From Felis catus (Eukaryota), in NCBI RefSeq assembly GCF_018350175.1, contig NC_058368.1:68326001-68390000 (forward strand): a stretch of DNA of 64,000 nucleotides. The letters run 5' to 3'. Shown here piece by piece: positions 1-64,000 of this stretch. The first letter of the stretch is position 1. Every line of letters begins with the position of its first letter. The notes below the pieces were generated by a model, which was not told the DNA's origin, did not search any database, and saw only the letters and a list, made by a program, of their open reading frames with translations. The position numbers and the translations under genes are program-made.

Positions 1-254
1 AGCTATACAAAATATATGTCAAAGACCCAGGGTTTCACTAACAAAAGCCAAAGATGTTCCATCGGCATTGCTTATCAATTTCTTATTAAAAAACCAAAAT
101 TGTCAATACCCTGCCCTGTTTTTTATAAAATGTTAATCATTCTAATGCTTGGGCCTCCTGCTTTCTTTTTGCATTTGCATTTGTATTCTCAAGCATCTTT
201 ATCCTGGGATCATGACTCTTAAATTTCCCATTTTTAAAAGTGAAAGGATATATG

Positions 255-418
255 CTTTAGAGCCAGACAGATCTAGATTTTAATCCTTTTGTGACTTTCT
301 GAAATATACTTGAACCCTTGATACCTCATTTTATTCACCTCTAAAGTGGGAATACTAAGATTTATCTTGTAGGGTTTATGTGAGGATTAAAAGTATATAT
401 GTATAAAAGTACTTAGCC
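255..418 (+). mobile_element. MIR SINE, degraded
   Basis: MIR-like core ...cctcattttattcacctctaaagtgggaata...gtttatgtgaggattaaa; boundaries approximate. Confidence 0.7.
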
Positions 419-428
419 TGAAGGGGTT

Positions 429-926
429 TGTGGCAAAGCAGCTAATTGTGTACCCGATTTCCCTGGTCTCTTTTTACCGAGTTGCAGAACCTTAATTTTT
501 GAGCTGGTGCATAGCCACTCTAAAGGATGACTACATCTCCTAGCCTTCTTGCAGCTGGGTATGCCTGTGACGCACGGTCACTGGCAATGAAATGAAATGA
601 AAGCAGAAGTTCTGGATGGCACCTGCCAGGAAACCTGAGGAAACAGTGGGTGTGTGTGCCCTTTGTTCTTTCCCCTTTGTTCCTTCCTCACAAGGTGCTC
701 CAGCAGACATCCTTGGATCACGATGAGGACTCTCCCCTCCCTGGGGATGGTGTCACAACGAGAAGAAGACACCGGGCAGCTCAGAGCAGCTCTGGAGCTG
801 GCCTTCCAGCCCTGTACTGCCGACTTCTGGATTTCCTTTAGGAGACAGAGAAGCCAAAGTCCATCTTGTTAGGCCACTGTTATTTTGGATATTCTGATGC
901 TTACAGACGACCTGATTCTAACTGGC
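429..926 (+). mobile_element. MaLR solo LTR (MLT1J/K-like)
   Basis: Starts TGTGG; contains cctagccttcttgcagctggg...ctggcaatgaaatg...gcagaagt; 3' end ttaggccactgttattttgg...ctaactggca is typical of MLT1. Confidence 0.7.
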
Positions 927-2965
927 AAAGCTTTCAACAAATGTTGGCTCTCCTGAGCTGTCCTCACCATCTTCTTTTCACTGGTACCCATAAGACTCTC
1001 TTTGCAGGTCTTCCGAATCTTGACGTTGGGGCTTACTGGTTAATTTCTATGGTGCGTTCACAACCCGGCTGTGGGCACCTCCTCCCCATACCCTTTCCTG
1101 GCAGTGCTTTCTGCCTCTCCGCGCTTCAACACGATCTTGGCTTAACCGGCAGTCTGTTCTGTAAGGCATTTTCCATGACATTTCTGTTTTATCCTACTTT
1201 CATTTCCTCCAGCCTCTTAAAGAGCTTTTTAATGGTCTCATCTTAAATCCCTTTAATTCCTATTTTATGATTCTAAAACTCTTTTGATGTTTCATTGTGA
1301 AATACTTTATTAGCCTCCTTTTTTTGCCTCCTCTCTTCCAAGTTCTTCATCACATCTTTGCTGGCTTGCTTTCTTTTGTGGTCTTACTTTTACATTTTAG
1401 AAAAAGTTGTCTCTCCATTGCTTTATTCTCCTCTTGGGATTAGACTGGCTTCTTCCCAGAAGGCAGTACAGCTTCACAAACAAAGCTCATATATCCTTCA
1501 CAACACTCTGGAGAGATTAAAGCAATAAAACATAATGTGCACATTATATTAACCATTATGTACACTTAGAACACACACAATAGAAGTGTATATTGAATGG
1601 GTACGCAGAAATGTAGAAAAAGTGAGGAAAATGCACTGAGTAGATGCATATGAACTTTGATAGTGATAACTTCTGTAGAGGCAGGGAGAGAAATGGGGTC
1701 TTTGGTTATGTCTGTAACTTTTTAAACACCTTTATTAGTATATAATTAGCATATGATAAACTCTACACATATAAAGTATACAACACAATCAATTTTCACG
1801 TATGTATGCACCATGAAACCACAATCAAGATAGTGAACCTATCCACCATCCCCCAAATTCTTGTTCCCTTTTGTAATTCCTTCTATTGGCTCCCCTTCTC
1901 ACCCTCATCCAGGCAAACACGGATCTACATCGGCTCTGTGCGTAGAGATGAGTTTTCATTTTTGAGAATGTTATGCAAATGAAATCATAAAATACATACT
2001 CTTTTTTTTTTTTGGTTGAGCTTCTTTCACTGACCATAATTATTTTGAGTTTCATCCATATTTTGTCTGCACCCACAGTTTATTCATTTAGTGCTGAGTA
2101 GTAGTTCATTGTATAGATGACCATAATTTGTTCATCCATTCAGCTCTTGGTGAACAGTTTGGTTGTTTCCAGTATGGGGATATCATAAATAAAGCTGCTG
2201 GAAATATTGTATGTGAGCTCTGAATGAGCATTTGTTTTTATTTCTCTTGAATAAATACCTAAGAATGGCATGACTGGATCATATAGTAGATGCATGTTTC
2301 ACTTTTTTCAGAAACTATCAAGCTGTCCTTCATGGTAACTGTACCACTCTATGTTCTTAGTACTGGGGATATGTAGGCTCTGATAGGTGCATAGTGGTCT
2401 CAGATTGTGGGTTTGATTTGCATTTCCCTAACAAAAAATGATGTTGAGCATCTGTTTATATGCTTATTTGCTACTTACATATCACCTTTAGTAAAGTATC
2501 TCTTCAGAACTTTTGCTTATTTTTTACTGAGTTCTTTGGCTTTTTAATATTGACTTTTATGAGTTTTTATATATTCTGGATATAAATCCTTAGTTAGAAC
2601 CCGAGTTGCTAAGACTTTCTCCTAGTATTTGGCTTGTTTTTTAAACTCTCTTAGCAGTATCTTCAAGAGTAGAATCATTTAATTTTGAATAAGTAAAATT
2701 TGTCATTATATACATTTATGAATTATGATTTTAGTGTATTAAAGGTGAAATCATTACCTAACCTATGCCACAAAGATTTTTTTTCATATGCTTCTTCTAT
2801 TAGTTTTTAAATTTGGGCTTTTACATGTAGAATTATGATCCATTTGAAGTTAACTTTTATATAGGTACAAGATATGGATAAAAGTTAAAAATTATTTGCA
2901 GAGAGATATCCAGTGTATCCCAGCACAATTTGTTGAGAAGACAATTCTTTCTTTACTGAATTTCC

Positions 2966-2968
2966 TGT

Positions 2969-3012
<44 letters not shown>
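2966..3012. repeat. (TG)n microsatellite
   Basis: About 23 TG units with one interruption. Confidence 0.95.
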
Positions 3013-3015
<3 letters not shown>

Positions 3016-3459
3016 ATAAGAAAAAGAGATTTCTGGACTTCATTTTGTTCTGTTGACATATTTTTCTATCTTTATGCCAATACTTCACTGTCTTGATTAT
3101 TGCAACTTTATAGTGAGTCTTTAGCTCAGGAAATATTGATCTTTCACCTTTTTTCTTTTAATCCAAAGTTGTCTTGTTATTCTAGATCAGTTTCATTTCC
3201 ATATGAATTTTAGGACTGTTGGGATTTTTTAAAAAATTTTATTGGGTTATATTAGTTTCAGGTGTACAATATAGTAGTATTTCAACTCTTTCATTCTTCA
3301 CTCTGTTCTCATCAAAATAAGAGCACTCCTTAATCCCCGTCACCTATTTCACCCATCCCCCCCCCTTCCCTTATGGTATGCATCAGATTGTTCTCAATAG
3401 TTAAGAGTTTCTTGGTTTGCCTCTCCTTTTTTTCACTTTGCTCATTTATTTTGTTTCTT

Positions 3460-3673
3460 TAAAAAATATTTTTTAAGTTTGTTTTGAGAGAGACAGAGAC
3501 CACACCAGTGGGGGAGGGACAGAGAGAGAGAGAGGGAGAGAGAGAATCCCAAGCAGACTCCGTGCTGTCAGTGCAGAGCCCCACGTGGGGATTGAACCCA
3601 CAAAACCGTAAGACCATGATCTATGCCAAAACCAAGAGTCATACACTTAACTGACTGAGTCACCCAGGTGCCC
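3460..3673 (-). mobile_element. CAN-SINE (feline SINEC)
   Basis: Reverse complement of ggggcacctgggtgactcagtc head, CT tract and A tail. Confidence 0.95.
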
Positions 3674-3897
3674 CTTTTTTTATTTTGAGAGACAGAGAAA
3701 GAGGGAGGGAGAGGGAGAGAAAGAGAGAGGGAGATGGAGGGGGAGTTGCAAAGAGAGGGAGAGAGAGAGAATCTCAAGCAAGCTCTGCACTGTCAGCACA
3801 GAGCTTGACACTGGGCTCGAATTCACAAACCATGAGATATGACCTGAGCCAAGATCAAGAATCAGATGCTTAACTGATTGAGCCACCCAGGTGCCCC
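3674..3897 (-). mobile_element. CAN-SINE (feline SINEC)
   Basis: Full head, CT tract and tail; outer TSD tttattttgtttctt (3445-3459 / 3901-3915) encloses this and the previous SINE. Confidence 0.95.
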
Positions 3898-4465
3898 ACC
3901 TTTATTTTGTTTCTTAGGTTCCACATATGTATGAAATCGTATGGTGTTTGTCTTTCTCTGACTGACTTATATTGTTTAGCGTAATAATCTCTAACTCCAT
4001 CCACATCATTGCAAATGGCAGGATTTCCTTCTTTTCTAAGGCTGAGTAATATTCTATTGTGTATATATACCATATCATTTTTATCCATTTATCAGTCAAT
4101 GGACATTTGGGCTGTTTAGAACTACCCTACAACCCAGGAATTGCACTATTAGTTATTTACCCAAAGAATAGAAAAAGAATAGAAGAAACAAAAAAAAATA
4201 GAAGAAACAAAGGGATACATGCATCATGGTGTTTATAACAGCATTATCTATAATAGACTGCTGGGATTTTTATTGGAATTATTTTAAATGTATAGATCAG
4301 TTGGAGGAGAACTGAAATCTTAAAAATATTGATTCTTCCTATCCATGAATATGGTATAACTTTCCATTAAACTTCCTTCATAAATGTTTTGCAGTTTTCA
4401 CTGTACTGGTCTTGCACATCTTTGGTTAGATTTATGGCTAAGTATTTCATATTTTTTAAATATAT

Positions 4466-4665
4466 TATTTTAAAGTTTATTTGTTTTTGAGGGAGAAAGA
4501 GCATGAGCAGAGGAGGGGCAGAGAGAGGGATTCATAGAATCTTCAATAGGCTCCAGGTTCTGAGCTGTCAGCACAGAGCTGAACACAGGGCTTGAACTCA
4601 TGAATTGTGAGATCATGACCTGAACTGAAATTGGATGCTTTACTGACTGAGCCACCCAGACACCC
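4466..4665 (-). mobile_element. CAN-SINE
   Basis: tgagccacccagacaccc head (reverse complement), GA tract, tttatttg tail. Confidence 0.95.
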
Positions 4666-5015
4666 TTATATTTTTGATATTATAAATAGTCCTGTTTTTA
4701 AATTTCAAATCCTCAGTATTGCTAATATGTAAATAGTAACAAACTTTTGAATACTGATCTTTTATCATGTGACCTTGCTAAACTCAATTATTTTTGTAGC
4801 TCTCTTTGTAAATTCCATTGGATCCATTGGAAAATCCATTGGATTTTCTGCATAGACAATAATGTCATCTGGAATAAAGAAAAATTTACTTCTTAATTCC
4901 TATTTGTTGATTCATATTGCCCTCTAGTATCATCTTCCTTATGCCTTAAAGACTTCCTTTAGCATTTCTTGGAGTCAGTGTTTTCTGATGATGAATTATT
5001 TCACCTTTAGTATGA

Positions 5016-5077
5016 CTGAAAGAATATTTTTCCTTTATTTCTGAAAGATATTTTTCCTTTATTTCTGAAAGATATTT
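5016..5077. repeat. 24-bp tandem duplication (~2.5 copies) inside old L1
   Basis: Unit ctgaaagatatttttcctttattt. Confidence 0.9.
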
Positions 5078-6149
5078 ATTTTCTTTTAGTACTTTAGGGT
5101 TATTGTTCCATTTTATTCTCATTTGTGTTGCTTGCAAAAAGAAATCTACAGTCATTTTTTTTTCTTTTCACTCTCTGTTATGTGTATTTTTCTGTGACTG
5201 ATTTTAAGATTTCCTCTTTATCACTTTTTTTGAGCAACTTGATTATGATGTGCTTTGGTGTAGTTTGCTTCATAATTTTTGTGTGTTTTTTTTCTGGTAG
5301 GGTTTGCTTGGTATTTCTTCAATTTCTTGGATCAGTGTGTTTAAAGTTTCAACCAATATTTCTTCAAATATATTTTTAGTTTCCCTTTCTTCATCCTGTC
5401 CTTCAGGCACTACAATTACATAAATGTTAGGCCCCTTGAAGTTGTCTGATAGCTCACTGATATTCTTTTTTATTTAAAAAAAAGGCTTTCCATCTTTGTT
5501 TCATTTGGATAGTTTTTATTGCTATATCTTCCAATTCACTAATTCTTTCGTCTGCAATCTCTAATCTGTGGTTATTTCTCTCCAGCTCATACTTTCCTCT
5601 CATAAACTGTTGTTTTAATGTCTAAAAGTTCATTTGAATCATTTATATGTTTTCAATGTCTCTATTAAAATGTTTGAACATGTTAAATGCAGTCATAATA
5701 ACCCAGTATCCTTATCTCTTAATTCTAATATCTGGGTCAGTATTGGATCTGCTTTGTTAGATTTTTCTTCTCATTATGGGTGGTATTTTCTCACTTCTTT
5801 GTATGTCTGATCATTTTTGAGTGGCTTTCAGGCCTTGTCATTTTACTTTGTTGGATGCTAGATATTTTATATTTCTATAAATATTCTTAAACTTTTTATT
5901 AAATGCAGTTAAGTTACTTGGAAATAGATTCTTTTAGGTCTTGCATCTAAATTCTTCTTGGGGGGGGGACCAGAAAATACTACTTTACTCAATAACCTGT
6001 GAATTTTGAGAGTATCTAGTGTTTGACTTACAATAACAGTCACCATTCCCAGCCCTGAATGAGAAGCCGAGTCCTATTCCCTCTAATATTTTTGGGGAGT
6101 TCTTTCCTTGGTCTTGGGTAGTTTCCTCACATGTATGTACTTTTGATTG

Positions 6150-6275
6150 TAATTGTCTATTTTCTTGTCTGTCTTCTCCACGGATTTTAAGTTCTTGAAG
6201 GCAAGGAGACAGTACCCAGCTAGCACACTTCCTGGCAAAGTGCATTCACTCAGTAAATACTTTCTTGAATAAATT
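6150..6275 (+). mobile_element. L2 3' end
   Basis: taagttcttgaaggcaagga...ctagcacacttcctggca...ctcagtaaatactttcttgaataaat. Confidence 0.7.
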
Positions 6276-8039
6276 CATAAAATAAAGTAAAAGAACAAAG
6301 ACACAAATACTGAAAATACAAGATAGATAATCAAGTTACACTTTCAGTATCAGAGGTGAGAGATTATTCAGTTGGTACTCAATAAATATTTACTGAATGA
6401 AAAAAGAAGCCCAGTATTATATTCATTTACCTAATTTGTGTCAGACCATATCTACAATTCAGGTTGCAAGTCTTCTAGGTTAGGGAGGGTACTTTTCATG
6501 GCATCATTCGGTTTCCTAAAATATAGATAAGAGAGACCCTAGAACTGAGATTAAACATAACTCAGGAGTGCCTTAAATATTAACAAAGAAAATGTTCTTT
6601 TTTCTAATATTTAAAATTATCTTCTCCTGAAAGGAGAGGCTACCTACCCACTGTTTGAGATTTTTCTACATGTTACACTGTACAAAGTATAAATATAACA
6701 CTGAGTCATTTTCAGGGTTAGAAGGTCAACGTTCTCAGCTTCTTTTTTGTTACCATTCTCATAGCATGGCAAGCTCAAATGTTGAAAAGCTTTATCTGGG
6801 AACCCAGTGAATATGGCACTTCCCACAATTAAGATATTAATTGATCATCCGTGACCTGATGCATGAAAAATTATCATATTCAAGAGAAAGCCACATTTTT
6901 TTATGGGTTTTGTTAAAAGAAGTGCTTTTTAAAAATGGAGTCAGTTATCTTTATAAGATTATTATGGGGCATAAAAGAGCTAATATGTGCAAAGGGCTTG
7001 GCATATTGTAGTGTCTAAATAAAAACTAATTCTGTTTATATAAAAAAAGTGTTTTCTACCATTCATCTTACAACCAAACTATAAATCAGAGTGGTAGTGG
7101 TAATGGAAATTACCTCCTTTATTTGGTGTAGGGGGGAAAAAGAGAGAGAGAGAAAGAGCCAGATGGTTGCTTAATATCAAATTGTTAGTTTTCATACTTA
7201 GGTGAGTAATATCTGACTTACCAAACACTGAATCAGCTGTAAGAATACACACAGGGTGCTTTAAGAGCAAGGCTTAAAGCCTCCTTTCATTGTCTAGTCC
7301 AAGAATAAACTTAAAAAATAAAATTAGTGTATCTAAGGGGGAGGGAGAAGAAGTTTCTAGTTTTGGTGGTTAATGACAGTGCCCATGCCAGGGGGTGGGT
7401 TGTTGGGAGGAGATATGTCCTCTAGGGTAATAAGTAGAATGCCCACTCAGGCTGGAATCCCAACCTCCAGTGATGCTTTGAAACAAAGAACCTTCACTGA
7501 CTTTAAAAATTAATTCTATTGTTGCATTATCTCAGCTGCTATGGGTGCAAAAGGAAGCTCTGCCTTAAAAGCAGTAGAGAGAAGCCATGGACCATCCTGT
7601 AATCTGAACTATAACAAACCAAGAAAATGGAGCAGACGCTGGAAGCTTAAAACGCTTAATTCAGTACAGTCTTTCAGTCTTGACTTCTGTTCCGCTATTT
7701 GTTTTGAGGGGCTTTTAAAATGGTTTATACTTCCTGTACTCAAAACATCACAAAATATTTTTAGTTTTGGTTAGCAATTGTTTTTCCAGCTTCCTCTTCA
7801 TTTTCTGCATATATAACACCTTGGTATCTCCAGATTTTATTGTCTTACTTCTTTCTTTCACCTCTGGTACATGTGCAGTCCAATTAGCATTTATTTAGTT
7901 TTTGAATCTTTAGTCGGTCTGTTAGAATATGGTGGTTTTTAATGTGGAACTTCATGCAGTAAGATCTTTTCTGTAGACTTAACCTTTATTTCTTGCTATT
8001 ATCAGCCTTTGTACATAATATTAGCTCTCTGTTTTCACT

Positions 8040-8240
8040 GGTGTGCTTGACAATTCCCTCTGTAGTAGCATCTGGAAATTTCATTAATGGACGTCTTCTT
8101 CCAGATCATTAATAAAGTTGTACCTCAAACTGAACCTGACATTTATTCCCATGGCTTCCTTCTGGTCATCTTGCAGCTCAACACAGTGCTCTTTATCATA
8201 GCATATAATTTTTTGAGGATTTGCCAACCACTTTCCCAAT
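8040..8240 (-). mobile_element. CR1/L3 RT-region relic
   Basis: gcatctggaaatttcattaatgg...ttccagatcattaataaagttg resembles antisense CR1 sequence around the FADD motif. Confidence 0.5.
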
Positions 8241-8856
8241 CCTCCAGATACTGTTCATATCCAGTCATTTAAAATTAATTGTGTGATCTATGTTTCAGAA
8301 TCTAGCAGAATGCCTTGCACATAATAAGTACTAGATAAACATTAGTAGAACAAAATTGGGTCACCAGGTCAGCCATTTGCTTTTACGTGTTTGGCAACCC
8401 CACTCCTACCAAATCCAAAACAGAACAAAACAAACGAGCAAACAAAAATCATAAATCCTTTTTGTGACAGACTTAGCAAGATATATTTTAGCTATTTTCT
8501 CTACTTTTAAGTATTAAGGATGCTACATTTTTTTTCTGATAGTTCAGAAACTATCTTAATCCAGGTGCTGATATAAACAATAAGCAAGAAAGATAGCCAA
8601 GTGCTATATGTATTCTGTAGCAACTTTAATATTAATCAGTTGCCTTTATAACCCCACAAAAGTCCTAATAGGATTTGAGAGATCCTATAATAAATTGTTA
8701 TTTATAGTAAGGCAGTACCTATTGTCAGAGGATATAAGAAAGAACACAATAAAAGAGAAGGAAAGGAAAAATACATACTTTAAAAGTTCTTCTAAACTAT
8801 TCCAAGAGGGGCAGAAGGGAGAAGAGAGGAGAGTCTGAGTTTAGAAGTCAGAATAG

Positions 8857-8976
8857 GGGGACACCTGGGTGGCTCAGTTGGTTAAGCATCTGGCTTCAGC
8901 TCAAGTCATGATTTCATGGTTCGTGGGCTTGAGACCCGTATCGGGCTCTGTACTGACAGTGCAGAGCCGGCTTGGG

Positions 8977-9028
<52 letters not shown>

Positions 9029-9088
9029 CCCCCCCCCCCGCCCTCTCATGGCTGTCTCTCTTTCAAATAAATAAACTTAAAAAAAAAG
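8857..9088 (+). mobile_element. CAN-SINE
   Basis: ggggacacctgggtggctcag head, (CT)n, aaataaataaacttaaaa tail. Confidence 0.95.
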
Positions 9089-9205
9089 AACTGAATTCTG
9101 ACACTGTTATTTGTTAGATCAATGACTTCAGTGAGTTGTGTAACCCTTTCCAGCCCTCAGTCTCATCCTCCGTGATATGGGAATGATAATATTTAACCAC
9201 ATGAG

Positions 9206-9422
9206 TTGTTTTTTTTTTATGTTTATTTATTTTTGAAAGAGAGAGAGAGACAGAGAGTGAGCAGGAGAGGGGCAGAGAGAGAAAGAGACACAGAATGTGA
9301 AACAGGCTCCAGGCTCTGAGCTGTCAGCACAGAGCCTGATGCAGAGCTTGAACTCATGAACCTCAAGATCATGACCTGAGCCAAAGTCCGATACTTAACC
9401 AACTGAGCCACGCAGGCACCCC
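9206..9422 (-). mobile_element. CAN-SINE
   Basis: Full element; TSD aaccacatgag at 9195-9205 and 9423-9433. Confidence 0.95.
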
Positions 9423-9499
9423 AACCACATGAGGTTTTGTGAATGTCACAGATGACAGGCCCTAGGAAGACTCCTGGCAAGTGATGGCTCTAGACATAC

Positions 9500-9990
9500 A
9501 TCTGCCACCTTCCCCTAATCTCAGGAAATAGCTCCCTCTGCCCCATTGCTCAAGCCAGAAATTCAGAAGACACCTGTGATTGGCTTCTTCTTTCACCTCC
9601 ACATCACAAAATAGCGAGCCTCATTGCCACTTTCTTGAGAAGACCTCTGATCCACCCACTGCCACCTCAGTACCTTGCCCCAGGGTCCCTGCAATGGACC
9701 ACGTCTCCCTGTTTCAACGGAGCCTTCTTCCAGTTCACTGCCTACTGAACAGTCAGATTTAACCTCTTAAAAGTGCATATCAGATCTTGCCACTCCATTG
9801 CTGACATGTTGCAGGGACTTTTCTCCGACTTGACATACAATCCAGCCCCCTTGTTTACTTATGATCTGGCCACTTCCCTCAGACCACAAGCTCCACATGG
9901 ACAGGGACCAGCCTGTCATTGCAGCATGCACCAGGCAGTCTCCTATCACATAGAAGGCACTCACAAATATTTGCTAGATGAAGGAAATAC
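9500..9990 (+). mobile_element. L2 fragments including 3' end
   Basis: attgctcaagccagaaatt...; cacatagaaggcactcacaaatatttgctagatgaa. Confidence 0.65.
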
Positions 9991-11399
9991 TCTGCACTAT
10001 TGCTGCAAGGGAAACAAAAGACTGTCTCGTAGCTTGGCCATAGATTCTCTTCCTAGGTCAGTGTTCTAAAATAGATTGCTCAAAGACGTTGCACAGCGAC
10101 AAATGGTAAAACTATGATTGCTCCTATACTGGCCCCACCTTTGTTATCTAGACATTGACATTTAATAATCATTGAGTGTTCAAGAAAGTGGTTCTTATAG
10201 ATTAAAGTAACTATTTGTTAAAGAGGAGGGGACTGAAATTAAAATGAAGAACGCTTTGATGAACATTACATTCAAATCATTAGAATTTCATATAGATGTA
10301 ATTGCTCCCTCAGAAATAGATTAAATATACCCAGCATTTTAAATGACACTTTTACATTGTTAAAGCACAGTTGATTATAAATTATGAGTATTTTAAACCA
10401 GGCATGTTTCCTCTCCATCAATCAGTGTTATCATGGCCATCTTTTTAATAAGATTATTTGCTAATGCAAAACTAAAATGAGCAAAGCCTGAAGCGGCATT
10501 AACGCAGAGAATGAGCAAGTGACAGCACACCCCCCATTTACTTCTCTCACCAGGACATGGTGTCTGGAGAAATTTGTTTTCCTTCACTCACACACACCAG
10601 TGTAGCTTCTGCTAATGGGTATTTTTTTCAGATGAGGAGTCATGAGTGCCTCTAAGCTTTGAGGTGCTAATCATTAACAGTTAAGAAGCATCTTAGAGAA
10701 CAGATTCTGGCATTCTCCCCAAAAGCTGAAGGTTGAGATGCTGTAGGGCTATTCTGGATGCTGGATTTTGACATTTATACTCATTCAAAGTCGGAATGTA
10801 ATATATTAAGTTGACAAAGAAAGTAAAGTCGTCAGGCTTTCAGCTGTGCGATGGGGTAGACTGCTCAGCCAAGTACATTAGCCATTACCTGCACAATTTT
10901 TTTGAAGAGCCTAGGATGATGTATGATGAAAATCACCTGTAGCTAAGAACCAAAGGGACACACAAAATCTCTAAAGAAAAAATTATTTTTCTTTAAAAAA
11001 AATCTGAGAAAGGCTGATGTGTTCTGTGTGTTGGGGATGGAGCGGGCACATGGGAAGGGGAGTGCACAAGTTCAGAAATGCTGCAAATCATGAAAAGTTA
11101 TCAGAAAGGCAATATGTTGATAACACTCACCTATTGTCAATTACACAATTCTTATTCATGAAAAGCACTCACTATCAAAGAGGCATCAATATATATGAGG
11201 AAGAATATTAAACAAAATGTGAAAACATTTTGAAGGATATTGGGTCAGAATGCAGGGTGTGGGATACTGAAAAATAGTAAAAAAAAAAAGAGCCAAGATC
11301 TCGATCTCTGGCATTTAAGAGTGAGCTTGGTCAGCCTCTCTCCAGACTACCCAAGATCGCTGTGTTAAATAAATGGAAACTGTGCTCTCTCCTCCCCTA

Positions 11400-12955
11400 T
11401 GCCAGGTAATTAAAAAAGAAGTAAAAGCCACAACAGATGAGTGAGGTAAGCCTAAATATAGCTATCATATAATTAAGTTTAAACTGGTTAAACTCATCTA
11501 AGAGGAAGGCTCTCAAACACACAAGAGAAACCCCACTTGCATTCTTTATAAAAGGAAGACTCTGAAACCAAGTGACTAACAAAAGGAGGAAGTCACAGGA
11601 GACACAAAGACATCCCAGGCAGATGTGGACAAAAATAAAGTATTGGCCACGATGTTGATACCAGACGAATTTGAATCCAAGGTAAATCTAGACAAAATGT
11701 GGTGCTTTATAAAGATACAGAGTACAGCTCACAATGGAGGTCTCCCACTGTGAAGCCCTAATAACCAAATAAATAATAGAGCATCAAGAGCATTATGGAA
11801 ATCATCATAAAAAATCATTTATAAAAATCATCATAAAACCACCAGAAACATAAGGCAAAATTGGAGACTTTAAGTTATTTATTACAGTCATCAATAGACC
11901 AACTGGACAAAAGTAATTAAGGATACAGGAAACCTAAATAACAATAAGATAGATTTAATTTCTGTAAATATATATGAGACTCGTTATCCTGAAAATGGAG
12001 AATAACGTTTATTTCAGGTGCTCAAGAAATATTTGCATAAAGTAACATATTAGGCATCAATAAAACTTCAGCAAATTCACCAAAGCTGAAATAGGACCAA
12101 AAACATCCTTTGATCCAATGTAATAAAATGAGAAATTTCAAAGTATAGCTATTTTATGTTTTTTTTTTAAAGTAGGCTCCACACCCAACGGGGCTTGAAC
12201 TCAGAACCCTGAGATCAAAACCTGAGCTGAGATCAAGAGTCAGATGCTTCATCAGCTGAGCCACCAACATGCCCCAAAATATAGCTATTTTAAAGTAAAA
12301 AAACAAACAAACAAACATAACCATGTAAATATTTAAAAATTTTTCTCCTAAACTGTTTTTGAGACAATAAGAAAATCAAAATGTAAGTTGTAATACATGT
12401 AGGAGAGACTGATGAGAGTGTGATATGCCAGAATGTGAGGCATCTAGTCACGTTCAAAGAAAGTTACAGCACTAAATAATTCAGTAATAAACAAGAAAAA
12501 GATTTAAACTTCTAACTAAGAAAAGCAAAAAAAAAATACTCAAAAATGATGAAACAGATTTTCATGAATGGGAAAATAGAAAAATAGAAAAGTAAGTAAA
12601 TCTAAAGGCTGGTTAACAGAAAAAAAATTAGCTGACTTAATCACAGAAAAGAGGATAAAGCAAAATAGAAAAAAAATTGACAGTGAGTGCAGATGTAAAA
12701 ATTTTAAAAATCACAAGAGACTGTTTTGCTCAGGTCTATACAAACATGATAAAGACTATGGATGAAGATGATGAATTCATAGGGAATTATAGAATGTATA
12801 GAAAATCTATACAGACCAACTTCTATAAAAGAGATAATTTCAAAGCACAATTTATTGAAATGTTAACTAATAGAGAACTCCAATGCTGTTCAGACTGTTT
12901 CAGAGTGTATGATAAAGAAGGATACTATCTGTGTTTTTTTAGTAAAGCTATCATC
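11400..12955 (+). mobile_element. Ancient L1 ORF2 (endonuclease and linker region), heavily decayed
   Basis: A-rich sense L1 motifs ttggagactttaa, caatagaccaactggacaaaagtaattaaggatacagga, atctaaaggctggttaacagaaaa. Confidence 0.65.
12157..12275 (-). mobile_element. Short CAN-SINE lacking the CT tract
   Basis: Head through ggagcctacttt then A tail (on the minus strand); TSD tatagctatttta at 12144-12156 and 12280-12292. Confidence 0.9.
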
Positions 12956-13099
12956 TCTGGAAGAGAATTTGTTTCTTTGCCTTTCTAGTTTCTACAGGCC
13001 ATCATTTTTGGCTGATGACCCCTTTCCATCTTCAAAGCCAGCAACTGTATCCCTCTGCCCTCTGTTTTCCTTTTTTTTTTTTTTTAATGTTTATTCATT

Positions 13100-13140
<41 letters not shown>

Positions 13141-13565
13141 GAGAGAGAGAGAAAAAGCACGAGCAGGGGAGGGGCAGAGGCAGAAGGAGACACAGAAACC
13201 AAACAGGCTCCAGGCTCTGAGCCATCAGCACAGAGCCCAGTGCGGGGCTCAAACCCATGAACTGTGTGATCATGACCTGAGCCAAAGTCAGATGTTTAAC
13301 CAACTGAACCACCCAGGTGCCCTGCCCTGTTTTTCTGACATCTCTTCTCTTTACATCCCATTCTCTGATCTCCTGCCTCCCTCCTTCAGTTATTAAAGGA
13401 CCCTTGTGATTGCAGGGGGCCCACCTGTGTAATCCAGTTTAAACTCCCCATTTCAAGGTCCTTAAATTAATCTCAAAGTCGTGTTTGCTGTGTAAAGTAA
13501 TACAGTTACAGGTTCTGTGGTTAGGATATGGGCATCTTTGCAAAGGCACTCTTTTACCTCCCACA
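12955..13565 (-). mobile_element. MaLR LTR (MLT1C/D-like), interrupted by a SINE
   Basis: ccatcttcaaagccagcaa, aaggacccttgtgattgca, acaggttctgtggttaggatatgggcatcttt, ending cccaca. Confidence 0.8.
13071..13322 (-). mobile_element. CAN-SINE
   Basis: Full element with long GA tract; degenerate TSD tgccct(ct)gtttt. Confidence 0.95.
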
Positions 13566-13639
13566 CCATATAGGCAGAGGTTAACAGATTTGATAGCATC
13601 ATATTTTGGATGAAGGTGGCCAACAGCATCTCAGACATT

Positions 13640-13885
13640 GCTGGCAATTAGTAAAACCTTGATGCACAGCCGGTTGGATTATCCATAAGAGTATAATTGC
13701 ACTTGCAGGAATTTCTCTTTCAGATTCACCTAGACAGGTGAAGATGATTATATATACAAGGGTATTCAGTGCCCCATTTTTGTAACATTAAGGAATTGTA
13801 AAGAAGTCATCACCAACAAATAACTGGTTGGATAGTCATGGTACACTGATAAAATGGAATATGCTGCCACCTTTAATGAAAGATG
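13640..13885 (+). mobile_element. Ancient L1 (L1ME-like) ORF2 end
   Basis: aattgcacttgcaggaattt...atacaagggtattcagtgc...atggtacactgataaaatggaatatgctgc. Confidence 0.6.
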
Positions 13886-14132
13886 CTTTTCTCTTTGTTA
13901 TTATCACCAAGAGGCAGACTGTATGTCATTTGTTTATGAAGCACGTGTTTTGTTGTTGTTGTTGATGTTGTTGTGTTTTGTTTTGTTAACGTTTTGAAAT
14001 CAGGGTGTGTCTTTCAAATAATGACTTGTCCTTTTTCAATGGCAGAATAGTTTTGTTCTTCCCTAGCAGTGAAATAATGATGTGTTTTCTGGTCAGTGAG
14101 AACTGGAACTTGATGAAATACTGTAGTTAAGT

Positions 14133-14149
14133 GGGGGGGGGGGGGGGGG
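14133..14149. repeat. G17 homopolymer
   Basis: 17 consecutive G. Confidence 0.95.
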
Positions 14150-14229
14150 ATGTTCAAATTAGTGTGTAACTGTATTATATGTGCAACAAAATAATTATGT
14201 GTAAAACACACATTTTCCCTCTTTATTAG

Positions 14230-15675
14230 ATCATTACCATCAGCATCAAAAAAAGCTTTGTATTTCTTCTATTAAAGAAAAGCAGATCTCCTTTTGATCA
14301 CATTTTCTCCCTCTAGTTAATACCTCTTTTCTTGACTTTCTTTTACAGCAAAACTCCTCAAGAGACTTAATCTATACTCATTTTCTCCAATTTCTCCTTG
14401 GCTTCTTACTCCTTAAATCCATTCTAATTCGTTTTTGTCCCGCTAAAACTCTTCACGTCAGTACTACCATTGACCTCGATCTTGATAAATCGTTCACCAC
14501 CATTAGACACAATTGTCATGCCTCCTCCTTGAAATATTGTCCTTCCCTTGGATTCCCTTGGATTCCAGGACCCTTCACACTGGTTTTCGTCTCTTTGCTT
14601 TTACCTCATGGCCTTCACCACTGTTTCAGGACCCCAGGGCTTCGTCCTTGCTCCCTTTCTCTTCTCCGTGTTCACTTTTGTGAGGGCTCCCCCAAACTCA
14701 GAGCTTTGAAAGTCATCCATTTGTCTTCAACTCTCAAATTTTAATGTCTGGCTCACATCTTTTCCCCGATTTCATATTCATATATCCAACTGTCTTCTTG
14801 GCATATCCAATCTTGACATCTAGTAAGCATCTCAAGCTTAGGATATCGAACACTGAACTTCCCATCGTCCCCCCCTCAAATCTGTTCCTTCTTCAGCCTT
14901 CCTATCTCAGGTCATGACAGTTCCAATCTTTCATTTGTTCTGACTAAAATCCTCAGGGTCACGTGCAGCCCACATCCAAGCCTTAGTCTGTTCGTGTTGC
15001 CTCTGCCTTCAAACTACATCCAGAGTCCAGCTGTTTCTCATCGCCTCCATTGCTGCCATCGTAGTCCAAGTCATTGATCAGCCTTTTGACTGTGTTACTG
15101 CAATGTCCTTCTTAGTGTCCCCCAGCTCTTGCTTACCTTATACAGGCTGCTGTCTGTGAAACATCCAGACATCCTGCCAAAGTATGATTGGGATAGTGTC
15201 ATTCCTTTCTCAAAACCCTTCAATGGCATTCTATTTCCATTAGAACAAAAGCTAAGTTTATTACAAGGACAAATCCCAGTCTGATTTGGTCCACTTGGAC
15301 CTTGACTTCATTTCTCACTTTATGCTCCCAACTCACTCTTCCTGGATGCTCTTCCCTGGTATTCACAGAACTTACAACCTCTTCTCCTCCAAGTCTGCTC
15401 AAATGTCACTTTGTCTACGAAGTTCTTTCTGACCACCCTTTTCTACAACTTCCCAAGACTCCCTACTATCATTTCCTGTTTGAGTTTTCTCCCAAAACAG
15501 TTATCATCTTCTACACTAAAAAATTCGCATATTTATCTTATCTATTGCCTGTCTCCCCACCCTAGAATGTATACTACTTGAAGGAAAAGAATATTGACTT
15601 CTTTGCTCACTGATATATATACACCATATTCAATGCTTGACACATATTGAGTGGTAAATAAATATTTGTTGAAAG
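14230..15675 (+). mobile_element. L2 (L2a-like) 3' ~1.45 kb
   Basis: tttacagcaaaactcctc, ctccttgaaatattgtccttcccttgg, catatatccaactgtcttcttggcat, ctcaaaacccttcaatggc; 3' end aataaatatttgttgaa. Confidence 0.85.
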
Positions 15676-16104
15676 GGTTATTAATTCCTTATATGGGCAC
15701 AGCAGATTTCTAGAAGGATACACAAGAGAATGAGGACAAAGGCTTCTCTGTGGAGGGGAAGTGGATTTTGGGCGACAAATGGGGAAGGGAAATGTTTATT
15801 ATTCCACACATTCTGATCTTTTACTTTTATGCTGTTCCTATATTTAAAACAATCATATAGATCATTTACAAACAAGAAAAAATACTAGCTAAAGGCTTTA
15901 GCCTCAGCTGGGAGTTGGGGTGTAGTAACATATTTTGAACCAAGAATTTGAAATATCCCATACCCATTCAAAGTCATCCAACACTCTGGTGTGGACATGT
16001 CTCTGCTAACCATATGGTAATTTAATGTAAGTCCGTCAGGAGAAGTGTTGATGGTATTCTCCATCACTAGATCATTCATTCTCATTCCATTGACCTGGTT
16101 TTTG

Positions 16105-16687
16105 GGTTTCTTTTTGGGGGGTAGTATTGTTTATTTTTGTATTTATTAAGTTTTTTCAATTGTAATTCTAGTGTAGTTACCATACAGTGTTATATTAGTT
16201 TCGAGTGTACAATATCGTGATTCACCAATTCTATGCATTACTCAATGCTCATCATGACAAGTGCACTCCTTAATCCCCATCACCTATTTTACCCACCTCC
16301 CCCTACCTCCCCTCTGGTAACCATCAGGTTGTTCTCTATAGTTAAGGGTCTGTTTCTTGATTTGAGTGTGTGTCTCTCTCTCCTTTTTTCCTTTGCTCAT
16401 TTGTCTTGTTTCTTAACTTCTACATATGAGTGAAATCATATGGTATTTGTGTTTCTCTGACTGACTTATTTTGCTTTGCATTATACTCTCTAGATCCATC
16501 TATGTTGTTGCAAATGGCAAGATTTCATAATTTTTTATGGCATAATATTCCATCGTGTATACAGATACACCACATCTTCTTTATCCATTCATCTATAGAC
16601 GGACACTTGGGCTGCTACCATCATTCCGCTATTGTTAATGCTACAGTAAACATAGGGGTGGATGTATCCCTTTGAATTGGTGTTTTT
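16105..16687 (-). mobile_element. Carnivore L1 3' fragment
   Basis: Antisense 3' UTR (gtgttatattagtttcgagtgtacaat...ctctgactgacttattt...gcaaatggcaagatttc); TSD core cattgacc at 16088 and 16688. Confidence 0.85.
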
Positions 16688-17835
16688 CATTGACCCATTT
16701 TTAAGAGGACTCGCAGCAAAGTTGTGTCCAGAAAGACAGGGCTCTTGAGATCAAAATCACATTAGCTCTGAGCTGCAACAAGATTCGATCTTTTCCTCCA
16801 AGGAGGAGACAGAGGCTAGCCATAGGTCAGCAGATGAATAGCTGCTCACAAATGGATGAACTCAGTGTGTCTGGCAACAAGACGGAGACAGCAATCATAC
16901 TTGATTAAACAGGTGCCAGATACCAACCAGCATGTAATTGTGAGAAGTTAGAAGTAGCGGTTATGGTGTTGACAAGCAAAGGCACTTTGTTAGCATTAAG
17001 CATTTTCCCCTTCAACTGAAAGATAAATCCACAAGGGGAAACAATCCGTTCTTTCTTATTTTTGAAAGTAACTTTCTGTCTGGAAAACAATTTACTGCCA
17101 CCAGAAACGTGTCTTCCTTTAGCAAAGTATATAATTGGCTGCCATTTGACATTATGTGGCATTATTAAAGTCTTAAAATTCTCTTAATGTACTTTTTTTT
17201 TCTTGCCAATGAGCAACACTTTCACAATCACAGATTCCCTTGCTGTCTGTCCTACCTGGAATAATCTATTTTGAGAGCTTTTCAGCCAGAGATGATTTTG
17301 AAAGAGTGAGGTTCTTGGTACAACTTTATAGGATTAGATGGGTCAGACCGACATAAAGATAAAATGCAACCGTGGCTATTATTACTTTGGATTAATTTTT
17401 TTTTTATTCGGCAAACCACACTATGAAGGCCTTTTGTCAACTAACATCAGAACTACTGGCTTATAGAAATGTAGACTTCTACCTGGCCCCCAAGTCTAGT
17501 GCAGCTATCTCCTTCACTTGTGGCAAACATTTATGGATCACCGCTATGTGCAGAATTGACAGGAAACACCATGCAAACGTGGTCATGCTTCACCTTAATC
17601 TGAAAGACAGACTGTCAGTTTCTCCATGTTTCTGCTGCTCATTCAGGTTTGAGAACTACTGCGTGAGAAGATGAAAATAAATAGAAGACCGTGCCTTTGT
17701 TCCTTTGCAATGCACAATATAGTGAGTAAAGGCAAACCCCTTACATAGAAAGCAATTCGGTTTTATTATCAAGCAATATACCCATAGCATGGGAGGCACT
17801 TAGCAAAGGCCTGCTCCTTGAATACATGGCTGTCT

Positions 17836-17868
17836 GAATGAATGAATGAATGAATGAATGAATGAATG
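17836..17868. repeat. (GAAT)n tetranucleotide repeat
   Basis: About 8 units. Confidence 0.95.
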
Positions 17869-18249
17869 CAGTACAGACAAAGATGGGGGCATCATGGATA
17901 TACTGGCTCCTCTCCTTTGCTCCTCTGCCCTCTATGTGATTCTTTGGTTTCACAAGATTAACAAAACATGCCACATCTCTTTAAGCACAATTAGGGCTTG
18001 TCACCTTTGAAGCTATACCAGCATCCCACTGAAAGAGTGTGTGTGAAGCCAATAGTCAGGATGGCATTAAAAAGCACAACATTCTTCACCTAGTCTCAGC
18101 AGATCCTTGTTAACAGAAATGGCTACTAAAGAATAGAAATAGTGTGTGTCACGTCCTAACCAGTGGCAGGGGGAGAGGGGGTGGAATTTAAAAATTTGAG
18201 TTCAAAAATGTGGCAGAAAAGGAGAAAAAAATAAAAATAGGTAAAATCA

Positions 18250-18505
18250 GAAAAAATGAGAACAACAAAATAAGATGATTAGAAATAATTCCAAATACAT
18301 AGATAATCTCAAGTGGTATAAGAGGGCCAAACCCTCTTGTGTAAAGTACAGACACACTAGTTTGAATAAAAGCTAACCCAGATTCAGCTTCATTCTCTTT
18401 ACAGGTGACACATGTAAAACGACACAACTAAAACATAAATATAGGGAAAGACTGAAAGTTAAAGGAGGAAAAAAGATATACCAGGCGAATGTTAATCATA
18501 AATGT
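18250..18505 (+). mobile_element. Ancient L1 ORF2 5' (endonuclease) fragment
   Basis: tttacaggtgacacat...ctgaaagttaaaggaggaaaaaagatataccaggcgaatgttaatc. Confidence 0.65.
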
Positions 18506-18693
18506 ACTTGAGGCCACTACAGTCACATTATTCTGTTACCTGTAGCTGTAAGATTTCAAGGTTCTGCACCTTTTAAAGGAACAAGAAGATGTAATTGAAT
18601 ACCACGATTTCAGGTGCATAATAGTTCAGCTGAATATTCAGGCTTGTTTTAAATTCTGAGCTCATTTTTCCCCTAGAAAATGCCAGTTTCACA

Positions 18694-19253
18694 TTTATTT
18701 TCATTAAAGAGTTACATCCCTATGATTACAGATATTAATGTCATATTCTTATTAAAATGCTATCCATGAAGACACATTCTGTGTGAAACATGTTTCCATG
18801 GGAAGCTGCACCCTATTTCGTTGTAGCTCATGAACTTGAGTTGTGGGGAAGCTGTAATCTAAGGGCAGCAGAATGTTAACTGATGGGATGCTGAGGATTA
18901 GCTACTTCCCTGATGAAATCCAGTTCAGCCTGCCAACATCGGGAAGAAGAGAGAGACTCTTCTCAGGAAACTAGGTAGTGTCCCCTCTCACATTTTTTGT
19001 ATCCTCCAGGATTTATAGAGAAATGTGGCTGGATTTTTAAAGTGGTAATCCCTTTCCACATATGGCTGCAGTCATGTGGATGAGAGCTCCAAAGGGACCT
19101 CCCATCCTTTCCATGCTTCACTGCCAACCTTGGATGATCAGGTCTTGATTCTGCTAATCCTGGGGGACATGGTGGGTCTTCTTCTGGTCAAACCACTGGT
19201 TAAATTATGCAGTCTCAAGTCACTCTTTGTTCTGAGTTATTCATCAGGAGCAT
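18694..19253 (-). other. Candidate terminal exon of an unannotated minus-strand transcript
   Basis: Acceptor ctcgctttttccacattaagtggctttctttttAG|ATGCTCC at 19254/19253; AATAAA on the minus strand at 18699-18694; no transcript evidence. Confidence 0.25.
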
Positions 19254-21617
19254 CTAAAAAGAAAGCCACTTAATGTGGAAAAAGCGAGTGTGAAGAAAGT
19301 TGCGAGGTTCAAAATTCATGCTTTAAAAAGACCGAGGCTATTGAACAGTCACTGGGACCCTCCCCGTATTGACTTGCCCCTGCCTCTTTGGCAGTCTTGG
19401 CACTGAACGTTTGTATTGGGAGGTAAAGCTTCTGAGATGACCCAGCTTTCCCTGGAGAACATGGCCATTAAACATCCTCTATTCTTCTATTGTAGCATTG
19501 CTCCATACTGTGAGTAAAATCCCATAATGACAGTGGAAATCCTGCTTAGTGAATAACTGATCTTTCTATTCTTTTTGAAGTGGGGAAATGGGGGCATGTT
19601 TCTTTATAGTTTTTCTGGGGCTCTTAGTCCTTGTGCTCTATGAAATAAACCCAAAACACAGCTTGTGGTCTTTTCTTTGTTAGTTTGACAATGAAGGTGT
19701 TGTGAATCAGGGTATTTCAAGACAGCTCTCTGTTGTAATATACATTTGGGGGTAGGGACTAATTTTTGAAGATTTATCAATCTGGTGCTTGAAGAGGCAT
19801 ATCACAGGAAACGTTTTGTACCTTACAACTCTTTCCTGGCTATGATTTATTGGACCATGGCACTATAAATCACGCTTTCTGATTCCCTCTTCTCTTTCTG
19901 AAATAAGTGACTCATTCTGTAGGATCAAGCCTGCTCCTTTTGCTTTTTCTTCTTCTTCTTCTTTTTTTTTTTTCATTTTCACTGAAAACCTTGTTTTCAT
20001 CTGCCCCAACCACATATGTGTCATTTTTCCTGGTAATTCTCCCATTATCTGGGCATGCCCATTTGAAGAATATTTCTATAAAAGTCATATGTCATCTAGG
20101 AAATTCAGAAGTAAAAAATGTTTAATATTTGAGTCCTTAAGAAAATGCATAGGTTTCAGTGTAGAAGCCTCATTATTGCCTGGAAACATGGTACACGTGA
20201 AATTTTACCTTATTTTGGTTTTTTTCCCCCCTCTCTCCGCAAAAAGTGTAATTTTCACTGGGCTTGGAGAATGTGAATTCAAATGATCAGTTAGGTTGTA
20301 AGCAATGTTTATTTTTTAAGCCAAACTCCTAGAAACCCATAAAGAAAATAATCATATTTTTTACAACCCCGCAGGTAAACAACAAACATATTTAGAAACT
20401 AGAAGATTTTAAAGCGAATGACAGGGTAAATCAATAACTCCCACATGGAGGGAAGAAATGATTTTCTATTCGGGATATCAAACAAAACTAACGTGATTTT
20501 AATGGCTGAACGAGCAGGCTTCCCATTTGCACTTGCATGAGGGGGAGGTTAAGGATCGGCAGTTGCTCATATAAATCAAGTCTGGTAAGAACTGTATGAA
20601 TAAGTGTTGGACATTTTCAGTTGGAAAGGAGCAGCTTGTCTTCAGTTCTGAGAAGCCTTCCCCTGTGACAATCATCTTTTTTCCACTTTTGATGAATCAA
20701 GTTTTTAATACCAACTTCGCATAAGTAGACACACTAGGCAGCACTTTCTGAGGTGGCAAGGTAGCCAAGAGGAATATAACGATATTTGTCCATCAAAACC
20801 AAATCTGTTGCCTGTGTACTTACCATCACATCATACTTAAGCTCTTTCCACTCACTTGTGCTGTGTTTCACAATTTCATCAACTTCACTGAGGGTTCTAC
20901 TTTCTTAAGAATCAAATGTCTAAATTGGAAATGATCTGTTGAACAACTACTAACCCAACGTTTATTGTTGAAGACCTACTAAGTGCCCAGACAATTATGT
21001 AATTCCTATGTGAGAGAAGATACGTTGCTTCGTAAGTACAAAAGATCCCTCAAAACATCTGAGTTCTACTCCCATCTCTACCATGAGTTATGTGATCACT
21101 GCAGATCATCCAACCTCTTAGCCTTTATGAAAATGAGGAAACCTAAATAAATATTTTCTAACGTACCTTCTAGTTGAAACATCATAGCCTCGATGAACTT
21201 CACTGAACCTACATGCCAACCTCTAGAAGAGGAAGTAGGAGACCAAAAGGCATAAAGAGAACAAATAAAGTGCAAAACAGTGGTAGTGACTAAACATGCT
21301 AGGATTTAAGGTAGTGCTCAGCCAAGTTGTAAAAGTGATGGCTTCTCGTCTCACTAGGCATACATGACTCCGTGTCCATTTAAAAGAGATGAATCCGTTA
21401 TCTCTGGGAGCTATGTGTCAGAGCAGAGTTGGCGGGGGGACGTTTATGTTTTGGCAGTGCACCCAAAGTCTTGAAGGTAACTGTAACAGAAGCACAATTT
21501 CCTGAGTGAACCAGCTTTGGCATGGAGGAAGAGGGCAAGGCCCTCTCTTCGTGAAGGCCGAGGAGCTTCCAGTAGGCGCCAATTATACTTAATGTACATC
21601 AGTATCTCAGAACTCAC

Positions 21618-21828
21618 TTGAATGCACTGAATTCAGTAGGTCTCTGGCTTGCCCCACCCGGGAGGTGGTTTGACACCACTCCTGAAACTTTCTACTTTGC
21701 CTCCAGTAACGCTCTTGTAGCCATGTGGCTGCTGGCCATGATCGGAAGCAGATTTCCTCTGGGTCTCTGCTTCTACTTGTCTGGTCTTGTTCCTGGTGCC
21801 TCACTCCCATCTTCAGGCTTTCCCACTG
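21618..21828 (-). other. Candidate 211-nt exon (one frame open; lncRNA or small-ORF gene)
   Basis: Acceptor ggctttgtctttctgcAG|CAG (NAGNAG), donor CAA|GTGAGT; 70 open codons QWESLKMGVR...LLNSVHS; no homology recognised. Confidence 0.3.
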
Positions 21829-22114
21829 CTGCAGAAAGACAAAGCCCACCAATGTATTGTAGCAGCAAGTTCTGGTTGAACTGCCTTTCCTCCCTGGCAT
21901 AAATAATCGGCCCCAGTGAAACAAACAAAGCAAGCATTGGTAGGGAGGCAGTCCTCCAATATTAGGACTAGACCCAAGAAATGCATTAGACTCTTCCAAG
22001 CTGCAAAAAACTCCACTTGAGAACTACCCCGCTCCACTCCCACTTTAAAGAGAGAGTGTATTTTCTTGACAAGACTAAGGGAAAGTAAGGGGACTAATTC
22101 AGGCACTTTTATAT

Positions 22115-22255
22115 AATTATGTATCTAATCTTAATAACCTTTAGCATTATTTGATATAATTCCAATTTTGCAATGAGGAATTGAAGGTTTAAAAGGTTAA
22201 GTGACCTGCCTAAGGTCAAAGAATTAATATGTGATAGAATTGAATTAAAACCCTT
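22115..22255 (-). mobile_element. MIR
   Basis: ccaattttgcaatgaggaattgaagg...aggttaagtgacctgcctaaggtca. Confidence 0.8.
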
Positions 22256-23779
22256 GAACTAAAAATTCTGTTTTGTTTTGTTTTTGGTTTTTTTTTTCAA
22301 CCAGACTATTGCTGTTTGCAAGGACGTAGAATACAATTACTTTAGTTCCCCTCAAATTGTAAAGATCAAAGAAAGGATGGTAAGGGAAGGATGTACACAA
22401 GGAAGGTAGAATGTAGTAACTATATTGAGTTAACTAGTTAAAACTGGTTACTTACAATGCTTTAGATAGAATAAAGAAAACCACAAGTGCTTCCTATGTG
22501 ATATTAGGCTTCCATCTTTTTTGCATATCAAGAATAACATGATTTTGGCTTCTGTAGTAATCTCATATGAAATCATGAGGCATCACTGTAAATGTTTGGT
22601 TCATGAATATGAATGATCATTTTTTATAAAAATATAACATTTAAACACTTGCTCTATAATTAAATGTTATTTTTGAAGATTCCATTTCCAGGTTAAGATT
22701 TCCCCTGAAGCTCTAATCTAATTAATTGTATTATATCATTTGATTGATAAAGTGATTTGAGGAACTCCCCTAGACCCGCAAGGTCTAACTTCATTGATAA
22801 AAAGTAAACAGCCAGTGAACATCACTGAAGACTGGAAGGTTCTTATGCCACTGATTCTTGCCATGGTACCAATAGATGTTTTTGGTTTTATGTCAGTTGT
22901 TTGTCAAGGAATTATAATAATATTTTTCAAAAAGCTTTGCTGTGACTTCCATTATACTGCGAGACTATTTTTTTCCCCAGCCTCCCCACCATCTGTTTTG
23001 ATTCTACACTGGAAAATCTCCCTCGTATTCCATCCAGAAGGGCTAAGTGAAATCAATATGGCAACAGCAGATTGCTGATACATTCCAGCTTTTAAGTGGG
23101 ATGTTGTTATGATTAACAGTGGCCCAGCTCTTTACCTCTCTATTATCCCAGTGCTATCTCAGAATGTTTTAGTAGCTCATCACATTCAATTAATTCTACA
23201 TGCTTCCTAAATATGCAGCATAAGGCTAAAAGAAATGTGAAGAAAAAAAGATCAATTATATTTAGCTTTCGGCAGGGTTGGAATGCTACGGTTTTCCCTT
23301 TTTGTCTATTTTGGTTGAAGACTGATCAATATATAAGAATACCATGTGTTTTAAAATAGGGGCAATGAAAAATCATTAACAAGATCTATTCTTTTACATG
23401 CCATATGTTTAAATAGAAATTATATTGAACACTTGAGATTTTTTCAATACTACTACTCCAAATAAGAACTATTTTTTTTAACTTTCATAACACCTAATTA
23501 TATGATGCAATCTGTCACAGTTGATTTTTCATAATCCAGCCACTGATATGTATGTGTATCTCTGCGATTATGAGAAACTGGGGATATTAGGGATAGTATT
23601 TTATAGGGGTGCAGTTGTGGATAATGACAAGGCTCCAATGGTGGTTGAAGTAGATTGAGATTCAGAGCCACTAGAGACACCATAATAAAAACATGGTGAC
23701 ACTAGCATGTTGTGTGAATTCTTCATATATGGAAGCCTCTCAGGAACAAGGTAGATATTGGGAAGATATATTCAGGAGG

Positions 23780-24230
23780 TATTTGATCATAAGAGTCAGA
23801 AATTTTGACTAATGCAAAAAGCAAATTCATTGTCTCCTATAAATAGGAAGGCTAGAGGTATACCCCACTTCACACATGATGGAGGGCATTTTTCTTCATC
23901 CATCTCTCAACTTACCTTGTCTCTTTCACTCTTGTGTTTACTTCATCCTCTGCCTTTGCAGACTAGTGTTCTCTATATGGCATGAAAGATGACCAAGGGC
24001 ATCCCCAGATTTCCAACTTCTTTGTTTAGGAGAGTTCAAAGAGAACTTATGTCTTACAAAGCCCACATACAACTCCCAGGACAAGATTTCTGTAGCCCTG
24101 GTTGGATCCTGTGTCCTCTCCTGGACCAGTCACCATGGATGGAGAAATGGGGATCCAATGCTTGTTTGACCAGACTTGGGTCAGGGATGTGCACCCCTGT
24201 GACCCAGGAGTACAGAGTGTTATGAAAAGG
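23780..24230 (-). mobile_element. MaLR LTR (MLT1J/K-like)
   Basis: ttggatcctgtgtcctctcctggaccagtcaccatgg...tttgaccagacttgggtcag. Confidence 0.55.
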
Positions 24231-24524
24231 TGATTCAGTTAATATAGAGGAAAAGCTTTTGATCCTGGCTGATTAATCATGGCTAATCCCCACATAGTGG
24301 AACTAATCAGTCTAACTCATGCACTTTTATTTAGCTACTTGGAGCTAAACTAGTTTGCAAATGTCTGACATGCAACCCATATATACTTTTGTATGCTTTA
24401 TTTTACATAAATGTTTTGCCTGGTCTCACTCATTACAGTGTAAATTTTCAAGCTTCATTAAGTGACTGTGTCTCACCTATTGTTCTTCCTGCCTTATAGT
24501 AGAACCTTAAAAATGTTTGTGAAA

Positions 24525-24581
24525 TGTACAGGGGCCATGCTAATCTCCTCTGTATAACTACAGAGTATTTTAGAGTATGTG
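24525..24581 (-). pseudogene. RNU6 (pseudogene): U6 snRNA pseudogene fragment (about nt 17-69), 3'-truncated, antisense to the adjacent L1
   Basis: 24529-24555 matches the reverse complement of U6 nt 39-65 at 26/27; 24567-24581 matches nt 17-31 at 13/15 (U6 sequence from memory). Confidence 0.9.
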
Positions 24582-25076
24582 GTAGGAATGTAAATTGGTA
24601 CAGCCTCTGTGGAAAATAGTATGGAGGTTCCTCAAAATATTAAAAATAGAAATAGGGGCGCCTGGGTGGCGCAGTCGGTTAAGCGTCCGACTTCAGCCAG
24701 GTCACGATCTCGCGGTCCGGGAGTTCGAGCCCCGCGTCGGGCTCTGGGCTGATGATGGCTCAGAGCCTGGAGCCTGTTTCCGATTCTGTGTCTCTCTCTC
24801 TCTCTGCCCCTCCCCCGTTCATGCTCTGTCTCTCTCTGTCCCAAAAATAAATAAACGTTGAGAAAAAAAAAATTTGGAAAAAAATAGAAATAATATATGA
24901 TCCAATAATTCCACTATTAGTTATTTACACAAAGAAATGAAAACACTGATTCAAAAAGATATATGTGCCTCTGTGTTTATTGCAGCATTATTTACAATAG
25001 CTGAGATATGGAAACAACCCAAGTGTCCATCAGCAGACAAATGGATAAGGAAGAGGTTGTGTGTTTACATACATAT

Positions 25077-25120
<44 letters not shown>

Positions 25121-25581
25121 GAAACAGAGTATTCCACAGCCATAAAAAAAGATGAGATTGTGCCATTCGTGATAACATGGATGGACCTAGACAGCATTAT
25201 GCTAAGTGAAATATGTCAGACAGAGAAGGACAAATAACATCTGATTTCAAATTTAAGTGGAATGAGAAAAAGTAAACAAACAAAAAGCAGAACCAGACCT
25301 ATAAATACAGAGAGCAAACAGATATTTACCAGAGGGACGTGGGGTGGGCAAAATGGGTGAAGGGGAGAGCGAGATACAGGCTTCCGGTTTTGGAATGAAT
25401 AAGTCATGGGAATAAAAGGCACCACATAGGGAATATAGTCAATAATATTGTGATAGTGATATGGGGACAGATGGCAGCTACACTTGCCTACATTTGACTA
25501 TAGCATAATGTATAAGCTTATGGAATCACTATGTTGTACACCTGAAACTAACATAAACTGTGTCAACTATACCCCAAGTTT
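24580..25581 (+). mobile_element. Carnivore L1 3' end (ORF2 C-terminus and 3' UTR), interrupted by a SINE and (CA)n
   Basis: ORF track LVQPLWKIVWRFLKILKIE and IWKQPKCPS are L1 ORF2 C-terminal motifs; 3' UTR ends ctatgttgtacacctgaaactaacat...gtcaactatac. Confidence 0.9.
24655..24879 (+). mobile_element. Young cat-type CAN-SINE (SINEC_Fc-like)
   Basis: ggggcgcctgggtggcgcagtcggttaagcgtccgac with CpGs intact; perfect TSD aaaaatagaaata at 24642-24654 and 24880-24892. Confidence 0.97.
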
Positions 25582-26568
25582 AAAAAGTTTGTGAACTGAA
25601 TAATAATAGTCATGCTTTTTCTCACTTTTGTGGAACAACCGGTAGAGTTTGGTTGGCACTACTGTTCTTTCACAGTTTAAGTTCTTGCCATTTTAATTGT
25701 CTTCTTCTGAGTTGGCATTTGATACCCTCCCTCAGATTCCTGGCCTCTCTCACCCCCTGCCTCTCCTATTCCCCCTTAGTTTAGGAAATAAATAGCCCAG
25801 ACATTTAAATACTTTCAGCTCAACAGATTTTTGGAATTCCCTCTCCCTGTCCCCCTTTTCTCTCTGTTATGAGAAAATATACTCTTATTGAGATAGAAAA
25901 TTAAAAGTTGATTCCACAGCTACTTGGGGATTTATTGAAACTAACACAAAAGGAACTGAAAAGTGTTTGGGTTTTTTTGCCCCCTAATGTCACTGCAGTT
26001 ATGCTTTGTGTCCAATACAAATAAATTCTTTCTTTATTTTGCCTTAAACTGGTGATTTCAGTGGAAACTGGTGGTTTCAGTGGAACATCATACTATTGTT
26101 GAAGATTATAAGTCAAGATATTTTCTCACATATTAAGTGAAAATGAGCACAATATATACAGTTTAATAAATCTTGTCATATATAATATAATTATACATAT
26201 ATGTACATACACATATAAAAATGCAAATGTATATTAATTAACTTGCCAATACACTGATAGGTGTACTTTGTGAATATTTTATTTAGGATTACTGTACTTT
26301 ATTTATAAATGAGATTAATTTTGGATCATGTGTTTATGTGTATGTGTGTGTGCATGAGAGCTCTCCTTGTCCAGTTTTGGAGTCAATATTATATAAGCAC
26401 TGTAGGATGAATGTGAAATTTTACATTTTTTTCTAAGCTCTGGAATAGTTTAGGTGTTGTTTTGCATTGCCTTGGGGTTTTTTTTGGGGGGGGAGGGGAT
26501 TTTTTTGGTATTCACTTATAAAATTATCTGGATTGGTAGTCTCAAATTAAGGATAGAGGTTTGCCTAA

Positions 26569-26772
26569 TTTTTTTTTAAGTTTGTTTATTTATTTTTTAA
26601 GAGAGAGAGTGTGAGTGGCATAGGGGCAGAGAGAGAAGGAGTGACAGACTCCCGAGGAGGCTCCACACCCAGCCTGGGGCCCGACGTGGGACTAGATCCC
26701 ACAACTGTGAGATCATGACCTGAGCTGAAACCAAAAGTCAGACATTTAGCAGACCGAGCCACCCAGGTGCCC
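26569..26772 (-). mobile_element. CAN-SINE within old antisense L1 relic
   Basis: TSD gag[g/a]tttgcctaa at 26556 and 26774. Confidence 0.95.
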
Positions 26773-28393
26773 TGAGATTTGCCTAAATTTTAATTTTGTC
26801 TATGATCATTAGTCCATTAAAATATTTAAATCTTCATTCAATTTTGGTAATTTAATTTAAAATTGTCCCTTCCATATATACTTTAAAATGCACTTGCATA
26901 AGTTTGTACATAGTACTCTCTTATAATTCCTAATTCCATCTTTATATCTATAGTAATGTCACTTTGTATTTCCCTCATCATCAAAATTCTGTATATTTTA
27001 CACTTTTGTTTACTTGCTCTGTTGTCTTTTGGGTTCTAGTTAATTAATTTCTACTTTTATCTTTCATAAGTTTGTATCTCAGCTTTCTTAAGCTTTATTT
27101 TGCTGCACTGAGTTATTTAATTCATAATATTCCTAAATATCATAATCCAGAGTTAATAAATAAATTGATCTATCCATTACCCTAATCCATGGTCATGAGA
27201 ATAAATCAAACTTAAGATTCTTGACGGTCAGTATTCTATTCTGTAATGAAATCAAGGAAGATATTATTTTGTGTAAAGAATTTTTTGGTAACTGCAAAAT
27301 CTCTCACAAGTTTTTGCCTGTAATAAATGCCATGACTTTAACAGGAAGACAGTTGAAATAATCAGAAGTTCCCAATTCCTTCATTTACATATCTTAACTA
27401 CCCTAGTACCTTTGGAGAGACTATAGCAGTTACCACACATTTCAAAGTTGGCACTTGGTAAAGAAAAGTCACAAAGTGATAGTTACATGGCCCAACTAAA
27501 CCTTTCCATTTTTTGAAAGTTGCTTCATACATGCTACTGATTCTGCACAAGTCCCAAGGAAACCCAGCAATTATAAGAAATGCAGTATCTTACTGTGCCA
27601 TCTTCCAGTGACCTAGGACTGGTGGCCATCACCTTGGGGTCAGCCCTAGATCCCCCCTTCCTCACTGCATAGCCTTGACAAGCCACGTCCCTGTCTGTCT
27701 GTCTTTTATAGTGAAGATAAAGGATTAGCCACATCTTCATCCTGGTAACTCATTCATGACATCATCATGCCAACAGAAGTGTTATTGTTAACAAGATAAT
27801 GCTTTTAAAATCCCTTGTATGTCTTTGACCGAGCAAAAACAAAAACAAAGAAGAAGGTATTTTTAAAAGAAGAAATGCTCCGCTGGCCTTGGACTCAGAT
27901 CTGAGTCTGACCCCCCTGCCTTTGTTGAGAGGAAGCAATTAACCATGAAGATATTCAGGGAAGACTGGAAGCTTTGCCCAACAGGCAGGAAGCCAGTCAT
28001 GGCATAGCATACCGTGACATACCACTAACTTCCTTTACAATTTTGTCAACCTAAGTTGAAATGTAGGTGGAGATTTTCAAATATAAAAAAGAACCATGCC
28101 AATAGCATTTTAGCGTTAAAGAGAAAAGAGCTTAATTTTGTGTGTGCTTATAAAAAAAGTGCAGGTTCATTGAAACACCTTCAAACAATATAGGAAAATG
28201 TAAAATTAAAACTGCTATTTTCTCTCGCACAAAAGGAAACCATCTTGCCATGCCCTTTTCAGACATCAGTGTATATTTTGTCTACATTTGAATTAAGGGA
28301 ATCACACAACTGTTTCTTCCCTCATCATCTGTTAGGAACAGTATCTCAGATTTTTAAATAATATTTAAAATAAAATGAGTACAGGTGACTTAC

Positions 28394-28680
28394 TGCTATG
28401 GTTGGAATGGTGCCCAAGATACATCCACTTGGAAACCATGACTAGGACTTTATTTGGAAACAGGGTCTTTGCAGCCATAATTAAGCTACAGATATTGAGA
28501 TGAACGCATTGTGGACTACGGGCCATGAATCCAGCTTTGTCATTACATGAGAAAGGCAGACGGAAATTAGAGACACAGAGGAGAGGGTCAGTGAGAAGAG
28601 ACAGAGACTGCAGAGATGCAGCCACAAGCCCAGCAATGCCAGCAGCCACCAGAAGCTGGAAGAGGCGAGCGACAGAACAG
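28394..28680 (+). mobile_element. MaLR LTR (MLT1B/C-like), 3'-truncated
   Basis: tgctatggttggaatg...ttatttggaaacagggtctttgcag...gatgcagccacaagcc...gccaccagaagctggaagaggc. Confidence 0.85.
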
Positions 28681-28946
28681 AGCATGTAATTAATCATAGC
28701 CAACGCAACAATTTTATGGAATACCCTGTTTAAAAGAATAAAAGCTGATTTCCAGGATCGAGATACACATTGTATGTATATTGTATATGCATCCTCCCTC
28801 TTCAAAAAAATGTGATATGTTTCTACATATAACACATATAGTATATATATTACAAATATACACATATAATCTCAGTTATATATCCATATATAGAATTATT
28901 CTGAATTATAGAAATATAGAATCATTTGTATAACTTGCATATAGAA

Positions 28947-28983
28947 TTTTTTTTTAGAGAAAGAGCAGGAGTGGGGGAGAGGG

Positions 28984-29036
<53 letters not shown>

Positions 29037-29159
29037 CTTAAGCAGGCTCCACACTCAGCATGGAGCTCTACATGGGGCTCAATCCCACAACCCTGGGATC
29101 ATGACCTGAGCCGAAATCCAGAGTTGGACATTCAACTGACTGAGCCACCCAGGCGCCCC
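28947..29159 (-). mobile_element. CAN-SINE
   Basis: tgagccacccaggcgcccc head (reverse complement), long (GA)n. Confidence 0.95.
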
Positions 29160-29846
29160 ACCTGGAGAAAAATTTTGAAGCAAATTTAAAAACAAAGAGT
29201 CATAAGCTGACAGTCAAATCTAAGGGCAAGATTATTGCCAGTACTGATAAAGCTTCTTGTGTGGTCTTCTTGCTCCCACATGACCCTGAAATGTAACTAC
29301 TCTCTGACTTTTTAAAAACATTTCTTATTTTCCAAAAGTTTTAGAAATGTGTATGTTTTCCCAAATACTATATTGCTTTTCTTTTGAGTCTATATCATGG
29401 TATTTTACTCAGTGTAGTCATTTTAGAGATGCTTTTATCATTCAGTGAACATTTCTAGGATTTATCCATGTGCTACCTTCATTTGCGTATTTATTTTTCT
29501 GTGGAGGAACGGTGGTTGGAGCTATTTGTAGCATTTTGTTAGTAGTAGTTGCCGTTTACAACATGCTTGTGCGCGTACCATTGTATACCACACTGCGGAT
29601 TCTCAGGGTGTGCATGTGTTTGGGGTACAGGGTAATGTCAAATTGCCTTCTGGTGGGTTGACACCAGTTAATACTCCTGCGGGCAGCCTAGGACAGTTTC
29701 CACTACTCCAGGTACTCTACGAAACTTGATAGCATAAGGATCCTTTACTTCCCCAAACTAATGAGCATAAAATGGAATCTGGTTATGATCTGATTTTGTG
29801 TTTCTCTGATTACTAACTGCGTTGATCATTTTACAATAAGTTTTTA

Positions 29847-30080
29847 GGGGCACCTGGGGGGGCTCAGTTGGTTAAACATCGGACTTCAGCTTAGGTCATG
29901 ATGTCACAGTTTGTGAGTTTCAGCCCCCATCAGGCTCTGCACTGACAATGCGAAGTCTGCTTGGGATTCTCATCCTCTCCCTCTCTCTGCCCCTGGCTTG
30001 CACATGCTCTGTCTCTCTCTCTCTCTCAAAATAAATAAATGAAGTTAAAAAAAGGAAATAATTAAAAAATAAAATAAAAA
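29847..30080 (+). mobile_element. CAN-SINE
   Basis: Full element; TSD core aagttttta on both sides. Confidence 0.95.
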
Positions 30081-31216
30081 GCAAGTTTTTATATCATTTA
30101 TGTTGCCCACTGAGATGCTTATTCATACCTTTTGCTCATTTTTCTACTGAATCATTTGTCTTTTTCATATGGATACCTAGGATTTCTGCATATATTAGAT
30201 CCTCGTCAGTTACAGATATTGTAAATATCCTCTCCTTGGTGTCCTTTCTTTCACCATCTTTATAATATCTCTTAATGACACAAGTTCTTAATGTAATTAA
30301 ATCTATCTATTAATTCCTTAGTTTGTGCTTTTTAAAAACGCTTTCCAACTTCCAGCAAGATAAATATATTTTCCTGTACTTTCTTCGGAAAGCTTTGGAA
30401 GTTTGACTTTTATACTTAAAACACACAGAATTGATTTTTGTGAATGGGGAGAGAGGTAGTGTTCAAATTTCACTTCTTTCCTCAGGTCACTGGTTCGTGA
30501 TTGTCCAGAACCTGTTCTTGAAGAGGCATCTCTGTTCTTAGAGCTTTGTGTTGCCATCTGTGTCTGTCTTATATCAACTCTCTGGTCTTTCTATTCAGTT
30601 TTATTGGAATTTGTTTTGTTCTGTTTTATACATCCCTGTAATTATCCTACAGTGTTTTTACTGCTGTTGCCTTAAATTGGTCTTGTGGGGCAACTCTTCA
30701 CAACTATTATCTTTTCCAGTAGCCAGTTGCCATTTTGTTTTTTTTTAATGCACATGTAGAATCACCTCAGTAAGTTGCTTTAAAAAAGAATAGGGTTTGG
30801 GTCTGTAGATAAATTTGGAGAGAATTGTATCTTTATGATATAATGGCCTTCTTGCCAAGGAACATGTTATATCTCTTCATTTAGTTATGATTTCTTCCTT
30901 GTCTGTCAATAAAGTAGTAAAATTGTATCCATAATGACCTATATCTTTTGTTAGATTTCTAGGTGCTGCATATTTCGGTTGCTATTTTAAGTGCTATCTT
31001 TTTTTAAAAAAACGACATTTTCTCAATTGTCATTGATGGCATATAGATTAAATGTATTGATCTTAGTTCTAGCCAGATTGCTAAATTCATTTATCTTATA
31101 TTAATTTAATATCTCTCTTAATTATTTTCGATTTTTTGTGTAGATAATTATATCATCTATGTTGACCTTTTTTGTTTTTCCCATTCTGGTTCTTATATTT
31201 TAAAATTTGTTTCTCA

Positions 31217-31402
31217 GGGCTCCTGGGTGGCTCATTTGGTTGAGCACCTGACTTTGGCTCTGGTCATGATCTCACAGTTCATGAGCCCCACATCTCCACA
31301 CTGACAGTGCGGAGCCTGCTTGGGATTCTCCCTCTCCTCACTCTCTGCCCCTCCCCCACTCACGCTTTCTCTCTCTGTAAAAAATAAATAAATACATTAA
31401 AA
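31217..31402 (+). mobile_element. CAN-SINE with small internal deletion
   Basis: gggctcctgggtggctc head, CT tract, aataaataaatacattaaaa tail. Confidence 0.9.
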
Positions 31403-31944
31403 ATTTTTTTATTTCCTGTGTGTTACTAGACAAGTAAGAATCTCTAATACAACCTGCATAGAAGCAGGGCATACTTCTCTTGCTCTTAATTTTAAAGCGA
31501 TTGCTTCTAACATTCTACTGTTAGGAATGTTTTCAGTCTAGATTTTTGGAACTACTCTTTACTGGGTTCAGAAAGTTCCCTTTTATTTCTAGCTTACCAA
31601 TGATATTGATCATGAGTAAATCGATTTTATCACAGATTTTTCTTCATCTTTTGAGAGAATATATGACTTTCTTTCTTCTCCTTTCACTTATTAATGTGGT
31701 GAATTGTATTTAGCGACTTCTGCTTTCAAAACCACCTTTGCAATTTTGAAAATTTTTAAGTGATGAACATTATTGCATGTTGTCATTATTTTTTTCATCT
31801 AATTAGATGATCATGTAACTTTTCTCCTTTGTTTAATGAATATAGTGAATTATAGTTTCAGTTTCAAGTGGTAAACAAATCTTTCATTCCCTGACAAACC
31901 ATATTTGTTCATGATGTGTTATCTTTTTTTATATATTAGGGATT

Positions 31945-32410
31945 CACCATCACTTATATGTAAGATCCAAAATAGACAGAACAACAAAAACAAAAACAAA
32001 TTCATAGACCACGATGAGATTTGTGGTTAACAGTGGTTGGGGGGCCGGTGGTAGTGGAAGTGGAGGGATGGTCAAAAGGTGGAAGGATTAAAAGCTTTCC
32101 ATTGTAAGATAAATAAGCAAGAGGGATGGAATGTACAACATGACAACTGTAGTTAATGCTGCTGAAAGGTAACCGGAAAGTCGTTAAGAGAGTAGATACT
32201 AAGAGTTCTCATCACAAGGAAAAACAATTTTTTGTTTCTTTTTTTGTTTTTTCTTTTTTATTGTATCTATGTGAGATGCTGGGCACTAAATAACTGAAGT
32301 CATTGTGGCAATGATTTCACAGTATGTGTACGTCAAGCCATTTTGCTGTATACCTTGAGCTTATACAGCAATATATGTCAATTGTATCTCAATAAAAGTG
32401 GAAAAAAAAT
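31945..32410 (+). mobile_element. L1 3' UTR (L1MA9-like)
   Basis: catcacttatatgt...aagagttctcatcacaagg...tatatgtcaattgtatctcaataaaagtggaaaaaaaa. Confidence 0.8.
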
Positions 32411-33000
32411 GAAGTGTGTATACATGTAGTACATATGTATGTACTTAAAAATTATTGCTTACAATTCAAATGTGTAGATAGTTAGACATATACCATCAGA
32501 TCAGAGTGGAGGAGGTGTTAAAATCGTTCTAAATATTGACAGTGAGGACACAAATTCTAAGCCTTTCACACTGGATTTCCTCAGCAAGGAAAGTGGTGTT
32601 TGCCATCGTGCTGATCTCTCTCATAGGCTGTTTCTGTGCAACTCCAGCTGGAGCCTTATTCTCTGTTCTTCGGGTTGTCTTTGCCACCCTGTGAATAAAA
32701 TTAACAAAAGATTATTCATTGGCTCAGCAGACTTATTCAAGACTACTTCCTTTTGGGAGAATAAGGTGTACTTATTTGAAGGCCAACCTGTTCTTTAACC
32801 ACTCAAGTCACTGACTCTAAATAATTAGCGCTTACTAAATTTGTCTTGTGAGAACTCAACATGTTAGGAGGCTCTGCAAAGCTGACAGGTGTTGTATCTT
32901 TCTTACATTTCCTTATTCCTTCTATTGTTCTTTCTCCTCTATATTGATCTCCTCCATCTGTTTCTTTTCTTTTAGTTGGCCTTCTTCCATTTCTGTTCTT

Positions 33001-33222
33001 TTTTTTTTAATTATTTTTTTTAACATTTACTCATGTTTGAGAGACAGAGAGAGAGCGTGAGTAGGGAAGAGGAAGAGAGAGAGGGAGTCACAGAATCTGA
33101 AGCAGGCTCGAGGCTCCAAGCTGTCAGCACAGAGCCCAATGTGGGGCTCAAACTCACAAGCCGCAAGATCATGACCTGAGCCGAAGTCGGACGCCTAACT
33201 GATTGAGCCACCCAGGCACCCC
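33001..33222 (-). mobile_element. CAN-SINE
   Basis: Full element, head ends at 33222. Confidence 0.95.
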
Positions 33223-33254
33223 TCCAGTTTGTTCCTTAAATTTCAGAAATAATA

Positions 33255-33419
33255 GGGGTGCCTGGGTGGCTCAGTCAGTTAAGCATCTGACTTCAGCTCA
33301 GGTCATGATCTCACAGTTTGTGAGTTCAAGCCCTGTGTCAGGCTCTGTGCTGACAGCTCAGGGCCTGGAGCCTGCTTCGGGTTCTGTCTCCCTCTCTCTC
33401 TGCCCCTCCCTGACTCATG

Positions 33420-33464
<45 letters not shown>

Positions 33465-33489
33465 ATAAAAAATAAAACATAAAAAAATT
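33255..33489 (+). mobile_element. CAN-SINE
   Basis: TSD aaatttcagaaa[t/c]aata at 33238-33254 and 33490-33506. Confidence 0.95.
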
Positions 33490-33754
33490 AAATTTCAGAA
33501 ACAATAAAGTAAAAACAAACAAACAAACAAACTGGTACTGATGTTTTCCTCCAATATGGTCTTTGTTCTAGTGGTGATTTAGCTCTTTTGGAGACAAATT
33601 ACTCACATGTATGAGATTGTTCAGAAATAAAGTGAGTGGGGATAGAGGGTATGGGGAAGCAACACTGAGGAAAAACTGTGGCCCAAAAAAGTGTTTCAAG
33701 GCAGTTAATTTTACAAACACTCATTTTAAATTTGACCTAAGTGTGTATATAAAA

Positions 33755-33990
33755 TGAGGCAGCATGGCCTAGAGGTTAAGAGACCCAGATGGGTTGTTTC
33801 ACTCCCCACCATTTGGAATTCTGTCCATGTCTTGGGAAAGACTCTTAAGCCCCTTTTCGCATCTGCTTCCTCCTCTATGAGTTGGAGGGAGTAATGGTAC
33901 CTACCTCCTAACATTGTTGATTGAATGCCTCAACGTTTGTAAAGTGCTTAGATTAGTGTTGGATATATAGCAAGCACTATATAGTTTCCT
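33755..33990 (+). mobile_element. MIR, near full length
   Basis: ggcagcatggcctagaggttaagag...gtaatggtacctacctc...gtaaagtgcttag. Confidence 0.8.
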
Positions 33991-34227
33991 AAATAGACGA
34001 AATTAAAAAACAAATGGGTAAAACATTGGATAGGAAAGTAAGATGCAAGTGATATTACAACAATGTGCTTTTCAAAGACAATCATTCTTGAGTAACCTTG
34101 AAGTTAGAAAATAAGAAAATTTTCTGGCATGAAGAAAAACAGTAGAAGTGAAAGAAATTATAATAACTTGCAATTGTACCCTCAGAATCATAATTGTTGG
34201 AACTTTAATTAAGAATAGTTCAGGATA

Positions 34228-34434
34228 GGGAGAGCCTGGGTGGCTCAGTCAGTTGAGCATCTGACTTCAGCTCAGATCATGATCTCATGGTTTGTGAGTT
34301 CGAGCCCTGTGTTGGGCTCTATGTGTATAGGCTCCAGCTCAGAGCCTGGAGCCTGCTTCAGATTCTGTGTCTCCCTCTCTCTCTGCCTTCTACTGTTCTC
34401 TCTCTCTCTCAAAAATAAATAAACATTAAAAAAA
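34228..34434 (+). mobile_element. CAN-SINE
   Basis: First of a tandem pair; outer TSD aagaatagttcag at 34211 and 34692. Confidence 0.95.
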
Positions 34435-34447
34435 TTTACAATACAAG

Positions 34448-34691
34448 GAGTGCCTGGTGGCTCAGTCGGTTGAGCGTCCAACTTCGGCTCAGGTCATGAT
34501 CTCACAGCTCATGGGTTCAAGCCCCGTGTCAGACTCTGTCCTGACACTTCGGAGCCTGGAGCCTGCCTCAGATTCTGTGTCCTCCTATCTCTCTGCCCCT
34601 CCCCTGCTTGTGCTCTGTTTCTCTCTCTCTCTCAAAAATAAATAAACATTCAAAATTGTTTAAACTTTAATAGAAATGAATTTTTTAAAAA
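34448..34691 (+). mobile_element. CAN-SINE in the tail of the previous SINE
   Basis: ggagtgcctggtggctcagtcggttgagcg head, CT tract, tail. Confidence 0.95.
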
Positions 34692-34999
34692 AAGAATAGT
34701 TCAGAGTATTCTTAATTCAACATTTACTCACATTTACTTCTTTAGGTTCCACGGACTTCCTCACACAGTCATCCTCCTTCTTTAAATATTGTAAAGCCTT
34801 TTCTATTGAGTACACGAACAACACTAATTTTAGCTCCAATTGTTATATTTTCAAAGAAGCTAAAAAAAGTGTTAAGCCTGACTGTTTTCAAAGAAGGATT
34901 CTATAACAAGACACTAGACTGTGGTTTGAAAGTGATTGGTCTTATTAACTGGAAAGAGAAGTATGGCCTGATAGAAAGGGGAAAAGGAACAAGTGATGA

Positions 35000-35140
35000 T
35001 TCTATCTTACACTTTCATCTTACGCCTCCCCAAGCACCTGAAACCAAGTCTCATTACCATTTCTTCCAGCAGATGAAGCAAGTGAGATAGCCAGTTAAGT
35101 GTGCTTCCCAAGGTCATACTCCAGCTTGCTAACATAGCGA
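35000..35140 (-). mobile_element. MIR fragment
   Basis: cattaccatttcttccagcagatgaagcaagtgag...gttaagtgtgcttcccaaggtcatac. Confidence 0.7.
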
Positions 35141-35663
35141 TAAAAATCCAATATTCTTGATTAGTGTCTGCTCTCCACTCATCCTCTCGGCATTGATTCC
35201 GTGTATGATTCGGGAAGGAGATGGGCAGGGTGATCTTCTTGGTCTTTCCAACCTCGCCATCTTGCTCAGTGGTTCCCCTTTTGTCCTTTGTTGATTTTGT
35301 CTCTCAACAGGCTTTCTTTCCTTCATCTTGTCGCTGTTGGGGCAGAATTCTCGCCAGCTGAGAGGTCAGAATGAGAAGTGTGTTCCTGGCTGCTCTCTGC
35401 TGCCACTTTGTCTCTCTCTTATGCTTTCCACACCTCCTGAGAAAGAATCGAAGTCCTCATAGATGTTTTTCGTTCTCGTAGGTCTTTGTTTTATTGATCA
35501 CGTTCCCCTGGAGTGCCTGTCATGCTCCTGAATGGTTTCATAAGGCTTTGATGATTTTGTTTATTGTGAATGATTTTTGTCTTTTTTGATTCTTTTGAGT
35601 TTTAACAGATTGGCTGTGACTTTAGACCGAATTGAAGAGAAGGATCTAGGAAGGGCCTCTGAC

Positions 35664-36030
35664 CTGTCCAACAGGGTAGCCACTAGCCATATGAGCCCAC
35701 TGAAATTGAAGTTGGAACTTAAAGTTACCAAAATTTAAAATTCAGGCCCTCAGGGGCGCCTGGGTGCTGGTTGAGCATCTGACTTCAGCTCAGGTCATGA
35801 TCTCGTGGCTCGTGAGTCCGAGCTCCAAGTTGGGCTCTGCGCTGACAGCTCAGAGCCTGAAGCCTGCTTCATATTCTATGTCTCTCCTTCTCTCTGCCTT
35901 TCTCCCACTCATGCTCTGTCTCTCTCTTTCCAAAATAAATAAACATCAAAAATAAAATAATAAAATAAAATAAAAAAATTCAGGCCCTCAGTTGCACTGG
36001 CTATATTTCAAGTGTCCAGTAACCACCATG
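35664..36030 (-). mobile_element. MER3-like hAT-Charlie DNA transposon relic, interrupted by a SINE
   Basis: ctgtccaacagggtagccactagccatatg...aaaattcaggccctcagttgcactggctatatttcaagtg. Confidence 0.75.
35753..35974 (+). mobile_element. CAN-SINE
   Basis: Perfect 16-bp TSD aaaattcaggccctca at 35737-35752 and 35975-35990. Confidence 0.97.
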
Positions 36031-37604
36031 TTATCTTTGTCAGCTCCAACCTCAGTCTACTCGCCTCTAGAGTGGAAAGACAGCATTCGGTGACCATAAG
36101 ATCCCTCCTGCGCTAGCATTTGGTAGTTTCTCCGCTAGATGAATGTAAGATCCCCCTGGCACTAACATTCTGTGATTTCCTCCCCCAGCATTTTTCTTGG
36201 GTTTGGCAATAGTGCCTTGGATTCTGTGAGCTGCGGCTCCCTCTCTCTCTCTCTCCATTTCCCTCTTCATCTTGCGAAGGGTACCTCTCTTATCTTCACC
36301 TTGTATGTTGGAACCATGTACTTGACAAAGAATATGGTAATGTATGCAACAAAGGCTTTGTGTACTAAATATAGCCTCAGACTTTTAAAGAGCTTTTTTT
36401 TTTCTTTTATGAGTGTTGGCAGCTGTTTTACTATGAAACAGGTCTCAGAAAGAGACGAGAACACATTCTATTTTGAGATAAAAGCTTCATCTGAGATGAA
36501 GAAATGACACTGTAATAAATGCCATCACAGTTAATGAAGTCAGGGTAGCAACTGATTTTTATTTGATTGTATGAGGCAAATTCTTCCAAATTTCCAGGTA
36601 CACATTCTGAACATAGACCAGCAGGACATCCTATTGTCAATCAATCAGAACTACAAGTTCATCTCTGTTCCATTCTTTTTTTTGGGGGGGGGGGCCTGGG
36701 GTTATAAGAAAAAAAGAGTAAGAAAAATAGACGTTAAAATCATTGACACTAGAATTTTCCTTTCTTTTCCTACTGCCTACATGAACGGGCAGCAGTTAAT
36801 TACCTGGTGAGAAACATTTGTGAACCTCAGTTTACAAACTAAAACAAATGATTAAAAAAATCATACCACACAAAAGTTCTGTTTATATCCCTTTGAAAAG
36901 TAAATGTGACAGTGCGGTGTTAATCATCTTTAAAAGGGGAATTTTAAAACCTTGCAGGCAGCAAATTTCCAAAGTGCTGATTATGTGCGCTAATTGTCTT
37001 TTGCTTGTTATTTCAATCCCTTAACTAGGAAGATTCTTAGCATATGTCTATTTTCCCACTACTTTCTTCAGGCAGAAACTCCCTTGGGTGGATATGCCTG
37101 ACAAAATCATTAAGTAAAAGTTTTATGAGCCTAGGTGGGATAACATTTGGAGATGACTGATTACATGATTGCAGCCAATTGTTTGTGGGACTTGGAAAGT
37201 CTCTAACATCTTTAAGGGGAATCCTTCCACTTGTAATCCATCAAAAGAATTGCAGCTTTCTCTAAGGATAAGCTTCCTTTGGGGTGTCACTGAGAAATAT
37301 TTCCGAGGCAACCTTGCACCAGCTTTGGTCTTTTTATTTTCTGATGGAAATAATCCCCCCTTTGTCACCAAAATACAATTTATGACTATGAGGCCATCCT
37401 CTGCTAGGATGTTTGCCCTTCGACAAGATTATTTGAGACCTCTTCCAGTTGTGTGCCAGAAATTATGTGCTAACTTTGTCTCATTAGATCCCTACTGATT
37501 AAGATACCTAACACAGGGGTGTAACTCGCTCCAGAAGTAGCTTGCTTTTTTTATAACTGTTATGAATCACATACATACATGTATGTCTTTGTTTATTTAT
37601 ATTT

Positions 37605-37663
37605 TTGTTTTTTTAAATAAATTTTTTAATTTTTGAGAGAGTGAGAGGGAGAGAGAGAGGGAA

Positions 37664-37711
<48 letters not shown>

Positions 37712-37840
37712 CAAGTGGGGGAGGGGCAGAGAGAGACTAGGAGACACAGAATCCAAAGCAGGCTCCAGGCTCCGAGATGTCAGCACAGAGCCTGACGCGG
37801 GGCTCAAACTCGCAAACCATGAGATCATGACCTGAGCCAA
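37605..37840 (-). mobile_element. CAN-SINE, 5'-truncated
   Basis: Match stops at gacctgagccaa; first ~35 nt of the head are absent. Confidence 0.9.
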
Positions 37841-39454
37841 GTATCCAACAAATATTTTCAATAATTCATTCAACAAACATTTACCACAAACTCCTATCTG
37901 TGGTGCACTGTGACTAACACAGGTAAACACACATGCATATGGTGCACACACACATGCTCCCCAACCTTAAGATTTAAGAAAACAAAGGTCGTCTATATCT
38001 CCATCTATCTGACAAATCTCTACCTGCCTTGTTCTCATTACAATAGCCTTGGGAAAATGTTATGGCTTTGTTGGAGGGTGGGTGTGGGAATTACGAAACA
38101 AAACCTTTTGCACATTTATAACCTGTTACACACACAGTACTCCTTCTCTGTTGATCTGATAAAGTCTTGAATTGCCATACTGAAATAAAACTGGGTGTAT
38201 GCATGTTGTGGCAAACACGCATATTGATAGAATTTCTGCCCACTGGACGCCTGCGTGGTATTTGGTGATAAATGGCACCTGAAGCCATGTGGAACAGCTC
38301 AAGGGGCAGAAATTAGACTGGCAGCTGCAGATTGCAGATTGTGGCAAGAAGCCAGCCAGGTTCACATATTGCCAAAACCTCAGTCAGCCCAGAAATTAAG
38401 TGTTAAGCAGGCAGGATATTGTGCACACCCTGAGCTAAAAGTGAAAAAAGAAAAGCATCAGATACACAACTTTATTGAATAGATACCCATAACCCAACGC
38501 CTAGCTTAGAACCAGGGGATACCTTGAGCTGGTCTTAAAACTAGGTAACATCTTTGTTCTTCTGTCCCAGTTGGGTGCCATAATAGTTTTGCTCTCCCAT
38601 TTTAGCTAAGAAGGATGAGGCCAGGGACCGGAAAGGAAAACATCCCTAAGGTCACGTTGTACCTTGTTTTCTTTTGTCTCTCCTTACTCAGGCAGACACA
38701 GTAGAGTCTCAAATACTCATGCTTTTTCTCCGAGCGCTTGAGAAGAAGGCTGTCATTACTTTTCCAATCACTAGCTTTGACTTCGCCTGCTCTTTGTTTA
38801 CCTCACTGATGCTTGGAAGGAAGGTCACTCTTGCTCAGCCTGCACACCACTCTGGACTGCCTTTGAGGCAATAGATTAAGGGGAAGGGGAAGGAACACAG
38901 TCTATGCAAAAGGGAGAATGCTCAGTGTTACTCCATCAGCTAGTTGACCGTGTAGAACAGGAATTGCCAACAGTGAGTTGGGGCCCGAATTTTGCAGGTG
39001 GTACATGTAAGTACACTCGTAAGCCTTTCTTAGCGAATGATCACAAACCCAACTGGGTCACTTCTGTATTCCTCTCTGGCTTTTTCTGCATTTCTCCTCA
39101 GACACCGTTGTTTGAAGGAATAGAATTTTAACATGAATACTCAAACTCTGTTTCTTGTGGTCTGACTGAAGTGTGATCAAACTCAGAAGAAAATGAATGC
39201 TTTCCTGCCACGTAAGCCACAGTGCAGGAGGGGGACAAAAACACTCTTAATACCTCTTTACTCTTTTGGATCCCGTGAGCATGTCCTCCATAAACTGCAA
39301 TATCAAATCTTCCATTAGTATACAAGCAACACCATTGACCGTTTATATAAAATTTAAAATGCCAGCGATCACATTACGAAGTCTCTGGCATCTGCTGGCT
39401 CATACCCACTTGATTCACAGCACGATACTGAGTCAAGAAAAACCATTCCGATAC

Positions 39455-39611
39455 TTCAGAAGCTTTAGTGAGCAAACACATCGCCTGCAGAACTTGTAAA
39501 CACAGATTCCTGGGCTCCCCTCAGTTAGTAGATCGACAATGGGAAGGACCTGAGGATTTTCAGCTTTAACAAACTTCAACACTACTGGTCCACAAACCAC
39601 TGAGAGGAACA
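39455..39611. mobile_element. MER5-like DNA transposon relic
   Basis: cttgtaaacacagattcctgggctcccctc...gctttaacaaacttc...ctggtccacaaaccact. Confidence 0.6.
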
Positions 39612-39683
39612 CATCCTAGCTAAACCCTATCAGGTTCCTAAACAACATGTATGCACACCCACGCACACACTTTCTCTCTCTCT

Positions 39684-39688
<5 letters not shown>

Positions 39689-39729
<41 letters not shown>
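39689..39729. repeat. (CA)n microsatellite
   Basis: About 20 units. Confidence 0.95.
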
Positions 39730-39733
<4 letters not shown>

Positions 39734-40956
39734 CTGCCTTTATTTAAGGTGGGGCATTTTGTAGGTTCATTTCAGCACAGAGTGGTAACACATCTTCTTT
39801 ACAAGACACTTCAACTGCCTTCAAGGAAATAGCAGAGAGAGTTAGAGGCCATTAGGATAGACCGTTGAGAACATCCCTGACTTTAAAACCCCACACAGAG
39901 GAGAAGCCGTTAATGCAGACATCCATTCTATGCTTACTAGGAACACAGTATTGCTGACACGTTGCTTTAGAAAGACCATTTAAAACCTGTAGTCAATTGA
40001 TAATTATTAATATTTATTACTGCTCTGATGAGGCCCCAAGCAGATATTTACTTTCTAAAGGTTGGTAATAAAATCAGATAAACTGATAAACAATTAGTCA
40101 TTTGGGGGACTTTCTCCCTGTTTAATTTGTTTCTCACTGCTATCCCGCCCTTCTGTGTATATATGTTATGTGTATGTGCATTTGTGTATATATCATTTGT
40201 GTGTATGAATATTACATATCTTATATATATATAAATATATAATATATAATAATACACATGTAGTTTTGAATAGAATATATAGAGAATGTATATTTTATAT
40301 ATGGTTGTGAAAATAATTGTATAACATCACATATGTGTATATATATTCTAGTTTTGCTAGCTAAGTTATGAGGAAGAAATAAATTTCTCTCTCCATCCCT
40401 TTCTTCTTTGGAGCAACACAATCATATCATTAATTGTGCCAACAATTATAAAGGATCTAGTTATTTGGGAACAGTTATTCAGAATGAATTGTTCCTTAGT
40501 GCCTGTACACATGGATTGGTTTGATGGGAGAGCAGGAAGTCTGTAGGTCAGTGCAATATTTCTTGTTGCATTTTGCTGTCAGAGGCTTTCACTCTTGCCC
40601 TTGAAAGGCTGGGAAGTGCTGGATAAACCACATTATGCTGGTCCTTATCTTTCTTATGGGTATTAAGGACAGATATTCTCATTAACTCTCAGCTTGTGAA
40701 TTATGGGCCAGCCATTTACTGTACAGAATAATAAATCGTCCAGAACTATGTGTGCACACAGCTACTGGCTCTAAATACTGGCTTTACTGCCCAACGCAGT
40801 TCACTTGTTCATACAAGCCAAACTGGAGACCCAGAGGCTGGACTTATTAATTGAAAATGCATCCTGATTGTGGGTGTTTTTTTTTTTTTTTTTGCAATTT
40901 AGCAATTAATAATTTTTCAAATAATTTTTCTTTAGTGTAATTTTAATGCTGGCATG

Positions 40957-40957
<1 letters not shown>

Positions 40958-40999
<42 letters not shown>
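40958..40999. repeat. (TA)21 microsatellite
   Basis: Pure TA tract. Confidence 0.95.
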
Positions 41000-41001
<2 letters not shown>

Positions 41002-41549
41002 ATGTTATACATGTTATATAAATATACACACACACACACAGAAACTTAGACAAATATAAGTCAGACTTAACGCTTTCATGTTTTACTTACATACCTGCCT
41101 TATAGAGGTAACAGATTCTTGATGGGACATCATATTTATTTTATAGGAGTAGCAAATTGTCTTATAACACTTTGCTTGCCACAACATATGGAAAAACTAT
41201 AATGCAAAACAAACAGCGCGTGATTTTTTTGGTGGGGATAAAATAGGAGGTATTAGGGAAGAAAACCTAGAGGATTCTGTGTTGCAGTGAGTATTCAATA
41301 GATTGGTATTGAATATGGATTGATTAATTATCGTGCAGTGACTGTCAGAAACCGATAGAAGGTTGAGATGGGGAACTTCTCTGAAAGTATTCTGGTCACC
41401 CCATGGAGAGTAGCCTGGAGGAGGTTAGACGCGTTTGGTCAGCTACGTCCCTGAAAGGCAGGCAGTGCTGTGTTTGGTAGTTAATCCGTTGGCGGAATGG
41501 CTGGTGAGATCAGCAAACTCAAGGAGACATGCATGCCCCACTTTTCAAA

Positions 41550-41900
41550 AGTTTGCGTCGCAAAAGACCTACTACGTCGGTATCTGTTTTCACTAACCAG
41601 GAGAAATCTGAGGAGGATTTTCACTTTTACGGAAAAAGGCAAAACGTGCAAGTAAGCATTCAACCTCGGTTGAGCATCCGCGGAGCATCCGCGGAGGCGG
41701 GGCGCGCCCTGAGTAGCGCGCCCGGAGCTGCCCCGTCAGGCTCCTTCCCTGGGGACCGCGCTCAGCACCTCCGCCTCCAGCTGCCAGAGCTTTGCGCGGT
41801 GTCTGTGCGCATCTGGGCTTTGTCTCGGTTTGTTTCGTGCATCCGTTAGCAAGATGTGCGCTAAGGTATCAGAAAAGCCTGGGAGACGTGATTTTTCGGA
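41550..41900. promoter_or_regulatory. Small CpG-rich promoter/enhancer-like island
   Basis: Only non-repeat CpG cluster seen in the window; GC box gaggcggggc at 41694-41703, ggcgcgcc, tandem gagcatccgcg x2. Confidence 0.55.
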
Positions 41901-42433
41901 TCTAGGTAGGCTTACAATGTTTCCCATGAAAATTAATGGAAGTTGCTTTTTCGCCTTTCGCCATTTTGGCTTGGGAAAGTTTCCGTAAGAGCACCCTTTC
42001 AGACAGCGAGGGCAACCTGTACATTAAAAGCAAGAGTCAGCTTTAGAAAGAATTTGAGAAACCGACGTGAGCATTCTCATGATGCAATCACTCAGCTATT
42101 CATAGAAGTATCAAATAAGCAGACCAAAATGGCTGAGGGGGTAGAGGAGAAGAAACCCAATGATTCCAGACCCGCATCCAGAGGGCATATGTGCAGTTTA
42201 GGAATACTGCGGTGAACAAATGTTCATCACTTCCTCTATGAAGGTGCCAAGCCTCCCAAGATTTTGTCAGCTTTGGCCTGTTACAGAGCAGGCATCCTGT
42301 CCTCTCTCACACAGTGAGGGATCTTGACATGACTGCTTTTGATACCTGTAACCCCAGCTTGACTTAAAAAAGTCCTCGAGAAGTTAGGCATCAACCTTAG
42401 ACAAGACTACCAGAAACTACAATGTAAATACAT

Positions 42434-42437
<4 letters not shown>

Positions 42438-42477
<40 letters not shown>
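42438..42477. repeat. (TG)20 microsatellite
   Basis: Pure TG tract. Confidence 0.95.
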
Positions 42478-42482
<5 letters not shown>

Positions 42483-43226
42483 TGCAAGGAGGCCATCTTG
42501 CCCTTAGCTTTTACTTCCAACAAGGATGGGCCATGAACAAGAAAGGTCAGACACTAGCTATGAAATACCACAAATCTATGTGGGTATAATCACAACCAAG
42601 TCTAGGCTTCTAGTTCTTTCTTTGCTGTATCTTTGCTCTTCTTTCACACTTGGTGAAGTCTTTCTTGTTTGTTTTATTTCATGGTGCCTCAGCTTTGCTC
42701 AGGATCACAAGGGAAGACCTTTGGGTTCATGCATAGGCCAGAGTTTGATATGGACAGTAGCACACATCTGCAGCCGAGTTATGGGTGCAGGCCATTCCAA
42801 TCAAGGTGAGAGGGACCTAAGAGGAAAGTGAAATTCAGCAAGGCTATCAGAGTGGTGCTATCTAAGTGCTACTTAGATCAGCAACTACTGGCCCCCCACC
42901 CATCCCCAATCTGGAGATTCACCATCCAGAGGTAAAGGTTTGCCTTATTTCAGTAGGGTTTGTGAGATGCCTAATTCCGGTGCATACCAGCAACATGGAA
43001 TGGTAGATTCAGCACTCTTCAGCTCTAAATTCTAAACAAACCCGGTTAAAAAAGAACAAGAGAGCAATGCTATGTTTGTCAGAAGGAAAAAATAGACCTC
43101 AGAGCAAAAAAGCTATGCGGTTATTGAGCCATGGTCAGCAAATACTCGGAATATTGTAAAGAGAAAAATGTTTATAATACATATAAATAGAGAGAAATCA
43201 AAAATTCTATGTTGGAGTTAAATATT

Positions 43227-43344
43227 GGGTGGCTCAGTTGGTTAAGCATTTAACTCTTGATTTTAGCTCAGGTCATGGGTCTTACAGTTCATGGGATTGA
43301 GCCCCATGTCAGGCTCTGCACTGATGGGGCAGAACCTGCTTGGG

Positions 43345-43402
<58 letters not shown>

Positions 43403-43444
43403 AAAAATAAGTAAATAAAAACTAAAAAAAAAAGAAAAGAAAAA
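43227..43444 (+). mobile_element. CAN-SINE missing the first ~9 nt
   Basis: gggtggctcagttggttaagc..., (CT)n, A tail. Confidence 0.93.
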
Positions 43445-43736
43445 TTGTCCTAAGGTCACAGGGATGAGGAAATAATACAATGAGATTTATTAAGCATCTT
43501 CTGTGGGCCACACCTGGTGCTAGAAAGCAGTAAGTTATACAGGTGCATCTTTCTACAGGTACTTTGATATTTATGCATTGGCATGGAAGGTACACTCAAT
43601 GAGAAGGACATTCCCCCAAGTTATTGTAATGTTGGCAAAAGAGGTCCTTCCCCGCTAAAGTAGACTGTGGTCTCGAGTGCCATCTTGAGAAGTTCGAAAT
43701 TTGTTCTATGGGAACAGACTGTTACTGGAACTTTTT

Positions 43737-43937
43737 TTTTTTAATGTTTATTTATTTTTGTTAGAAAGAACACAAGGGAGGTAGGAGAAGAGAGAGAGGG
43801 AGACACAGAATCCGAAGCAGGCTCCAGGCTCCGAGCTGGCAGCACAGAGCCCGACGCGGGGCTAGAACCCACAGACCGTGAGATCGTGACCTAAGCTGAA
43901 GTCGGATGCCTAACCGACTAAGCCACCCAGGCTCCCC
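43737..43937 (-). mobile_element. CAN-SINE
   Basis: TSD tactggaacttttt at 43723-43736 and 43938-43951. Confidence 0.97.
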
Positions 43938-46900
43938 TACTGGAACTTTTTGAGGTAGCCAACAACTATCTCAAAGTTTCATATTGGAAAGGCTAGTCTG
44001 ACAGCAGTGTGTAAAAATGCATCTGAGTTTAGAGGTCATTCGCAGGGAGACAGTGAATTGAGGGTTTGGACATTTCGAGTGTGAGGAGTTGGCAGAACAT
44101 CCGCGCGAGGGTGAGTGTGATCACTGTTGCAAGTGCAGGATGTAAAAGGAGAATAGAGATGGAAATGTAAAGCAGTGGAATGTTCCTGTCACAGTGTAGG
44201 AGTGAATGTGAGGGCAGATCCAGGAACACAGGTGAGGGAACTCGTGGCCCTTTGACTCTCAGACTTGCCCCGAGATCAAGCAGGTATATTTCCCTTATTA
44301 GAACCCCTGATCTTACTTACACTGTTTTTTTTTCGGAAGGACGTTTGAATCCTTGCCTAGCTCAACAAGATTGCAATTCAAGTTGAGGCTCTGGAAAAAA
44401 GCCAAGATGAATCATAAACTACAGGCCTCAATGACCTATTGTCCAATCCCAGAATGGAACTGTGGTTATTGGAATGTATTGCTGAATAACATGATTTATT
44501 TTAAAAGCCTGCGTTTAGAGCAGGAGACTAAAGCAAAGAATCAGAACCACAAGATCAGAAAGCAGAGTGGGCAGAGGGCACGCACGGAGATTGGTCTCAG
44601 TGGCAGGCATGGCACACGATTCCCAGAACAGGTTCAGATTTGGAACGGTAGCAGTTAGAACTGAGGGAGGATGGATGTACCAAATGGAAGAAGTAAGTAA
44701 GTATCAAGGAATAAGAAGCTGGAAAGAGAAAATGGGTAGTAGAGATTAGGGATCCATGCTGAGGGCTGACAGAATAGATAGAAAGCAGCAGTAGATACTG
44801 CACACGCTATATGCCAAGTATTTGCTTCAGCTGAAGGGAAGGGTGATCATCCTGCATTAGTAAGAACCAGCAGCCTTAGCTGGGCAGCCCAAGTCTTGCA
44901 GAAAGAGATGAATAGGAGGCAGAGAGCTGGACAGGGCGGATCTTGACACATGCATTCCAGACAAGAACTCCATTTCCTGGAGTTAGAGAGAAATAATCTT
45001 TCTTAATTCCTTCCCCCTCTCCTTAGTCCAGAACTGCAGGTCTTAACTTTTGGGAAAGAGGCACTTTCAGAGTTGAGTGAAAGCCAGAGACTCGCTCCTC
45101 ACAGAACTGCAAAGTCTCATGAACCCTCAGATACTTCCCATTGTTACAGCGGTTTGCAAACTCCTCTCAACACCGCTAGTCCAGGGTGAGAATAAGGCAG
45201 CTCTTGTGCAGCACACCCTAGCTTCTGGGGGGGAAAGTTAAAGGCTCTGCTTCACTATCCACTGTATGGACAGCAGACAGAAGACAGGGTGGGGATGAGC
45301 TCTGTTCCCTCCTCTCGAATGTTCCTAGCTGCACATGTATGCACGGGAGAGCTGGTTCTGGCAGTGACAATCTTAACTGTGAAGTGAGGGGAAGGAAGAG
45401 ATATTAATCACAGCACAACAAAACACTAGCAGCAGCAACCACCACAACTACCACCAAGCACTTCAGGCTTATTAAGTACCAGCCAGTATAGGATATACTT
45501 TACCTTGCTGTATAAACATTATTACAGCTAATTTACTGATAAGGAAATAGTCTGGAAGGAGTTGGGACATACCCTGAGGTAGATAGCTATGTCTGTCTCG
45601 CGATGAGGAATTCTTCCTTCCATACCTGCAGTGCCCATATCTTGCTTGTGGACACACTCTCTTCTTTCTGCACTTTAAGAAGCAAACAAATTAATCTCAA
45701 CATGTGAGAGTTTTCCTATTAGGTGTTAGTTGCCAAGCTAAATAAGGCTGCCACGAGTGCATAAATGCCTCTGTGAAAATTAGTAAAAGGCACTCCTTCT
45801 TCCAGTGGGTTGCAGCCCAATGCCAGGGCATACAGCTGTGCAAGTGAAGCCAAATTTCAGCCCCTCATCTCTTGGTCAGTTGCCCTTGTGCAGTGAACAA
45901 CCTACCCAACTGTACCCAGCAGCCTTGTGTCAAATTCTCCAGAATGCTATCAGAGGTGAAGAGCCAAGGGCAAAGCTTTGTTCTCAGGAAAAGCTGTAGT
46001 GTATTCATAACAGTTTCTTAGCATTCTTGATATTCAGTAGCTGTATCTTCTTAAACAAATTGCTCTGGAAGTTTACTCTTTTGAAAAAAGCATACACTAT
46101 AAAAATGGAAAGATAAAACTCTCAACAGGAAACCAGAGAAGATCATAACTCTGCTGCAGTTCAGCAAATGAAAATATATCAATAATGAGATGAAGCCCAA
46201 TTCAAAACAACTTATGTTGTCTTTGGGCCTCAAAAATAATCTCTTTCCCATTATTAGGGGAAATGTGAACCTTCTTTCATTTCTTGCAAATCCAAATCTT
46301 GTTTTCAAGAGATGATCATGTTTCGCTAAAATTGCTTCCACTTAGCTATTATAGTGGAATGACAAATATGTTATTGTTGGTGTTTATTGGCATTATTATT
46401 AGTCAGTTGTCAAACCTTGAAGGAAAAATCATGGACTAAAACCCTGAAAAAGTAATCTTATTTTCATAAATATGTTCCCAAATAATTATCTCGTGTCCAA
46501 TATCCGCATAGCCTTAATATAAACTTCTCATGTGGAACAGGAATGGTTGTAGATAACCTAGAAATCTGTTAGGGAAATAAATAGAAATTGAAGGCAAATT
46601 TTGTGATGTATTAGCATCCATATTGATGGTGAACTTTCAAGCTTGTCTCAGCTATACTGTTGTGTTTTTTTTTTTTCTGGAATCTGATGCTTTTCTTCAG
46701 AGAACATAATAAATTTACCAATCTAGCCCCGATGCTGCCCCCAAGTTTCGTCTGGTTATATATGCTAACGTTCAAGCAAAAAAGGCTATTGAATTATTTA
46801 AGAAGCTGAAGGCGGTAAAATTATCGCAGAGTTAAGGATTGCCAATTTTCTCCATACTCTCCAAAATGGTTGCCATGAACACGTCACATCATTGCCAGAC

Positions 46901-48154
46901 ATAATGAATTTTCTTTGTTCCTATTCAGCTTTAGTGTCTTTCCTTGCACATGGATGTGTGGCCATGAGCTGCTGAGTGGCCCTTGGCCAGCTCTAAAATG
47001 ATAGACATGCAAAGGGAGATTTGGAATTTGGGAAGTTTTAGTGGACAAGGCTAATCAGATACTCACTTAAAATCACTCATTTTAGGTAGAGGGAGGAGAA
47101 ACCCTCCAAATACCTCAATACTGAAATTTCTGGGTCCCTATTGTGAAGGGAGAGGAAAAATATGCACAGAAACTGTCTATGGTAAGAAAGATAAACTCTG
47201 AGAGAGGCCAGAAATTCTCATCTATAAGAACAGACAGAGCATCGGACCCGGAATAATTTATGAGTAAGTTGAGTAAATTATTTCAAGCCATATGATCAAA
47301 TGAGGACAAAATAGAACACATTATTTGTTGAAGGAACAAAGAGGCTTATGAACTAAGAGTCTAAAGTGGGTATGTGGATAGGACACAAAAATGTGAAAAC
47401 AGAATGTATGGCACCGAATGAGCCCTTCGTGCACAAAGCTGTGTGTTGGGATCACTTCTTTCTTAGGAACCAATGATGTAGCTAGTCTTTGGGGTCCTGA
47501 ACTGGCCTGATTTGCCTCCATCATGGGTCATGACTCTGCCCTCCTTCCCTCTTGTCCCATTTGGACAGCAACACCCTACCAGCTAAACATCACAAAGTCT
47601 GGCTAGTGGTTTTATTTTTTACCCAGTGTTTTGGTGTTATACAGGCTGAAGCGATCTCTGACGCATTCCCCCTTCTCTTCATTTCTTTCTCTGGGTTTGA
47701 AATTCAAAACAGTTTTTATTTTTCTATGAAGAAATTGTGAATCCCACAGCTGATTACCACCATAACGATGCGGGGGGGGGGGGAGGGGTTAGACAAATAA
47801 AAGTGTCTCTTCTCTCTTGTGAAAGGAAGAAGAATCTCCCAGGGGCTCAGGCAATGATAACTTGGTTTATGGACAGGATGGAGCCACTGAATCTTTGCAA
47901 AGCAAGTGGAGACAATATAAAGCAGTTCCTTTTGCTGGGGGATTAGCAGCATGGTTTTCAGTCATGAGAACTCAAACAGGAGGGGGAGGCGTGATTAAGC
48001 AGAGCCCAGAAGCAATGTGTGGAAGAACTTTGCATCTCAAGATCACATGAAAGCTATTATTGATTGGATTGAGAAGAGCGTACTTAAAACCATCATATTT
48101 ATTGTGTCACTGATCTTCACGATGAACTCCCACCATGCTACACCCCAGACTCAC

Positions 48155-48176
48155 CAGTGAGCTTAATGACAACACC
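48155..48176 (-). other. Candidate 22-nt microexon
   Basis: ctttttctactgagtctttctttcttcAG|GGTGTTGTCATTAAGCTCACTG|GTGAGT. Confidence 0.25.
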
Positions 48177-49774
48177 CTGAAGAAAGAAAGACTCAGTAGA
48201 AAAAGTGGAGGACAGCCAGGCCCTGGAGGCCTCCTCGATCTTAATATTTTCAAGTTTTCCCTGCTCTCGCCCTTTGATTCATCACTAATGGGAGATTGGA
48301 GACTGAGGCCGAAATTCACTTCCTGCTGAGAAGAAAGGAGCTTTGATATGAATAAATAAACAGCATATTTATTTGTATTGATATCTGCTTTATCTCCTCA
48401 TGAGGATCTGGGGAAAGATTAATGGTAGTAATGAAAACCCTTTGGAAATGAATATGACCTGCTTAAACTGACCTGTCTGGTGAAAGTCAGTGCTTGGGGG
48501 GTGGAGTTAGCAGACGTTGCACAGAGCGGGAGAAAAGGCAAGGAGTTGCAATCCTCTCTTCAGGAAGTGAGCTTTTGAGATTTGTAACTTTTTAATTTTT
48601 ATCTCCTTATTTTTGTCAAAGGGGAGGTAGAGAGCTGGATAAAATATTACGTACTAAAGTAGACTATTATAAATACGCCTACCCACCACGTCATAGGACA
48701 TCGTTCAGCTAACACACGATAACGTTATTCTTGCTTGTGGACAGATAAAATGACTTGGCTTTGCTTAGAAAGCGGTGGAGAGTGGATTTCTGTTTCAAAC
48801 AACTGATTAGCGGGCTAAAAAGCATTGTTCAAGATACATTTTATAGATGTTACACATTATCCTCAAGGAACCATAAATTAGATGTCTCACGTTGGACCTG
48901 AAAACTAGAACTTTATCAACTGACTGAGTTAGTTAGACCTGATTCTCTAATTCTGCTGTATTCTCTACCAAGCCTATCCTCAAAGAAGTGATGGAAACGG
49001 TGCTCCATGCAATGAAACCCTAAAACCTGCCTAATGAAAAGATAACAAGGATTGAATGCTTTTGAGATAAAGTGCAGTATTTGGGAAACCTCCTTTGTAT
49101 ATTGGTGCTGTGATCCTGGAGAGAGCCTCCTGGGAATTTGTCGGTGATCAAGACAGTTTGCAAGAGAGATAGATGCTCACTTATACTGGTGACAAAGGCT
49201 GTGCCTTTAATCAAAGTGGGCCTGATTACAGAATTTAGAGCCATACTGGTTCTCAAAAATAATCTAATCTCTAGCAGATGAGGAAACCACTGAGATCCGT
49301 GTTGGTCACATTTTGGTGTGCTTACAAAGCTCAGTTCCGTGAAATTGGGTCAGCCTGATTCAGTCAGTCGAGATCTACTGACGCAGCCACTTCATATGGT
49401 TCGCCCAAATTGAATCCGAGCTGCAGATGGGCAAAGAGAACAGGAACCAGAGGCTTTGACTGTGCTAGTGCTTGTGGACTTGCTAACATTCTCCTTCCGA
49501 GGTCACCCAGAGTTCAACGAAAGATAAAATGACAGACAAGAGAGAAGCTCACATGAACAGGAAAGCAGTATAGGGGCACACATACCCAGAGATAACGAGA
49601 CGCAGTGAAAAAAGGGAAGCCCGTATTTCCTTGAGCACCTGCTATAACCTGCACAATTCTACACACATGCACGCATGCATGCACACACACGTGCACGTGT
49701 ATTTCTCACAAAAGTATTGTTCCTCCCATTTGGCATATGCAGAAACTGAGATTCAGAGTTAAAAGAATTTTCCA

Positions 49775-50002
49775 GGGGCACCTGGGTGGCTCAGTCTGCT
49801 AAGCGTCTGACTCTTGATTTCGGCTCAGGTCATGATCTCATGGCTCATGGGATCTAGCCCCACGTCAGGCGCTGCCCTGGCAGCACAGAGCCTGCTTGGA
49901 ATTCTCTCTCCCTCTCTCTCTCTCTCTGTCCCTCCCCTACTCGCTCTCTCTCTCTAGTTCTCTCTGTCTAGCTCTCTCTCAAAATAAATAAACTTAATAA
50001 AA
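49775..50002 (+). mobile_element. CAN-SINE inserted in an antisense MIR
   Basis: TSD aaaagaattttc[c/t]a at 49761 and 50003; flanking MIR cccatttggcatatgcagaaactgag. Confidence 0.95.
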
Positions 50003-50034
50003 AAAAGAATTTTCTAAAGGTCCCATTGATAGCA

Positions 50035-50780
50035 GAAACCAGATCATGGCCACTCCCTTGCTTAAAAAAAAAAAGAACAAAACACAACCGCAAAAACCAG
50101 TGGCTGCCCATTGCTCTGACAGCCACACTGTATACCACATCCTTTGAGGCTCCATGACATGGCGCCTTCTGTGCCTCCTCTCTCCCCTCACAGCACTCCA
50201 GCCACATTGACAGCTTTGTCATTCTCTGAATTCGACAGGGCTTTCTCCCCCCTGCTCCCTTGCACTCACTGATTCCTACAACAAGAAGGCCTCTTTTCCT
50301 AGCGCTCTGCCTGGATGCTTCATTGTCTTCCTTCATGTCTCAATGTCCCCTCTTTCATTCTGCTGTAGCTCATCGGCCTGTTTATTTTCTGGATAGAACT
50401 TACCACAGCCTATCACATTTTATGTATCTGCTATCATGTTTATCTGCTTGCTTTTGAATTTGTCCCAAGATTGTAAGTTTCTTTTCTTTTAAGTTTATTT
50501 GTTTATTTTGAGGGGGAGGGGTGGAACAGAGACAGAGGGACACAGAGAATCCTAAGAAGGTTCTGCACTGTCAGCGTGGAGCCCGACACGGGGCTCGAAC
50601 TCAAGAACCGTGAGATCATGACCCGAGCTGAAACCAAGAGTCGGTCACTTAACCGACTGGGCCACCCAGGCACCCCAAGATTGTAAGTTTCTTGATGTCA
50701 AAACATCTATTTTATTTGGCTTTCTATTCCTAGAATGCAGCACATGCCTAGCACATAGTAGGTTACTATTCATTAGATAA
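50035..50780 (+). mobile_element. L2 3' region, interrupted by a SINE
   Basis: cagatcatggccactcccttgcttaaaa, cactccagccacattg, gcacatgcctagcacatagtaggtt. Confidence 0.75.
50484..50676 (-). mobile_element. CAN-SINE
   Basis: Perfect 17-bp TSD aagattgtaagtttctt at 50467-50483 and 50677-50693. Confidence 0.97.
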
Positions 50781-50911
50781 ATTTGGGAGGCAAGAATTCA
50801 AGTTTTGATTTGCCCCCAAAGCATGTGTTCCTTCCATTAGACTGTAAAGATCTCCTGTTGGTGGTTGCACAGATGAATAGAGAATTACACACAGGGACAG
50901 GACACACACGT

Positions 50912-50943
<32 letters not shown>

Positions 50944-51875
50944 CCATACACTTTGCATGAGAAAACATTACAAATTTAAGAAAGTTTGGCATGTGATCAA
51001 AAGTAAATTTTTAAGAATTTTAAATACAATAAAGTTGACTTTTCTTAAGATGTATAATTCTAAGAGTTTTAGCACATGCATAGATTCTTACAAGTTCCAC
51101 AGCCATTGCAGAGAACAGTTTTATGGCCACACAAAAAGCCTCCCTCGTGTTGCTCTTTTTAGATTCAGCCTTTCCCTAATTCAACCCCTGGTAACCACTG
51201 ATTACTAGAGTTTTACCTATTCAGAACGGCATAAATGGAATCACATAGTATGTAACTTTTTGAAATGGACTTTTGTTCATTTAGCATAACTCCCTTGAGA
51301 GCCGTCCAGTTGGTTGAGTATATTGGTTGTTTTGTGTTATTAATGAATAGTTGTCTTGTATGGTTGTGCCACAGTTTATGTTAACCTGCTGCTGGACATT
51401 TGGGTTGTTTCCAGTTTTTCACAATTATGGATTCAATAACTGTACACATTTGTGTCTGGGTTTCTTTGTGAATACAAGTTTATTTCTCTGGGGTAAATAT
51501 ACAGGCGTACAATGGCTGGGTCAGTGGTAAATGCATATTTAGCTTATTAAGGAACTGCCAAAATGTTCCCCAGATTGGCTGTACCAGTTCGCACTCTCAG
51601 CACTGTGTACAAAAATTACAGATGCTCTCCATCGTGACCAGCCTTTGGCATTATCATTTATGTATGCACATATGTCCATGTGTACGTATGTATGTACTTA
51701 TTCATTTCAGCCATTCTAATATGTGTAGTGACATCTCATTTGGTTTTAATTTGCATTTCTTTATCTTTCCATGTGTTTCTTTATATATCTCTATATATTT
51801 TTACCAAAATGTCTGTTCAAATATTTTGCCCATTTTTTAAAAAATGAGGTTTTTGTCTTATTGCATGATAAGAGT

Positions 51876-51877
<2 letters not shown>

Positions 51878-51921
<44 letters not shown>
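51878..51921. repeat. (CA)n microsatellite
   Basis: About 21 units. Confidence 0.95.
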
Positions 51922-51925
<4 letters not shown>

Positions 51926-51947
51926 ATGTATATATTGAATATATATA

Positions 51948-52142
51948 TTAAGTTTATTTATTTATTTTGAGAGAGAGAGAGGGAGATAGTGAGGTAGGGG
52001 CAGAGAAAGAAGGAAAGAGAGAATCCCAAGGAGGCTTCATGCCATCAGCACAGAGCCTGATGTGAGGCTCAAACCCACAAACCATGAGATCATGACCTGA
52101 GCTGAAATTGGATGCTTAACCAACTGAGCCACCCAGGCGCCT
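51948..52142 (-). mobile_element. CAN-SINE
   Basis: Head, GA tract and tttatttattta tail. Confidence 0.95.
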
Positions 52143-53273
52143 CTCTTTATATATTTTGTAATCAGCGTTTTCCTCCAGACTGTACCTCATCTATTCTTTC
52201 CCTTGGCAGTGTGCTTTGCACTGTCAGAAATTTTCAATTTTGATGAGGCCTAATTTATCCTCTTTTTTTTCTTTTCTTTTTTTTTTTTTTTTTTTTTTTT
52301 TTGTATTGTGCCTTTGGTGTCATGTCTGAGAACTCTTCACTTAACCCAACATCAAGGTTTTCACCTATGTTTTTTTTCCCCTATATGTTTTCTCACTTTA
52401 TATTTTATATTTAGGTTGATGATCCATTTTTAATTAACTTTCATATAAGAAGTCAGGTTTAAGTCAAAGTTCTTTTTCTTTTTTTTTCTTTTCTTTTGTT
52501 GTCTATGGATGTCCAACTGCTCCAGTACCATTTGTTGAAAACACTTTTCCTTCCTCCATTGAATTACTTGTGCACCTTTGTCAGAAATCAGTTTAGCATA
52601 CTTGTGTTGATCTATTTCTGGACTCTCTGTTCTGTTCCATTACCTGCAAGTCTACCTCTTTGCCAAACCACACAGTATTGACTACTATACCTTTATGGTA
52701 AGTCTTAGGATCAAATGGTATGAGTTTTCCTACATTAATCTAGCTTTTAAAAATTGTTTTGACTCTGCTATTTTGTCTTTCCATTGAAATTTTAGAATTA
52801 GCTTGCCCGTATCTACAAGATATCTTCCTGGGACTTTTTTTTTATTTTTTATTTTTTTTGGAATCGCATTAAACGTAAAAATCATTTGAGAAGAATTGGT
52901 ATCTTTACTCTATTGAGTCATCTACTCTATGAACATGGTATGCCAGGTCAATTATTAGTTCTTTGATTTCTTTCATCAGCCTTTTGTACTTTTCAGTATA
53001 AAATTTTGATGCTTTTTTTTTGAGGGTGTTCTGTAAATGTCTATTAGATCTATTGGTTGATGACATCATTCAGTTCTATATCCTGGCTGATTTTCTGTCT
53101 GCTTGCCATAGTTATAGGTGAAGGGAAAGGGTTGGATTATGGATTGTCCATTTTTCCTTTCAGTTATAACAGTTTTTGCTTCACAGTTTTTGAAGTTCTG
53201 TTTTTAGATTACATACACATCGAGGATTGTTACGTATTCTTGGTGAATTGAGCCTCTTATCATTATGTAATTT

Positions 53274-53297
53274 CCGACTGAGCCACCCAGGCACCCC
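53274..53297 (-). mobile_element. 24-nt CAN-SINE 5' head only
   Basis: Reverse complement = ggggtgcctgggtggctcagtcgg; flanked by tg[t/c]aatttcc at 53266-53275 and 53298-53307. Confidence 0.85.
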
Positions 53298-53730
53298 TGC
53301 AATTTCCTTCTTTAACACTGACAATTTTCTTTGTCCTGAATTCTACTGTGTCTGAAATTAATATGGTTACTGCTGCTTTCTTTTGTTTAGTGCTTATATG
53401 GATAGCTTTTAAAATTACCTATGACATCACATTTAAAGTAGGTTGCTTAAGATAGCATAAAATTGAGGCTCTTTTTTGACATTCTGATAATCTTTCATTT
53501 CTAATTCATATGTGCATTGTTCACATTTCGTATTATATACTTGGATTTATATTTATTTGATTTTTGTTTGCTTGTTGGTTCCCTTGGTTCTACATTCCTC
53601 TCTTTTCTCATTCCTGCATTCTTGATTATTTGAATTTGTTTAGTCCAATTTAGTTTATCTATTAAATTTTAAATATTTCTTTGTATTAATTTATTTGTGT
53701 TTATCTAGGGGTTACAAAATATATACTTAA

Positions 53731-53904
53731 TTTTTTAAAGTTTATTTATTTATTTTGACGGCGGGGGCAGAGGGCAAGAGAGAATCCCAAGCAGCCTCCA
53801 CACTCAACATGAGCCTGTGGGGCTCAATCTCATGAACCATGAGATCATGACCTGAGCCGAAATCAAGTCAGCCATTCAACTGACTGAGACACCCAGGCGC
53901 CCCC
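53731..53904 (-). mobile_element. CAN-SINE
   Basis: TSD atacttaa[t/c]ttt on both sides. Confidence 0.93.
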
Positions 53905-54876
53905 ATACTTAACTTTTATAGTCTACTTATAATTATTATTTTATCACTTCCAGTGGAATATGGAAATTTATTGCCATAAAGTTCTTTTGCCCTTCTCCCT
54001 TTATGTTGTTCTCATCACCATTCATTTCAAGATCATCATAACCTCTATACATTGAAGCTCCAGTAAGATAATATTATCTTTTTTGTCTTCATCCATTATT
54101 TGTATTTAAAGAGTAAGAGGAGAAGAATAGTCCAATATATTAGCCATGTATTTACCATTTCTGTTGTTCTCCCATCATTTCTGAAGTTCCAAGTTTCTCA
54201 CTGATAACATTCCTCTTTCTGTTGAAGAAAATTTGCCTTTTAGAGTGGGTGTACTGCTGATGGATTCTCTTAATTCTCCTTCCGAGGATGTCTTTATTTC
54301 CTCTTTATAGGAGCATATTTTTGCTGGCTCTAGGATTCAAGACTGACCATTCTTTTCTTTAAACATTAGAAAACTGCACTACCTCTGGTCCTCCGTGGTT
54401 TCTGATGAGAACCCCACAGCCATTTGCATTGCTGTTCCTTTGTAGAGGACAGTTTTCCTTGCTTCCTTAAAGATTTTTTTCCTTTGCCTTCAGTTTTAGA
54501 AGTTTGATCATGTTGTGCCTGGGTATGGAGTTCTTTTAGTTTATCTTGTTTGGAATTTATGAGCCTCTTAAATCTGTAAGTTTGTTTTCTACCAAATTTG
54601 GGATATTTTCATATATTACTTCTCCAAGCAGTTTTTCTGCATCACACTTTATCCCCCTGGGGACAAATTCTCCCCTGGAATTCTGATAATATAAATGTTT
54701 TCTGGTATTGTCTCATGGGTCCTAGATTCACTGTTCTAATTTTTGAATTCTGTTCTCTCCATTTTTCAGATTGCATACTTTCTGTGAACCTTTCAGTTCA
54801 CTGACTTCAGTCTGTCATCACCACTCAGCTATTGAGTGCTCCCAGTGATTTTTATTTTTTAGGCTATCATATTTTT

Positions 54877-55087
54877 TTCTTTTTTAAGTTTATTTATTTA
54901 TTTAGAGAGAGACAGAGCATGAGTGGGGCAGGGGCAGAGAGAGAAGGAAAGAGAGAGAATCCCAAGCAAGCTCCATGCTGTCAGCACTGAGCCCAACATG
55001 GGGCTCGAACTCATGAAACTGTGAGATCGTGATCTGAGCCAAAACCAAGAGTCAGACGCTTACCCGACTGAGCTACCCAGGCTCCCC
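54877..55087 (-). mobile_element. CAN-SINE
   Basis: TSD ggctat[c/t]atattttt at 54862 and 55091. Confidence 0.95.
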
Positions 55088-56436
55088 TCGGGCTATTATA
55101 TTTTTCAATTCTAAACTTTTAATTTGGTCATTCCTTGTACCTTCTATCTCCTATCTTCCATTCATTTCAATAGTATTCATTCTTACTTCTTAGGTCATGG
55201 TTATAATATTTGCCTCAAAGCCTTTGTTGATAATTCCAACATCTGTTTTATCTCCCATTTATCATCTCTTGATTGTCTTTTTCCTTGAGAGATGTTGAGA
55301 TTTTCCTGATTCTTAACATTTTAAGTAATTTGGGATTATGTTCCAGACATTTTGAGTAAGACTGTATGGGGGATGTTGATTTTTTTGTTTAGCAGGCAAT
55401 TAACCTGATTATGTTCAGGCCAAAATTTCCTACCCACCTTCTGTGAGCTGTGGTGCTTTTGTTAGTTCATTTGTAAAAATCTTTGCTATGAACTTTGGAT
55501 CTGTCACATATAGGCCTGCTCACTTCCAGTCTAGGACCTGGGCAATCGTCTGCCTCACACTTCAGTCCTCAAAGCTTTGGAAAGCTGTCTGGATTCAGAT
55601 CCACATATACATGGCTTGGTGGTGAGCTCAGGAGATCATACACAGTTTTATGAGATCACTTTCTTTGGCTCCTCATCTCTAGGATCTCCTTTATACATTC
55701 TTGCTTCCAAGGGCACCTCTTCATGGGACCCTGGGGAGAAACCCAGAACTGTATTTGCCTTCTTTGTCATAAACTTCCTGTAACTATACCCACCTTGGGG
55801 CCAAGTAGCAAAATAAAAGCAATGGGAATACCTCCCCAATAGCCTCTGGACCACGGTTCTTCTGTCAGAAGGAAAGGTTCCTCCTCACAGAGTTTTAGGC
55901 TCTTAACCTAAACCATAAGATTGCCTGGAAGCTTGGGCAAGAGCAGACAACAACAAAAAAAACAGAACAAAACAGATCCCACCCCCCACACTCTCTCTGA
56001 CAGGGCAGGGGCCTCTTTCCCACTCCTTAAACAATAAAAATAGGGCTTCCATTGGAGATTTTTCTGCTGTACCCAGTGCGCAGCTCCAGGTGTCCCTGCC
56101 AGGAGAAACCAGAGGCAAGGCCATGGGGAAAGTCCCCGCTGATTTGATGGTATGTCAAGTTCTGTTTTCCTTCCCCAGTTTGGGTTCTAATCCTAAGCAA
56201 AATAAGGCCAGCAAACAATCAGCTTTGTTAGGACTTCTGATTTGCAACTTTTCCTACTCTGGTCATCCCATCTTTTTTAGAAAAGTGTCAGACTGAGCAT
56301 CTGAAACATTATATGTCCCTCTTCACTGATAAGCACTGTTACAGACTGAGCACTCAGCAGACAAGTACTTCTGTGTTTTAAGATTTGTGGTTTATTAAAA
56401 GCTTGTTTCCTGGAAACTAACTCAGTAATCAGATTC

Positions 56437-56438
<2 letters not shown>

Positions 56439-56474
<36 letters not shown>

Positions 56475-56486
56475 GCACGCACACAC
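56439..56486. repeat. (CA)n/(CACG)n compound microsatellite
   Basis: Directly visible. Confidence 0.9.
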
Positions 56487-58109
56487 CTCTTCTACACTAT
56501 GTGCAACACCTATTTATAATCATTGTTGCAAATGAAAGAAAAACTTAAAATCAGTCCCAAGAGCTAACTCAATGAAGATACTATTTAATATTAAGAAGTC
56601 TTGAAAAGTAACTCAGGATTCAAATTAACCAACATTTATGGAGTCCTGACTACATGTTAAGTAACGGGCTATCTGCAGTTCTTGTAATCATTTTTGGAAA
56701 TGAGGGGAAAACTTAAAACGAGGAAATCCAAAACATTCTAAATTAAGATTCAGATTCAACCTAAATTTATTTAGTTCCCGCTGCGTGTGAAGTGCCATTC
56801 CAAATATCCACACAGACTGATTTTTATTTATTTATTACAAAACTTTGCCTGTCTGAATTAAACTTCAGAAGACATTCTGTAAAACGTTGTTTGTTTTCAG
56901 TACTGTCTCTGTGCCAGAATCTCTTGAGGATGTGATTTCACATTCCTGGGTCCCATGGCTGAAGGTTTGCATAAGATGGCTTGTTAGCTGGCTCCACAGG
57001 TGATTCTGGTGCCCCACCTTCGTTTACAGTGACCCTGGCTATCTCACGAACCAATTCCCTCCCCAAATTCTGAGAAATGGTTGTCTAACTTTCCCTTGAA
57101 AGTACCATCCCTCCCCTTTAAAAAATTTTCTGTAGGATTACAAACAAGAGAGCATATATCCTCTGATTCCCTAATTGCCATGGTCATTCATGAAGTAGTG
57201 TCTTAGAGGTCTCTTCCTCCCTGCACCTGCCCTGATAATAGATGCAGTTCTAAGGAAACTTCTTCCTTTAGCTTTTAGTGGCTATTTTTAGTCCCACATC
57301 CTCAAGTTATGTGACCTGAAATAGATTCTTACTAGGTTGAGAGATGACTTCCTCATGCAGCGGGCAGTGTCTTCAAGTTATTGAACTTTGCTGAGGCTGT
57401 TTCATTAGGATGCTTCTGTGCTGCACTATTTTTTGCCACCCCTAACCTCCCCTAATTTCTTTTTTTTAAACTTGCTCGCTCGTTTTATTGCCATCTCCAA
57501 AGCAGATTGGGAAATGGCAAATTTCTCCTTGACCAGCCAGGTGAAACTGTCAAATATAAATTCCATTTTCATAATTATTTCCTTTCACTTAAAAATAGCC
57601 CTCATTTCAACAGACAGAGACCTGTGGAACAGATAACAAGTCTAACAAACTTCTAATTATGTGTTCATGCAGGAGATGTGATCCAGACAACACAAAGAGA
57701 TCAGCAAAGACATTCATCTCCTTGTGCAGGAATCATCAACTTTAGCTCTGGTGTCAACCTTAGCTTACAGGCATGGGCTGCTTTGCCCTGCCACTGACTC
57801 CCACCTTCCATGGATCCAGGCCCTATGGCCAGCGGAGTCGCCCTCACTGATTTACAGTAATAAAGAAAGGCAGCCAGCCACAGGATGCCCAAGACGAAAG
57901 GCATTTAAAAACTTTCTGGAACGTATACAAAAATCTTCCTTTACCTTTATTTGGGATCTGTCTTGCTTGTGGGTTGTTTTTTTTTTTTTCTTCCTATGGC
58001 AGCTTTTTAAAAAAAGTTCATCATTTTGGACTGTGAGAGACATAAACTTATTAGTTTATATTTTTGGAGTTAAAAAAACACTAAAAGCAGTAGGGTAGAA
58101 ATTATTCTT

Positions 58110-59480
58110 ACTTTATTATTAACATATAGCTGACATACAACATCCTATTAGTTTCAGGAGTACATATGGTGATTTGATGTTTTTATACATTATGAAATGA
58201 TCCCCAGGATAAGTCTAGTCTGCATATGTCACCATGCAGAATTATTACAATATTATTGACTTTATTTCCTATGCTGTACATGACCTCCTCATGACTTGGG
58301 AGTTTGTTACTTCTTAGTACCCTTCACCTATTTGACCCAACCCCTCCCAGCCCCTTCCCACCTGTGATAACCAACAGATTGTTTCCTACATCTATGAGGC
58401 TGTTTCTATTTTGTTTTGTTTGTTCATTTGTTTGGGTTTTTTATATTCCATTTATAAATGAAATCGTTTGGTGTATGTCTTTCTCTGTCTAACTTATTTC
58501 ACTTGGCATAATACCTTCTAAGTCCATTCATGTTGTTGGAAATGGCAAGATTTCATTCTTTTTTATGGCTGAGTAATATTCCATTACACATATACACCAC
58601 ATCTTCTTTATCCATTCATCTACCAATGGACACATAGTCGACTTCCGTATCTTGGCTGTAAATAATGCTGCAATAAATATAAGGGTGCATACATCTCTTC
58701 AAATTGGTATTTTCATTTCTTCGGATAAATACCCAGAAGTGGAGTTGCTAGAAAGTACTACTTTTAATTTTTTGAGTAAACTCCATACTTTTTTCCACAG
58801 TGGCTGCACCAACCTGCATTCCCACCAACAGTGCACAAGGGTTCCTTTTTTTCCACATCCTCACCAGCACTTGTTATCTTTTGTTTCTGTTTTTGTTTTT
58901 TGACACTAGCCGATCTGACAGATGTGAGGTAATATCTCACTGTGGTTTTGACTTGCACATTTCCTTGATGATTAGTGATGTTGAACCCTTTTCATATACC
59001 TTTGGCCATTTGTATGTCTTCTTTGAAAAATGTGTATTCAAGTCCTTTGCCTTTTTAAAAATATAGAGGTGTTTTCTTTTGATATTAATTTATGTAAGTT
59101 CTTTATATCTTTTAGATAATAATCCCTTATTTTTTTAATGTTTATTTATTTTTGAGAGAGAGAGAGTGAGCAAGAGTGAGGAAGGAGCAGAGAGAGAAGG
59201 GGACAGAGAATCTGAAGCAGGCTCTGTGCTGACAGCAGAAAGCCTAATGCAGGGCTCAGACTCATAAACTGTGAGATCATGACCTGAGCCAAAGTTGGAT
59301 GCTTAACCAACTGAGCCACCCAGCTGCCCCGTATAACCGTTACGGAATGTATGATTTGCAAATATCTTCTCTTCCCCCATTCAGTAGTTTGTCTTTTCAT
59401 TGTGGTGATGGTTTCCTTCTCTGTGCAAAAGCTTTTTATTTTGATGTCATCCCATTTTTTAATTTTAGCTTTGGTTGTCC
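58110..59480 (-). mobile_element. Carnivore/L1MA9-like L1 3' ~1.2 kb, interrupted by a SINE
   Basis: ORF track MQVKTTVRYYLTSVR...[16 protein letters not shown] and TKAKIKKWDDIKIKSFCT are L1 ORF2 C-terminal motifs; antisense 3' UTR. Confidence 0.9.
59130..59330 (-). mobile_element. CAN-SINE
   Basis: Full element. Confidence 0.95.
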
Positions 59481-59579
59481 TCACCATCCTTTAACCTCTG
59501 ACCTTTGGTTTTTTGGCATCTTGCATGCTAATGTTCCATTCTTTATTATCAATAATAAACATTTAAGAAGCACCCGTTA

Positions 59580-59815
59580 GGAGCACCTGGGTGGCTCAGT
59601 CGTTTAAGCGTCTGACTTTGGCTCAGGTCATGATCTCGTGGTTTGTGGTTTCGAGCCCCACATCAGGCTCTATGCTGACAGCTCAGAGCCTGAAGCCCGC
59701 TTCAGATTCTTTCTCTCTGCCCCTCCCCCACTTATGCTCGCTCGCTCTCTCGCTCTCTCTCTCTCTCTCTGTCTCACAAAAATAAATAAACATTAAAAAA
59801 ATTTAAAAAAAAAAG
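59580..59815 (+). mobile_element. CAN-SINE
   Basis: Full element; TSD core cacc[c/t]gtta on both sides. Confidence 0.95.
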
Positions 59816-61706
59816 AGAGAGACACCTGTTAGGTACAGAGTGAGTCACAGCAAGTGTATACTGTGTAATCACCAGCTGCCAGTCTTACAGCCACAGCAGG
59901 GATTGTTGATTATCTTTGGTCTCTGACCCAGATGCAGCTTCAGGAACCTTCTCGGCACAAGGGTCCAGACAGCCACATCAAGCCATCAAACTTGACACTT
60001 GGGATAAAATTTGGTTGCCATAACTCTGTCAGGCTATGAAAGGTAATAATGAATATAATCCAGGAAAATAACACTCATTCTCATTCTGATATTAAAAATC
60101 TTTATTTATATGGCAGGCTGGATCAGGAAGGAGTGTCTTTACCTGGACAGTACAACACTGACCACATCTTCTTGTGTCTGTCCTCCTTTATCTGTGTTTA
60201 TTTCATAATTCATGCCGTTCTTTAGTACCATCGTGTATTTTAGATCTTTGACGTTCCACTCCAGATAATTATTTCAAATTGATGATAGTTTCCTGTAAGT
60301 CCCTGTTAAGGACTTGCCTGTCTACTTTTTACCAACATAATGGTTTCATGAGGCAAAATAATAGAGTTATTATTTCCCTGTGTCTTAACATATATAAACA
60401 GATAACACGCATACGCATATTACACCATATATATGTTATCATACAGGATAACACAAACATTACTCTACATCTCAAGTGAAAGGTGAAGGCTTCAGTCGCC
60501 CAAAAGTTCAAGCAAATGGAAAAATTAATAATTAACTTTTGTGGGCAAGGAGATTAGATATTCTGTTTTCTGAGCCTTTAATCGTCTTTGTGAAAAGAGT
60601 TTGCCCACAGTTTCACAGCAAGATTTAAATGAATGTTCAGTGATGGATTTACACACGTGGGCTGTAAAATGGAAATGCGCATTGATCCTGAATTTGAAAC
60701 ACAAACCATGGTTCAGATGGTTCCCTGGAAGCTTACGGCCCTGGCCCATTTTGACATTTGAGGAGAAACGCAATTTTGAACTGACCATGTATGTTCCCCT
60801 CTGGTGTTCCATGGAACACTTCCGATATTTGTTGCCATGGTCCTCGACTTTTGTGTAGTTACCCTATGAAAATGTTGCTGTATTCAGGTCCCTGGCCACC
60901 AATTTCTGGTGAGAGGCTCTAAAATAGTTCCGTGCTTGGCTGTAGGCATTAACTTAGAGGCCAGGATGTTGCTTTGTCCATATGAGCACAGATTGCCAAT
61001 TGGGAGGAAATTTTATAACCTGTATTTTGGCCCGGACAGAGAGACCTCTGGTCTACATTCACTTTTCCAGAAACAAAGAGGACGATTTACCTTGGACATC
61101 ACATTTCAGGTGCAGTAAGTGGAGCTTTTCCTATCTGAGCTGGCATGGCTTTGTTTATCTGGAGAGATTTTGCTCTCTGGCAGGCAGGCTGGCAGTTTGA
61201 CTTGAAATTTTTGAATCTCCATTATCATGCCTCTTGTAATGAGAAACTTGCAGCGACATATGTTTATTAATCTTAGTTAAAAGACACCTGCCCAGATGGT
61301 TTATACCTGGAAAACACTTGCAGTCATCAATCCTTTTCTAATCGGCAAGTTTTCCTTCCCTCCTGGCACCACACCAATTTGTCGAGATGACCAAGAATTG
61401 CTTCCTTTCGGTCACATGTGACCCATGCCTGGTATTAGAAAGATGGAGGGAAATAAAACAAATTGTTTGGTCTGAGAAGTGAGTTCGTGTCTTGCCAACA
61501 TACCCTAATAACCCTGACCTTGGCTCGAAAGGATCCATTTCACATCATTCTTTACCTTGCAGTCTGAAAGTTGTGGCAATGAGGTACCCTCATCCCCATG
61601 GACCATCCGTCTCCCAACAGGCTGCGTGGACAAGTAGAGCTGTGCACAGAAGGGTTCTAACCACCAATTCCCCTGGAGGGGGAAGACGAAACATGGAGGA
61701 GGGGGC

Positions 61707-61778
61707 TGTTGTTGTTGTTGTTGTTGTTTTAATGTTTGTTTACCTTTGTTTTGAAAGAGGAAGAGAGAGTGAGAGAGG

Positions 61779-61810
<32 letters not shown>

Positions 61811-61937
61811 AGAATCCCACGTAGGTTCCATGCTCAGAGCAGAGACTGACATAGGGCTCAATCCCATGACTGTGAGATCATGACCTGAGTTTAAACCAAG
61901 AGTCTAACACTTAACCAACCGAGCCACCCAGGTGCCC
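61707..61937 (-). mobile_element. CAN-SINE with (CAA)n-converted tail
   Basis: Head ends at 61937; (GTT)n on the plus strand. Confidence 0.93.
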
Positions 61938-62822
61938 TGGAAGCTGAGACTGTGTTTTGATTGGAGAGGCTCTCCTTGTCCTTCCAGCATCCACGTCATT
62001 GCTTCATGGACACTCCTGTGTGTTTGTTGCTTACGCCAGAAGCCAGACTTCCATAAACAGAAACATTATTCTGGGGTGAACTTAACCAAGGTATTAAATT
62101 GATCAATGGGATGGTGAGCGGACCAGTTGATTGAGAGACAAGAGAAGAAGTGGCAATCATCTACGAAATACAAAACAGCCCAGACATTTGAGAAGGAGAG
62201 TCGGTGAGCTGTGTGCCTGCCAAGGGTAACACGGTAGTTCCCTGCATCCCGTTATGTCGAAAAGGGATTCACTGGATTTTTACCTCATGCTTCCTTCCAG
62301 TGTATGAGCTGGAGAATGGCAGTGTGTGCCTTGATAATTTAAACAACCTCATTAGGTGAGGCACATAGGATGTCTAATTAAATCTCTCATACCACAGGAT
62401 CACAACCACCCTTTGTCATGTGGGGATCTTTACAGGCTGTTCCACACCAAAGCAAGAAAAGATATATAAATCTGCAATCAATCCTCAGAAGACCAGAGTA
62501 CTAGGAATTTATTTCCACTACAATGCCCTAGGACTCCTATGCCAGTTTGAAGTAATCCCTCGAGAGGGAACAAGGGTATGATTATGGTTCTAAGGATGAC
62601 TTCCTTCCTAAAATATTGTTTAAAGATAATAATGCATTTCATTTTCATTTTTTATCATCAGCCAAATATTTTCTTACTGATTGAATATGACATGCTAAGA
62701 AGGAATGGAATCCTCAAGGAAGATTTAGGTGTGCACATACCTGACTACTTTTGTTTCTACTGATTTTGCAATTATGACAGTTTCTGCTAAGATAAATGAC
62801 AGGTGGCCACTGATTTTGTTTT

Positions 62823-63004
62823 TCTGGGTTTTTCTGTTGGTGGTGGTGGTGGTGGTGGTTTTTTTTGCAATTTCATTTATTTTATTTTATTTTATTTTTT
62901 AAATATAATTTATTGTCAAATTGGCTAACATACAGTGTGTATGGTGTGCTCTTTGTTTTGGGGGTAGATTCCCATGATTCATCGCTTACGTACAACACCC
63001 AGTG
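62823..63004 (-). mobile_element. Very short cat-type L1 (L1_Fc-like) 3' terminus with patterned tail
   Basis: aatttattgtcaaattggctaacatacagtgt...tacaacacccagtgct; TSD ctgattttgtttt at 62810-62822 and 63005-63017. Confidence 0.85.
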
Positions 63005-63152
63005 CTGATTTTGTTTTGCTGAAAACAGACACTTCGATGTCATTCTTTATGTGTCAATTCCTTTATTTCAATCCCTGATGATAGGTTAAATAGTAACACT
63101 TTTGACGTTCATCTTCTTTGTGAAAATGCACAGCCCTGAACTTATAATTAGG

Positions 63153-63169
63153 CACGTGAGTTCCACGTG
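63153..63169. promoter_or_regulatory. Tandem E-box with 5-nt spacer (ChoRE-type motif)
   Basis: CACGTG-agttc-CACGTG; the motif is certain, its function is untested. Confidence 0.5.
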
Positions 63170-64000
63170 TGTACAAAACTGATAAATACTCCTCTATGCA
63201 GATAACATTTCCAGGAAACTGTGTAAGAAAAGGTTGGATCTGACTCCAGAAATTTACAATCTATAAAAAATAAACATATTTTCACAATGGAGAGTCTTTC
63301 TAACATTTGGATTTCCTGAATATTTATGGCTGAGTTTCCAAAAAAAATGTATTTTAAGACATCTCTACATAACTTCAGCACTTTGAAAACAAAAATGAAT
63401 CTTCTGTTTGACAAATTACTTTGCCTGCAAATAAGGTATTTGACCAAGTGTGTATTTTCTCCTCCTTTATTTCTTGGGATGATAAGTGGACTTATATTAC
63501 TGAATTCTGGTGTTGATTTCTGATAAGAACTTGAAAGGTGAAGAAAGGAAACAGGCTACATGGTGGCAGATTTTGGTCCCTGTACCGTCCTCAGGAAAAA
63601 AATAATAAACTAGGTGAAGAGGGTTGTTTCGTCCCACAATTTTTGATTTGATGTATAAGGTCATCAGATGAAACATGAACTAGAGATGGGCTTTCTAACC
63701 AGCTGTGTATTTTGGTTCTGGCTGACTGACAGTACAAAGAAAATGTGTCAGTCATGAATATTAAGTTTCTTTCTAGCATTCTCCTTCCAGATGGAAGCAA
63801 CACGCACATTGTAGCAATGCTTCTTCCAGCTGATGAATTTTCTTATTTATATTTTTGGCAAAGCATATTGATTGTCACCTGTGACTTCCACCTTGGTACC
63901 CTACTGTGTGGCTTTAAAAAAAAAATGTTCTGCTTAGTTTCCTTTAAAATACCCCACCCTCCGAAACAAAAACCTATTTATATCAAAGTCATTCCTGCAC

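Follow-up and report, generated by a model that had tools for sequence, protein, structure and literature searches.

In a 64,000-nt stretch of the cat genome (Felis catus, NC_058368.1, positions 68,326,001 to 68,390,000; here called the window) we observed a fragment of U6 snRNA that lies antisense and directly upstream of a 5'-truncated L1 3' end, both enclosed by one target-site duplication (TSD) at 24509–25598. This arrangement is probably the product of a single L1 retrotransposition, in which the L1 RNA was copied on the first target strand and a separate U6 RNA was primed internally on the second strand. The mechanism is already in print; the copy itself is new, and its kind is rare but described. 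The resulting retrocopy is dead, and nothing about it suggests a function.

The left copy of the TSD comprises 18 nt (24509–24526, plus strand) and the right copy 17 nt (25582–25598, plus strand), and 16 of 18 aligned positions are identical, the differences being one 1-nt indel and one substitution. No other pair with three or fewer mismatches was found within the window. The alignment score of 15 was equalled by none of 19,946 random 30-mers (best score 12) and by none of 5,932 A-run 30-mers (best score 11). One TSD encloses both the U6 piece and the L1, far beyond what is expected by chance, and its right copy is located 1 kb from the U6 piece, at the 3' end of the L1. TT precedes position 24509, which gives a TT/AAAA site of the L1 endonuclease type at 24507–24512; this site is consensus in the orientation of the L1, while the opposite end of the TSD, read in the orientation of the U6, is not. 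Both the single TSD around U6 and L1 and the endonuclease site at its left copy had been claimed in a first-pass annotation of this DNA, and both held up. It is the duplication by itself that would argue for a single event. A search of sequencing runs returned 24 rows, 20 of which carry 98–99% of the 600 words of the stretch; 19 of these come from one organism and 1 from another, and none is an outgroup. A word share of this size does not in itself establish the junction.

We searched for a duplication around the U6 piece alone and found none, local alignments yielding scraps of 5–7 nt only. This result bears on the possibility of two events, namely that a tailless U6 retrocopy and an L1 were inserted separately, one of them exactly at the TSD boundary of the other and without a duplication of its own. 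A-rich target sites commonly take stacked insertions, and the abundance of stand-alone 3'-truncated U6 copies in the cat makes a separate U6 insertion more likely from the outset. According to the available part of Doucet et al. (2015, PMC4476161), cat, dog and ferret have many tailless U6 copies, and Table 2 of that paper gives 236 of 279 analysed cat U6 copies as 3'-truncated. However, two events would demand an insertion precisely at the edge of the TSD, a second TSD was not found, the site departs from the consensus when read in the direction of the U6, and U6 nt 1–16 are missing right at the L1 junction; we regard this course of events as quite improbable. A tailless (Group III) U6 retropseudogene was dismissed as well, as a U6-only TSD and a consensus site in the U6 orientation were not found and the U6 piece starts at nt 17–18 and not at nt 1.

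Comparison of positions 24500–24600 with U6 in Rfam, a check named in the first-pass annotation, gave a match to RF00026 at 24495–24595 on the minus strand (E = 0.0012, 26.1 bits). The score lies under the gathering score of 44, as is to be expected of a partial U6, and at gathering scores no Rfam match was obtained anywhere in the window. When U6 similarity was scored for 1,278 tiles over the whole window, the two tiles at this locus ranked on top (64 and 45), followed by one of 40, with a mean of 20.6. The tile that follows, at 36251 (score 40), was dismissed since its alignment is heavily gapped, and Rfam matches to mir-297, SCARNA7 and sno_ZL1 were dismissed since they sit on a (CA)n run.

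The U6 reference for the comparison at base level was chosen from 116 metagenome loci that share an 18-base U6 core with the window. The chosen locus, L116, holds a U6 gene of metazoan type from a non-vertebrate, and the identity figures given below are relative to it. Over U6 nt 18–72 the same sequence occurs in 10 other loci (11 of the 106 loci that are long enough), and the numbering of L116 equals the human U6 numbering in the available part of PMC11734702 (C19, A20, U21, C68). Compared with the rest of the window, the 116 loci showed no similarity at E < 1e-6. Among the metagenome U6 copies, five (L015, L026, L107, L051 and L085) depart from the U6 sequence at about nt 68–71, and some of these may be intron-bearing U6 genes or truncated retrocopies. 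Another group of U6 genes carries an additional insertion, hairpin-like in appearance, downstream of about nt 80 (L040, L084, L023, L074, L041, L032, L105, L106, L016, L066, L088, L112, L006, L067 and L060).

Relative to this reference, the first part of the cat fragment (24525–24555, minus strand) runs antisense to the L1 and corresponds to U6 nt 69 to 39. Within it, nt 39–65 (24555–24529) are identical at 26 of 27 positions, the single substitution falling on nt 47; nt 66–67 are mismatched as expected of CpG decay on both strands, and nt 68–69 are identical and common to the end of the TSD. The second part (24567–24581, minus strand) corresponds to U6 nt 31 to 18 or 17, with 12 of 14 positions identical over nt 18–31 (24580–24567) and the last 1–2 nt common to the start of the L1. 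The piece as a whole is thus antisense, covers about nt 17–69 and is 3'-truncated, with no U6 sequence past nt 69. A minus-strand U6 fragment of this extent, with the same identity over nt 39–65, had been described in the first-pass annotation, and the RF00026 match and the L116 alignment both confirm it.

Between the two parts, U6 nt 32–38 are replaced by 11 nt (24556–24566, plus strand), a detail beyond the first description of the locus. Ten of the 11 nt read as sense U6 35–37 plus 40–46, and this sense copy of U6 35–46 pairs with the antisense piece next to it in a perfect 7-bp hairpin (24548–24566). In 20,000 draws of random 11-mers, 0.3–0.5% matched as well when a gapped score was used and 1.1–1.6% when a 7-nt exact match was used. 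The replacement is a likely candidate for a later short-range template-switch mutation. It resembles the template-switch type 1-3-4-2 / 3-1-2-4 in the available part of Loytynoja and Goldman (2017, PMC5453318) in that an inverted repeat is accompanied by an inverted spacer, but only 10 nt match here, and the type does not account for the gap of 2 nt or for the additional base. The same source cautions that matches under 12–13 bp are often products of chance; a confident call takes a reverse-complement copy of nearby sequence of 14 nt or more, compared to 10 nt with a 2-nt gap in our case. If the spacer was templated, the switch would require double-stranded DNA, and it would therefore have happened after the insertion or late in it.

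On the other side of the U6 piece, the L1 adjoins at 24580–24581 in the opposite orientation (U6 on the minus strand, L1 on the plus strand), the U6 lying directly 5' of the L1. Its 5' end, from late ORF2, occupies 24580–24654 (plus strand) and was recognized by its likeness to a second L1 in the window. The frameshifted ORF2 C-terminus and the 3' UTR follow at 24893–25581 (plus strand), a part that includes a (CA)n run (approximately 25079–25117). The similarity to the L1 3' end at 58050–59090 (minus strand) begins at 24580 and reaches the end of the 3' UTR, with 63% identity over 785 columns. Translated segments match L1 ORF2p from PDB sequences at aa 1185–1222 (E = 3.5e-9) and aa 1230–1265 (E = 1.2e-5); in a Pfam search neither of the two short L1 peptides was matched. 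Because of the similarity within the window and the two ORF2p matches, we take the L1 to be a dead plus-strand copy of which about 0.76 kb remain after 5' truncation. That the U6 is joined to such an L1 3' end, as annotated earlier, was borne out by the same evidence. The 3' UTR extends to the right TSD, the remaining A's are the TSD's own five and there is no separate poly(A) tail, which was presumably lost with age.

The two L1 parts are separated by a tRNA-derived SINE (24655–24892, plus strand), which we take to be of the Can-SINE type, a type that suggests a carnivore genome and probably that of a felid. It has a perfect 13-nt TSD of its own (24642–24654 and 24880–24892). The SINE is younger than its host L1, and the observed/expected ratio of CpG is 0.79 in the SINE compared to 0.17 in the L1. 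Including its TSDs (24642–24892) it shows about 20% divergence from the remaining SINE copies in the window and could serve as a presence/absence marker. Four tRNA calls made by ARAGORN (13233–13318, 33260–33345, 34234–34319 and 43847–43932) all fall within SINE copies and were rejected as tRNA genes, being SINE heads. The old L1 3' fragments on the minus strand at 58050–59090, 16100–16900 and about 3900–4200, which are 63–79% like the L1 described here in local alignments, served solely as references.

At the junction between TSD and U6, the TSD ends in 2 nt that also represent U6 nt 68–69, and the match goes no further. Since the 107-nt U6 offers 8 sites with which this dinucleotide could pair, the 2-nt homology is weak when taken alone. 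The U6 and the L1 have 1 nt in common at their junction if L116 is the reference and 2 nt if nt 17 of vertebrate U6 is a C, as we assume. A microhomology of 2 nt had been proposed for both junctions; it stands for TSD/U6, whereas for U6/L1 one nucleotide is supported and the second hinges on a C at nt 17 of vertebrate U6. The U6 piece starts at nt 17–18, nt 1–16 being absent exactly at the L1 junction. These boundaries are also relevant to another explanation, in which a template switch or a 5' truncation affected a transcript that already contained an antisense U6 pseudogene, be it the source L1 or a host RNA. The rearrangement of the U6 could then go back to a DNA copy that existed before the insertion. 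However, the insertion starts exactly at the U6 breakpoint, without any flank of a source locus, and the breakpoint is the same as in independent human cases; we consider such an origin very improbable indeed.

The U6 breakpoint itself falls into a loop: in the predicted fold, nt 65–69 form the loop of a hairpin, and C68 is placed in the pentaloop of the U6 internal stem loop (ISL) in the available part of PMC11734702. The second template of a single twin-priming event might have been a U6 RNA cleaved beforehand within the loop of the ISL (at about nt 67–69) and not an intact U6, an origin of the kind that has been suggested for tRNA halves and U3 fragments. In Table S2 of Law and Burns (2026, PMC13174262), which lists 180 human U6/L1 chimeras, 7 U6 rows stop short of nt 90, and 3 of these have their end at nt 67–69, one of them sense (1–67); one sense row begins at nt 67 (67–107), and the available text invokes cleavage for fragments of U3, 5S and tRNA. 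However, the ends reported by RepeatMasker are imprecise for old copies, and a 2-nt homology between target and U6 is found at the breakpoint both here and in the case of Doucet et al. (available part of PMC4476161). In addition, according to the available part of PMC5322556, truncated source RNAs were not found for tailless copies of 5S and U2, and internal priming is favoured. On balance we regard a pre-cut U6 as unlikely, although less so than two events or an inherited antisense U6.

We prefer twin priming on an intact U6, for which the following course is conceivable. ORF2p would nick the bottom strand at TTTT/AA and reverse-transcribe about 0.76 kb of the L1 3' end, as suggested by the site and by the L1 itself; nicking and reverse transcription by the L1 machinery are well established. 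Then the top strand would be cut 17–18 nt downstream, corresponding to the TSD. The 3' end of the top strand would pair by 2 nt with U6 nt 68–69 in the unpaired ISL pentaloop and the cDNA would be extended toward the 5' end of U6; the homology and the position of the loop are observed, and priming is our interpretation of them. The two cDNAs would be joined by a microhomology of 1–2 nt at U6 nt 17–18, with loss of nt 1–16, a step of which the junction is visible and the joining is deduced. Finally, the likely template switch at U6 nt 32–38, the CpG decay, the drift of the TSD and the gain of the SINE and the (CA)n run by the L1 would have followed, changes that are all seen in the sequence and whose order is presumed. 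The head-to-head anatomy, the single TSD, an endonuclease site that is consensus only when read in the direction of the L1, and the 2-nt TSD/U6 homology place the copy within the twin-priming class as it is delimited in the available part of PMC4476161. Counted against this reading are the imperfect TSD copies (16 of 18), the absent poly(A) tail, the weakness of the 2-nt homology, the use of a non-vertebrate U6 reference and the antisense human rows whose U6 ends elsewhere than at nt 67–69. The first-pass annotation had likewise proposed a single event with twin priming in trans on U6; we find this supported and the likely explanation, the anatomy fitting the class just cited and the TSD being the one feature that would speak for a single event.

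With the cat copy, a class with few members, to which 3 of 180 human U6/L1 chimeras belong (PMC13174262, Table S2), gains a case from outside the primates. Since the cat copy and 2 of the 3 antisense human copies in that table share the same end, we tentatively suggest that U6 nt 67–69, at the tip of the ISL, are a recurrent entry point for the L1 reverse transcriptase in primates and carnivores, and that the internal inversion is perhaps a fold-back formed at the time of insertion; the odds are against this suggestion at present. The repetition of the human breakpoint in the cat speaks for a genuine structural preference and against coincidence. In the U4/U6 snRNP, the stretch of U6 nt 67–69 is paired to U4. 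Owing to this pairing the chimeras would, if the suggestion is true, preserve a trace of the U6 conformer that ORF2p encounters in the nucleus of germline cells, be it free U6 or a half cut in the loop. As 3'-truncated U6 copies are far commoner in carnivores than in humans, a carnivore census could weigh internal priming against pre-cut RNA, and the recurring breakpoint at nt 67–69 is the sole lead that we judged worth a census.

In a literature search that covered mostly freely accessible papers, no paper on this locus and no census of antisense U6/L1 chimeras in carnivores was found. The most frequent human form is the sense chimera, which makes up 98.3% of the 180 U6/L1 chimeras in the available part of PMC13174262 and is ascribed to RtcB ligation or template switch in that of Moldovan et al. 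(2019, PMC6789731). The cat copy has the same partners, one TSD and an L1 endonuclease site in common with it. However, in the standard chimera a full-length sense U6 is joined to the L1 by its 3' oligo(U), whereas in the cat only part of the U6 is present, in antisense, and its 5' side adjoins the L1. RtcB ligation was rejected for the cat copy, as in the available description (PMC6789731) it joins the 3' end of U6 to the L1, sense or antisense, which makes a head-to-head geometry impossible.

The antisense human chimeras are closer to our case. Read by eye, Table S2 of PMC13174262 contains 3 antisense rows among 180, in agreement with the published 98.3% for sense, with U6 27–68 (L1PA7), 7–69 (L1PA7) and 1–44 (L1PREC2), and the U6 sheet of Table S3 contains one among 23 rows, which is near full length (1–101). 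Like the cat copy, the antisense rows of Table S2 show a U6 piece directly 5' of a truncated L1, and 2 of the 3 end at nt 68–69; if the available rows of both tables are combined, 2 of 4 have the 3' end of the cat copy and 2 of 4 do not. In the available antisense rows for U2, U5 and 5S, too, the RNA commonly lacks its 5' end. The human rows were vetted on multi-species alignments, whereas the cat locus is known from its own sequence. As a separate observation, the sense rows 1–67 and 67–107 of Table S2 beside the antisense ends at 68 and 69 hint at a cut or a stall point in the ISL loop.

The closest known class is that of the inverted 3'-truncated snRNA/L1 chimeras, which the available part of Doucet et al. 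(PMC4476161) ascribes to twin priming as a minority of Group IV and which comprises U1, U2, U5 and one U6 (case #10, U6_3'trunc-L1, with a breakpoint at nt 68 and 2-nt homology). The remark in the first-pass annotation that inverted, 3'-truncated U6 copies are a rarer class already described was therefore right. As in this class, in the cat a 3'-truncated snRNA is inverted upstream of a 5'-truncated L1, with one TSD, short homology at the junctions and a site that fits the endonuclease consensus solely in the direction of the L1; apart from a visible poly(A) tail, the cat copy shows every sequence feature of the class that we assessed. Case #10 is probably the row 27–68 of Table S2, going by L1 length and breakpoint. 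Compared to the available data on case #10, the U6 breakpoint is nt 67–69 here and nt 68 there, with 2-nt homology in both, but the cat copy comes from a carnivore and not from human, its L1 is about 0.76 kb long compared to 121 nt, its TSD 17–18 nt compared to 7 nt, and the rearrangement inside the U6 piece is a feature of the cat copy.
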